A DNA stretch of 64,000 bases from Moniliella sp. 'wahieum' (Eukaryota). The DNA is taken from assembly GCA_003971905.1 (NCBI GenBank), contig RSEE01000030.1, positions 620,001-684,000 on the forward strand, written 5' to 3'. The notes under the pieces are model-generated. The model made no database searches and was not told the DNA's origin. It saw nothing but the letters and a program-made list of their open reading frames with translations. Position numbers and translations under genes: made by a program. Below are positions 1 to 64,000 of this stretch, piece after piece. The stretch's first letter is position 1, and every line of letters starts with the position of its first letter.

Positions 1-2360
1 ATCGGTCATGCGCAGATCGCTTTGCGAGGTGTACTGAGTGTCCTGACTAGCTGAGTCTGAGTTCTGCTTAGGCGCTCAGGCGCTCAGGCGCTCAGGTCTC
101 AGGCTTGGCCATCAAAAAAGACTCGCTCATGGCAGGCTCTATGTTCGGCCCTGTTCGGCCTCACTGGCTCAGTAGCCACTAATGCACTAATCGATCATCT
201 CGATCATCCAAATATGCGTGACATGTGACATGTGACATGGTGCGGATTCAGAATTCAGACCTCAGGATATTCAGACCGAAGCCCGAGGCCAGCAACATGA
301 TGCATGATGTATGATGCATGATGCATGATGCGCGGGGGGTGACGCGTGACGCGTGACGAGTGACGCGTTGATCATGGTGCCACCATATCACCCGCTATCG
401 ATCACTTCGATCACTAGATCACTAGTCACTATAAGTCACTAGTACTCACTATGTATTCACTCGCCACTCGATCAATAGTGGATCATCGATCATCGATCAT
501 TAGTCACGCGCCACGCGTCACGAAGTCACGCTCAGAAACTATCCTCGAATCATTAATCATTAATCATTAATCATTCACCACCATGTGCATCATGCATGAG
601 TGCCTCAGCATCAATTATTAGTCGCTTCGGCCGTACGGTACTACCAGTATACTGCCTGTACTGCCCCGGTGCTGGCGAGCAAATTGCTCCACCGGGTTTG
701 GGTGGTTGAGCGGTCGGGCCTGGTTTGGTCCGCAAAAAGACCGATGTCGATGACGACAAGGTGTTGCGGGGTGGGCGAGCGCAGCTAGCGCGCTACCCCC
801 TAACTTGTGCCGGTGATCGACAGTGTCGCGTGACGCGTTGCCGGTTATACTGGGGTATGTGACACGTGCCCGCCACAGTAGGCCACAGTCGATCTCCCCT
901 AGCGGCTAAAAGATCTAATGTATGATGCATGATTTGCATGATTGAGGCTCTTCAAGCTTCAAGCTTCAAGCGTCCAGCTTCTTTAGGCCTCAGGCGCAGG
1001 AATAGTGTGACGTTGTACCACTTGTGTACCAGCCATGGCAACGGCCCTCTCGGGAATAGGGAAAACCGCAAGAAAACCATCGATTTATCGATTACCGATT
1101 CTTATCGATTACCAGTTACCGGTTACCGGCTCCCCGTTACCGAGGTTACCGGTTACCGGCTTACCTAGTTACCTAGTTACCGATTACCGATTACCGGGGA
1201 CTGGTTTCCGGTTACCGGCAAGGCCTTAGGCATTACGCGCTACGCGTTACACGTTACGCGCCTTCAAGCTTAAGGCCTATGGACCACGGCCAAATAAGGC
1301 GCTAAACGCCTTACAGCTTACGCTCTCGTTTGCCTAACCTCCTGTGGGGCTATGCGTTTTGTCCAACCATGCACTATGGTACTACGCCTGAAATTGGATC
1401 GATTACGCATTACCACGTTACCCCTTCTGCATTTTGCCCCTCCACATCGAGACATTTCTCCTGCGTTGCCTTTCTGGACGCTCGATGGTCGATGCTCGAT
1501 GGTCGATGGTCTTGGCCCCGCCCAGCTGGGTACGTAGCGCCGATCAGATGAGTGTGAATTCCAATCGCTTTTGCACCGGGGGTACATTCGGAACCGAACA
1601 TGTCCCAAGGCAGAAGTGAGTCGCCAGCATTGCACCGCACTCCTGTACTCCACCCTATGTGTTAAGCTTTCAAGCTTCACGCTTTGAGTCTGTCCCCAAG
1701 CCTCGGCCTCACGTGCTGCTGCGGTCCGAGGTCGGTCAAATATGTACTTTCGCTTCAGACTTGGGCCGTTGGAGCGTGGTCGTCCGGTCGTGGACCAGAT
1801 AGAGGGACGGGCTAGCGTCACGCACTGAATCCCACACTTCCGTTTGTGAGTACTGTGAGTTGTGATTCTCCCGCTGACAGGTGATGCATGATGTCTGAGC
1901 ATGGTCATTTCGATCATTTACCACCGATCACCGATCACCGATCATCGATCATGGGCTCTGAATTTAACATTGGAAGCTGGAAGCTAGGGGAAATGCGAAG
2001 CTTCGCCTTTCTTGGTGCGCACGTTATTATTAAGCGGTACCCAAATTCCCGGCCACATACCCTACTGCAACAGAGGTGCAAAAGTCTCCGTGCTGCTGCC
2101 CCATGGGCGGGCGTTGCGGCAAGCGCCACACGAGTAGATGAGTGCGCGCGATGTGCTCTAAAAGCGCCAAGTCGTTTCTCCTTGGCCCTATACTATACCC
2201 TACTGAGTACCTGAGTGTACTGAGTGTACTCAGAACGCCCCGCAAAAGCGGTTCGCGCAAAAGGGATTATCGATTATTGGATACAGCTGTTCCCAAGTCG
2301 ATGCGCGGCAAATGTGGGCAATGTGGACCCGCAGCACAGGGCAATCATGATGCATGATGG
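1..2360. repeat. Tract of palindromic heptamer (xwTNAw'x') tandem repeats
   Basis: (TGTGACA)n 218-239, (CATGATG)n 296-331, (CGTGACG)n 339-367, (GATCATC)n 481-499, (AATCATT)4 548-575, (CTTCAAG)3 950-970, (GGTTACC)n 1115-1216. No credible ORF. Confidence 0.9.
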
Positions 2361-2706
2361 TTCCACGGCTCTAGGCCTACTGCCGGCAATGTCGAGTATA
2401 TGTGGTCGCTGAGGAAAGGCTCCTGGACGAAATGGATGTGGGGCTAATGAAACGACCCCTATATATTGCGATCCAATAAACGATGATCGATGAACTCCTT
2501 TTGCGCCCTATATACGATCCGCGCTGATGCACTGATGCAACACACGCATGAAATGCCAAGCAAACCTGTGTAATAAACCACCCTCCTGCACATACCCGCG
2601 GTATCCTAGGTACATAATAGACCGGGACGGAATCCCATTGGTCCTTTCGTACAGCATTTGTTTAAAATATAGCAACTCTTTAACATATAAAAGTAGAACG
2701 TACATG

Positions 2707-3859
2707 CATCTTCTATTACCATATCGGAGGGTGCAAAGAAATCCGCCAACAACCCTACTGCTCCCGACCTGAACCCTACTGCTCCCCGACCTGCACGTGA
2801 CGGCTGGGGGGGGGTGCGCCAACGATCGGGCATATGACAGAGTCGCGTCCTCCCTTAAAATGCCCCCTACCCGTACTCACCGCCGGTGCCCCCATTGCGG
2901 CACCAACGACCACACTGGCACACGGTGCCCGTTCAATCCACGCCCACGGTTGTGCCCCCACTGCCGTCGTCCTGGCCACAAGGCTGCCGCGGAGTGGTGG
3001 AGCAAGCAGGAGAAGTGGTGGAGCAAGAAGGAGATGTGGAAAGCAAGGGGTCTTTGCGACAAAAATAGGGTGGGGGGGGGGGAAGGCCAAGAAGAGGGGG
3101 GGGGGACAAGAAGAGAGGGGGGGACAATCCCTTAGGTGAAAGACGACTTACGGTAGTTTCGGGCTTGGGCTACTTGGTGGATCCGGGCGAGGAGGAGAAG
3201 CCTTTGTGAAGCCGAGGCGGCTGCACGCATGGCAAGGCTGTGTATACGCCGGCTGGAGGGTAGTAACGTGTCTGAAGTCTCCGGGGCTGAGAGACGGGTA
3301 GATGCAGTGGAGCGGACAGACGCTGCCAGGGCTGATGAAGGGCAGCGGCTGTGAAAGGAAAACCCACGCGACATGATTGGCTGGAAACGGTCAGGAGTTG
3401 GGCAGGAAAGGCGGGAAGGGACGAGAATGGTAGGTGTGGGATAAAGGATCCCCACTGATGCTGACTGTTGGTTGACCCTGTTTTGGTAAACCCCTCCTGT
3501 CTAAGCCCCACCGCACTGGCATATAGATGTTGACCGAGCGAAGCTGCTATAGAGTGCGACTTGGGAGCACTCGCGATCCTATGGATCAGCTGCAATGCAG
3601 CCTTCAGACAAGACGTGAAGGCAAAGTGGTGAGCCATAAGTCTTCAAACAACGTCTGTATTGAAGGGAGGGAGACAGGAGAGAGAGAAGGGAGATGAAGC
3701 GAGCAGGGCGTGCGCGCCCTGCGAGCGGAACTCTTCCGCCGGCTAAGTGAGCGTCACCGATCCACCGAGCCGTGCAAGGGAACCCCAGCACTACCCTCCA
3801 ACAGAAGCAGGCGAAGGCTGCGAGGGCAATAAGAATGTCATCCGATAGCACTTCCTCGT
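2707..3859 (+). repeat. Left arm of ~1.1 kb dispersed inverted repeat (partner 10951-12052)
   Basis: CATCTTCTATTACCATAT...AAAGAAATCCGCCAACAACCCTACTG at the outer end and ...AGAATGTCATCCGATAGCACTTCCTCGT at the inner end match the reverse complement of 10951-12052, with internal indels. Confidence 0.9.
2860..3135 (+). CDS. Small CCHC zinc-knuckle protein inside the repeat
   Basis: MPPTRTHRR-CPHCGTNDHTGTRC (CX2CX4HX4C), followed by a second, degenerate knuckle CPHCRRPGH. Confidence 0.5.
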   Translation: MPPTRTHRRCPHCGTNDHTGTRCPFNPRPRLCPHCRRPGHKAAAEWWSKQEKWWSKKEMWKARGLCDKNRVGGGEGQEEGGGTRREGGTIP

Positions 3860-5539
3860 AGTGTATATATTCGAAAGGGTGTATCGTATGTAATGTGGAT
3901 AACTATTAGAAACTAGTAACTAGCAACTCTCCATTTTTAAGATCTAAAGCCTGAGCGAGCGCTGAGTTCAATCGCACTCCTCACTAGCCTCACTCTCCTG
4001 ATGATTAACCTGGAGGCATGAGGCCAGATGCACCTGATGTTCCTCATCGACCGTGTTGATTGACGCAATCGCACTAGTGGTGCTGGTAATAGGTGGTAGT
4101 GGGGGGTCTAAGCCACAGCCATCGAACAACTCCTACAGAGGAATATCAAGCAGCCAGACTCCACCAGGGGGGCTACTAGGCTCAGGAACAAGGAAAACCG
4201 AAACGAGAAAACAACGGAACTCCTGGGTCTGAGGAGGGATCTGTGGAGGGACTGCCAAAAGGGACGGTTGCCAAAACACACAGGAGCCATTCGACACCTC
4301 TCTCGACTCCTGTTGACCTGGGTTGTGTCTATTAAGCCAAGACCGAGCTGGTTGTTCTGAATGTTGACCATCGCTACGTTGAACAGTCCGTGTATTACAT
4401 TGCGTTCAAACAGAGCATATGCCAATTCAGCCTGCACTACGTGGGTCGAGTCCCTTTTGTACGGCTGAGAGAAGCTATTCCGTGAGCTGCTCCCCCCTCT
4501 GCCTTTATCCTGCTTTTCGGATTGTTATTACTTCCACCTTTTTGTATGAAAAAAACGAGCTCTAGTTGACCTCCCTGATCCGTCTCTTTCCTTCCCTCTC
4601 GTTCATTGCGAGGATTTTTCGTATATTGATGCATTTCTCGTTCCGGGCTGAGAGTGTGCCCTCCCCTCTTTCCGTCCCTATTCCCTGCAGTCACAGCCTA
4701 TAAGGCAAGAAGAGTCTAGCACGGAGGCGGCGAATTATGTGGCAAAGCTGCCTAAGGCAGCGCCTTCAGCAGTTAGTGACGTGTCTGAAAAGCCATTCGG
4801 GCTCGAAAAAGAGAGAAGAGGCAACCAGAAGGACAAACCCCCTCTGACTACTAGGACTGGAGTTGAGACGCTGGAGGAACTGAAGCTGGGACTGAGAGCT
4901 GCGGGGGCTGAGAGCTATTATAAAAGACTAGGTCACTGTGTGGTTGATAGGCCGAATTGAGAGACGAAGTGGGTAATAGGCGGAAGAGGAGAAGGCGGAG
5001 AGAACAGAAGAGTCTATCAAGTGGAGAAGAATTTGCCTCGCTGTCATAAAAGGCCCATTATTTACGGACTGCCGAACACGGAGGGTGGCAAGAATCCACA
5101 AACCGGGATTACAGGCTAGGCTCAAAAAGGAAACCAAACGCAATAGAAGGAGAATTGGGAGAGGTAAGCGACTGTAGGGTGCAATTGCCATCAGGAAAAC
5201 GATTCTCTTGGTGCTTGGTTATACTCGCATCGCCCGGCCCTTACAAGAGAGGGTGTGCCCTTTTGTATCAAAAAACACCCGGATTTCTTTTCAATTCATC
5301 ATTGACCTAGGCATTTTTTCTTCTGTTTAGTCTTTTCCAGCTATATATGCCGCCTTTTCCTGTGACCTGCAGATGTTCATTCATCCAGTTTCCCTTCGCT
5401 CGGTGATGGACCCCTATTCCCGTCGAAGTCCAGGACCTCGGGTCCGGGCGTACCTCACATACGGGGCGGGTTGGCCGGATTTCAGCCACACTGCTGACCA
5501 CGTAGAGCATGCTCCAGTGCTTCAGGTCTTGCATAGGCG

Positions 5540-5655
5540 TCTCGCCCCGTTCCGTTTACGACGTGTTTAGGTTCGATCAACCGTAGCCTCGTCCATGAAA
5601 AAGACCGATTCCCAGGGCGGAGTCTGCGCCTAGTGTGGCGCATACAGCACTAAAT
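5540..5655 (-). mobile_element. Possible decayed Tc1/mariner (IS630-like) transposase fragment
   Basis: My minus-strand translation LYAPH*AQTPPWESVFFMDEATV resembles the W-x-x-V-x-F-S-D-E motif around the first catalytic Asp of Tc1-type transposases. Stop codons present, no TIRs seen. Confidence 0.25.
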
Positions 5656-5759
5656 GTCAGGGGGGGGGGGGGAGTATTGTTGGAGGAGCGAGATGTCCTT
5701 CACACAACATCATCGTGTGACTTTTGTCGCTCGAGACTGTAACTTTGATCATGTTCGGA

Positions 5760-6790
5760 TCTTTCTTCGAGCTTCAAGCTTCATATATCATGTCTCTCCT
5801 CTCCATTCTCCGCATTTCAGCGCAACGTTACTGATTACTATACTGCGTGTGCGGCTCTGCATGGTGAAGAGAGGGTCTGTGACATACAACAAAAATGTAC
5901 ACGGCCTAGTACATGAATCATCCAAGAGGCCTGTGGCTCGTATTTGAGGCATTCCGCGAGAGGGAAGCGAGAGACTCCAGTCACTAGTCACAACATGTAA
6001 GAGGCAGTGACCTCGAGGACCGAGCACCCTCCGCGCGGTCCCCACCATACTGAAGCTAGTCAAGACTTAGCGCTTAGCTGCGCTTCTCCAGCTTCGCCCC
6101 GCTACTTTCTTAGCGCCTTTAGTGCCAGGCTCTGCTTTCGCGCTTCCGAGTTTGTGATTCCAATATACACCCAGCTGTTACTAGTGACTGGCCTCGGCGT
6201 CGATGCCATCATGGATGTCACACACACAGCCACATGTCACAGATACGCCACCGAGTACTGTGTATTGACGCACTGTGACATGCATGTGACATGTGATGTG
6301 GGACGAACTAAAGATACGAGTGTAGTCACAAGTCACTAGTCACTCAGGACTCAGTCTGAGTACTCACTATCACTAGATCCTCGATCACTTCGATCACTAG
6401 ATCACTATAGCTTTTCACTACGTCACTAGTCACTAGTACTCACTACTCAGTACTCACTACTCCCTAGCCATGCAGTTCTGTACTTCAGGTTGAAGCTTCC
6501 AGCTTCACCGGCATCGGCACTACCCAGCACCCACACACCCAACTCCAACTCCGCCGCAGTGACTCTGTGACTATAGTGACCTGTGCCGGCAGCCCCATTC
6601 CACCACCAGCCGAGTCCTTTTGACGACCGAGAATCGTCCGGTTGAGCTTGAGAGAGCTTGAGCTCAGCCGGGCACCGTGATCGATCATTTCGATCATTAT
6701 GCATTAGCACCAACATGCATCACCATATCGGGCACCGGTCAGGCCGGCCATGCTGAACGTGTTGAGCTTTGGACGTTGAGTATCTGAATC
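5760..6790. repeat. Tract of palindromic heptamer repeats
   Basis: GTGACATGCATGTGACATGTGA ~6276-6297, (AGTCACT)n 6331-6345 and 6422-6440, ACTCAGT units, GATCATTTCGATCATT ~6683-6698. Confidence 0.85.
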
Positions 6791-7492
6791 CCTCTTCGAT
6801 CCATTCTTTCCCTGTTGTGACCATGATGCACCATGCACAGTATAGCAGAACCTATCACAATTCACTCCCTTCTCTGGATCTAACGCACACCCTGTTTATG
6901 CGTCTGTGGATATCTTCTTCCTCAGGCCGTAGCTCGATGCTTACGCGGCTCACGCCCCACACGACTCCTGCCACGTTATCCTACTTCACCGACCAGGTTC
7001 GTTGTCAGAAGTATAGTAGCTCGCCTACCATAGCTATTACTACACCTGCCAGGACTCTTGGGCCTCGTCGTATGGTTCTGCTTTCCTACAGACAGGATCG
7101 GAAGGGACCACACTGTCTTGCATGCCTGACAAAAAAAACGAGCATCGATACGCGAGTTCACGCTGGGTCCCCCAACGGTACGATGGCAAGTCAATGGATG
7201 CGCAACCCCAAGGGGTGGAAAGAAAAGTATACAATTGTTGGTGCGAGCATCGCGGCCCAGAGAAGGGAGAAACAGGGCAATAACAAGGCGTCACACAGTG
7301 TGTGGGGGGGAGGACGAAGGTGGAGCGCGGCGTTGATAAGGTAGGGAACTGGGGCCGCTTTGGGGTGTGGAGAGCACATGCAAGCGGACGGGGACGGGGG
7401 TGGGATTCGGACGCTGGGGGTTGCGAATTGGGAGTGGCAGTTGAGTTGGTTGAGAAGTAAGAGTAAGAGTTGAGTGTAGGAGACTGGCGAGG

Positions 7493-10400
7493 TTAAGACA
7501 GACCCATCGGCATCCGGCCTAGACGCGGCGCAAATCCTGGCGGCATCAGGTCCGCCCCTTGTGCCGGCAGGGCAAAGTCTGACCCGGGCCCGGAACTAGA
7601 GGGTGCACCGCGGTACATCATCGCCTGCGCTTGCGCCTGTGCTTGCGCCGGGCTCAGACCTTGCATCCCCACCCGCGATGGGATCCCCGGCGGAGGTTGC
7701 CGTCCCAAGCCGAGCATACCAGGGTCGTAGTACGGCGCTTCGGCGGCGTTACCGCCGTACCCGTAAGGCACTTTTTGCTGCTGCGACGAGGCGGCAGCCA
7801 TGATCTGAGCAAGAAGTGGGTTGCTCCCTTGAGCTTGAGCTTGAGCTTGAGCTTGAGCTTGAGCTTGGGCTTGGGCTTGAGCTTGAGCTTGGGCTTGAGC
7901 TTGAGCCTGAGCGTGAGCCTGGGCCTGGGCGTGAGCCTGGGCCTGGGCTTGAGCCTGGGCTTGCGCCTGAGCTTGAGCTTGCGCTTGGGCATGGGCCTGC
8001 CCCGCTCCCACGGACGGGGACTGACCCAGCATTGCCGCTCTGGCCTGGACTTGCTGAGCTTGCTGCACAGCCTGCGCTTCGGCCCACGCCTGTTGTTGAG
8101 CAGTGGGCGCGGCAGTGTCGAACCAAGGCGCGGCAGTGTCGAACCAAGGCGCGGCAGTGTCGAACCAAGGCGCGTTTTTGGCCGCTTGCTGCTGACTTTG
8201 CCAGCGGTAGAGTTGTTGGAGGTACTGGGCATTGGCGCTGGTCGGTTGCGGCGAGTTGGTCTCGTCCCCTCGCTGGGGATACAGTCCATTCATCACTCGC
8301 GACGTGATCGGGTCCAGCGCGAGGCCAGGTGCGACCCCATCTTCCTTGTTCATCAAGCGGGACTGGCGCTCGGCCTCTTTAGATTCCAGCTTGCCCCAGG
8401 CCAGCGACGCGTAGGGGTCAAAGCGGCCATGGTAGGTGACATGCGACGAGCCCATCGGGCCACTCTCAACCAACAAACACGACGCGGCGTGGTCCAAGGC
8501 AGTGGGGCCCACGTGCAACGTGGTGCTCAGCGCACCCAACGACCCAAACCCAGTAATCGTACCAATCCCCAACGCTGCCAACCCAATCGCATACCAGGAT
8601 GAGGAGACTGCAATGTTGGTACGGTCGTCCTTGGTGGACAGCGTGTCTTGTCTCTGCTGCTCGTCCAGGCAAAAAGTAAAGTCATGGTCGTCATACGCAA
8701 AGCACGAGGCCAACGCTTCTACCGTCTCGCCCACATCGACATCCAACGGCAACCGTCCCTTTCGGAGTTCGTCTGGAGTGAGAGGCGTGGCGCGAGTCAC
8801 ATCGGGCCCGACCGCCTGCTCCTCTTGGGTAGGAGCACTGGGCTCCTTCGAAGGCAAGGCCAGCCCAGGAGGCTGAGCTGCTACCACACTCGGCTTGGGC
8901 GAGTCGGCTACCTTGACAACCTCGGCCAGCGACGGTTGGGGCGGGGTGGCAACGACGTCTTCTTTCGCTGGACTGGAGGAGGCCAACACAGAAGGTTTGT
9001 TGGCGGTATCCTTGGTAGTCTCCTTCTTGGCAACCCGTTGCTTCTTGGGTTGCTGTGCTGTTGCTTGCGCCGCTTGAGAATGGGCCAGGGCCGCTGAAAG
9101 AGGCGGAAGCTCTTCCTGTCGCAAGCCGCCCGGTGTTGTTACACGATTGACCGAAGGGCGAACCGGGAGTCCGCTCCCCGACCCCCAAGAAGCCGTCTTG
9201 GGTAGGGCTGTCCACCACTTTCGCTCTCGTGAAGATGGGTGTGGGCGTGGAGGTGCGCAGGTGGATGGGGAGAGTGAGGATGGGCATGGCCATGCGCCTG
9301 GTGTGCAGCCTGTAGGATCGCAGCGGGGGAGGGGGGGGCAGGCAAATGCGCTGGAGGAGCTGGAGGAGGGCGGTCAATGGGCGCACCCCAGGAAGTAAGC
9401 AGTTCTTGTTTGGAAGGCGCGACCACAGTTCGGACCTTGTCAGTGTCCGAAGCAGAAGGACGGAGATGGCGCAGGTCCTCCTTGGTAAACGTGTCCATCT
9501 CGTCCGCCGGCTCATGGACCAGGGTGCAGTCCATATTTTGGCACGGCAAAGCACGCAGGTAGTTGGTGCAGTACTTGTTGGTCCCATAGCTTGCATGGAT
9601 CGTCTTGTCATCTGCACTCTTGGTGCCATCGATTGAAACAATTGCCCGTGCTGCATCTTCTGCCGCTGATACGTCACATAGACACCGATCGACGTGTCCT
9701 GCGTACCCATCACGAGTTTGCTCTTCGACTGACGCCGGCTGATCTCAATGTAGCTGATCCGCCCGTACTGCCCAAAGTAGTCATGCGACTTGAGCGTCGG
9801 GATCAGGTCCTCGGTGGCCAACTTGGAGCTCAAGCCAGTCACGTACACAACGTTGCGCTGCACGATCGCGAGTGCGAGTTGGCGAGGCGGGTGCGGTTCA
9901 TTTGCTCCAGCTCCTTCTTCTCTCGCTCGCGTTGCTTTTTGACCTGACTCAGGTGCTTGATCTCTTCGTTGCTCATCGGGGTGAACTCGACTTGATCCTC
10001 ACTGTACTTACGCCGGCACGCAGGGCAGAGACCATTGAAGTTCTGCATAATGTTGTGCCAGCAAAAGCGACAAATCTAGCCAGGGCAGGACAGGGGGGTC
10101 AGCGGGGGCCGGACCCGGCGGCTGGGGAGAGAGGAAGATACGCACGCGGTAGCCACATGGACAGGGCTTAAAGTTGGAGTCCGTAATGTCAATTTCCTCC
10201 AGACAAAGGGGACACTCCATTTCCTCGTCGTCTTCATCGGACCAGACAGCGTCCTGCAGACGGATCCGCAGGGCCTGGGACAGGTCAATCTGCGACGGCG
10301 GCGGCGGCAGGCCGTGGTGGGAAGAAATGGGGTCGTGGGCATGGCTCTGCTCCTTGGCGGAGACGGCAGCGCCACGGGTGGAGGGCAAGGCAGTTGCCCA

Positions 10401-10592
10401 GCGGTTGACGGCGGGGGGGGTGGCGGTGCGTGTGCGGGCACGGGCGGGCTCGGAGGAGGCCAGGGCAGCGCTGAGGCCGAGGGGGGGGAAGGGGGAGCCG
10501 GTGGTGGGGTTGAGCGCGTGCGGGACGGCGCTGGCGCTGGCGGGCGAGTCGAGCTCGGGGCGGCCAGCGGACGGCGGAGCGCGGCGCGGCAT
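7493..10592 (-). CDS. NOT4: CCR4-NOT E3 ubiquitin ligase subunit Not4 (RING, coiled coil, RRM, C3H1, Q/A-rich tail); intron ~10078-10146; several frameshifts
   Basis: [48 protein letters not shown] (C4C4 RING); [10 protein letters not shown]...DYFGQYGRI (RRM); [23 protein letters not shown] (C3H1). Start codon uncertain. Confidence 0.92.
7829..7995 (-). repeat. Coding (GCTCAA/GCCCAA)n hexamer repeat encoding poly-(QA) in Not4
   Basis: TTGAGC/CTGGGC units on the + strand; the ORF reads (QA)n. A 21-bp x3 repeat at ~8107-8173 encodes WFDTAAP. Confidence 0.9.
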
Positions 10593-10950
10593 CCTCGGCG
10601 TCGGCGAGCGGGCAGAGGGGCGGGTGTCAAGAAGCTCCGCGCGAGAAGGCGGCGGCCGAGACGCTGTGCTGCGAGGAGCGCCTTCAGTTAGAGGGGCGCA
10701 TTCAACATTCAATATTCAATCGCCAGCACCACACCTGCAACACTGCCCGGGCGCAGGGCCAGCAACATTGCAAGGGGGAACAACCCTAGCAACCCTACCT
10801 CGGTTATGCTGCCGCGTGCACCCTGGGACACGACTGGCGTCTCCTGGTGTCTCCTGCGTCTCGTGGTGTTTCCTGGCGTCCCACCGGCGCACTCCCGGGT
10901 ATACACCTCACGTTGAGATTCAACATGGCCCAGTCTTTACGGCATGATGC

Positions 10951-12052
10951 ACGAGGAAGTGCTATCGGATGACATTCTTAGTCCCTTCGCAGCCTCCGCT
11001 AGCTTTTGTTGGAGGGTAGTGCTGGGGTTCCCTTGCACGGCCCTCGGTGGATCGCGGAAGAGTTCCGCTCGCAGGGCGCACGCGCCTGCTCGCTTCATTT
11101 CCCTTCTCTCTCTCCTGTCTCCTTCCCTTCAACTCGATGTTGCCTGAAGACTTGTGGCTCACCTCTTTGCCTTCACGCCTGTCTGAAGGCTGCTTTGCAA
11201 CTCATCCATAGGATCGCGAGTGCTCCCAGGTCGCACTCTATTTCCATCTGCCCAGTCGCGCGAGCCTTCCATCAGCCGTGTCGGTTCTCCGTACCTCAGC
11301 ATGTCGCGTGGGTTCCTTTCACAGCCACTGCCATGCCTCAGCCCTGGAAGTGTCTGTCCGCTCCACTGCATCTACCGTCGCTCAGCCCGGAGGCTTCAGA
11401 CACGTTACTATACCCTGCAGCCGGCGTATACGCAGCCTTGCCACGCGTGCAGTCGCCTCGGCTTCACGCCCAAAGGCTTCTCCTCCTCGCTCGGATCCAC
11501 CAAGTAGCCCAAACCCGAAACTACCGTGAGTCGTCTTTCACCTAAGGGACTGTACCCACCAACCTGAGCAAGCCCCTAGCAGGGCCCGCCTGCGACAGGG
11601 CCGTCGTAAGCCACCTCTGGACCATCGATCATCCTTGCTCCATCCTTCCACCAATTCCCTTTGCCTCCCCCTCTCTTCTTGTCCTTCCCCCCCGCACTTT
11701 ATTTTTGTCGCAAAGACCCCAATTGCTTTCCACATTCCTCTTGCTCCACCGCTCCGCGGCAGTGGCCAGGTCGACGGCAGCGGGGGCACAAACGTGGGAG
11801 TGGATTGATGGGGACCGTGTGCCAGTGTGGTCGTTGGTGCGGCAATGGGGGCACCGGCGGTGAGTACGGGTAGGGGGCATTTTAAGGGAGTGGAGGGACG
11901 CGTCGACGCGACTCCGTCTGTCATATGCCCGATGGTTGGCGCAGCCAGCTTCCCCCCGTCACGTGCAGGTGGGGGAGCAGTAGGGTTCAGGTCGGGGGCA
12001 GTAGGGTTGTTGGCGGATTTCTTTGGGTCCTGCCATATGGTAATAGAAGATG
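10951..12052 (-). repeat. Right arm of the dispersed inverted repeat (partner 2707-3859)
   Basis: Reverse-complement match to 2707-3859, with parallel translations in both arms (e.g. QRLLLLARIHQVAQ.RNYR.SSFT* and WRVVLGFPCTA). Confidence 0.9.
11629..11880 (-). CDS. Zinc-knuckle ORF copy in the right arm (degenerate or frameshifted)
   Basis: MPPTRTHRRCPHCRTNDHTGTRS...GLCDKNK; the last Cys of the first knuckle is lost. Confidence 0.4.
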   Translation of the reverse strand: MPPTRTHRRCPHCRTNDHTGTRSPSIHSHVCAPAAVDLATAAERWSKRNVESNWGLCDKNKVRGGRTRREGEAKGIGGRMEQG

Positions 12053-12222
12053 AGACTCAGTGGCCACCAGCGAGAGCTGCCCTCACGCCATGATCATCGA
12101 TCTCATCGGCCACCGCATGTGATTGACGTCACAACGGCGTTGGCGCCACGCGACCCCCCCCCTCCCTCTTTTCTTCCACCACCCTTGCCTGCCTTCCCAC
12201 CCTTGCCTGCCTTCCACCTGCC

Positions 12223-13055
12223 ATGACCACTGCTCCTTACCCCATCGACCGCAACACCATTGTGCATGTGTACCGCTCCCCGCCGGTGAGAACGGTACCA
12301 ATACCGCAGCCTCTACTGCTGAGACAGCCAATTCTCCCTGTGTGGTCTACTTTGACCATCCGCCCCCCAACCTCAACTCCCCAATCTCCCCAACCCTCCC
12401 AACCCCCCCAAGACTGGTACGGAGCTTGCGCGGGTTGCGAGTCCTTCACGCTCTTCTTCACCTTCCGTTCCGTCGACATGGGACGTGACCTTTTCAGCCT
12501 GCTCGCATTCTGGACATGTTATGAAGCAGTCTTGTTGCTTTTTACCCAGAGCCCGACACGGGGACAAATCTTGCTTCTGATTCTTAATGTGATGCGCGTG
12601 GTGTACGTGATTAAAGCGGCGGAAGAGAGGAAGAAGTATGCCGCCATTGCCGTTGGTGTTCTTGGTTGGATCACCTTGGTGGTTGTCACTGGCATTGAGT
12701 CGGTGACCAATCCGCACAAAAATGATGCCGCTGACACGATCTTCTTATTGATCGCAGTCTCTTCCGAAGCAACATTGTTTTGCAGCTCTTTATGACTTCC
12801 GTTACCCATGCGAGTATGGGTGTCATTGATTCCTTTTTCATTCGTCTGTTGGGAAAAAATCGCCCTACCAACGCCCAACACAATCCGCTGCCGGGCTCTG
12901 GGATGACCATGTGCAGGACAAGCCTCGCTCCAGTGAGGAGGAGGACAACAACCGCATGTCTGCCAGCATTAAGCCTGTTGAGGGAGGTCTGGTTTGATTC
13001 ATTCTTCGATCGGTGTCCTATGCCTGTTGGCCGTGGTGTTCTTGTCCCCAGTTAG
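12223..13055 (+). CDS. Orphan multi-pass membrane protein (paralogue of 49461-50274); frameshifted
   Basis: MTTAPYPIDRNTIVHVYR..., hydrophobic segments ILLLILNVMRVVYV, YAAIAVGVLGWITLVVVTGI and DTIFLLIAVSSEATL; clear DNA similarity to the minus-strand copy at ~50 kb. Confidence 0.6.
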
Positions 13056-13310
13056 CGCTCAGCAGACCCCCCCGCTTCCATCCACTTTTGCTTCCCATCC
13101 CGTATACCGCTCTCCCACTCTACCCTTCTTTGCGCCCTAGGCGGACACTACGCATTGCTTGTATATGCCTCTGAAACCTGCTCCCTTCTGCCCAAAGATC
13201 TACTTTGCTCCCTACCAAGAAACAAGAGGAATGCCGGACAGGGAGGATTGTCGTTCCACTACCAATTCGTGTATCAAAGACATGATGAAAGGGGAGGTGG
13301 AAGGTCGTAG

Positions 13311-13380
13311 GGGCGGATAGCTCAGGGGTAGAGCGCTTGCTTAGCAGCATGAGGTCCGGGGTTCAATTCCTGTTCGTCCA
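13311..13380 (+). tRNA. tRNA-Ala(AGC)
   Basis: GGGCGGA/TTCGTCC acceptor stem with a G3:U70 pair, D-arm GCTC..GAGC, anticodon TT-AGC-A, GGTTCAATT T-loop, and a T-run terminator directly after. About 2 nt short, probably sequencing deletions. Confidence 0.85.
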
Positions 13381-13528
13381 TTTTTTTGGCTGCGCGGCAG
13401 ACTGGGCTCCTGCGAGCGTGCTGGCTTACGTATGGCGGGGGCGGAGGCGTTGGCGCTGGCAGCGCGCATGCAAGCACACCCTGCGCGCTGCCGGCCCCAC
13501 CACCTCCGCCCGAGCCCACCCGAGTCCA

Positions 13529-14048
13529 ATGAGCAGCGAGCCAGCCGGCGCACCCGACACGCCGCAGGGTGTGGTTGCGTCCGACGCGCCGCCCCTGCGT
13601 GCGGTGATCAAGAACGTCGACATGACGGCCGAGATGCAGGCGAGTGCGATTGCGCTGGCGCAAGAAGCGCTGCGCGCCCACACGCTCGAAAAGGATATGG
13701 CCGCCTTTACCAAGAAACCTCGACGCGCTGTTTGGGCCGACGTGGCAGAGCGTCGTTGGCCGGGCATTCGGATCCTACTGCACACCGGTACGTTGCCCCT
13801 TCCCTCTGCGCCCTTGCTCCCCCCTGCGTTCCCCACCACGTTTCTGGCGGCGGGCTGGACACGCCTGACCCTCTTCCTCCTCTTTCTACCCTTGGGGGTT
13901 CCGCAAACAGAAGTACGGCACTTTATCTACTTTGTACGTTCCTCTTCCCCCCCCCCACGGCCCAGTTGGGCGGGTTGCACAGCACCATGACCACCACCAC
14001 GTGTTGCCAGATTTGGGCGACTACGCGTTCCTCTTCTGGCGCGCCTAG
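13529..14048 (+). CDS. DYN2: Dynein light chain LC8; two introns (~13788-13910, ~13933-14010)
   Basis: AVIKNVDMTAEMQ...EKDMAAF.KK..D..FGPTWQSVVGRAFGSY...HFIYF...LGDYAFLFWRA*; GTACGT donors. Confidence 0.9.
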
Positions 14049-14579
14049 CCAGCTAGCTAGCGTCCTATCCCTCCTTGTATCCACCCGGTGGCCATCCGTT
14101 GGCGTGTTGGAAAAAACTACACACACACACACCAGTCAAATGTGATGGGCGCGCGTATGGGGCGCACCCCTCCTCTGGGCGCCTTTCCTGAGTCTGTGCT
14201 GGCACACGAAATGAAAATGGAGATGGACATGGACATGGACATTGAGCAGGGCATGGCAATGATCGAGAGAAAAAAAAGAGGCCCGGGCACCAACCCAGTC
14301 CTTACTTCAGTACTCCCACAGCCCTAGCCCCGCCGCGACCAAGCCAACGCGAGCAGGAGCGAAGCATAAGTCACCTTGGCAAACCCAGCCGCCGGCACCC
14401 CAAAGTGCCAGGTGGCGCTGACCCCAAAGTGGAGCAGGATGAGGGCGGAGAGCGTAGGAGCGTAAGTGGAGAGCGGGGGTAGAAGAGGAGGATGTGGGGT
14501 GGTGGCGGGTTGGGGATGGTGGGCTGGTCGGGCTGGCGAGAACGAATGGGCGGCGATGCCTGAAGTGGGTCCCAGGGGG

Positions 14580-15837
14580 TCAAAAGGAATCGGCCTTGAG
14601 CGCCCGCCAACGCCGCGGCCATGATGAGCTGTTCAGGGGCGCAGAGGGGAGGGGAGGGGAGAGGGGTTAATACGTTACTACCGAACATGACCCAACGAGG
14701 AGCATACACATACCGTCGTTCCAGGCTAAATAGGACCCCATCAATGCGCCACACAGCGCGAAAGAGACACTGGCACGTCAGGTAGGGGAGCCCCAGGGTA
14801 GCTTCCAATGCCCGCTGTTCATGCAGCCGGACTTGCTCTTCAAAGTCCTCTTCTTCCTCCTCTGCTTCACTTTCTTCACACTCGCCCACCTGGACCAAGT
14901 CGAGTCGTGTTGTGCTTGGAGCGCATCCCGAGCCTGGACCAACTGTTCGCGGCCGAGCTCAACCCGGGTGCAGGAGCCAGGTCGTCGCGGTCCCAAGCTC
15001 GGCGGGGGAAAACGGCGGCAGCAGCAGTGGTGGCGGTGGCAGTGACAGTGGGTGTGCGAGGCAGTGAGGGGCGGAAGAGCACTTCGGCACCAGGAGGGCG
15101 TAGAGCTCCAGTTGGCCCAAAATCTGGAACGAGCCAACCACTGTTTGGGCCCCGCCCAGCGAGACTGGTCCACAGCGCCATGCTAAACCGGGGATCTTGG
15201 GCGCCCACGCCCATCCACCCGTGGCCCGGTGCGAAGGGATCGGATTCCTGCTCCTCTTCCTTGCCCAGTCCACACGAACCGCCAGCTCGGCGAGCAGCAA
15301 CGCATTGGCAGTGGCTAAAGCGCCCAGACGAAGCAGTTCTACAGCAGCAGTGTGCGAGAGAAAGACACTCAGTGCCTCCGTTCCCGGCAGGGTTCGGTAT
15401 CTTCTGCCTCGGCCAGGGGAAGCAGGGGCACATCTCCTCCAGCCCATCCGCCTCGCCTGGCGCAGGGCGACGACCGCAGCAACGCACGCACGGCAAGGCT
15501 GGCCCAGGCAGCGACGCGCCAGGACGCGGTGCGCATCTCCAGGAAGCCAACCAAAACACGCGCCGAGCACAGTGACGGCAGCCGTGAGCGACGGGTGGAG
15601 GGCAGCATCGCACTGGGCATCGACCTTGGGCGGGAGCAGGGCAGTGGGGCAGGGGGGTGGGGGGGGCAGCACAGGAAGCAGGCAGGCGCGGGCGCGCGGC
15701 GATGGCGAGGAGGAGTAGGAGGAGGGCAGCGGGGGTGAGAGAGGATGTGCGGAGGCGGAGGCGGCGCCACTCGTCGGCGTCGACGAGGACGCGGTGCTGC
15801 CAAAGGTCCAGGCGGAGGAGAGCGCGGGCGGGGGCAT
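14580..15837 (-). CDS. Hypothetical protein, divergent from the SPF45-like gene
   Basis: Long GC-rich frames (MPPPALSS...; EEEEEDFEEQVRLHEQRALEATLG...) and a probable GTATGT intron ~14634-14713. No family recognised. Confidence 0.4.
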
Positions 15838-16129
15838 GCGTAGCAGATGGCAGGCGGCGGCAGCGGGACAGGCAAGCAGGCGAACGGGCGAACCGGCGAA
15901 CAATCGCGCGTTGGTACAGGGTGGTCTCAGGACTTCTCTGTACCCACTGGTTACTCGTAGCAGGCGCTCGGTTGCGTCTGCGGTCGGATTCACATCTCAG
16001 ACTGAGTGCCAGGCGGCCGCATGGCAGCGTTCAGTTTCAACTTGCAATCCACCTGCTGTTCTGGCCCCGACGGGCCATTCGCAGATCCACGTACGTCGAG
16101 CTCCTCTTCCGCGCCCCATCGCCCGCGCC

Positions 16130-18052
16130 ATGCCCCCGCCCCGGCCCACCCCACCCGCGGGAAACGCGGCCTCCTCGTCGCTTTACGCCGGCATCCTCCC
16201 TCCGCCCCCTCCCGCGCCGCCCCCGCCCAGCACCACCCGCCCCTGCGCGCCATCCCCGAGGACCAACCGCTGACGCATGGCACCATCGCCCCCCAGCCTG
16301 CCCTTGGAGCGCCGCCCTTCGCTTCGAGCCGCGGGCCGCCGCCCGCAAACGGCCCGTCCATGCCTCCTCCATCTCCGCCATCTCCACCGCGTCGTCATGG
16401 ACAGCCCGCGTGCCTCCCTCGCCTCTCCTCCAGTTCCTCTCCCCTCGTCTCCGCCGCCTCTACCAGCTCCACCGCCTCCATCGCCCCCAGCAGCGCCCCT
16501 GCCACCAGCACCCTCCTCCTCTCTAACAGCAAACGCCCAGCACGGTTCGCTCCCCCCCCCCTCTCCCTCCCGCTGACGAGGTGGAGGCAGAACGCATCTT
16601 GGCCAAGGCCGATGCGCAGCGCGGGGGGGGAACCCATCCCGACCTCGTGGCATGCGCCGCCCATCACTTCCAACCCCACTGTCCTATCGCGCAAACGGCC
16701 ACGCTTCGTGCTCTCCTCCACCTCACCTCCGCATCCTCCACCACCGTCACCTCTTCCGTCGCCTCTCTGCCATCCCATCCCTCTGCAAAATATGCAAGCA
16801 GATTATGATCCGCGAGTCCCCAATGAGTATCCTCTATGTCCAACTGCGGCAACAGCGTGCGCGTGCGCTCAAGGACCACCCTAGTCCGCCTTCACCAGTA
16901 CGCCCACTTGGTGCAGAGGACGAGGAAGCACCTCGACCTACCGCTACTGCTCGACCGCCTGGGCCACCGCCTCCAGGCCCACCGCCTCCGGGCCCGCCGC
17001 CTCCACGTCCTCTCTTACCAGTCCCACCTCCCCCGGGCCCGCCACCAGTTCCCCCTTCCTTCCTCTTCCCCCCCGATGGTGGGGACCCGACCGAAGCGGA
17101 ACTGGGCCAAGACAAGCAGAAGACAGAAGCCCCAGGTACGAACGCCGTCGTAGTCGAGGACGCGGCGCCCAGAAGTGCCAACTTGCTGTGGATGCAACCT
17201 GCCGTTGGGCCAGCCAACCTGCCCGGACGGGCAGGCGCGTCGGGCTTTGCGGAGCGCATGATGGCTCTGTATGGTTACCGTGCTGGGGAAGGACTGGGGG
17301 TCGAGCGGCAAGGCATTACGGAACCGTACGGGTCCGGGTCGAAGGGCCCGAAGAGCGGAGGGTAGGCAAGATTGTTGATCTCAATCCGGCTCCCCTGGGC
17401 GAGGCGGAGCGAGACAAGTATGGGATGGCGAGCGAGACGGTGCACGTGTCGTGTTACCGGCCGTTGGACGGGGCGGCAGAACAGATTCGTACGTTGAACG
17501 TGGACACGTGGACGCTCCGTTCCCACCGCCAGCGGGTAAGCCAAGAGCGAAGAAACATACTGACACAAGCAACAGGGGAGATGTGTGCCGAGTGGGGGGT
17601 GGTGCAGAAACTGGTCGTACATGCCGGAACGATTTTCGTGCGCTACACGGGCCCCGCGGGGCCTGGCGTGCGGTGCGCGAGTTGGACGGGTAAGATCCCT
17701 GTCCCTTGGGGGACGGGGCAAGCGCCCGGGGCACTGACACCCAGACAACGAATGAGAATGCGCGTGCTGACCTTTTGCTGTGTTTTTCGCCTCAAGCCGA
17801 TCCTTGCTAGGTACAACAGTAACCGCCCGCTACTTTCCCTCGGCGCTCATGGATCAAGGAGTATATCAAGAGGAACGAATGATTAATGACGCCCGCCCCC
17901 TGTGCCGCCAACCGAACAGCCTGAGTACACTACGGGTAAACGCTGCTGCCACTTTCTACTACAAGCAGAAGGGCATTTTGAGGCCTCAACCAATTCTCAA
18001 CGTTCAATCTGATTGGTCCTCGTTGAGGCTAAGACTAAGGGATGAGGAATGA
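16130..18052 (+). CDS. SPF45: Splicing factor 45 / DRT111-like G-patch + UHM/RRM protein
   Basis: SLYAGI N-terminus, DYDPRVPNEY SPF45 motif, G-patch FAERMMALYGYRAGEGLGVERQGITEP, C-terminal RRM CAEWGVVQK...IFVRYTGP..AWRAVRELDG...VTARYF. Introns and frameshifts; ends approximate. Confidence 0.8.
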
Positions 18053-18716
18053 GGCATAAAATGTGGATAGGAAAATAATGCAATGCGCGGGGAGAGGCAA
18101 CCGCCAAGCGGCGCTCAGGAGGGGCAGGACCAGTCAGAGAAAAAAGTTGGTATAGGGATCAGCATGCGGCCCGAAGACCGTCAGCCTGACGTGCAAATAA
18201 AAAGAGTAGTCATCATGGTGTTGCTGCCCCTCCGAGGCCGCTCAGGCAGTCGCGCGGCGACCCGGACGATGGAATGGAAAACAGAGGTCAGAGGATCCAC
18301 AAACACACACAAACTCGCATCTGCCCAGCAGACGAGTACACTAGGGGGAAGAAGACACATTCATCCCGGTGGAGGTGCACCCAAGCACGCAAGAGAGGTC
18401 AAGAGAAAGTGGACGGGTGCGTGCAGACGCGCAGCAGAGTGCGCGGGGCACAGCCGGCTGAACTTCTTGGGGATGGTGCTGGGGCAGACAGAGAAGAAAC
18501 CGGCGAAGAAAACGCAGTTAAAAATCAAGAGCGGAATTGGGCAAGTGCGCGGAACGGGGGGCGGAACTGGCGCCGGACGGCTCCTGCGTTGGGGCTGAAC
18601 GGGTGCGTGCGAACAAAGGCAGCCCGGCCAGGCCCAGGTGGCCGCCAGCAGACGGTTAGTATTCCGTGGCGGAGCGCTCGGACGTCCGCTGGGCCACACC
18701 ACCGTTGCTGACCGCC

Positions 18717-19943
18717 ATGTCGCTCCGGAGCGGGATCAAGCGCTTCGTGTCGCGCTCGCTGCTCAACCTTTCGCGCAATGTGGAGGACGTGGTGGAGATG
18801 AAGTCGTTCAAGCGGCCCGGTGGCGGCGTGCTGCCGCTGTGGCAAATGGACACGGGGAGGACCTGGACAACTTTGCGCTGGGGTCCGACAAGGACATTGG
18901 GGGGCTGTCGACGTGCGAGCTGGTGTACGATGGCGAGCAGCAGTCGGGCCGGTTCCGGGGCACCATCACCTCGGACATTCCGCGCGGCGCACGGTTGGGC
19001 CGGAGTGGGTATGCGGCGCTGCGCAACCGGATCGGCCAGGCGTTTGCTGGCAACGCGTATGACGACGCTACTTCCCTGCCCTACCTCGTGCTGCGAGTGC
19101 GCGACCACCTTGCTGGCCCGCCGGCGCCCGGGTATGACCCTGCGGCACCGACCACTGTCATGTCCGAGGTGGAGAAGTTGTTGCTAACGGCAATGGAGGG
19201 ACTCAGAACGCACCCCATGCACTGCCCCCTACCCAGTCTTTTTCCCGGTTCGGTGCAGAGACGGTTCCACCGACCTTTCTCTCCGCATGTCGGGGCACAT
19301 CCCTAACGCGGACGTGCGCCGTGCGCTTGCGCAGGTCGCTAAGGACCGGCCGCCCGGCGAGGCCAAGGCGATCTGGGCGCTGGGCTTGGGGGTTCGAGAG
19401 CCGCCGGGTCCCAAGTACTATGTCAATGTGCAATCCGCCAATGTGAACCTTGCCAATCCGTTTGATTTGTTCCAGCACCGTCTCTGGCTCGATCCGCGTG
19501 CTGGCAACGAATGGCAGACGGTCGTCATTCCCTTTGATGCGTTTGCTGCCTTTGCCCAAGGTACGGTGCAGTTCTCGGAACGCAAAATGCACCGCGATGC
19601 GATTGCCAGCGTGGGCATCAGTGCGTTTGTCGAACCGCCGAACGGAGTCTTGGCCCGTCGGCCAGGTGCGATCGGCTCCCGTGGTCTCGCTGCCCTCCGT
19701 CGAGCCGACACAAGTGCCGTACCGGTCAAGCTGAACAAATCCGAAGCTGCCCAGCAGGAGACAGACCCAGAGCCTGAGGCTGAGGAAGGACGCTCGAGTC
19801 TGTATGCCGCAGATGAGTCTCTCTTCCGCCCTACTGCCACCACCCCGCCACAGCGTCCCAAGGCGGCCACTTTCAACTTTGATTGGTATCGAGTCGGCCA
19901 TGGCGACCGGGACAGGGTCCATGGACGAGCTCTACCTGCTTGA
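18717..19943 (+). CDS. CIA30: Complex I intermediate-associated protein 30 (CIA30/NDUFAF1)
   Basis: Mitochondrial-type basic N-terminus; ALGSDKDIGGLSTCEL, GRFRGTITSD, RSGYAALRNR, YLVLRVR, KYYVNVQ, LFQHRLW, WQTVVIPFDAF motifs. Frameshifts. Confidence 0.88.
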
Positions 19944-21052
19944 GATGGACTACATCTAAGGAACAGGGAATGGCTATCCTCCACCGTCTCCTGTTTGGGA
20001 ACAGACTAGATTTTGATTGGCACAGCTGCTCTCCCGTGTCTTGTATTTGGTAGTCAGGAAAAGATGAAGCGCTGGGAAGTGGAATTTGGAAGTGACGCTA
20101 TGTTGTTGCTGTGTGAGAGCTGAAGCGCTTTGTTAGCCTTGCACATGGGCCGTAATGGCACTGACAGATTGTCAAGGCAGTCATGCCTGCCCGTCCACAG
20201 TGTGGTAACTAAATTATAGACGAGGAGAGTTTTGAACACCATCAGTTGGTGTTCCACACGGTATTTCGTCCCACGGAAGGTTAAGGAGTAAGAGATGTGG
20301 TTTCGTTCCGCCGACCTAATGGCTGTAGACAGTGACTGATGAAAGAGCCTGTGGACGAAGCGTTTCCCCTATCGCGCCACAGAAAAGAAAAGAGAGTTAT
20401 AATGGACGGGGGTTGGATACTAAGTATAGAAGGACGCAAAATAAGTACAAAACAAACAAAGTATGATATAGTTCCCCGCCATTCATCAAAACGCTTACTG
20501 TATTAGGCATGATCCTATGGAGGTATCGGGTCTACCAGCAGTACTAAGAGGAGTGTGAAAATTCAATGGGCTAATGCTTTATGGTCGTTGTGGACTGACT
20601 GACGGCCTGGAAGTTGAACAACATATATACTCTCTCCACAAGAAGTCATGGTCCCTTAGACCTGCGGGGCTTGGTTCGAGTTGCTTTCGTACGACCGAGG
20701 TCATCCGTACGTTGTTTGGATTTACTTAGCCGTCTGCCTTCATATCCTGTGTCGAATCACTTCTGATATGCCTTTTGAAGTGAAATGCAAACAATCTCTG
20801 AACTGAGTCTTTGCTACCTGTGACGCGCTCTCCCCATATACTGTTCTCGTTTTCCTGGAAAATCTGCCCAGTTCTGTGTGTGTTTTCGGCCCTGGGCTAT
20901 TGTAGTCCTGTGGGTGAGTAGTATGGGAAGTTTTCCCCTCTTCGACCATCTGTGATCTTTGCAACAGATTAGAAGATGCGACGCTCGCCTCCCTCTCCCC
21001 GTTTGCTTCGGCTTTATTAGCGTCGTCGCATTCTTTTACAGATCGTGCCTGT

Positions 21053-21295
21053 ATGGCTCTTGAGACAGGGTCTTTGTTCCTTGTCGTCGACGTTTCAGTC
21101 TCGAGTGTGTCCTCTTCGTCGTATATACATATGGATATTCGTTTTGATCCTATACTCACGCCCGCTTCACGGCATGCCATCCATATTATTGACCTCGTGG
21201 ATAGTGGTATACCGCAGGGAGTTGGGTATTCTCCAATGCCAAATCCGACACTACAGAGTCGACTTTTTGTTCCAATGACTAGTGATAGGACATGA
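21053..21295 (+). pseudogene. Possible protein-kinase relic (subdomains VIb-VII)
   Basis: YIHMDIRFDPIL...IHIIDLVDSG resembles HxDIxxxNIL...IIDF. The conserved Asn is missing and flanking frames are closed. Confidence 0.25.
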
Positions 21296-22419
21296 CCGCA
21301 TGACCGACTCTGCCTGCGTCGCTCTTTCCCAGACAATCATTTAGGACCACGCGCCACGGACTACCGCGGGGCGTTTACAGTCGTGCCCGACACGGCGTTT
21401 TTGATGCGAACCGACGTCTCGATTAAATGGGCCTCATCTTCCCTCCTCTAGCTCCATTGCGATGCCAGGAGTGTTGAACGTTCAGCATGGATCTGCCTTG
21501 TATATGGAGTCTGTTCACCTCCAAGAAAATCCCCCAAAGTGAATGTGGACCCCTACGACACGCCTCTCAATCCCAAGTCTGTCCATGACAACCGCAGGGT
21601 GAAGCCCACATGACGATTCTACTAGCAACAGGCCACAGATCCACGTCAGAGAAGCGCCCGTGAAGAGGCGTCTTACGCTTCTCTTGTCGGTCAAAGAAGA
21701 AAAGCGCCTTGTTGGCCGGGACCATTGACTCTCCGCTCTTTGATTATGCAGATTGTGCCACAGATAAGAAGAAGTGCCAAAGGCAGTATAAATTCCGACC
21801 ATTGATGTGGAATTTCGATGATTGAACGTGGCTCAGGCTGAGCGGCTCAGGGCTCAGGCTGAACGCTTCAGCGCTGACACATCTGATGTGATCGGATGAG
21901 ATCTACGGCACACAGTTCATCGATGAACGATCATCTCGAACATCGACCCTATCTACGCCATAGAACTGTAAGGTTACAAGATCGACCGGGGCGCTTGTGT
22001 TACTATACACAAGCACACATGCGGGATGAACGGGTCGGTTTAGGCGCAGCATTTCCTCGTCCCTGCCTTAAAAGCTCTTTGAATGATATGGTTACAGTAT
22101 AGGGATCCTATAGGCCCTATATGCTCCCAGATTACAGCTGCTTTAGAAGCTCTCTGGAATAGAGGAGGGAGCTACGGCATGTGAAGGGGCTATAGATAGG
22201 ATGCCTATGGGGCATTTGGAGCCTTACTATATATATACTGACTCTCTTTTCCTACAGGGCACACGGGAGATAATTTTATCGTTTGCAATCATGACATATT
22301 CAGCAGTAATCTAGTGATCATCCTCTTATGTTCCTTCTTCCTTGTATTTTTCCTCCGAAGCCGAGAAGCGTTTTTTACATAGGGTTGTTCGAACCCCTGT
22401 TTCTCCAGGGGCTGCATTG

Positions 22420-24370
22420 TATCAGGCCTCAGCACGCCCTCGGCCCTCAGGGGCCTTAGGCATGCATCTGAGGTTTGGGAGGGGCCCCCTCTGAAGCGCG
22501 AGTAAAGGTATCAATGTCTTTTTCACGTCAAAACGCGTCTTCAAAAACCTGATGCAACAACGCCATTGCCGCCGGTGCATTATTGCGCTTTACTTCTTCA
22601 TACAGTTTCTCGGCCCCAAAACACTTGACGAGTTCCATCGATCTGGCAGAGGTTTCCATTTGGACAGCGAGTGGAGTTTTCGGAGTGGGGATAAGCGCAT
22701 AAACGCAGATGCGGGTATAACATGACAGATCGTCGCAGGATAGAAGAGGATATTGCGTGTAATAACCGTGTGTATAACCATTTACACTCGGGATGTACTC
22801 CTGTGGTTCGGTTGGTTGCGGGGGTAGACAAATGGTAGCCAATTGCGCCGCGCCCTATGGAACCCTCCTGCAATGGTTTAGGTGATTTCCAGGTGTGGAG
22901 CAGTTGTCGCAGAATCATGAATCACACGTGACGCGCGTGACATTGGGATTAAAGGGCCCTGGAGGCGGAGGGGTGAGGCTGAGGCCGAGGGGGCTCAGCT
23001 GATGCGCTGCTCAGCGCTCAGCCTGAGCGCTCAGGCTGAGCGCTGATGCATGCTGGATGTCCATGCTAGGGCTATTAGCTGTGGCGGTGTGTGGCGTGGA
23101 ACACGTGAAGAAAAAGTGACATGCTTATCATTGCCAAGCACTAATTTCCCGATTCACGAGTGCCTGTACCAAGGCGCAAGGGTACCCTAGGGTGCACCCT
23201 GACGCACCGGCGCTACAAGCTGCAGGCCTTGCGCTGGTGTGACGTGTATGATAGGATCGATGGTCGAGCTAGTCGCAGATCGATACAAAGATGTTCCGCA
23301 CACGCAGGCACCTAATAGTCACTTGTCGCATGGCCCACGCGCCCTAGCGGACAGCGGGGAGCCGGTACAGCAGCCACCGCGCGCGGGTTGCGGTCGGTGG
23401 TTACGACCACCGGCCTAACTCGGTTTCAACGTTCAACGTTCAACACGTTCAACGTCAACGCGTCAACGTTCAACGTTCGTTTTCGTCACTTAGTCACTGG
23501 GGCACGCAGCAAAATGGAGTTAGTCGGGCAGGGTGAAGCAGGGTGCCGGCCGATGGCCGGTTACCGGTTACGGTGACTTTTCAAGCTTCAAGCTTCAAGC
23601 TTCAACTCCTGAGCTTGAGAGCTTGAGCACTCAGGCTGAGCCCTTGAGCTTGAAGCTTGAAGTTTGACGCTTGAGTTTGGAGCTAGAAGCTTGAAGCTTG
23701 AAGCTTGAAGCTTGAAGCTTGAAGCTTGAAGCTTGAAGTGAAGAAGAGTGGAGCCGAGACACGCGGGTGCACTGGACCGCCATGTGGCTTTCGTTCTTAC
23801 CTGCCCAGGCGCTCAGGCCCCTGACCGGTGACCGGTGACTTGACTCAGGCCTGAGAGTCTGAAAGCTGCTACGTACACGATGCTCGACGATCGATATGTC
23901 GATGAAGCAGAGCCAAGCCGTGCACACCACAGCGTCGGTCTGGGGCTGTCTAGGGGGCATGGTACAGGGCATCGTAGAAACTAGTAAGCCTGATAGACCC
24001 TGGTCTAGGCCATCGTGCTGTCGGAGTAGAGAGTAGTAGTGTGGGGTGATTAAAAGGTGATCAATGATTAATGACTAAGGTCGGTGTGATTCACAGTGAT
24101 TCGTGACTATAGGTCACAATCAGATGGGCTTGCCCCGACAGAAGGACAGCACTGCGCCCGAGTACACTGGCAACAGAATCGAAGAAGATGTGCAAGACGG
24201 CAAGCCAGCAAGCCAGCAGCGGTGGTAACCGAGAACTGAGAGCCTATAACCGGCAAAGTGTTATGGTAGACCAGGGAGAGCGGTTATAGTGACTGTAGGG
24301 TAGAGCTAGTCAAGCAATCAAGCTTCAAGCTTTAAGGTGAGCCTCAGGAGTGAGCCTCACTGCTGTGACC
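22420..24370. repeat. Tract of palindromic heptamer repeats upstream of DUF6534-like gene 1
   Basis: GCTCAGC/GCTGAGC 23029-23046, (GTTCAAC)n 23423-23477, (CTTCAAG)n ~23580-23605, (CTTGAAG)7 23690-23738, (GGTGACC)n 23822-23838. A smaller patch lies at 21830-21900. Confidence 0.9.
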
Positions 24371-24651
24371 ATCTCAAAAAGCAGTCATATGCATCTTCCC
24401 CGCAGCCATGGAAACCCTATCCTGGGCACCCCGTCGGCTTAGAATTCGGCCGCCACACGCATTCGCCAACACTTGTATCACTGTGCACCTAACCAGAACC
24501 CGCTAAGAGCTAAGACCTTCCAAAAGTATGTAGTTGCATCTCAGTTTTGTTACAAGACCAGAATAAACGAGAAAAGACTTATAGATTTGTGACCACAGAC
24601 CCATACCTTCACGACTTCACCCCCCCGTCTCTACCCCCAACCACCACCACC

Positions 24652-25939
24652 ATGCCAAGTGTGGCTCATACCACTGGCTATATCGTCATTGGCTCTACAT
24701 CAACCTCATCCTTTTTGGCGTCACCATCTGCCAGCTATGGCTGCTCTGGACGCGGTTTGTCCGTGACCCCTGGGGTCTCAAGCTTGTTGTCGCTTTGGTG
24801 GCTATGGCAGAGGTGGCCAACACAGTGTGTGGGTGTATCGCTTGTCGGACTGGCTCGTAACTCACTATGGCGAGATAGAGTACCTGGCCAACATTGGTCG
24901 CAGCTACATTGGTTCGATGCAATCGGGCGCCATTAGCGCCTTCATTGTCGAATGCTTTTTGGCTTGGAGGATCCAGAGTTTGCGCCACCAGTGGTACCTG
25001 ACTGCCGTTATTGTCTTCTTTGCCATTGGCGGCCTAGTGGGATCGATTGCGACGATGATCGGCTGTTCAATCTCAAGGGCTTTGATCGCCTCAGTGTCAT
25101 CCAGCCCGCCATCTTGGTTTGGAGCTGTGTGGTGACATGCGACCTGATGGAGACCGTAGCGCTGTACGCCACTCTCCGTCGAGCCCTAACCGGTTTTGCC
25201 AATACCGACACGCGCATCACTGAACTCAAAAACTTGATCCTTCAAACCTCGGTCCTGACTATGATCTGTGACTTGTGCCACCTGCTTATTGTGGCCTTTG
25301 CAGTAAGTGCTGCACCCTCCCCCGACCCCCGTTTTGCCCTTGCGGCGCAGCATTAGGCCTTCAATTCTGACCTGTCCTCTTATACTTTTCTAGCCTGACT
25401 CGGAACTGCATTTGATGTTCAACATCATCTCACCCAAACTGGTGAGCAATGCGCTCTTGTCCACCCTTAACACACGCCGCGCACCGCAAGAACTGATTGG
25501 GCAAGAAACGGAGCATCCCGCTCCACGTCGAAGCTTGTGCGGGCCGATCAGTTGGAAGAGCGTGTCGGGCCCAGAGTGGTTTTCAAAGCCATTCCGGTCA
25601 TCCCGCCACCCCACAGCACGTACGGAGAACCAGGAAAAATCGAGCTCCTTCCCCATGCCATCCCTCTTTCCTATGTCGCAACGGGATCCCGCCCCGGGTG
25701 CCGGAACTGTGCACATCACCACCATTCAGGAACAGTTTGGGCATTCTTCCTTCCAATTGGAGCCCGACCTCGAGCCCAGTGATGGTAGGCGGCCAACCGA
25801 TGAAAAGAAGGAAGGGGACGATGCCAGTTTCAATTTCAACCTCAGCCCCGCCCGACAATTCGCCTCCCATACGCCTTCGCGTCGGTCCAGCTCGGCGGGG
25901 AGATCGCATAAGAGTTTCCAGCTGGGTTCCCAACCATAA
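24652..25939 (+). CDS. DUF6534-like multi-pass membrane protein, paralogue 1 (intron ~25303-25392; frameshifts)
   Basis: MPSVAHTTGYIVIG...ILFGVTICQLW...DPWGLKLVV...FIVECFLAWRI...TGFANTDTRITELKNLILQTS...PKLVSNALLSTLNTRR, typical of the basidiomycete DUF6534 family. Confidence 0.75.
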
Positions 25940-27559
25940 TCGGTCTCCCACCCCATATACCGTTTCCGCGTCCTCATTACCACTTCTGCGACGCGCTCCT
26001 TGATCCCAGTTCTGCTCCTGGCCTGGAGGCCTGAACGAACACCAACCGACTCGTATCCGCTCGTTACCTTTTATGCTCCTTCGCACCTGACTTTCCTTCG
26101 AAATCTCCGCTTTCGTCCCCGTTCTATACTCCTTCATCCTACCAAATCTTCGCCATCTGTGATAACCCTGCTAATCTACCCCTTCCCTCAGACCCGTTCG
26201 TCTATATCTGCTCTGGGCACATTCCCCGGGGCGGCTGCTTCCTCTGCTTCCAAACCCGAGGATCGCCTCACCAGAAGCTCATGGGGGTTAATAGGCAAAG
26301 CCCATACAGCCCCCAATCGTAAGACGAACGTGACGACAGATCACGAACCGAAGACAAGCAATAGGAAAGGAAAGAAACTGCAGGTATGCTCCTGGAAGAG
26401 CGGCCGAGTCGACCGGGGCGCATCCCAGCACACCTCAGCATCATGGTGGAGCAGATGGGTTGACTGTTGCAGGGATGTTTCGAAAATTTGTCATCACAAG
26501 CGGAAGAATATTACTTGTATACCACACCCCCTCGCGCCCCGGCAGCTAAGGATGGCCAATCGGGACGGGAGAGCAGGAATAATAAGAGTGGTCGGAGTGA
26601 AAGAGCGTGGCGGTGGACTGTTGAACTAGTGGGTGGTAGTGGGTACAACATTGTCCCGGGTCGTTACCGAGTATAGAGAACACCGAGGGAAATCGAAGTC
26701 TACAACAAGGTGCGTACTTTATATAAATGCCGGTCACAAAACGGGGAGACTCTCGTCGACGGTGTTTAACGCCCGACGGTGCTTTTGAAGAAGTGATAGG
26801 TAGGAAGATATCTCCGGCTTGTTGCCGTCTCACGATCTCATGTTCCTTCTGTCCCATTGTTATCCTTTTATCCCCGCGTTACGCCCATCTCTGCCCGAAG
26901 GACTTCCCCGCAATAGCTATTTCGGCATCCATTCACCGTGTGGCTGACGTCCGTGTATTGGGTCTCCGGTCTAGGATCTAAAGGGGCTTTTGTTGAACTG
27001 ACCACATGAGTATAATGAGTACACGATCCGAACACGTACGTGTAAATCATCACACAGTTAATGGGCTTTTTTGGAGACTAGACGATAGCCTACATGACTA
27101 TGCCGTATCCCTTCCGCCGTAGTAGTAGTAGACGTGTGAGCTCTGTTCAATTATTAGGGTCTCACGCGTTCAGATAGAAGAAGGTACATGTGTCTTGTTC
27201 CTTTGGTTCGTTATACCTCGGTGTCTACCCTCCGTCAGGCCTCAGGGCGATTGAGATCCAGGTTCAAGAACACAGTTGCCGCGTGTTGAATGGACGATGG
27301 AGAGGCCAATGTCGATGACGATGACCGGCGCGGGTTCATCTCGTACAGAGTACTGTTGGGCCTGAGGGATACGATATCTATATCATTGAAGAAAAGTTTG
27401 ATGCTGACGATGAAGATGGAGGAACAACGTGTCAATACACATCGAGCTGTTCTGTAGTTGTGTGTGTTGGACTGTTCTCTTTGGTTCCGCGGCGTTCAAC
27501 CTCACCACGACGCCTACAAAAAGGGATCAGACCGCTGGCTGATGTTCGGATGTCCAAGC

Positions 27560-28110
27560 TAACGTTTCAAGTGCAATGTACGTTCAGTGATACATGCTTG
27601 ACGTTTAACGAATTTAACGTTTAACGTGTAACATGCGCATGTAACACGCTAATCAAAACTCTGACGCCTGATGATTCGATGATATATGATAGGTGGCTTG
27701 CTGTGATTACGATTAACAAGGTAGCCAGTAGTGGATCAGATGCGTGTGCAAAGAAAGGCTTTGCACGCCACAGAGGTATTCTGGACGTAATGCATTACGT
27801 GTAATCAAAATCCGGAATCGACATAAGCCCGCGTAACCAGTTAATGATCCTGGTTACCCAGCGATGTCCTAAGTGCAGTTATGCAGTGGTAAAGACAGGA
27901 GCTGGGTTGAACTTCAACGTTGAACGTTGATCGATCTTGATCGACTTAATCCCACAGACTAAGGATCAGAAGAAGAAGGAGAAGGGAGAGTGGCACTAGC
28001 CAGGGGGTAAGGATACTGGCGTGGTGCCCAGATGAGTAAGATGGTCAGGAGTGCCGCGGAGGTGGCTGGCCCATAGGACCCTGGTCAACAGATCTAAGAT
28101 CTAAGCCACT
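27560..28110. repeat. Tract of palindromic heptamer repeats
   Basis: GTTTAAC units 27602-27627, TTCAACGTTGAACGTTGA ~27912-27930, AGATCTAAGATCTAAG 28090-28105. Confidence 0.75.
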
Positions 28111-30379
28111 AGTTACATATCTGTGCACCCTTGCCACAAAACCCCGAACTATGTAATGGTCCTAGGCCCAATGTCTATATCGCTGCATAATCCTCTGGCT
28201 TATGATCGATGATCGCGCGGAGTTTGCGTTGCGGCTGGCTTGTGGGACAGCCACTGACTGTGTGGGCGTGTATTCCGTTTTGGCCACTAAATATTAATAC
28301 TTCGCCTTCCTTTGGCGGCCAATACTTCTCATTCTGAGGAGATAAGCCATAGGACCCCCTTCTCATCGGGAGGAGCAAGGTTGGTAACCGATAAGACCGC
28401 GGCAATGCTTTTCAGCACACAGTGCGCCGTAAGCTGCACCTCACTTCTACGAGGCGAAGGCGCCATAGGCCTCGAATGATCCTGTTTTTTCTCGAACAAA
28501 CTTTGATCTGTTGTAATAGGGGGGCCGCATAGCCCTTTCATCTCATCAGGGCTCAGCGAGAGGCAATTATCAAAAGCCCAAGGAGGTGAGTCAAACGGAA
28601 TATTCCTGATGAGTGTGTGCTGGGTGTGGCACATGGAGGAGAGTAGTGTGGCAAAACACTGGTATAGCTCAAGCCCCGGTTCCCTTCGGCGCATGCCTTT
28701 CGATTTTCCTTCCTATATGGAAGGCCGTAGCAATATTATCTAAACCCGCTGTAGATCATAGTACGCCTGTGCGCCTTATGTCTCTAGTCTCTTCTACAGA
28801 GTGAACAAGCGATAGTAGCGATAGCAGCTGACAAAAAAGGGACAAAAAAGGGATGGCCGCGGGGTTGTTGATGCTGATGGGACACTGAAGATTCCATAGG
28901 CCACTGATGATGGATAATATAGTCATGCGGGCTTTGACGCTCAGGGCTGTTGTAAAGAAGCCCCCTGAGGCCCTGAGGACTCAGCCTGAGTGTCGTCTCG
29001 GGAGATGCGTGATGGCACGTAGCACTACTCAGCCTCACGTGAACGTCCTGAATTGTAGCCTCTCTCGTGTAGCTGCTGAGACTTATTCTCTTCTCCTCTA
29101 TCTCTGTCCCTCCCTTCATCTTTCCTCCTCTTCCATCTCTGCTACCGGCAGTACTTCGGTCACCTCTTCAGCAACCAATCCCATTTTGTGGAACTTCTGT
29201 TAACTCTGAACTGCTCCGTCGCATCAGGAGTCAGTCATAGCAATAGTAAAGCTCTCAAGAACGATATTTAATGATCGATAAGACGATAAGATAATGGAGA
29301 AGAGGCAAGAACTCCAGGCATCCGTTTCCGGTGACCACCACAAGTGGTCCAGAGCACCCATCAGTCTTGGATAACATGTGGCCCGACTCACTTAGTGTAT
29401 CGTCCGCAGTGTATCAGTCCGGTACATTCGGCACCTTCCACGGGGTGGGGGGGGTTCTGGCGTTTCTTGAGTCTCCCGGATATATTAGCTATCTTCTCTC
29501 CTTTTTGTAACTCCTCAGAATACCAGTTCCATTACATATCTCGCCAACCCTGCTATATGACTTAGGTTTATGACAGTCTCGTTTGTTCTCCCCCACAACT
29601 TCTCTGTGAAGTCGCAGCCCTTTGAAACCCCAATGGCACTAAGCCAACTAAATATCTCGGAGCATCGGTCCGACAGCAGATGTACACCATAGTATGTGGT
29701 GCATCATTTTCCATCTTATTAACCCGCCGCAATTGTTTTGCCCCTCTCTTCCTTCCCAACCACCATTCTATCCATTGAATTCTATCCATATATGGTATGC
29801 GCTTGGAGAAGACAGCAAAGCAGGAAAGACATATAAGCTGAACTCCTCAGGAGAACGTTCTCTAACTCTCACCAGCGGTCTTGAAGAGAGGGCGTATCAA
29901 CGTATAAATTGCTTGTTTGCATATGTCAGTTTGGTGGAGTGAAAAAGGCGTAAAAGAAAACGCACCATTTCGCACAGTCGGAGACATTGCAGTCAATGCA
30001 TGCCATACCCCATTCCATCAGAAATTTCCATTGCTATGCCTCAGACTCCGTCGATTCGGCTTTACGGGTATAAGGGGCGTATGGCATGTGATGATATAGT
30101 AAGAGAATTACAATCGGGAACTGCGACGGGGCGGTCTATAGGGAAAGTTAGACATATGGAGAGGGATGAGTATTAGCGTAAAGGGATGAAGAACCAAATA
30201 AGGAAAAGCCTGGTGCTGGGGGATAATTGTCGGGAGAAGTACGGCTTCGGGACGGCAGAGGCGATTTGGTTTTTGTGCCGTTTGGACCACACCCACCGAT
30301 TGACCGCCGTTCTCCATAATCAGAACCCAGCACCCACAGTGCGTCCCCCCCGCTCAGGGCAACGCCGTAATGCATAAAC

Positions 30380-31260
30380 TTTTTTTCATTATAAAGATCC
30401 TGATGGTTCCCCGGAGATGTCCTATAAGCGCAGGTACGCAAGGTGAAGGGAAGACAGGAGCTCGGCTGAACCCGGACTGAGGAAGAGAAGAAGAAGGAAT
30501 AGCACTAGTAGCGCAGAGGTGATAGGGATGGCATGGTGCCCGCATGTGTAAGAAGATCAGAGTGATATTGAAGATGGCTGGCCCTCAGACCCTTTTGGTC
30601 ATTAAGCTGCGATCGATGGTATGAGTACTGAGATGGTCTTATTGGAGAGGCAGTAGAGAGGAGAAATGCGGTGGAAGAACAATAATGGATAATCGGTGGG
30701 AAGAGTAATAGGATGGTTCAGAAAAGATGAGTTAGGGTACGAAAGAAAAGGATATATATAGTGAAGAGGACATGAGGTAGAATGCACATGTGAACATAGG
30801 GAGTGCCGTATCGTAACCAGATCAGAGCCCATATGGAAAGAAGTCGGGAGTACTTTCGGAGCGTTTATAACAGGGAGGAAACCTTGTGCTCTACGATGCC
30901 AAATGTTGTCACAGGTTCTAGAGCAAAGAGCGCAACTTAATGAACGATGAAACTGTGCGTCGTTCCGTCCCCTCTGTGTTGGGCTCAATGAATAATAATG
31001 CACTGCTGCGCAAAAAGGCTGTGGTCACACCTATGGCATTGCAGGCTGTGAATGGTAAAACCACAGAGTATAGCGTGTGGATAAAAGACATCCAGAGCCC
31101 AAACTCCGACCGAGATGTGTTGATGACAACTTATATATAGTCCGACTGAAGTTTCTGAAGACTCATACTAGATTGGGCTTGCGCTGCGATGATGGAGGAT
31201 GATCGATGAGAGACCCACGAATGTGGGATCCCAGGGGATTCCATGTCCAGATGAGGTATC
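30380..31260 (+). pseudogene. Possible decayed fungal-type (FunK1-like) protein kinase
   Basis: Ordered motif remnants in my translation: FIIK ~30385, LYDAKCCHRF*SKERNLM at 30889-30942 (cf. LHRDISxxNIM), LILDWACAA at 31162 (cf. LIDxD), GSQG/F/MS at ~31225 (cf. GTxxFMS). Needs stops and indels. Confidence 0.3.
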
Positions 31261-33321
31261 GGGCTGCCTCGTAATAACAGAGAAGGAATACTAGACCGCA
31301 AGGCCTACAACACCCTAACAAGACCTACTCAAATGAATAATCAGCCCTGCTGTAAAGAAGGGGTGTTGCCACGTCAACCGACAGCGTCTACTGGCGTGGT
31401 TAATGATTAGTAGTAATCGTTGTGAAGGATAGACCCTAGAGTTGTCGCACAGGCCCAGCAGAAAGGCCACGTGTACACCCTTTGTCCCAATACTTGTACT
31501 GTCCTCTTCGCCACCGCCTCCTCTTCCCCTTCCCCTCTCGCTCACCTCGTCCCTTTTGATTGTATCGCTCTCGCTGATTGTTCTGTGCTTTAGACTGACT
31601 AGGCGTCTCCCATCAGGCAGAGCCTCGTGTTGCCACAGAGGAGGTTTCAAAAGGTCTCAAGTACTGTGTCATGATACTCCTGCCGTGGCATAACTTATAG
31701 TAGAGTAGGTTCCCTAACAGGGGTGGCGCTACCAAGCAACACGCTCAGTGTTCTTCGGTTTATAGGCGTAGCGTTCCCTTGTCCCAGCCCTAAGCTCTGT
31801 CAATGATATAGATGCAATGTAGAGTAGCTGGCATGCGTGAGATGTTATTGACAAGATCTTTCTCCCTCGCTCCGTTCATTAATCATTAATCATTCCATAT
31901 CCTCTGTACCACACCCGCACACACTAAAAAGTGACCCCCCCCGACTCCTCTGCGCCTTAATTGCGTCGTTCGGTCTGTTCTTGTGAAGGATATAATAGCA
32001 CTTCCAACTATGCACCTTAGTATTTTACTTTTTGGTGCGGCTTAAGCGTGAACTTCAAGCTTCATGCACTGCATGCATCAAGCATCATGATGGGGATATA
32101 TATAGTACAGTATAAGCTTCATTACAGCTTGGTCAGTTTCTGTTACTGTTGTTCACTATGATAGTAGGAGCCACACACAGAGGTAGTGCGCGATTGCAGT
32201 TTTAAGTTCCCGCAATCCCCCCATTCCACTGTGAGGTTTTAATACTGAGCAACGGAGTACTCATTAAAATTCGTTGACTCGTTGCCGGCTACTAGAACAA
32301 GGGCCCCGACACCTACAAGAGCCCTCCCTCTTACGGCAAAAATGCACTAAAACCCTACCGCTGTTGAATAATCGACAATCGATGTTCGCTGATATAATCC
32401 ACCTGAGGCCGCGTCCGTCAAGTAATATATACACATGTCACGCGCATGTGGATCATATATCCCACATGTCCGTGAGCTGCTTACGCGCTTACATTCGTTC
32501 CCCCCAAACGATGTACCAGATAGAAGGGGCGGCTGCCGCGCTGTGTGTGAGCGTACCCTGTGATGCGCTGTCCCACACTCCATGTCCAAGGTCTCCAAAG
32601 ACGGGCCGAAAGGCAGTAGCCAATTAACCATGCCCGGCGATACGCTCAATACATATATGGTATCTCCTGCATCCATACCTAATTGGGGTAACATGTAACC
32701 CTTGCACTACATCTCTGGGGCCTGAGGCTTGCTCCTGGTGGGGTGATGAAGCACTCCCTTCGACATCAAAACCTATTAACCCTATCGTGCTGGCCCTTCC
32801 GTCGCCCGCGTTTCACATCCTTGGCTGTACAACAGCAATAACTTGGAGTCGGCAACATAATAGAGCGCACATGCAGTATATGCAACAACCCACCCACCAT
32901 GGATCCACCAAAGACATCATGTTCCCTACCGTTACTGCGGTGCTGTTTGCCAGCATATTCTCCTGCCATGTTCCTCAGCCGCGTTACTGTTTCCATCTGC
33001 CGCGGCCCATCATCCCTCCATCAACGTCTGTGCTGCTGCTCACGTCGACCCTCCTGGACACTGCGTGGCCTTTGCACTACCTTCCCGGCCCCCCCAATAA
33101 CTTCATCGTTGGGTAAAAATCCACCTCCCCCCCTATATCCCCCCGTCACCTGTCCTTGTATTCGCCCCTCCTTCTTCTCCTTCTCCCACATCGGGCAATC
33201 GCCACAACCAACCCTCTGTATCGACGTCCGACGCTACAGGCCATTGCGACCAAGCACCTAGTGCTGCTTGCCTGTTATCTCCCACCCTTCCCCTGGCCAT
33301 TGCCTCTCGCACGCGTACACG

Positions 33322-34693
33322 ATGGCTTCCGTCGCAAGCACCACCGGCTTTTTGCTGATTGGGCTGTACTTCAACCTGATCCTATTCGGGATCACAATTT
33401 GCCAGCTCTGGCTGCTGTGGACGCGTTTTCTCCGTGACCCCTGGAGGCTGAAGCTCGTTGTGGGTCTGGTGGCAATGGCAGAGGTGACCAATACGGTGTG
33501 TGCGTGCATCGCCTTGTCGGGCTGGCTTGTGACGCACTATGGCGAGCCCGAGTATTTGGCCATTATTGGGCCCAGTTTCATTGGCTCGATGGAGTCGGGC
33601 GCGATCAGTTGTTTCATTGTCGAGTGTTTTCTCGCCTGGCGGATCCACACACTGCGCCGCCAGTGGTGGCTTACAAGCATCCTCCTTTTCTTTGCTTGTG
33701 GTGGCATTATTGGCTGTACAGCTACCATGATCGGGTGCGGCATCCTGAAACGCTTTGATGCCCTCGACACGGTCCAAGCCGCGGTGCTCGTGATGAGCTG
33801 CTGCATCGTCACGTGCGACATACTCGAAACCACAGCACTCTACGTTACCCTCCGCCGTGCATTGACCGGCTTTTCCGCCACGGACACGCGCATCACGGAA
33901 CTCAAGAACCTTATCCTCCAAACCTCAATCTTGACTCTCATTTGCGATTTCTGCCATATGACCATTGTCGCGACTCATGTACGTTCCTCTCTCCCTATTT
34001 CCCCCCTCCCGTTTCTCTCCTCTTTTTGTGCTTCTTGTGTTATATCACAGCACTTGGGGACTGACTTCGTCTGTACATGTTGCGCCAGCCCATGTCGGAT
34101 GTGCACTTGATGTTCAACCTTGTCTCGCCCAAGCTGGTTAGCAACGCACTGCTTTCGACACTCAACACACGCCGAAGCCCGCACGAGTTGATTGGCCATG
34201 AGGTGTCCATGCCTTATTCGCCAGAAACAGTATGTTCACCAGTTTCCGCAAGAGCATGGCGAAGGAGGTGAGCCGCATCATGCGTACCTCCTCGGCCGCA
34301 CCCAAATCGGACTTGGATCAGACCCAATTCCCACCTGCCTCGCTCGTACCGACCCTTGGGGGCTGCGAAAGCTGGTTCTTCAACAGCGGAAGAGGAGTCC
34401 CCACTAAGCCCATCAACGGCGACCGGTCCAACATCGGCGCCGTCCACATCACCACGGTCCAAGAGCAGTTCACTGAGGCTGAGCCTGTCCAGTCCATCAG
34501 CCCCCACTTGGACCGGTCCACATTGTCACTCGAGGATGTCGGGAAGGCAATCCGCCACAAACCCGACAAGGCAGCGGAAAAGGAAGCGGAGGCGGAAGTG
34601 GAAGCGGAGGAGGCTAACTTGAACCTCGCTCTAACCCGATCCGCGCCTTCGGAGGAAACGACTTCTCCCGAGAGTGCGGGCCAGTTTGCCTGA
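33322..34693 (+). CDS. DUF6534-like multi-pass membrane protein, paralogue 2 (intron from ~33979)
   Basis: MASVASTTGFLLIGLYFNLILFGITICQLW...FIVECFLAWRI...TDTRITELKNLILQTS|...PKLVSNALLSTLNTRR; same intron position as paralogue 1. Confidence 0.8.
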
Positions 34694-35416
34694 GTGCATC
34701 TGTGCACAAAACTACCACGCACCAAAAAAATTTCCTCTTCCTCTTGTTCTTGTTCTAGTCCATCACATCCCAAAGGCAAAACCTCTTCTCACGTCCGCCC
34801 CCGTCTTTCTGTACCACAACGGATCTGGTTGACCTCCTCATAAAAGGAGGCCATTAGTTATGTTATTGATTCTACGTCTGTGGCCGTCCTCGCGTCTACA
34901 TATAACGATCAGAGAATAAAAGAAGATGCCGTTAACCTATACGTCTCGCCCTTCTACAAAATCATAGGTGATGTGCCACTCGTTCACAGCTTGTGCCAGA
35001 CGCCTTAACTCTTCTCTCGCAACGGTAGGTGGGCTGTACACTCAGTGGGTAAACGGCGACCCATCAGATGGGGAAGAAAGGGGAGGCGCCCATCAGCGTC
35101 CAGAAGGCATCCTTTTTCTTTTTTGCGTTTGCCCTGTAGTGTGGCCAAGGGAAAGAAGGTGAAAGTTCAAAAAACACCAGCAACGCGGTGAGCCGCTGGC
35201 GAACGCGACGCGTCGTGCTGCAGACGGAGGCAGAGGGGCTGTGTGGTGAACACTGGTGGAATGCTCCGTGCTCAGTGGCGCGACGCGTTTTGGTCCCGCG
35301 TTCCATCTGGCGCGGCACCGCTGACGGTCATCGATCATCAGCCATCGCCCCAGAGAGTCCGACCAGACGGACCAGGCCACCGGCTCTCCTCTCCTTTGTC
35401 TGCGACCTGCTGCACC

Positions 35417-36151
35417 ATGTCTGTCGTTCACCTGCAGAACGTCGAGATCCTCAACCCCAACGCCGAATTTGGTGCACCGTACTTGTTCAAGGTGACGTTT
35501 GAGTCGATTGCGCCGCTGGCGGACGACCTGGAGTGGCGTTTGATCTACGTTGGCAGCGCGCAGAGCAAAGATTACGACCAAGAGCTGGACAATTGCCTCG
35601 TCGGTCCCGTCCCTGTCGGAGTCAACTCGTTTGAGTTTGAGGCGGATGCACCTGACCCGTCCAAGATCCCACCGGAGGACTTGTTGGGGGTTACTGTCAT
35701 CCTTCTAACTGGTTCGTACAACGACAATGAGTTCATCCGCGTAGGCTACTATGTCCACAACGACTACCAAGACCCCGAGCTGCGTGAAAACCCACCCGAG
35801 ACGGTCGATCTGACCAAGGTGCGGCGCGAGGTACTGGTGGAAAAGCCACGGGTGACAAGGTTTAACATCAAATGGTACGCTGTCATGTCTCCTTGCTTCG
35901 GGTGCGCCATTTGGCCTTGAGCATTGCGGGTGGATGCAGCAAGAATCGCTAACCACTGCCCTCCTCTCTCCAGGGACACCGAGACGACGGCTGCTATCGA
36001 AGAGGCTGCCACCACCGCTGCGGCCTCTTCCTTTGCCCCTACGGCGGAGCCAGTGGAAGATTTGCATAGCAAGAAAGACCCGCCGCGACCCGCCCCTGCT
36101 GCTGCGCCAGCAGCCGAATCGCCCGCCGAGGCACCAAAAGAAGAGCTGTGA
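35417..36151 (+). CDS. ASF1: Histone H3/H4 chaperone Asf1 (intron ~35875-35973)
   Basis: [18 protein letters not shown]...[23 protein letters not shown]...[13 protein letters not shown]...EFIRVGYYV...[11 protein letters not shown]. Confidence 0.97.
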
Positions 36152-37183
36152 GTGGGTCCATTTGGGACCTAACCCAGCTGGGGCGCGCCTCTTGCCTTTG
36201 GTTACTTACACACCCTTGGATTGAGGCTCTGACGCACGCCGTGTCATCGATATCGTCGTCGCCCCTTGGCTGCCGTCCCGGCTGTCTCGCGAGACGACCT
36301 CGTGCATACCCCTGCTGTTGAATGTCACCCTATTATCTCCCCACATTGCTGCTACATTTTTACCTGGCCAGCGCGCAGAAGAGGGCGGTGCTAACAAACA
36401 GCCGCGAAGGCTGGGTACAGGTGAGGTTCTTGCCTGTTGTAGGCGAGTAGTTGTAGGCCCTAGACATTCAATGTGTTTTGATCGGCGTCCTGCGCCAACC
36501 GTGTCGGACGTCAAAGCAGGCGGGTGGAGGGGTGCAGCCGAGGTGACTGACGCGTGTCCAGCTCGTGACTAGCACGATTCTTCCCTTTCATCCTCTCCCA
36601 CCGGCGTTCGGGCGCGATGGTGGACGACATGCTTTGGACGAAACACCAGGGGCTGAGATCGGGGACAGCATCAATAGTGTTCACGCACACTAGTACTTTC
36701 ATTCCCAGCGCGGCGAACACGGGCACGAGACGCACAGCCCTGCCTTTACACAGTCCCTTGTTGCGTGCATGGCGGCGCATCTCCGTCTATCGACATTGGT
36801 CAAGCGTAGGTGCTCAGCCTCGCTCCATACCCAAGGCCGCACGAGACGTGTACTGTTTGACTATATGCGGCAAATGGAACGGCTACGGAAAGCATCGTTG
36901 AGTGCCTACATCTGGAACAGCATGCCGGGAGCATGTTATTGATTGGATGGAGCGTCAAAAATGTCCCCCGTGGAGAAAATGTATTTTCGCGGTAAATGTA
37001 TCAATGTGGAACGGGAATTGAACGTGAGCAGGCTTGCTAGGGGACCTGTCTGCCTTTGTGGTTGCGCCAGCAAAAAGGGAAATGGGCGCAGAGCAACACA
37101 TGGGGGGGGGTAGGTGCGGCGTGACGTGGGGAACAAATCAAAGATGGCAAGCGAAACGTGAGCGTGATCATCAATCAGAGGAT

Positions 37184-37685
37184 CTACTGCGAGTAGCCGA
37201 CAACCTTGTGCAACAGCAGGTCATCCACGTTGGACAGCGCACCAATCGTGCGGAACACAACGGCGGACAAGTTGGCCTGGGTGGGCTTGTAGGGGTAGCC
37301 ATCCAGCTTGGGCGCAGTGAGCGTGATGCTAAAGTTGCCCAGGGTGTTTTGCTCGTGGGCCGGGAGGTCGTACCAGCCAAACGTGTAGGCGCCCAGAGCG
37401 TTTCCGCCCAGCCCCGAGGAGCGGCTGTCCAGACCAAACAGCACCCCGTACTCTTCCCCGCTGAGCGAGTCGGAGCGGTGGAGGGTTACGGTGAACTGGG
37501 CATGTGCAGGGGTAAGAAGCAGGTCAGCATCGGTGGGGGTCTGGGTCCAAAACAGCAGGGGTGAAGGGTGAACATACGTCTTGACCTCCGACAAGCGAGT
37601 CGGGAGTGTACCACTTGTCGATGTAGGCATGAGCCGAGTGGGCAGCCGCAAGGGCGGCAAGAGCGAAAACAGAGGCGAAGCGCAT
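37184..37685 (-). CDS. Small secreted protein, NIS1 effector-like (139 aa; intron 37496-37577)
   Basis: Signal peptide MRFASVFALAALAAAHSAHA; GTATGT donor, GCTGAC branch, CAG acceptor join GQD|FTVTL in frame. Mature part resembles the NIS1 family by eye. Confidence 0.7.
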
Positions 37686-38214
37686 GGCGAGAGAGAAGAT
37701 GGAGTGTGTGGGGGCGAAGGGGAGGATGTGGTGGAGAGCGGTGGCGGCGCTGAGGTGGATGGTGAGAAAAAGATGAGCGGAGCCAAGGGCTGGTGGGCTG
37801 GCTTTTAAGTCTCTGTGCGGCCGCCTGCGGGGGGCGTTTTCGGAGGAATGTGGCTTGTCCAAGCGCGCTGCGCCGGAGAAGTGGCGACGGGTGGTGTGCG
37901 CCTGTCGGACTTGGACGGCTGGGAGATGGGTCCGCGCGGAGGCAGGCGGGGGCGGTGGGCGCAGTGCCAGTACTGAACTCGTCTGGCTTCGCGAGCGCCG
38001 GGCAGGCGTGGCGTGGCATGACAGTTGCCGCTGGCGGCATCGGCGGCATGAGCGCATCAGGGCAATAAAGCAGTGCTTTCCGGCGCTCGGTGGCACGCCC
38101 TCGTGCGAGGTGCTGCAGGGTGGACTCCTTCGGCCTTACTGGTCCGGAGCCTGGGTGTTCAGCCGCTGCGCCACGGCTGCGCCACTGCCCCCCGCCCGGC
38201 CCCGCCCGGTGGGC

Positions 38215-39630
38215 AGTGCATCAGTACTGACTCAGTACTCAGTACTCAGTATGCATATTGCGCCCCATCGACCATCGGAGTCCTATACCCCACAGCCACC
38301 CCAGCTCGTCGTGACGTCATTCTGGCGGGAAGGCATCATATTGTGCCACCGTTTCGGCTGAGTCAGCGATCAGACTGATCGATGATCTCGCTCCCTTTTC
38401 AGGCTTCAAAGTTGTCACCTTTTCTTGGCCCGGCCAGGGCACGCAGCCATGCTGGGTCCGAAGCGACGCGTGGCTCCCGATGGGCACGTGTGGGAATATT
38501 CATCCCCAAGGGGGTTCGGACGGCGGGTGGCGGCGGTTGGCATGGTGCGAGTGGCCATGAGTGGGGTGAGCACGATGGACGACACAAGCAAACAAGCCAT
38601 CGGTGCATCAGTACTCAGTACTCAGTATCCATCATGCATGCATCATGCAGCAGCTGCGCTCGTCGACATTCAGACCCAGCGTCCCATTCGGCTGTGCTGC
38701 AACAGGCTGCAACTTGCAACACTGTCACTTCAACTTTCACATTTAACCGCCTCCTCGTTCCCATCGATCTTTTGATCGTCACGTTGTGACAATGTCACAC
38801 GACCGCGCTGGCCGAGTTCACTTGGGTACACCCCCACCCTGGCCTGGCCCCGTACCGCCTCAGAAGATGTCTACAGGAGGGGTGAGGTGGATGACACCTC
38901 CTAAGCCCCAGGCCTGAGGCCGTGGGGTGGGGTGGGGGCAGGGGTGCCCTCGGTGGCTGGTGTGGGCTCTGGAGTCGGAGGGGGGAGGCAAGCACCGAAA
39001 TGGGTGGTAGGACGTGCGCGTGAGCGAGAGCAGAGGTGTGAATGTGATCGGCAACATCACCCGTATCATTGTGACACGCGGCATGTGACAGTGTGCTGTT
39101 CGGCCTAGGTCATGCATCATGATCCTGCGGCAGTGCGTGGGCGGAACGCGTACCACGCAGCAGCGGATGGGCGATGGGCGATGGCAGATGGGCGATGCGC
39201 TGGCGGGAGTTCTGGCGGGTGCGCTGGTGCCTCCGATGCAGCTCGCCTTGCGCGCACCGTCCGCGTGCAGGAGGCGGAAATGCATGCTGGCCAGGTGCGG
39301 GAGCCGAAGGCACAGCGAGGATACTGGCGCTGTGCGAACATTTTTGGAGGGGGCGCAGCGCCAGCGGTGAGAACGACAAAGATCGGCAACACGCCCCCCG
39401 CCAGGGAGCATGCGAGGGGCAGGCACTTCAACACACTCGCCATCTGCGGTGGAGAAGAGCGGCTGCCGTGGCAGGCACTGGGCGGGCAGCACAGCGCAGC
39501 CATCTCAGACACCACAGCATAAGGCATGGCTGCCCCTTGCTGCCCCCTTGCTGCCCCCTTGCTGCCCCCTTGCTGCCCCCTTGCTGCCCCCTTGCTGGCG
39601 CCTGCTGCATGTGCATGTGACATGTGACTG
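38215..39630. repeat. Palindromic heptamer patches in a divergent promoter
   Basis: TCAGTACTG(ACTCAGT)3 38221-38250, CATCAGTACTCAGTACTCAGT ~38606-38626, CATCATGCATGCATCATGCA 38630-38649, ATGTGACATGTGAC ~39616-39629. Confidence 0.8.
39529..39597 (+). repeat. 11-bp minisatellite (GCTGCCCCCTT)~6
   Basis: Direct tandem copies visible upstream of the 39787 gene. Confidence 0.9.
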
Positions 39631-39786
39631 CCGAACCCTCCCGCGACAGACACCGTTCCTCCCTGCGCCGGGGCGCAGCTGGCGAGCACCTCCACCACCT
39701 CGCTCCTTTCCTTTGACCCTTCCCCCCACACCCCCCGCGCCCATCGGCCTCGTCTGCTGGCTGGCCCTCCCGCTTCTTCCGCGCGC

Positions 39787-41601
39787 ATGCGCTCACACGC
39801 TCTCCTCGTCGCCGTTGTGGCCGCGGCCAGTCTGGCTGCCGCCGCCGACCCGCTCGCCCAGCATTCCGGCCGCGCCATGCGCCTCTCTTCTCTCGGCCCA
39901 CACAAGGCCCGGCGCCTGCACAGCGCCGGCTCACCGACCATCTCTCTGGCTCTTCGGACACTGGATCGGAGGATGGCCCTGGTTCGGAAAGAGACACGGG
40001 CTCCGATTCGGGAACCAATCTCGGCACGGGCTCGTCCGATTCCTCCTCCGCCTCCGCAACCCGCTCCGGCTGGACGGGCAACCAACATGGCAGTAGCGCC
40101 GCCGCCGCCACTTCCACCGCCGAGTCTGGCGCAGGCAGCAGCGACACCGGCCGCAGCAAGGACGGTGGGTCCGCATCCAGCTCAGAGGGCGACCATGCCA
40201 CCCGTTCCTCTTCCGACTCCTACGGCACAGCCACCGAGACTGCCTCGTCCTCCCACGCCTCTTCCACCCACACCACTGCCGCCACGGTGCAGGATCCGGC
40301 TCCGGCTCTGGTTCCGGTTCCGGCTCAGGATCAGGATCAGGATCCCACAGGAGCGACACTTACGACTCCTCTGCCTATTCTACCTCGACGACACGAGCGA
40401 TTCGCAAGGCACGACGGCCTATGCGACGGCCACAGCGACTGCAACCGCGACGGCGTCCCCCACCTCGTCTAACGGCGATGCTGCAGCGTCCTACGCCTCC
40501 TCCCGCTCCGCCGCGCAAGCCTCCGAGATGTCCCAGCTCTCTGCCTCGCACGCCTCGATCGCTGCTTCCTTAGCTAGTGTCTCGAGCGAGCTGGAGCAAG
40601 CTTCGGCCGTGGCTTCGCAGTCGGGCCAAGCAGCATCACTGTCGTCGTTACGTGCGTCGCTGTCATCTGCAGCTGCTGCCGCCTCGCTTTCGGCAGCCGC
40701 GGCCTCGTCCCAGTTTTACGCCACTGCCCAGACGGCGGTGACGGTGACGTCGACGCAGCCCCAGGCATCACCGACAGCTACCGGCACCCCTGAAAATAAG
40801 TCGTCAAGCAAGACGGGTGTGATTGCTGGTGCAACGGTGGGTGGTGCGGTAGGTGCGATCTTGCTTGTGGCACTGCTGCTGTGGCGGTTCTGTGGCCGTC
40901 GTGATCGGGAAGCAGCTTCGAACGACATTCGTTGGCCCGAACTCAAAGCGGATCACGATATGACGGGCGGCGATGCAGCCGCTTCCAGCTCGGCGCACAG
41001 GTGGGCCGGGTTCGATATGGGGGACGAATCGGATCAGGAGCTGGACGATGACGAAGCTGTCGCCCACCACGATCCGCCCACCTCAGCTGGCCACCCGTAC
41101 GACCGGACGACTTTGCTTCCGATGTGGGTGGGGATAAGTACGGTGCGTCCCATCCGGCCTATGTCGTCCCTTCCACCACTGCTCTCGCCCCAAAACTATT
41201 CAACCGACTATGGCTTGAGCCGGCTGGCGGCACGTCCGCATTGGCTCGTGGGCCTTCGATTGGCGCTGCCACGTCCGTGTCGGGAGCGCATAGTTCCACC
41301 ACCAGCGGCTATGGAGCGGCGGGCGTGGGTGCCGGCTTGGGCGCAGGCGTGGGCGCAGACATGAACGGATGAGCACCGTATGGGTTCTGTCGCTATGGCC
41401 AACACCAACGCGTACGACCACCCAGGCCCAGGCGGGGCCGACGAAACGTATGCTTACCCGCACCCCACCCAGATGGGCTACTACGATGGCGCTGGCGCCG
41501 GTTACGCCGAACCGGGCCAGGCGGTCGCATTGGAGCCTGGGATGCATGTTGACGCGCCGTACCAGTCTCACTTTATGGACCCACCAGTACACCGTGGCTG
41601 A
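39787..41601 (+). CDS. Type-I membrane Ser/Thr/Ala-rich surface protein (Mid2/mucin-like architecture); frameshifts
   Basis: Signal peptide MRSHALLVAVVAAASLAAAA, S/T/A-rich ectodomain, TM GVIAGATVGGAVGAILLVALLLW followed by RFCGRR, cytoplasmic DIRWPELK and a Tyr-rich tail. Confidence 0.7.
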
Positions 41602-43220
41602 TGCCCATGCGTATGCCGACCCGTACGGACGGACACATTGAGTATTGAGTGTAAGTGTATGCAGGGCCTACCAATTCACTCTCCAACTAGGACCACAACT
41701 GGTCCCGCCCTTGGCTTGAGCCCATTCCCCTACCTTCGTTGCCTATTCATTCATTTCGTCTGTCCAAGAAATCCAGGATATGGGCTCGGGCAGTTTCACC
41801 TGCTTCCTTTTCCTCCTCGTCTCGTCCACCTCTTCCCGTCACTGTTCACCGTTCACTTCGTTTTGTTCCCTCAAGTTGTCGTCACGCCTTTTGCATCCCC
41901 CTGTCCCCGTCATCGCGTCATTGCGTCATTGCGTCCCGGCTGATCTCCATCCTCTCCCGCGGCGGCAAGCGACAAGGGACCTTGCTCGGTACGCGTGCCG
42001 TGCTCGGTTTCTTGTCCGTTATCCTCCCTTGTCCATCCGTTGTCTATCCGTTGTCAGTCTCTGTACCTCGCTGTCCTTGCTTCTCACCTCGTCGGCCCTG
42101 CCCCTGGGTTCGTAGAACGCACGCTGGCTCCCGTGCGCCCCTCCAAGCTCCTAACTCTCTATCACTCCATGGTATCACTACGCTTAGGCCCTGTTGCCAC
42201 GGAGCAAGGGAGGCAATGGTTCCTTCCTTTTTCTCTGGCTGGCAGGGCATCAATCCATGCACCTACTCTCAAATCTCCGTCACGACGAGCAGGCGGGTTG
42301 TTGTACTCAGGCTTTTTTTTAAAAGTAGTATATAGTTGTGCAACTTTGTCGAGCCCGTCAGACTGGAAACGCCAAGTAGTTTAGCACCCAATAAGTTGGT
42401 ATCGACGCATACGCCCGACGGATGGGCGTTGAGGCGTTGGGGCGTTAAGGAGGCCTGAGGCCCGAGGCCCTGAGGGACGATCGATTGTTCGCTTCCACGG
42501 CAACGTCGTTGGGCAAACGAAGTCTACATGGACTACCTCTTCCCACATATCGGCACACACCACTCTCGCCTACCTTTTCAACCATAAGAAACACCTTGCT
42601 CGCTTGTCTCCGTCCTACAAACGAAAGAAGCGTGCAGTAACCGATTCCAAGTCAAGCGACGGTCATACGAGTGACTAGGGACGGGAAGAACTTGGGATGC
42701 ACTGTGGATGGTGGGAGTCGACCAAAACTGGTCCCGTATGGTTCGGTGGCAGAAAGCATGGCCGCAGAGCGAATCGCGAATCAGATGACTCGAACGGCAG
42801 ATGGCGACCGAGCGTGGAAGAGCGAAATGGGATGAAGAATGGTGAATGGCATGCGCTGGGATCAGCATGGAAAATGGAGAGTTGGAATGAAAAGGATACT
42901 AGGTTTTGAACTCGAATGGGAACGGGGAACGGGGAACGGGGAACGGGAAACGATAGTGCCAGAGCGGGGGAGGGGATGAGGGAAAGTGACAGGAAGTAGG
43001 CAGGCAAACTGTTTGCACTCTGGAGTGGCCAAATGGCCAAGCAAAAAAAGAGACACAATGCGGTGTAGCAGGTGGGACAAAGGAAAGGGATCATGGGAAC
43101 GAAGGGGAAAGGCAAACGGGGTGGGAGTCGAAGCGCCAAGGCCCATGGTGTATGGCCATGGGAAAAAGAAAACCAGGTACCTACCCTCAGTTTGGAACGG
43201 CCAAGCAGCGGTGTTGCCTT

Positions 43221-45161
43221 CTAAGCATCTGGCTCAGGTTGCTCCAGAATGCCAACGAGACGTTGGGCTAAATTGGCAATCTCGGCTTCGGCATCTTGCT
43301 CGTCAGAGCCGGAATGGGAAGGGCGATGGAGGTGCCAGTAGGCGACCCAGCCAGGTTACCTTCCTCCTCACCGCCGACCCGCGCGCCAGTGGCGGAGGAA
43401 GAAGGAGGCACAAAGGCCAGCTGCGCACCAAGGGCAAGATCTGTGGGAGAGCGGAAATGGGCCTCGAGCTCGGGATCGTTGTCGAGCAACTGGAGAATGG
43501 TCCAGACGGCAATGTGCTGGAAAGTCGAATCGCCACTTTCGAGGAAACGAACAAGGTAGCCTTCCAGTCCGCCTGCAGGATGGTCCCATACTGCATTGAA
43601 CGCTCCATAATCCTCGCTCTTGCTCGCCAGGTTGCCCAAGGCAGCAGCCGCATTGCCCTGCACTTCCACACCTTCGCTGCGGTGAGCGGGAGGAGGACCT
43701 CGCAGATGCCCATCGACAGGAGCTGGGACTTGAGTTCCTCGCTCAGCGCCAGCACAGCAATGCATGCTGTCATCTCACTCTGTACGCTGATGGGCACATG
43801 GAGGACCAACTGTTTGATCCGCTGCACTGCGCCGGCCGCCACAATTTCCGCCTTGTTGCGTTCGCTGCTGGCCGCCAGGTTGCGCAGGGTGGAGATGGCA
43901 TGGCACTGGATCTCCTCATTGTCGTCGTGGCTCAAGAGACCGATCAACGGGGGTAGGAAGCCTGCCTCAATGATCGGCGACTCGTTGTGCGGGTCAATCG
44001 AGACGTTGCGCACGCACGCTGCGGCCGATAAGATGAGTGGCAAAAAGGAAGTTTGCAGCAGACGCAAAAGGTGCGGCAGACCGCCAAACTGAACAATCTC
44101 TACTTGGTAGTGCTCATCGCTGGCTAGGTTACGCAAGGCCAACGCAGCTTGGCATTGTACCCGTAGGCTGGTACTGTCGAGCAGACCAATCAGACGCTGT
44201 ACCAGCATAGGCTGGGTCTCGGACAACTTCTTGCGGTTCTCAGCATCAACAGCAATGTTGCTAAGCAGTGGTGCAGTAGTACTGCACATCAACGTCGCTG
44301 CTGTCCAATAGGCTGACCAACGCCGGAATGGCACCGGCGCGGACCAGCTCCGACCGGTTCTCGTCGCTGTGCGTCATATTCAATAGGGCACCCGTCGCGT
44401 TACGCTGTACACGCGGGTCCTTGGACGTTTGGGCCAGCCGGGTGAGAGGGACCAAGGCCCCGATTTGGCAATCTTGGTCTTGTTCTCGTCGTGGGTGGCC
44501 AGGTTGGTATGCAACCAACAGCATTACACTGCACCTCTACATTGGGACTCAGCATTTGGCGGATCAGTGGCTCCAGTCCGTCCATGCGCACGATCAGCAA
44601 CTTGTTTTCCGCTGCGAAGCCAGACGGAAGCATGTGTCAGTAAGGCCCAACGACGGGGCACCGTCGTAAGGGAGCGGCAGCATACGAGCGCTAACGTACT
44701 GTTCACAGCCAAGTTTCCCAGCCGCACTCGCCGCTCGCTGTGCCTCCACATCGTGGCTCTTGAGCAGAAACAGAATCGGCTTGAGCGTCTCAGGCCCCAC
44801 CTCCCACCTCGCGCACATCTTTCTCGGTGATCTCGGCAAATGCCAGCGCGGCACTACGCTGCAGATCGGTATTGTCGCTGTACGCCAGCGTCGTCAGCGC
44901 CTTGAGCGGGTCCCCTTGGAAAAAGTCGGTTTCGGTCCGGTCTACAGGCAGGGCACAAATGTCAAATGTCAGCTGCGTCCATCTGGGCTGCTGGTTGCAC
45001 AGCAGCGGACTGGAAACCAGGCACGAGGAGAGAAGTAGGAAGCACATCAGGACAACGTACTCTCGAGGTACTGGAGCAGGTCGGCGACTGCATCGCGTCG
45101 TTGTCCAGCAGCAGCGGCTCGTGCTGGGGCCGGGAACAGGCACACTGCAAGTGTTGCCCAT
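43221..45161 (-). CDS. VAC8: Vacuolar protein 8 (armadillo repeats); at least two introns, frameshifts
   Basis: MGNTCS acylation-type N-terminus; [85 protein letters not shown]. Confidence 0.95.
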
Positions 45162-46264
45162 GGCGGTCAGGTGGCCTAGGGGAGGGTAGGGGAGAGACGA
45201 GGAGACAGAGACACAGCAGGCCGCAAAGCAGGAGCCCAGCACGCCCACAAGGCGCGGCGCAACGGCCGGAGGAGGGGCGGGAGGGCGGGAAGGATGGTGG
45301 AGGGCGGGGAGCGAGGCGGTGAGATGGAGGCGGGAGGAAGGCGGCGGGAGGGGCGGCGGGGGCAGGCACGAGGCAGGCACGAAGGACAAGAAAGAGCCTG
45401 GCCAGCTTGCAGCCCAACTTGGGCTCGACGCCCCAGCCACAGCCGGTGACGCGTGACGCGCCCAGGTGACCGCTGAGGTCACCTGACCAGACGGATCTCA
45501 GCTCTGCTCGAACGCCTCTCAGAATCTCAGCCTCTCAGTCTCAGATCTCAGCAGCGGAGGGGAGCATGCGGCTTGAAAGTTGAAACCTTGATAGCCCAAT
45601 GTGGCCTGGTAGTTGCCTAGTTGCCCAGCCGCACAGACACAAGACGAGTCACGCGTCACTGCTGCACTTGCACTTGCCCCCGCCAGTCCTATCGCGGACC
45701 CCATCCGCTATCCCAGGTCATGTCGCCTCTTCTGTCCCAGTCCAGCCTCAGCACATAACCCCAACGACGTATACACCTCCTCATTCGTATCTCCACTGGG
45801 GCGGACGCTTTGCTTTCCAACAGGCCAGGCCTCATATCAACAACAGCAGCACAGCGGGGGGCACCACTCTTTGTGCGCCAGGACTAGGGCAGGAAGAAGA
45901 GGAGAGAAAGACGGGATGTGGAGGTTCGATTGATGAGAAGAACAGGAGAATCATATGACAGATGGTCAGGAAGAAAGGAAGAAAGAGAACCAAAAGGGAG
46001 AGGGTCGATGCGCATGCGAAAGCATAACAAGCAAAAGGGCTGGAAAAAGCTAAACGGGAAAAAATGGCCCCGGGGGGGAGGGGCTAAAAGCGGGACACAC
46101 ACCACACAGGATGGTGGAACCGTCGCCACATCCCAAGAACGATTGTCGCAAGCGCACAAAAACAGGAGATTGGCCTACTATACACATGCTGGCTCTTCTC
46201 CTAGTTGCACACCTCGCTGAAAAAGAACCCTTTCCGCGCCACGAGCGCTTAAGCACGGACCACC

Positions 46265-48600
46265 CTAGTTGCCCTCCACCTGCGCCTCCTTCAGCACCAC
46301 CAGGCCCTCTCGTACCTTTTGGTCCAACGCGTCCCGGTTGTGGATGAGAATCATCAACTCGTTCATCTGCATCTCCAGCAGCATGCCCGTCAACTTGCCC
46401 GCCAGATCCGCTGCGTCTCCGCAATACGCGGGTAGAGGATCTCGCCAATCATCTGCTTCTGATCTTGCGGCGACCTACCAGTAAGATTGTAATCGTCCCC
46501 TTCAAGACGAGGGACCACAGCCTGGGGCATCGCCGCTGGTGGCGGAGGCGGTGCCGACATCATGCTCGGTGCTCGTGCAGGGGGCGGCACCGGAACCCTC
46601 CCGTTGGCGCCGCGAGCCCACAGACCCTGCAGCTCCATCCCAAGGGCCAAGAGGTGCCGCGCGTCCAGGCGGGGCAATGCGTTGGTGGTGGGCGGAATAC
46701 ACCTGTTGCATAGAAAGGAAGGATAGTATGTAGAGCCCATGGGCTGGTACGGCATGGGAGAAGTTGGCAAACGTCCTCCCGTGTAGCCATCATCGGAGCT
46801 CCACCGTACGCAGCGTTTTGGATGCCATACATGTTGTTGTAGTACCCCTGTTGTTGTTGTTCTTGCTGCAGCATATGTTCTTCGTGGCGTTTAGCAATCA
46901 GTGCTTCGATCTGTTGCCGCCGTGCCTCCTTTGTTTGGGCACGAGCGATATAGAGTGGCCGACCATCAATCACCTTGTCACGCATCTCCCTCATCGCGTG
47001 GTTCGCCACGTCTGGCGAACTGTACGCGACAAAGGCAAAGCCGCGCGAGTACCCCGTCACCGGGTCGCGCATCACCTTGGCACTGGTGATCGTGCCAAAG
47101 GTCCCAACAGCTCAATCAAATTGTCCTCAGTAAACGTATCGGGAATGTTTTTGAGGTGTACAGGTTAACTCCCTGCAAGTACGCATGCTCCGTTGGACTG
47201 CAAAAGTGCGTCGTAGTTCGGCTTGGCGCTCCCTTTTTTTGGGCACGAGCGACAAAGAGGGGCAATCCATGAAAGTCTTGGCCGTTTCAGGGCTTTGAAT
47301 CGCGGCCTCGGCCTCGGCGTGTTGAAGGAAGTTGACAAAGCCAAACCCAGACGGGGTGCCATCCAGCATCTTGGCTAGATGCCAGGAGGTGATAGTGCCA
47401 AACTGGGAAAACAGGCTTTCAAATTCTTCGTCGGGTGATACTGGTTCCCAAGTTTTTGCAGTACACATTGGTGAATGACGCGCGAGCGCTTCGGTGCGAG
47501 CAATGCGCTCCGCCTTGGGCAAATGGTGACCCACATAGACTTTTTTGTCATTGAGCAGCATACCGTTGACATGATCGATGGCCTGCTCGGCTCCCTCTTT
47601 GGTCTCATAATGGACAAATCCGTAACCCAAGCTAGTCCCATCGGGCCCTACAGCCACCTTACTGGAAGGATCTTGCCAAAGCAGAAACGTGTCATGAAGC
47701 GCTTTGTTGTCAATGCTGGCATCCAAGTTCCTGATGAAAATGTTGCCCTCCCCCTCCGGCGCATTGAAGGTCGCGCTGAGAAACATGATCCGACACGCGC
47801 GTCTCGAATGACCGAGTAGTTGAGTTTTTCAATCGCCTTTTCAGCATCAGCAACATGCGCATAGTTGACATAGGCGTATCCCATCGAGCGCCGCGTTTGG
47901 GCATCACACGGCATATACCGTATGTTGGCTTACGGTACCCCACCGTGCTGAACATTTGGTAAAGCAAGGCTTCGACACGTAGGAGCCAGGTCGCCCACAT
48001 AGAGCGACGGACTTTTGGTTACATGGGGAGAACGGGTATTAGTGGTGAGAGCCGTGGTATTAGCGCTCTTGATGCCAGTGATGGGCTCCACCTTGGCCTC
48101 CACCCCTTCTGTGCCCGCATGTGCCGCGTTTGGCGTAGATGAAGTAGATGTGACATTGCCACTAGCAGAGTCAACTGCACCAGCGATAGTCGGAGCATTC
48201 AGGGACGAAACCCCGCAATAAGGGATCCGGAAAACAAAGGAGAAGTAATGGCAGCACCCTTCGGCATCCCAGCAAGGGCGAGCAGGGTCTGAAGCCGAGA
48301 GGGGAGAGCGAGAAGGAGGAGGTGCATCAGTATCCGTACTCGTAGCCGTATCCGTAGCCATAGCCGTAGCCGAGCTTGGAGCCAAGAGGGAAGTACTCTG
48401 AGACGGAAGCGAAGCGGGGGCAACCACCGCCGCCTCGTCCAGCGCGCCACGGGATGCAACAGAAGAAACGGGGGCGCGAACGGGGCAGGCAACACACCAC
48501 CGGCCAAAGTGGAGGGTTGAGGCACGGTGATAGCCGCGGGGGCGAATGCTTGCTTGGTCGGGGCGGGCAGATCGATAGGGGCGTTCATGTGGGCAGACAT
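46265..48600 (-). CDS. PAB1: Poly(A)-binding protein (4 RRMs + MLLE); frameshifts; start uncertain
   Basis: SLYVGDL, TRRSMGYAYVNY, GNIFIRNLDASIDNKALHDTF, GYGFVHYETKE, GFGFVNF, SRGFAFVAY, QKQMIGEILYPRI..LAGKLTGMLLEM. Confidence 0.92.
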
Positions 48601-49460
48601 AGGGGAATATGAGAGCGGGGGACGAGAAAGGGGCAAGAGAAGAGGAACGAAGAGAGGCGGGAGCAGAGGGAAGAGAAACGAGGTGGTGGGCAGAAACCCA
48701 GGAGGCAGCAGTACTCTCTTGGGTCTCTTAAGCCGCCTCAGGAGGCGTGCGTCTGGCGCCTGACTGGCCTGAATACTCGGCACTGAGTGGCGCTTCGGCT
48801 GCGCAGAGCGGGAGCTGTAGCGAGTGGGTTGTGACTGGCTCTCTTGTTTGTGGCCATTAATTAGCCTCTTCTGTACCGAGGGCAGCGCCCCCTGCAAGCC
48901 GGCTCTGGCACCACGCCAGTCTGCCACCAGCACCACTCGAAACGGGCGGCAGCAACCCTAGTGCTCCACCGCCTCCAGGGGAGGCGGTGGCGGCCCATCC
49001 GCATTCGGTGCAGGCAGGACCGCATCCATCCAGCACCCACACGGTCTTTATACCTCCTCCCGCGCTCACCCTCCGCTCACGTCCCGTTGGTCCTCCCCAA
49101 ACACCTCCAGACTCCGCTCTTCTCTTTGATTTGGGTGGGCTCTGGTCTGTTCTTTTGTTTTTGCAATGCTTTATTGGTCACTCTACCATCCATCCCGCCC
49201 TCTCATTGGTGTGTAAGGTACCTCCTGAGTCGCGACGAAGCCAGACCCCCCAATTATTCACCGCCAGTAGGATAATCGTCGTCGCTCATCTTGGAACGAC
49301 ATATGCAATCACGCGCACCAGGAGCATTGGATTTATAGCAAACAAGCATACTGCCCCACACAGGGGTAGTGTGGGGGAGTGAGGGGGTGGTACGAGATCG
49401 GAAGCAAAAGTGGATGGAAGCGGGGGTGAGCTTATAGTCTGTTGACTTGGGGTCAGAAGA

Positions 49461-50274
49461 TCAGGACCAACAGACATGAGATGGACCAAAGAATGAATCA
49501 AGCCAGGCCTCCCTCAACAGGCTTAATGCTGGCAGGCGTGTGGCTGGCTTCGTCCTCATCACTGTTGGAAGCAGGCTTGTCCCGCACAGTGTCATCCACA
49601 GAGGGCGACAGTGGATTGTACTTGGCTTTACTGGGGTGTTTTTTCCCACTAGACGAACAAAAAAGGTATCAAGAGCCCCGATACTCGCATGAAAAACGAA
49701 AATCACCGAAACCATTAAACCCAATGTTGCTTCGGAAGGCACTGCGATCAAAAAGAAGAGTGTGTCGGCGGCATCATTTTTGTACGGCTTGCGCACCGAG
49801 GACGCAATGCCAGTGACAACCATCAAGGCGATCCATCCAAGTGCACCAACGACAATGGCGGCATACTTCTTCTCCTCTGCCAACCCCACAGAGACGAACG
49901 CTATGCGCAACACGTTCAGAATCAGAAGCGAGAATTGTCTCCGCGTGGATGCTGGATGAAACAAAACTCGACCACCTTCCAGAATGTCCAATATAAGACC
50001 GGCATCAAAGACAAGAAAAGTAAAGCCTCTTCCGCCCCCGGAGGGGTTTTACCAGAGGAAGGTGAAGAACTCGCATCCGGTGCAACCTCCGTACCGGTCT
50101 TGGGGGGTTGGGGAGGTTGGGGAGGTCGGGGGGGTGATGGTCAAAGTAGACAACACGGGGACAACTAGCTGTCTCAGCAGTCGAGGTTGCAGTATTGGTA
50201 CCGTTCTTGGCCGGGGGGGCGCGGTACACATGCACGACAGTGTTGCTGTCGATCGGGTAAGGAGCCGTGGGCAT
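49461..50274 (-). CDS. Orphan multi-pass membrane protein (paralogue of 12223-13055); frameshifted
   Basis: MPTAPYPIDSNTVVHVYR...KKYAAIVVGALGWIALMVVTGI...KNDAADTLFFLIAVPSEATL...LSLLREAWLDSFF. Confidence 0.6.
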
Positions 50275-50394
50275 GGCAAGTCGAAGGAATCCAAGGCTGG
50301 TGGAAGGAAAGAAGAAAGAGGAAAGAGGGGGTGGGGGCGTCGCGTTCGTTGCCGGTTAAACATTTGCCGTGGTGGCGCGTCTACATGCGGGTAC

Positions 50395-50850
50395 CAATGA
50401 CCATGATGCATGACGTCAGTGCATCGTCGGTCACTGGTCGCCTGATGCATGATGATGCATGATGCATGATGCATGGTGGCAAGTCGTTGTGGCCGGTGAC
50501 GCGGTGACCGGTGACCGGTGACGGCCACTGAGTACTGAACGTACTGACCGATCAGAGGTCCGATTTCAAAACTGCTCCATACCACAGATCATTGCGAGTC
50601 TCGTGCACTTACGACCACCACCAATGGGAAATGGTGTCTCTGCAGGAATACTATGTAGAGTTCGACGATGATGGATGAGCGCTGTGAGCGCGATGAGCAC
50701 GATGAGCACGATGAACACGATGAACACGATGAGCACGAGACCTGTGAGCAACCGCGGGAGGCTCGTGAGTACTGAGTACTGAGTCTTTTGGCCGATGACC
50801 CTTCTTCAATTCCTCCTCAGGCAGGCCTCTCATATAGATCTCAGGCCTAT
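50395..50850. repeat. Palindromic heptamer tract plus 9-bp (GCACGATGA)n repeat
   Basis: (CATGATG)n 50444-50474, (GGTGACC)n 50503-50522, GAGTACTGAGTACTGAGT ~50767-50784, 9-mer repeat ~50690-50737. Confidence 0.85.
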
Positions 50851-51635
50851 TAGGAGTTCCGTTGTTTTCCCACTCCTGTCTTCATTAGCTTCATTGTTCT
50901 GCCGCTTTTGGCCCGCCCTGGTGGTGTTGCACCGTGGCTGTTGTAAGGGGCACTGCCCTCGTTAGAGGTTTGGTTTAGGCTCCGCCTCCTGTGCCCCGCG
51001 CGCGTCTCCTATCCGTGGCGCCTCCACCACCTCTCCACCTTGTTCCAATTATAAGCCGGACGTGTGTAGTAGCCGCTGGCGTATTCCTCTGTTCTTTCTC
51101 ACCACCTACGACCTGCCACCGCCACCTTTTCGCTCAACTCATCTTTACCTCGTTCTCGGTCATCTGCTTCTTAGGGTTAAGGCCGCGCCGTCTGATGCCT
51201 GCCGTAGTATACGTCGTTACATTGGCCCCTGGTGGCGACTGTAGACCACCACCGCCCCAGTGCGATTGTACAATCACCTCGAAGGCCATCAGGACTCCAG
51301 GTCTCATTTGGGTGGACCGTTTTTTTGCCTAGCAGGACTGGTTGTTGGCCAAAATCAAAGATGAGACACTGCCCCGCCAGGTAAGAGATCTGTCACCTGT
51401 ATAATATACCCCACAGATAATGTGCTGGTGATCCACTTTCGTCCAAGAGAGCGACGGGGGCAGAAGTCGTCCCAATACCGATGCCGAGGCAAAGACCCCA
51501 TCCTCTGTTCCATGGACCAAGTGGTGTATCGGACGCAGACTCAATGCCTTCTATCTATCACTACTAAGGATAGCGGGGTAAAAGCGGTGGGCAGCGTGAG
51601 AGAAGCAGCTTCCATTTACGCAACCTTCAAAAATG

Positions 51636-51735
51636 TGATTGAACCCGGGATCGAACCGGGGACCTTACGCGTCTCAACGAGACCTGTTGCTCCAGGATGT
51701 GAAGCGTACGTCATGACCAGCTAGACCATCCGACC
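51636..51735 (-). tRNA. tRNA-Val(CAC) with ~26-nt intron
   Basis: Reverse complement GGTCGGA TG GTCT AGCTGGTCAT GAC G TACGC TTCACA [intron] C GCGTA AGGTC CCCGG TTCGATC CCGGG TTCAATC A, with a downstream T-run; intron at the canonical 37/38 position. Confidence 0.9.
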
Positions 51736-51991
51736 TTGTATGGCTTCACCTACATGGCTATATCCTTGAGAACGTTTGAAAGCCCCATCGCAATCCACCA
51801 CATCCTCTCCGTTCTGCGCTCACTCAAGTGTTCAGCGTAATTCGTCCACCAACGCCACGTAACTTTAGTAACGTAGGGTGCTGCTTTAGGAAAAGGCCAC
51901 GCAGACAAAGGGGATGACAGACAAGGTGAATGGCAGTGCGAGCAGGTGGGGAGTGATTAACAACAATTGACTTGACTGGGGAACTTGGGGG

Positions 51992-53530
51992 TTAAAAAAC
52001 ATTTACTTGGGCGCCCTTATTCATGCCACGACCTAACTGACGGGCGAGGCAGGGTGTGGGTGACCAGCACACGTCGAAGTTCCGCTTGGTCGTACGGGTC
52101 GCGTGTGGGATGAACGGGAGAAGGGCGTGGCGATGCCGAGGGAGAGAAGGGAAAGAGGGAGTGGTGGTCGCCAGGGTGGGTGGGATGGGTCGTGGTGCCG
52201 TGACCAAACAACCGGCTACCTAATGACAGTCTCCGCTTCTTGTGCCCTCCTCCCACTCCTGCTGGCTGCGACATGCGACGCGAGGCAGAGCTCATGCCGT
52301 CCATAATGTACGGAAAGGGGAACCCACCCGGGTCCCGCTCACTGCTGCGGGAGGAGGAAAGTGCGAGGGACTACTGGGTGTTAGGCCCCGAACCGGGTAG
52401 CAAAGTAAAGCCATCGACTTGGTCCTGCTCCTCGGTTGGGTTACAAGCCACATGCACCTTGCGCCCAGACCGTTGAAACTCATCAGCCGCCCAATCTACA
52501 TCGTTCACAATAACGATTTGGCTGTAGGGCTTGGCATGCGCCAAGCGTACCATGGCATCCACTAACGTCTCCCCATCTTGCGCTTGGTCCACCTCGGTCG
52601 ATACATAAATGTTACGTTGGTTTGGTTCGTGCTTGCTGTGTCCAGCTCCCCGGCCAAAACGATGAGTCGGTCAAACAGTTGTTCGCGCACCTCTTCCCTC
52701 GCTTCGTCTTCCATCCGCAAATCGTCAGTGAGCTCCAGAAGCTGCTCGCTGCCGGATCGAGTCGAGGGTGGGACACTTGCTTCGCTACTAGGAAAGGACG
52801 TAGAAACGCGCCGGGAAGAAGGAAAAAAGGATGCAAAGATGCTCCCGGCACGAGACTGTCCCGCTCGATCTCGCACCCAGCCGATCGAGTCGGCTGAAAG
52901 ACCCAGTTCCCGCTCGGGACTGCTGCCGCCAACGTGCCAAGCAACTGGGGCGGCGTGGTCGGTGTGCCGGTTGAAGCGGGACGAGAGAAGGTGGTGTGCT
53001 GTCGCTGGCAAAAGGTGTCATGGAAGGAACGGATGTAGGAGGCAGGGAGGATGGACACGCATTCGACGCTCATACTGCCTCGAGCTGGGGAGGAGAGGGA
53101 AGAGAAATCGGAATTGGAATTGGAATTGGAATCAGAATGTGAATGTGAATCGGATGGAAGGCAGTGGACAGATGCGTTGGTCAGGTCGCAGCCACATCGT
53201 GCCCGACGGATGAGGGCATGAATGGGGCGTGAATGGTCCGAGTCCAGTGAGGACCCTGCCTCGTCTTGTGCAGAGAAGCGGGGGGAGACCGGAGGGAGGA
53301 GCGGAGACGGCGGAGAGGAACCCTGATGCGAGGGCGGGGAGCGGAGAGGCGAGCGGGAAAAGGGGCTTTGAGGCGTGGGGGGAGCGCTGGGGTAGGCCGG
53401 GTGGGCATGTGGGCGAAAGAGGGCTGGTAGAGGAGGAGCACGGGAAGCGGCGCCGAGGAAGCAGACTTGGACACAGGCATGCAGGCGGCGTGGGCTTGGG
53501 CTTGGGTCTGGGGAAGGCAATCCCGGTCAT
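51992..53530 (-). CDS. Hypothetical protein (Ser/Pro-rich N-terminus, helical C-terminal region)
   Basis: Consecutive coding-like frames joined by frameshifts (MTGIAFP...; LLELTDDLRMEDEAREEVREQLFDRLIVLAGELD...; KPYSQIVIVNDVDW). No family recognised. Confidence 0.5.
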
Positions 53531-54648
53531 GGTGTCGGTGGTGGCCGAGACGGGTGCTGTGGCATGGATGGATGGGTGGATGGGGGGAGGGCGGGACAAA
53601 GGCGAAAGGAGATGCCGGTGTGTGGATCGAGCGGCACGACTGCGGTTCCAACCTACTCGTACCAGGGAGGGGGTCTGCCTAGGACAGCGTTTATTAACCG
53701 CGCACAGGACTAGCCAGAGCCAGGACGGAGTCACACGGAGTATAATAAGTACTAAGTCCTGCTGCAACTGAGGGGTAATCTCTTTCATCCGGCGTCGTCT
53801 GGCTCGCACGGGGATTGGATATTCAGCCGCTGAATTGAATGCCTCGGCGCCAGCCAGCCCAACCCCACGGTGTGTGACTAGTGACTTGTGACTTGTGACA
53901 GCGCGGAGGCTGCCCCCATGCGGCGGGTGCTCTGGGGGAGTGCGTCAGGTTGCATGACCGTGGCCCCAACATGTGCACCGCAGGAGCACAATAGCACGGC
54001 GCGGAGAAGACGGACGAACGCCAAGAGCCATCATGCATCAGCTGCTGTTACGCGTTCGCCCAGGCCGGCTACACCGGCTCCGCGTTTGCCGCTTTTCCCA
54101 ACGCTTTCCCGTTGCGTAAATAAACGTAAACGCGCTGGTAGTAGCACGCAGCTGATACCCCGCCTTCTCCACGAGCCGCCCCCGCTTCATCAGCGTAGCT
54201 TTACCGCCCCCCCGCACGGACAACAACATTGGGCTGCTGCCGACGTCAACGTGTCAACCCTCAACGCCCAGTACTTCGGTCGGCGGAGACCACACGTTTA
54301 TATGCATTTTTCTCTTTTACGCCCATGCCTCGCGGGGCACCCTAACTAGACAGGGGAGCACCAGGGGGCGGCGAGGGGAGGGGAATCGATGAGGTATGTA
54401 TGGGTGCCGACCAAGTTAGACCAAGGTAAAGGAGAGAGAAGGGGTTCGGAACTGAAGGAAGTGTTTTGGGTGTGTATAGGAAGGGACAGTGAAGCTGGGC
54501 GTCCGCCCAGCGGACCAGCCCAGCCAAAAAAAAAGCAAGAAGAAGAGCAACAAACGTCCACGATCAATGTAGACACTGAACAGTAAGAGCTAGTAAGCAA
54601 AGGACAAAATTCAAGGCACGCAGCCAGTATAGATATAGACAATCTCAT

Positions 54649-57600
54649 CTACCCTTCGCTCCGTAGGCCACGGAACCGATTCGCGTGCGCCTGAAACGGT
54701 TGCGTCGGCGTCATTGAGGTCATTCCCCATTCGGCCGCTGCTTCGGCCGCTGCGTTGGCCGCTGCGTCCGACGCCGCCGAGCCAGGACGTGGGGGCATGG
54801 CAACGGTGCGGCGCACCGTAGAGGGAGCGCCGAACGAGCGGGCAAACGCGGAAGGAGGCGGCGAATGAGGGGAGCGAGAGGCTCGACCGAAAGTTTGTGC
54901 CGTAGGCGAAAAGCTGAGGGCCGAGGGGGGGTTGGGGAGCTGCGCTGCCAAAGGCGTAGCCGGCGTGGGTGTGACGGACGAAGCGCCGTGCAGCGGCGAC
55001 GAAGGACTGGCCGCGCGCGACGCGGAACGATGGAATGCACGTTCCTTTGCCCGTCGGACAAACGAAGACTGAAAGTAGACCGGTGTCGGTCTTGACTCAA
55101 GGTGCTCACCGACCTATGATGGTGGCTCGGGCGACTTCCCCTCGCTTTGGATGTAAAACTAGGCAGCAACCACGAGGATGGTCGTGCGCATGAGCCAGTG
55201 AACCCACATCGTGTTCCCCATCGCAACAGACACGCACATTGTCCAACCCAGATCGACTGCTGTTGCCATCATCTTCCTCGATCATCGATTCTGCCGTCCG
55301 GGCGGGACCACCATCCTCAACTGCCGGCCCACCCCGCCCCCCGTCCCAGGGCGACACTGGGCCTGCCTCAACAAGCTCCGATGAATCCCGACCGCGTGGG
55401 CGGGGACTCAGCAGACTGAACCGTCGGCGCGGCGTGTCCAGTTCCTGACTCGCCCTGGGGTGCGACATCGACATGGCAGATGTGGACCGAGAAGGCTGGG
55501 AGCCCTGTGAGCTCGCCGCACTCGTTCGCCACGGTAACTTCCACCGCTTGATCGACGGACTGCGCTCGGCCCAGCGCGACCTGCGTTCGGACGAAGAGCG
55601 TCCCATTGCACCCATGGACAACAGCTGTGGTGTTTCTCCCAATCGAGAAGGCAAAGTTGAGTAGTCTGCATTCGCCCGTCCTGCGATACACGACGCGGTG
55701 GGATGGACCAAGCAGGCGCATCGTTCGTTACCCCCTCGGCCGTCGAGGAAGGCGGCGGCGAGGTAGGCAGCACGTTGGGCACTGGCAGCTCGAGCGGGGT
55801 AAGTCTTGGATTTGCCTGTGCCGCATTCGTTCCCGGTCAGCCAAGAAGCGTAGCGCGGTTAGCCAGGTGCGGTGCGCCTCGCCGACGGCGCGGTCAGGTG
55901 CAGTGCCTGTCCCTGAGGGGACGTAATGACAAGTGACTGGGCATGCAGACTGACGCTGTGGTCACCCAGCTGACGCGGTGCTCCGTACAGCGCGCCGTCG
56001 GGGTCGTACGCCTGTTCCTCCCGTACCGCGGCGACCTGCATCGACTTGGACTGGCTCGGGTCGCCGGCCGCTTGGACTGGGGTGGTAGGCGGGTGCCCGT
56101 GAGACCAATAAATGCGCATCGTGTAGGGCTGGAGCCAAACGAAGCGCAAATGCCGCCGTTCCAAGAGTTTGTTACGTTGTCGCGCGACGCGATGTCCAGT
56201 CCGGGCCTCCTCCCCGTCGTCCGACTCGGGCCCGCGCGAAAGCGATCGCGCAACAATACTAATCCGACGGGGAAGGCGGGTATACTTGACCATAAACATT
56301 CCAATCATCGCCTGGGAGATAGCTTCCATCGTCGCCTGTTGCGGGCGGAGGATGCGGCAACGGACGTTGGCGGGATGGAAAAGGACGGTAAAGGGCGAGC
56401 GGGAAGTATGCTGCGACAAGGCAGGATCCTGCGCTGGGGCGGGGGAGTTGACTGGGGAAAGGTCGTCGCGCCCCGTGTCTCGTGGGGTGAAGTAAATGGA
56501 TGAACGAGAATGCTGGTGGGCGTGAAGGTTTGGACGAGGCATGTAGTAGCAACCAAGTCAGCACGGCTATCGTCCGGCCCTGCTGGGGCCAAGGCAGGCG
56601 CCGGACGAGACGGGGAATTATCGTGGCTCATCGTCGCAGTTGGATAGGCTGCCCTGTCGGGAGACCCAGGGCTCAAGGGTATGGGGGTATGGTTTCCCAA
56701 GGGAGTGGACAGTGACGGATGCCTGTTTACCGTAGATGGGAATGAGTCCAAACCCGTGTCGGGAATGGTTTCAGCCACGGTGGACTCTGGCTTGGCTGAC
56801 CATCAATAGGGGTAGACGTCCGCGCCGGGCGTGTTTCCGCCTGGATGATGAAGTGTGGGTATCATCGCGAGGACCGTGGGCTTGGTGATTGTGGTGGTGT
56901 CGGTGACGGCGGAGGACGAAGAGTGAGGCGAGACGTGGTGGTGCCGTACCGTCGCATTTGACTGGGGGGAAGACTTCTTCGTGCTGTGCCCAGAACGATG
57001 GTCGGAGCGGTGGTCAGAAGGGTGGACAGAACGGTGGTCAGAACGGTGGACAGAACGGTGGTCAGAACGGTGGACAGAATGGGAAGAGGATCGGCGGGAA
57101 CGGGACTGGACCGAGGTCGAAGGTGGGAATCATGGTCGAATGAACGCGCGTCCATAGGCTCCACATCCGCCTCTGCACCGTCACCATCGGAGCTGTGTCT
57201 GGTACCAGGGGCATGCGGTGAGGCAGCGACGTGCAACCGACGAAGGGCGAGCGGCTTACTCTGGGGCGCAGAGCGGGATGTTCGGCCGAGCGGCAAAGAT
57301 GCTGGGGTCGGGGTCGGGGGAGCAGAACCACCAGCCGTGGTGTGATTCTGAGGGTACCAGTTCAGGTGGGGAATACGTTGGGCGCAAGTGAGCCGCAAGA
57401 GGGTGAGCCGCAAGCGGTGAGCCGCAAGCGGCGTCACAGAGGGAAGTACCGTCCAAGGCTCGTTTGGACTGCCTCATCCACACGGGCTACTTCGTCCGTC
57501 GCAACATTAGCCTCGACCGGTCGGCGGAGCGAATGCTGTCCTCAGTCGCTGTGCGCTGGGAAGGGCCCAATTTGGTTTCCGCGTGCAGTGGCTGCGGTCG

Positions 57601-59754
57601 TACGGAGCCAGTGCCGCCCTCTGGCTGAACAGGTGGGCCAATGTCCAGAGACGAAAACTGGGAGCTCTCATTGGCGTCAAGGAACCGCTCCTCTGCCTGT
57701 TCCCCCGACTCTGGACCAACCTTCAATGGGCTTAACCCCAACGCATTCTGTTTTTCGACACCAGGGGCCGGAACGCCAGTGCGGGCCCTCCGATCCTTCT
57801 CGAGGAGCATGCGGAGCGCCGTGCCGTGTTCCTTGACGATTGCCTCGAGCTGTTCCGATAGAGTCTCGGCTGCGGCTGAGAAAAGTGCAGGGTCGGCACT
57901 CGACACACCAAATTGAGACCCCTTTTCTTCTGCTGGTAGAGCCAATTTGAGAGTGGGATTGACGCCTGTTTGGGCTTCCGTGCGCGGCACAGCATCCTTC
58001 TCACCTAAGGTGGCAGCCGTAGCACCAGTCGAAGTTGATGCAGAAATTGCTTTAACCTCTTCTCCCACGGAGGAGTGCGCTGCCATCGACTTGTTTCGGG
58101 CAAGATTCGATCTCGCCCGCATTCTTGGAATGGCGGGCGGACGACGAACCCGAGGGAAGGCACGAATATTGTTGTGGTGCTGGCGTGACATGGATCGCCG
58201 GAGGGACGACGTATCGGTCGCCCAATCCGGCAGGGAAAGATGCAGGCGAGGGGACGGGGCTGGGCAGTACGGCTAGAGCGAACAGCCGGGTCGCGCAAGG
58301 AAGAAGAGCGGGGCTGCAGAGCAACGAGACGTTGGGCTTCGTCCCTCTGCTCGGCCATCGTCTATGTCTCTCTGCGCCCGACGCGCTCGCTCTTCCGCCT
58401 CGCTTGCCTGCTCTTGGTGGCGGCGCAAGGAGGCTCGTAAGGTCAGGCACTCATCCTCGTACGCCGCACGTGTCTGGGACGCTGCTTGCATAGCAGCGGT
58501 AAGTTCAGAAGATAAACGGGCCACTTTGGCCTCGCTGCGAGCCAACGCCGCCCGCATGTCCGAAAGATCGTCTTGGGTCGCTTGATGGGCCATGTGCAGA
58601 TCGTATAGCTCGTTGGACACCGAATCTAGGTAGACTGCTTGTCAGTGCTCATTTCCCCTCCTTCCATGCGATAGAAGAGCAAGCGAACAACAACGTACCT
58701 TTGGCATCCTGCACCAACTTGAGTCGATGTTGGTGCTGGCTCAGAGTACGTTCCAAGCTATGAACCGCCTTTTCCCGCTCTGTGCGCGCTTCAGCAAGGT
58801 CAGCTTCAAGCTGGGCAGCGACTGGTCTGTCTGCTGCTTCAGGTTGGCCGACGCCTTGACCAAAGACGCATTGTACGCCTGGAGCCGACGCAGTTCGGCC
58901 AGAAGCTGGTCTTGCAGTTGGCGGGCAAAAAACACTGTCCAGCTCAAGCTGGGCCGTTGGTTTTCCGCGCGAATCCGCCGGGCGAAGGGGAGATTGGGAA
59001 GGACGACTTGGACTTGGCTGCGGGCTGGGCTCGGCCATGGCAAGACCGGATGGTATGGGTTGCGAAAGGGTGGGGGGGACGTTGCGGCTTCGCCGGGCGG
59101 TTTGGGTCTCGTTCCGACTGGCTCCTTGGGCAAGATCGGAACCAACATGGATGGTGACCTTGGGGCGCCCTTCGACCTGTTCGAAAGTGCGTCGGGCAAG
59201 CCAGTCGACGTCGTCGGTGGGGGCTTGGGTACTGGCTTGAGTCGCAGCTGTGAGCTGGTGGAGGAGAGCTTGGCGCTGGTGGGAGAAGGGTGTGCTCTGT
59301 AGCGATGCGTGCCTCCAGCTGGGCGATCTGGGTCATGAGTGCCGTGGCATCCATGTCTACTGTGGGCGGGGCAACCACGGACGGCGGAAGAGACGAAGAG
59401 GTAGAGGCAGAGACAGAAGCATATTGATCGTACTGGCGAGCGCGCCGGACGTCCTGCTCGGCGACCAGACGGGACAGACGGAAGGCCTGCAGCTGGCTGG
59501 CGAGCGCATCGAGCAGCGTCTCGGCGGCAGCCTGTTGGTGCTCGAGCAGGGCGGCAAGGAGGCGGCAGGGGGGCCTGCTGGGCGACGTGGGCACGGTGGT
59601 GCTCGAGGCGGCGGCGACACTGGGCTGCGGCAGCGAGGACCGCGGCCGAGGGGAGGTCGGGGGAGGCGGCGTTGCTGGGGGCGCTGGAGGAGGAGGAGGA
59701 GGAGCGGGAGCGCACACTGGCGGCAGCGCTGTCCGCCTCGCTGGCCCACGGCAT
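54649..59754 (-). CDS. Num1/Mcp5-like cortical protein (N-terminal coiled coil, C-terminal PH domain); intron ~58626-58698; frameshifts
   Basis: Coiled coil (QLLAELRRLQAYNASL, SNELYDLHMAHQATQDDL); Mcp5-type PH AISQAMIGMFMVKYTR...RHLRFVWLQPYTMRIYWS...KSMQVAAVREE...SLVITSP. Confidence 0.75.
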
Positions 59755-60659
59755 GGACCGATGGAGGGGGGGCGGGGGTGTCAGAGAGAGGAGGTGGGGT
59801 GGGGTGGGGCGTGCGGGTGGGGCGGGCAGGGGCGGCTGAAAGATTGCAGGCGGCATGCCAGGGGTGGCTGGTGCTTGCTGTAACGCAGCCTGCCTTACTG
59901 TCCCACTGCAAGGGGCACCCAGCCGCTCCAGCCACAAACAAACAAGCCCCTGGCAGCACTCGGTCTGCTGAGTCTCATCTTCACATTGTCTTCATCTTCG
60001 TCTTTGTCTTCATCACCATCTTCATCATCATCTCTTCCTTGCATCCTCCTCTCCATCCTCCTCTCCATCTCCATCTCATCTTCATCTTCTGTTTACCCAT
60101 CTGATGAACTTGGGGGCTGTACCTTTTCATCGTGTCTCTGCCGACGGCTGTCGCTGGATATAGGAAACGTGTGCTCGGGTTGGAACAGCGCCAATAAGGC
60201 AGTCGCACGGAGGGGGATGCTCCGCCCATGCTGCCGTTCGCGTGCTTGAATGCTGTGTCCTGGCTCTGGCCTGGACGCCCTGGCCTGGATGCCCAATAGC
60301 CGGCGAGATGGTGGGAGGAGGCTTGTTGCTGCGATTGCACTATACCTAGGTGGGTGGGCGATTACCTCAGCACAGTGCGCATCGCAGCGCCCTGGCCTCT
60401 TGGCGGCGCTGTCACATGTGGCATGCCACATGTCAATGTCACCGTCCCCGGTCACCCGTCACGCTCCCTGTGCTGTGTGGCGCCGCGGCAGCGTACTCAG
60501 TTGAGTACTCACGCAGGCCAGCCACCGCCGCCGCCACCGCCGTCTCGAGCGCCCTGCCCACGCCCTGCCCACGCCCCTGCCCAGCACGCCTCGCGCCACA
60601 CGCACTCTCCGCGCCCACCCTTGCGGCCCCACGCCCAGCCCGCGCCTGCCTCCTCCTTC

Positions 60660-61948
60660 ATGGCCGCCTCGTCTGCGCCCCCACCCGACGTCGCTCTCTT
60701 CCGCCGCACCGTCTGGGAGGCACGCATCCCCGTCGCCATCTTCCTTGACGACACCCACCTCCCGCCCGGCAGCGACCCTGCACTGGACACCTACTACACC
60801 ACCGTCCCCCGCATCTCCTACCTCCCGCTCCTCCCCCGCCGTCCGCCGCTTCCTTCTGGCCCAGGTCGTGCCCTCCGCCCTCCTCGACTCCATCCACGAC
60901 CGCAGCTCTCTTTCGAAGCCAACGGCGAGCGCTCAAGTGGCACTGGCCCGTCGGCGTCCTCTATGATGTCCACCACCTCGCCCGCACGCCGCGTCCGCCT
61001 CTGCCTCTGCCTCTGCCTCCGCTCCCGCCCCCACTTTGCCCTGGCGCCTGACCCTTAAGATTGCCGAGGCCAAGCCCCATGATAAGCTGCAGGATACCAT
61101 GCATCCGCCACCCACCGCCGAACTGTGCAAAACCCACTTCATGTCCATGCTCAAGGAAGCCGACTTTGTTCACTACGGATCCACCAAGCGCGTCGTCAAC
61201 CTGCGCCGGCAGGAACAGGATGCGCTTTGGGAGGCAATTGTTGAGTGTATGTCCACTTTCGACGTCGAGCATATGTTGGCTGACCTCACCCCCCCTCCCC
61301 TCCCCCCCTGCGCGCGCATTGCTCTTTGCTTGCTCTTGCTTCGGGACTAACCCGTCTACGTGTGGCAGACAACTTTGACAAGTACTGGGCCGTTGCCTCT
61401 AAAGTGTATCCGCCCCCAACCTTTTCCTCTGGCGTGGGCGGAGTGGCACGGCGTGCTCCACTTGGTGGTCCTACGGGAGCTGGGGACGACAAGTCCATTC
61501 TCTCCTCAGTCCTTACCACTCATACGAACGAGAGCCAAGCCTCGATTCCAGGCTCTCTCTATAGTGTGGCTGGGAGTGAGGGGCACCGAGTATGGCGCCC
61601 TCCACCTCAGGCGTGGCGGGCGCCGGTGCGGGTGCTGGTGCCGGAGCTGGGGGCGGCGCTGTGGCTGGAGTGCGGGCCTGCCGATGCGCTTTCACTTGCC
61701 TGACAATGCGGGCATGGCACAGGAAGCCCTCGCCTGTCGCCGAGGATGGAAAGAGTGCCGCCACACTGCATTCGGTCCTCACCTCCCTCTTCCCCCTTCT
61801 TTTTCCTTCGGCCAAGGGGCCCCATCCGCCAGCTAGTGCCTTTATCCATGGCGTGCAGATACCCATCGAAGCGCAGCTGTATTGGCTTGGCCTCGCCTTT
61901 ACGGGGCCCGACGGCTGGCTCTCGGTTGTGATTCGCATAGATGCCTGA
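60660..61948 (+). CDS. ATG5: Autophagy protein 5; intron ~61247-61367; frameshifts
   Basis: FRRTVWEARIPV, YYTTVPRISYLPLL, WHWPVGVLYD, PWRLTL, FMSMLKEADFVHYGSTKRVVNLRRQEQDALWEAI, IHGVQIPIEAQLYWL...GPDGWLSVVI. Confidence 0.93.
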
Positions 61949-62472
61949 TTTTTATTCTGCTGTGCACCATGCTCCTCCGAGACCTGATCTGTGCGGTGCA
62001 TTGTAGCCAACGGGGAATCGCGATCGGCGAACGTGGAACGGGGGGATAGAACCGGAATATAGGAGCGGGCACACTATGCGCGCGAGCTCCTAATGAACGC
62101 GAGCGTGTCGCGCGTCCGAGGGAAGCAGGCACACAGCGTGCACGGACCGCGTAGTGGTGAATGTCGCGGTGAACGGTGAGCTGGCAGCCCTGTGGCCTGA
62201 AACGCCCAGACGTGCAACCTGCCGCAGGGCATGCACCGCCCTTGACGCGAACTTACGCCGTCGGGGACGTGCGCTCCTGTAGAGAGTGTGTCTGTGCATT
62301 GGCCACCCCGACGTTCCAGGGCTCTCTCTCCTTCCCGTCCATCGTCATCGTCCAAGGCATTTTGTCCTTGCCATTGCCACCGTCCCATCCCCAGGAAACC
62401 CTCTGCGGTATATAAGTGCACCCTCGGCCCAACCCATCATTCGCCCTCACTCCACCTCATCGGTCGTCCACC

Positions 62473-64000
62473 ATGACCCCATCTACGCACGATCGTGTCC
62501 CCCTTGGGTGGTCCGAAGTCCAGGCGTTGGGAGATATGGCGCGGGGCCGGGCTGTGTCGGAGCTGCTGGCCCATTGGCCTTGCTGGACCCAGCGGAGCGG
62601 CGATCCACCGCTGTGGGGCGACGAGGTGGAGCAAATGGTGGTCCTTCTGGATGCTGACAGGCGAAGGGCCCCACTCAGTATGGCCCAGGACCGGGTATTG
62701 ACAGCCCTCGCCACCCAATCCAACTCACCCACTGCCGGCATTGACTTTCCCAGTTTCCAACCCGAGTATGCCCGGTACATGATCGAGTCGTGCCCAGGTC
62801 AACCTTACGACGCATCTCCTGCCGGCCTGTGCCAAGTGGAGGCCAGCATGCAAGGCCGCAGGAAGCTGATCCAATCCTGCCTGGGCCCCAGGGAGAAGAC
62901 TATGACGCTCGCCACCTACCCTCTCCTGGGCATGTTGGGTTCTCACCGCGACGGCCAGCACGCGAACATGTCGCATTCGCTGGGCTGGAAGGCGCGTCTC
63001 TTTTTGGTCCTATTTTGGAGAGCTCTCTTCTTCCCGATGAGATTATCAGCCCCTTTCACCGCTACCGCACTTTGACGGCCAATGGACGCAAACTCAAGGG
63101 CAGCAAGCCCGCCATCCATATCCCGCTTTCAAGGACAAAAGGACGCGTGCCAGCTGGCGTCCCCATCCGGACGAAAACGGGACCATCCTGCATATGGGAG
63201 ACAGATTTACATGGACGCATTGCCCTTTGGCACAGGATGCTGTGGCCTGCAGGCAACCATCCAAGCTGAATCCCTCTCCCAAGCACGCCAGATCCACGAC
63301 CTCCTCGTCCCGCTTTCTCCCATTTTGCTCGCTCTCACAGCCGCGTCCCCCGCATTTAGGGGCGCTTTGGCCGATGTGGATTCCCATTGGATGGTATTGG
63401 CTCAGGCATTGGATGATCGTACCGAGGAGAACAACGGAACACACTTTTCTTCCAGTCTGATGGATGAAGGAGGCCGGGAGCGTCACTCAACGACACGGAG
63501 AAGAGCCGGTGGGACTTCCGAGTATGTACCTGGCTCTGCCTCCGCACTTGGCGGCCACCCCGGGTATGAGGATCCCCCGACGCTTCGCATTCACCAACGA
63601 TCGTATGAGACGTTGGTGCAAAATGGGATGGAGTCGGTTTTGGCACGTCACTTTGCCAGCATTTTCCACCACGATCCCCTGCTGTTGTACCCCCCGACGA
63701 CGAACCAAACGGAAGAAGGGGCACAGCAAGATGGCCCGACAGAGTATCTCGATCTCTTTCTAACTTCTATTTGGCCCGCCGTACGACTCAAGCCGCCCCT
63801 TTCGCATGATGGGCCCGGGTGGCGAGTGGAGATGCGGTCGATGGAAATCCAGCTGACGGATTTTGAAAACGCAGCGTTTACTACTTTTGCTGTGCTCCTC
63901 GTCCAGGCTCTGTTGGAGTTGGGGCTGTCGTTGCACATGCCTCTTTCGTCGTTGACTCCAACATGACCTGCGCTCAACAGCGCGGAGCCGGAAGCTCGAT
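62473..64000 (+). CDS. Glutamate-cysteine ligase (eukaryotic GCLC/Gsh1 family), divergent; probably runs off the window
   Basis: LWGDEVE, FQPEYARYMIESCPGQPY, IYMDALPFGTGCCGLQATIQ, LALTAASPAFRGALADVD, RLKPP..GPGWRVEMRSMEIQLTDFENAAF. The stop at 63966 is likely a frameshift. Confidence 0.88.

Follow-up and report, generated by a model that had tools for sequence, protein, structure and literature searches.

Palindromic heptamer repeats in the genome of Moniliella sp. 'wahieum' as probable excision footprints of EnSpm-related transposons

Introduction

What writes the heptamer repeats that are found in the spacers between the genes of this fungus? The stretch of DNA that was analysed, called the window here, spans 64,000 nucleotides (contig C30:620001-684000) of an assembly of 69.5 Mb in 223 contigs. 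The closest relatives of its ASF1 are in the Ustilaginomycotina, with 80% to Tilletiaria anomala. A first-pass annotation of the window, made from the letters alone, had described tandem 7-mers that are interrupted palindromes around a central T-N-A. It proposed that they are written by an enzymatic process, perhaps as transposon footprints or by the addition of P nucleotides at opened hairpins. Here, the extent of the pattern, its internal rule and its probable source are examined.

The heptamer pattern and its extent

It is clear that the TNA heptamer pattern is real and that it extends beyond the window, being present wherever the genome was sampled. The window holds 57 perfect tandem 7-mers, compared with a mean of 4.5 and a maximum of 9 in 30 local dinucleotide shuffles. 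Interrupted palindromes account for 39 of them (shuffled mean 0.5, maximum 2), and 37 of these 39 have T-N-A at the centre. The symmetry is absent at other periods in the window (period 9, 0 of 11; period 5, 19 vs 15.8 shuffled). In 40 hand-placed stretches of 10 kb on 37 other contigs, 131 of 244 tandem 7-mers are palindromic (3.0 when shuffled) and 122 are TNA-centred. All 40 stretches contain at least one unit that is templated by its flank in the manner described below. When TNA pairs with the same middle base are compared across 524 kb, only the 4-letter spacer is massively palindromic (510 of 944, vs 17 shuffled). One further repeat of the window, a 6-bp unit in 27 copies that encodes an alternating Gln-Ala tract (7828-7987), is outside this family.

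The enrichment over dinucleotide shuffles that the first-pass annotation had anticipated is therefore borne out, in the window and elsewhere. Its claim of a single rule is overstated, since 18 of the 57 tandem 7-mers of the window are not palindromic. It had also placed 16 units, and 11 of these are exact tandem pairs in position; the remainder are shifted, rephased, single or degenerate. AGTCACT (6422) and TCTAAGA (28090-28105) are 2.3-copy runs that had been read in another phase, the GCTCAGC pair sits at 23009-23022 and not at 23029, and CCTCAGG (988) and TCTCAGA (45539) are single or degenerate in the haplotype of the window. About 14 of 16 flanks had been counted, whereas all 16 possible cores occur.

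Contig C49 is the second haplotype of the window region. It is collinear with C30, with 82-95% identity across long blocks, and alignment of the two contigs provides 155,564 columns usable for indel counts (C49:78001-133600, 60 kb, was excluded for lack of alignment at the expected offset). The haplotypes are separated by 837 clean 1-bp indels in 155.6 kb, and host genes of the window (Arm-repeat, RRM and others) are split across frames. This suggests long-read errors superimposed on a true divergence of about 4%. Could the heptamers also be an artefact of base-calling or long-read assembly? The 1-bp differences and frameshifted genes lend the idea some support. However, for 81 of 147 units the other haplotype has an identical core at the corresponding position, and no unit occurs in 8,403 bases of coding DNA (nine listed coding frames of the window). 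Furthermore, the target duplications of real elements follow the same grammar (see below). Metagenome loci of ASF1 relatives contain 1 unit in 83 kb, although at only 32-62% identity these loci are a distant control and not a test in smut fungi. An artefact is hardly credible.

A core that follows the flank

A site can be written L-TNA-R, where L and R are two letters each. The rule is that L-TNA-R becomes either L-TNA-(R + mirror R)-TNA-R or L-TNA-(mirror L + L)-TNA-R. In 718,904 bases, taken from one haplotype only, isolated TNA-4-TNA units have a core mirrored from R in 142 cases, from L in 118 and from both in 60, compared with 2.2, 2.2 and 0.1 after shuffling. Of the 394 isolated palindromic units, 320 thus have a core that mirrors a flank. 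Palindromic cores unrelated to the flanks number 74 in the same bases, vs 23.5 expected by chance. The middle base is C or G in 211 of 260 flank-templated scars, as these units are called here, and it is usually kept (441 flank-templated units with the same N, 25 with its complement). No recognition motif beyond TNA was found within 40 bases of 238 isolated scars.

These counts bear on the precedents that the first-pass annotation had named, which were elements with 3-bp TNA or TWA targets. Tc4 and Tc5 make a 3-bp TNA duplication. An element of this kind, or of the PIF/Harbinger kind, that left behind two letters of each inverted end would create TNA, a 4-letter palindrome and TNA, which is the form of the scar, and the excess of 74 flank-unrelated units over 23.5 might be its work. 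As the main source it is refuted by cores that follow the flank (260 templated by one side, vs 74 unrelated). In addition, both the 9-bp class of scars and the elements described below point to a duplication of 7 bp, the elements are EnSpm/Tnp2-like, and a low-sensitivity search of the genome gave no DDE_1 or DDE_Tnp_4 match. It is very unlikely that a 3-bp element explains the pattern.

One way to learn more from the scars is to ask which joins they represent. A junction spectrum was built by predicting every join from a full 7-mer on both sides of the break with 4-letter palindromic overhangs. It is limited to sites where L and R are non-mirrored at either letter, and a unit that fits more than one class is counted in each. 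Joins of 7 bp, where one overhang is retained and the other lost, are the most frequent (224 vs 2.0 shuffled). Joins of 8 bp, with one overhang and one more letter (43 vs 0.9), and of 9 bp, with one overhang and two more letters (35 vs 0.2), are rarer. The same junction classes contain 0 to 7 units each for the control cores ANT, CNG and GNC. The 9-bp form has a complete 7-mer on both sides with two mirrored, P-like letters between, from which the duplication must be 7 bp long and the P-like addition two letters. Plain duplications show only modest TNA phasing (14 of 86 are centred, compared with 2 to 9 for the other offsets), which counts against the explanation preferred below.

P nucleotides from flank hairpins are also present in fungal hAT footprints (PMC5873905, in part). 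What if the scars were footprints of hAT-type elements (Ac/Ds, Hermes)? Such palindromes would have the complement of the element-adjacent base at their centre, whereas the palindrome here is even-centred and the join expected from two odd-centred hairpins does not exceed background (2 vs 1.2). A hAT dimerisation-domain match was not found in the genome either, in a search where the control was also silent. A hAT source has very little probability.

The following features of the window (window coordinates, unstranded) illustrate the different classes.

74-104: tandem 8-bp scar units (GC TCA GGCGC TCA GG), with two more 7-bp units in the other haplotype
193-208: 9-bp scar, the entire 7-bp duplication plus two P-like letters
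217-239: TGA-CATG array, core mirroring the right flank
246-259: plain 7-bp direct duplication with a TCA centre
296-368: TGA-TGCA array followed by TGA-CGCG array, shorter in the other haplotype
400-431: site GA TCA CT with 9-, 8- and 7-bp scars stacked
481-501: TCA-TCGA array
548-575: TCA-TTAA array, four copies here and two in the other haplotype
928-943: 9-bp scar, CA TGA TT
950-981: TCA-AGCT array
1109-1218: long degenerate TTA array with cores TCGA, CCGG and CCGA plus an 8-bp unit
1845-1893: 9-bp scar (TG TGA GT) and 7-bp scar (GG TGA TG)
1922-1953: one TCA chain mixing direct (CCGA) and mirrored (TCGA) cores
2155-2163: single site TC TAA AA, a plain 7-bp duplication in the other haplotype
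2202-2359: 8-bp scar (2202), 7-bp scar (2265) and TGA-TGCA pair (2346)
5765-6466: scar cluster in the next spacer
23009-24336: densest cluster of the window, including a TGA-AGCT array of 7.6 copies
27601-28215: scar cluster, whose unit at 28202-28215 corresponds to a single TNA site in the other haplotype
38230-39125: TCA-GTAC arrays; near 39110, a 7-bp scar specific to one haplotype
45446-45725: scar cluster; 45718 is a single site here and a 7-bp scar in the other haplotype
50452-50784: TGA-TGCA, TGA-CCGG and TGA-GTAC arrays

Haplotype differences and repeated hits

Of the clean indels between the haplotypes in the 155,564 columns, 49 are 7 bp long, a peak compared with 20 at 6 bp and 15 at 8 bp. 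Whether indels are exact 7-bp gains at TNA was a check suggested by the first-pass annotation. The peak agrees with such gains and 27 of the 49 fit TNA-4-TNA, but 22 do not, and the direction (gain or loss by slippage) is unpolarised. Ten clean 7-bp indels have a single TNA site as the short allele and a flank-mirrored core in the long allele (2 ambiguous, at window ~72 and 71882). The first scar unit therefore has mirrored letters that are absent from the single-site allele, and it is not a direct copy of adjacent sequence. In 2 clean 7-bp indels a single TNA site is paired with a plain 7-bp duplication.

Chains of at least three TNA units number 218, vs 8 in one shuffle. They include 78 uniform palindromic arrays, 102 degenerate chains and 22 mixed arrays in which every core is palindromic. 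The left core comes from L and the right core from R in 16 of the 22 mixed arrays, and 6 are arranged otherwise. Repeated hits are required for arrays of this kind, and their structure shows that the same TNA has been hit again with more units added. Isolated units and chains together amount to about 0.75 sites per kb in 719 kb, which extrapolates to a genome total of roughly 25,000 scar sites per haplotype.

An explanation that needs no enzyme of this sort is that the repeats are slippage microsatellites, retained or seeded by selection for palindromic protein-binding sites. C49 has the same arrays as the window with different copy numbers, so uniform arrays do vary between haplotypes; 78 arrays are uniform; and scars are clustered in spacers (variance 2.29 at a mean of 0.79 per kb). 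However, slippage copies in the same direction only. It could produce neither a mirrored core from a non-palindromic single site nor the mixed arrays, and selection for binding sites does not sit well with the occurrence of all 16 cores or with the lack of a motif beyond TNA within 40 bases. Slippage is contradicted as the origin, for which this explanation is highly improbable, and is likely to be a secondary cause of array growth.

A family of elements with the same target

A direct link between a transposon family and this type of site was sought with a pattern search (TNA-NN plus an end motif). It gave 412 matches, and an opposed pair on contig C11 was among the 100 matches listed. These opposed ends are 4.85 kb apart (C11:228241-233089), with 83-bp inverted ends that are 93% alike, short subterminal repeats behind both and Tnp2-like remnants in the interior (profile E 2e-14). 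With the C11 end as query, 19 ends are found in the genome. All 19 start with CTCACTG, which places CACTG two letters in, and 18 adjoin NN-TNA-NN in exact register, compared with a background TNA frequency of 0.037 (the TNA-requiring pattern had selected 2 of the 19, whereas 17 ends at 10 independent sites were chosen without that requirement). The family duplicates all 7 bp of its NN-TNA-NN target. TIR elements with 7-bp duplications, which the first-pass annotation had suggested looking for, thus exist and are TNA-centred. The duplication is perfect in five of six two-ended copies, as follows (the lengths of the first four include the duplications).

C34:500340-505284: two-ended copy, 4959 bp, duplication GT TGA TG or its reverse
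C35:43991-48846: two-ended copy, 4870 bp, duplication GT TGA TG or its reverse
C29:72158-77127: two-ended copy, 4984 bp, duplication GT TGA TG or its reverse
C23:154552-159519: two-ended copy, 4982 bp, duplication GA TCA TG
C20:546811-547188: 378-bp miniature, duplication GA TGA TG

The C34, C35 and C29 insertions are at three different loci. The C11 copy, although full-length, has two differing NN-TNA-NN flanks and no duplication, which suggests rearrangement between copies. An insertion at C23:153503 (allele C8:478694) lies in the second TNA of an older scar. The odd end among the 19, on C8, is an allele of a regular C23 end plus two letters equal to the mirror of R. Perhaps these two letters are a P addition, as in a rejoined hairpin, or they may be a slip.

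Over 1.3 kb, the C34 copy shares 99.4% identity with the C11 copy, and this piece gives matches to Tnp2 proteins of Tilletia (E 3e-8). Such high identity indicates a young family, although its frames are broken in the assembly. The C11 and C34 remnants are 22-30% identical to Tnp2 proteins. Of the D-D-E triad with C(2)C and H(3-4)H motifs expected of EnSpm/CACTA transposases, an H-x3-H stretch and the following glutamate align with these proteins and the remainder is broken. No intact transposase was found in the genome.

Are the sites chosen by the family the same as those that became scars? The half-site TGATG occurs at 8 of 12 element sites vs 33 of 238 scars (14%), with a background of 280 in 3637. 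It is the most frequent half-site of scars, at 1.8 times background. The element sites are narrower than the scars, so either the living family is not the sole source or its choice was once wider. The window and 1.04 Mb of other DNA examined contain no end of the CTCACTG family. The connection between elements and scars rests on their identical 7-bp grammar, read from elements and scars at different loci.

Other candidate sources

A PF02992 search of the genome found two further genes, on C17 and at 514 kb of C34, and terminal ends were not found for either. The C34 gene (C34:513262-516872, minus strand) is a TIR-less Tnp2-like gene with three long frames (446, 251 and 543 aa). It lies 8 kb from a TIR copy of another family, the protein search gave no second copy, and it may be intact if the frame breaks are read errors. 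The C17 gene (L117:3681-6724) is dead and is present at the same place in the other haplotype, C62 (L119). In the Tnp2 frame, the two alleles differ by 12 synonymous and 35 non-synonymous codon changes; this is neutral drift, which rules out domestication of the C17 copy. Word-index protein searches with the frames of the two PF02992 genes gave 0 and 1 match. Pfam searches of the genome for MULE, hAT dimerisation, DDE_1 and DDE_Tnp_4 domains gave none, with the control silent in two, and no convincing element emerged when about 0.75 Mb was scanned for inverted ends accompanied by duplications.

Haplotype-specific inserts near the window were considered as the agent and rejected, one being a solo LTR with a 5-bp duplication and the others having no clear ends. 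The solo LTR is an 823-bp TG...CA sequence of the other haplotype (C49:223989-224811) at window 27464-27468. A pair of inverted 1.1-kb inserts (window 2707-3859 and 10951-12052), 81-89% alike and absent from the other haplotype, lacks clear inverted ends or a duplication. Pieces resembling a short repeat from C34 (L118:2880-2968; at least 30 copies among the matches listed, 88-99% identity, many contigs) occur in such inserts. The window also contains duplicates that are 73-76% similar (12148-13104/49391-50345 and 24670-25506/33340-34201), and the frames tested in them have no Pfam match.

A model for the origin of the scars

Taking the evidence together, the heptamer repeats are very probably excision footprints of EnSpm/CACTA-related (Tnp2) TIR transposons that duplicate the 7-bp target NN-TNA-NN. 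Excision would involve a flush cut at the element ends, with each flank sealed as a blunt hairpin in a manner like that of RAG and Transib. Judging from the junction spectrum, the hairpins would be opened about 2 bases 3' of the tip, creating 4-nt palindromic 3' overhangs with R + mirror R on one side and mirror L + L on the other. End joining would mostly retain one overhang and drop the other, which gives the 7-bp scar. Less often, part of the second overhang would also be retained to give 8- and 9-bp scars, or the untouched duplication would be joined. Slippage would afterwards alter the copy number of arrays. The scars persist in non-coding DNA. The living family is presumably one source, and older or unseen relatives with a wider site choice would have made many of the scars.

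An observation that does not fit easily is the disproportion between about 19 ends and the 25,000 scar sites extrapolated per haplotype. This ratio of approximately a thousandfold means that long and heavy turnover would be needed. What if no element was involved? A nuclease, or a transposase acting on the target alone, might break TNA in a staggered or hairpinned form, and repair would then write the insertion. Besides the thousandfold excess of scars, this idea draws on the lack of an element in the window or the 1.04 Mb of other DNA examined, and on the existence of the TIR-less Tnp2 gene (C34:513262-516872). However, for the 9-bp class the complete 7-mer must already lie on either side of the break when hairpins form, as a filled-in target duplication would provide, and real elements bear this same 7-bp duplication. 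A RAG strand-transfer product that is resolved by a target hairpin would have its central base complemented, whereas units with the same N dominate (441 vs 25). An element-free origin is improbable, if less so than the other alternatives.

The footprint explanation retains what the first-pass annotation had proposed in outline, enzymatic writing by transposon excision with hairpin-derived P nucleotides, and this now has the support of the 7-bp indel peak and of TIR elements with TNA-centred duplications. It can be taken further, although only tentatively and with considerable doubt. A low-copy EnSpm-related lineage with RAG-like excision might be a long-acting, genome-wide writer of germline 'coding joints' that revisits its own scars. 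This loop, and not slippage, would then be the main source of the tandem repeats and of variation in regulatory regions; its driver may be the TIR-less Tnp2 gene, retained by the host. Scars lie in gene-adjacent spacers, they create palindromic 6-mers and they vary from one haplotype to the other. They may thus supply regulatory variation continuously.

Comparison with known systems

The scars indicate that tandem repeats can arise by a route other than slippage. At about 0.75 sites per kb over 719 kb, they would also be a genome-scale record of transposase cutting and host repair, and the spectrum of junctions suggests that an EnSpm-related enzyme makes flush, RAG-like hairpins. In the literature searched, which included few subscription journals and passages from the main text of PMC12730594, no description of the heptamer pattern or of a 7-bp EnSpm duplication was found, nor was the cleavage geometry of an EnSpm transposase.

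EnSpm has been grouped with Transib and RAG1, with which it shares catalytic motifs, and duplications of 2-5 bp are given for the clade (PMC12730594, in part). Like fungal EnSpm/CACTA elements (CNIRT6, CMCT clade), the CTCACTG family has PF02992 Tnp2-type remnants, CACTG in its termini and subterminal repeat arrays (PMC12810828, PMC12730594, PMC4423477; each in part). However, CNIRT6 of Cryptococcus neoformans, with CACTG ends, makes 3-bp duplications of variable sequence (PMC12810828), and Pack-CACTA elements leave footprints and also duplicate 3 bp (PMC6379663). The duplication here is 7 bp with a fixed T-N-A centre, which would extend that of the CMCT clade from the 2-5 bp stated in the portion of the source used to a sequence-specific 7 bp. 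Another difference is that two letters lie outside CACTG, whereas EnSpm/CACTA termini start with CACT(A/G) or CA. A footprint stereotyped across the genome also sets the family apart from known fungal EnSpm elements. Because its termini and duplication length depart from the canonical form, the family is not filed as canonical CACTA.

Excision scars have been visible in rice from the comparison of close genomes, as they are here from the comparison of haplotypes. Most of 94 rice excisions carry deletions or filler, whereas here one short product dominates and is tandemly repeated; the same source gives a 3-bp TWA duplication for Harbinger (PMC4423477, in part). Flank hairpins have been established for hAT, Transib, RAG and MULE (PMC5499845, in part). 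Ac/Ds in plants, budding yeast and Candida resembles the present case in its flank hairpins, P nucleotides, end joining and few dominant footprints. It differs in that its palindromes are odd-centred, on the complement of the flanking base, and its duplication is 8 bp, compared with an even centre and 7 bp here (PMC5873905, in part).

The process proposed here would work like the making of a V(D)J coding joint by RAG1/2. For Artemis, hairpin opening is mainly 2 nt 3' of the tip (+2), which leaves 4-nt overhangs (PMC2175297, in part), and the scars have an even-centred palindrome from an untrimmed flank, mostly of two letters, that fits +2 opening (PMC2175297, PMC5499845; in part). Unlike V(D)J joints, they are found in the heritable genome, at thousands of sites, with a duplicated target and far less trimming.
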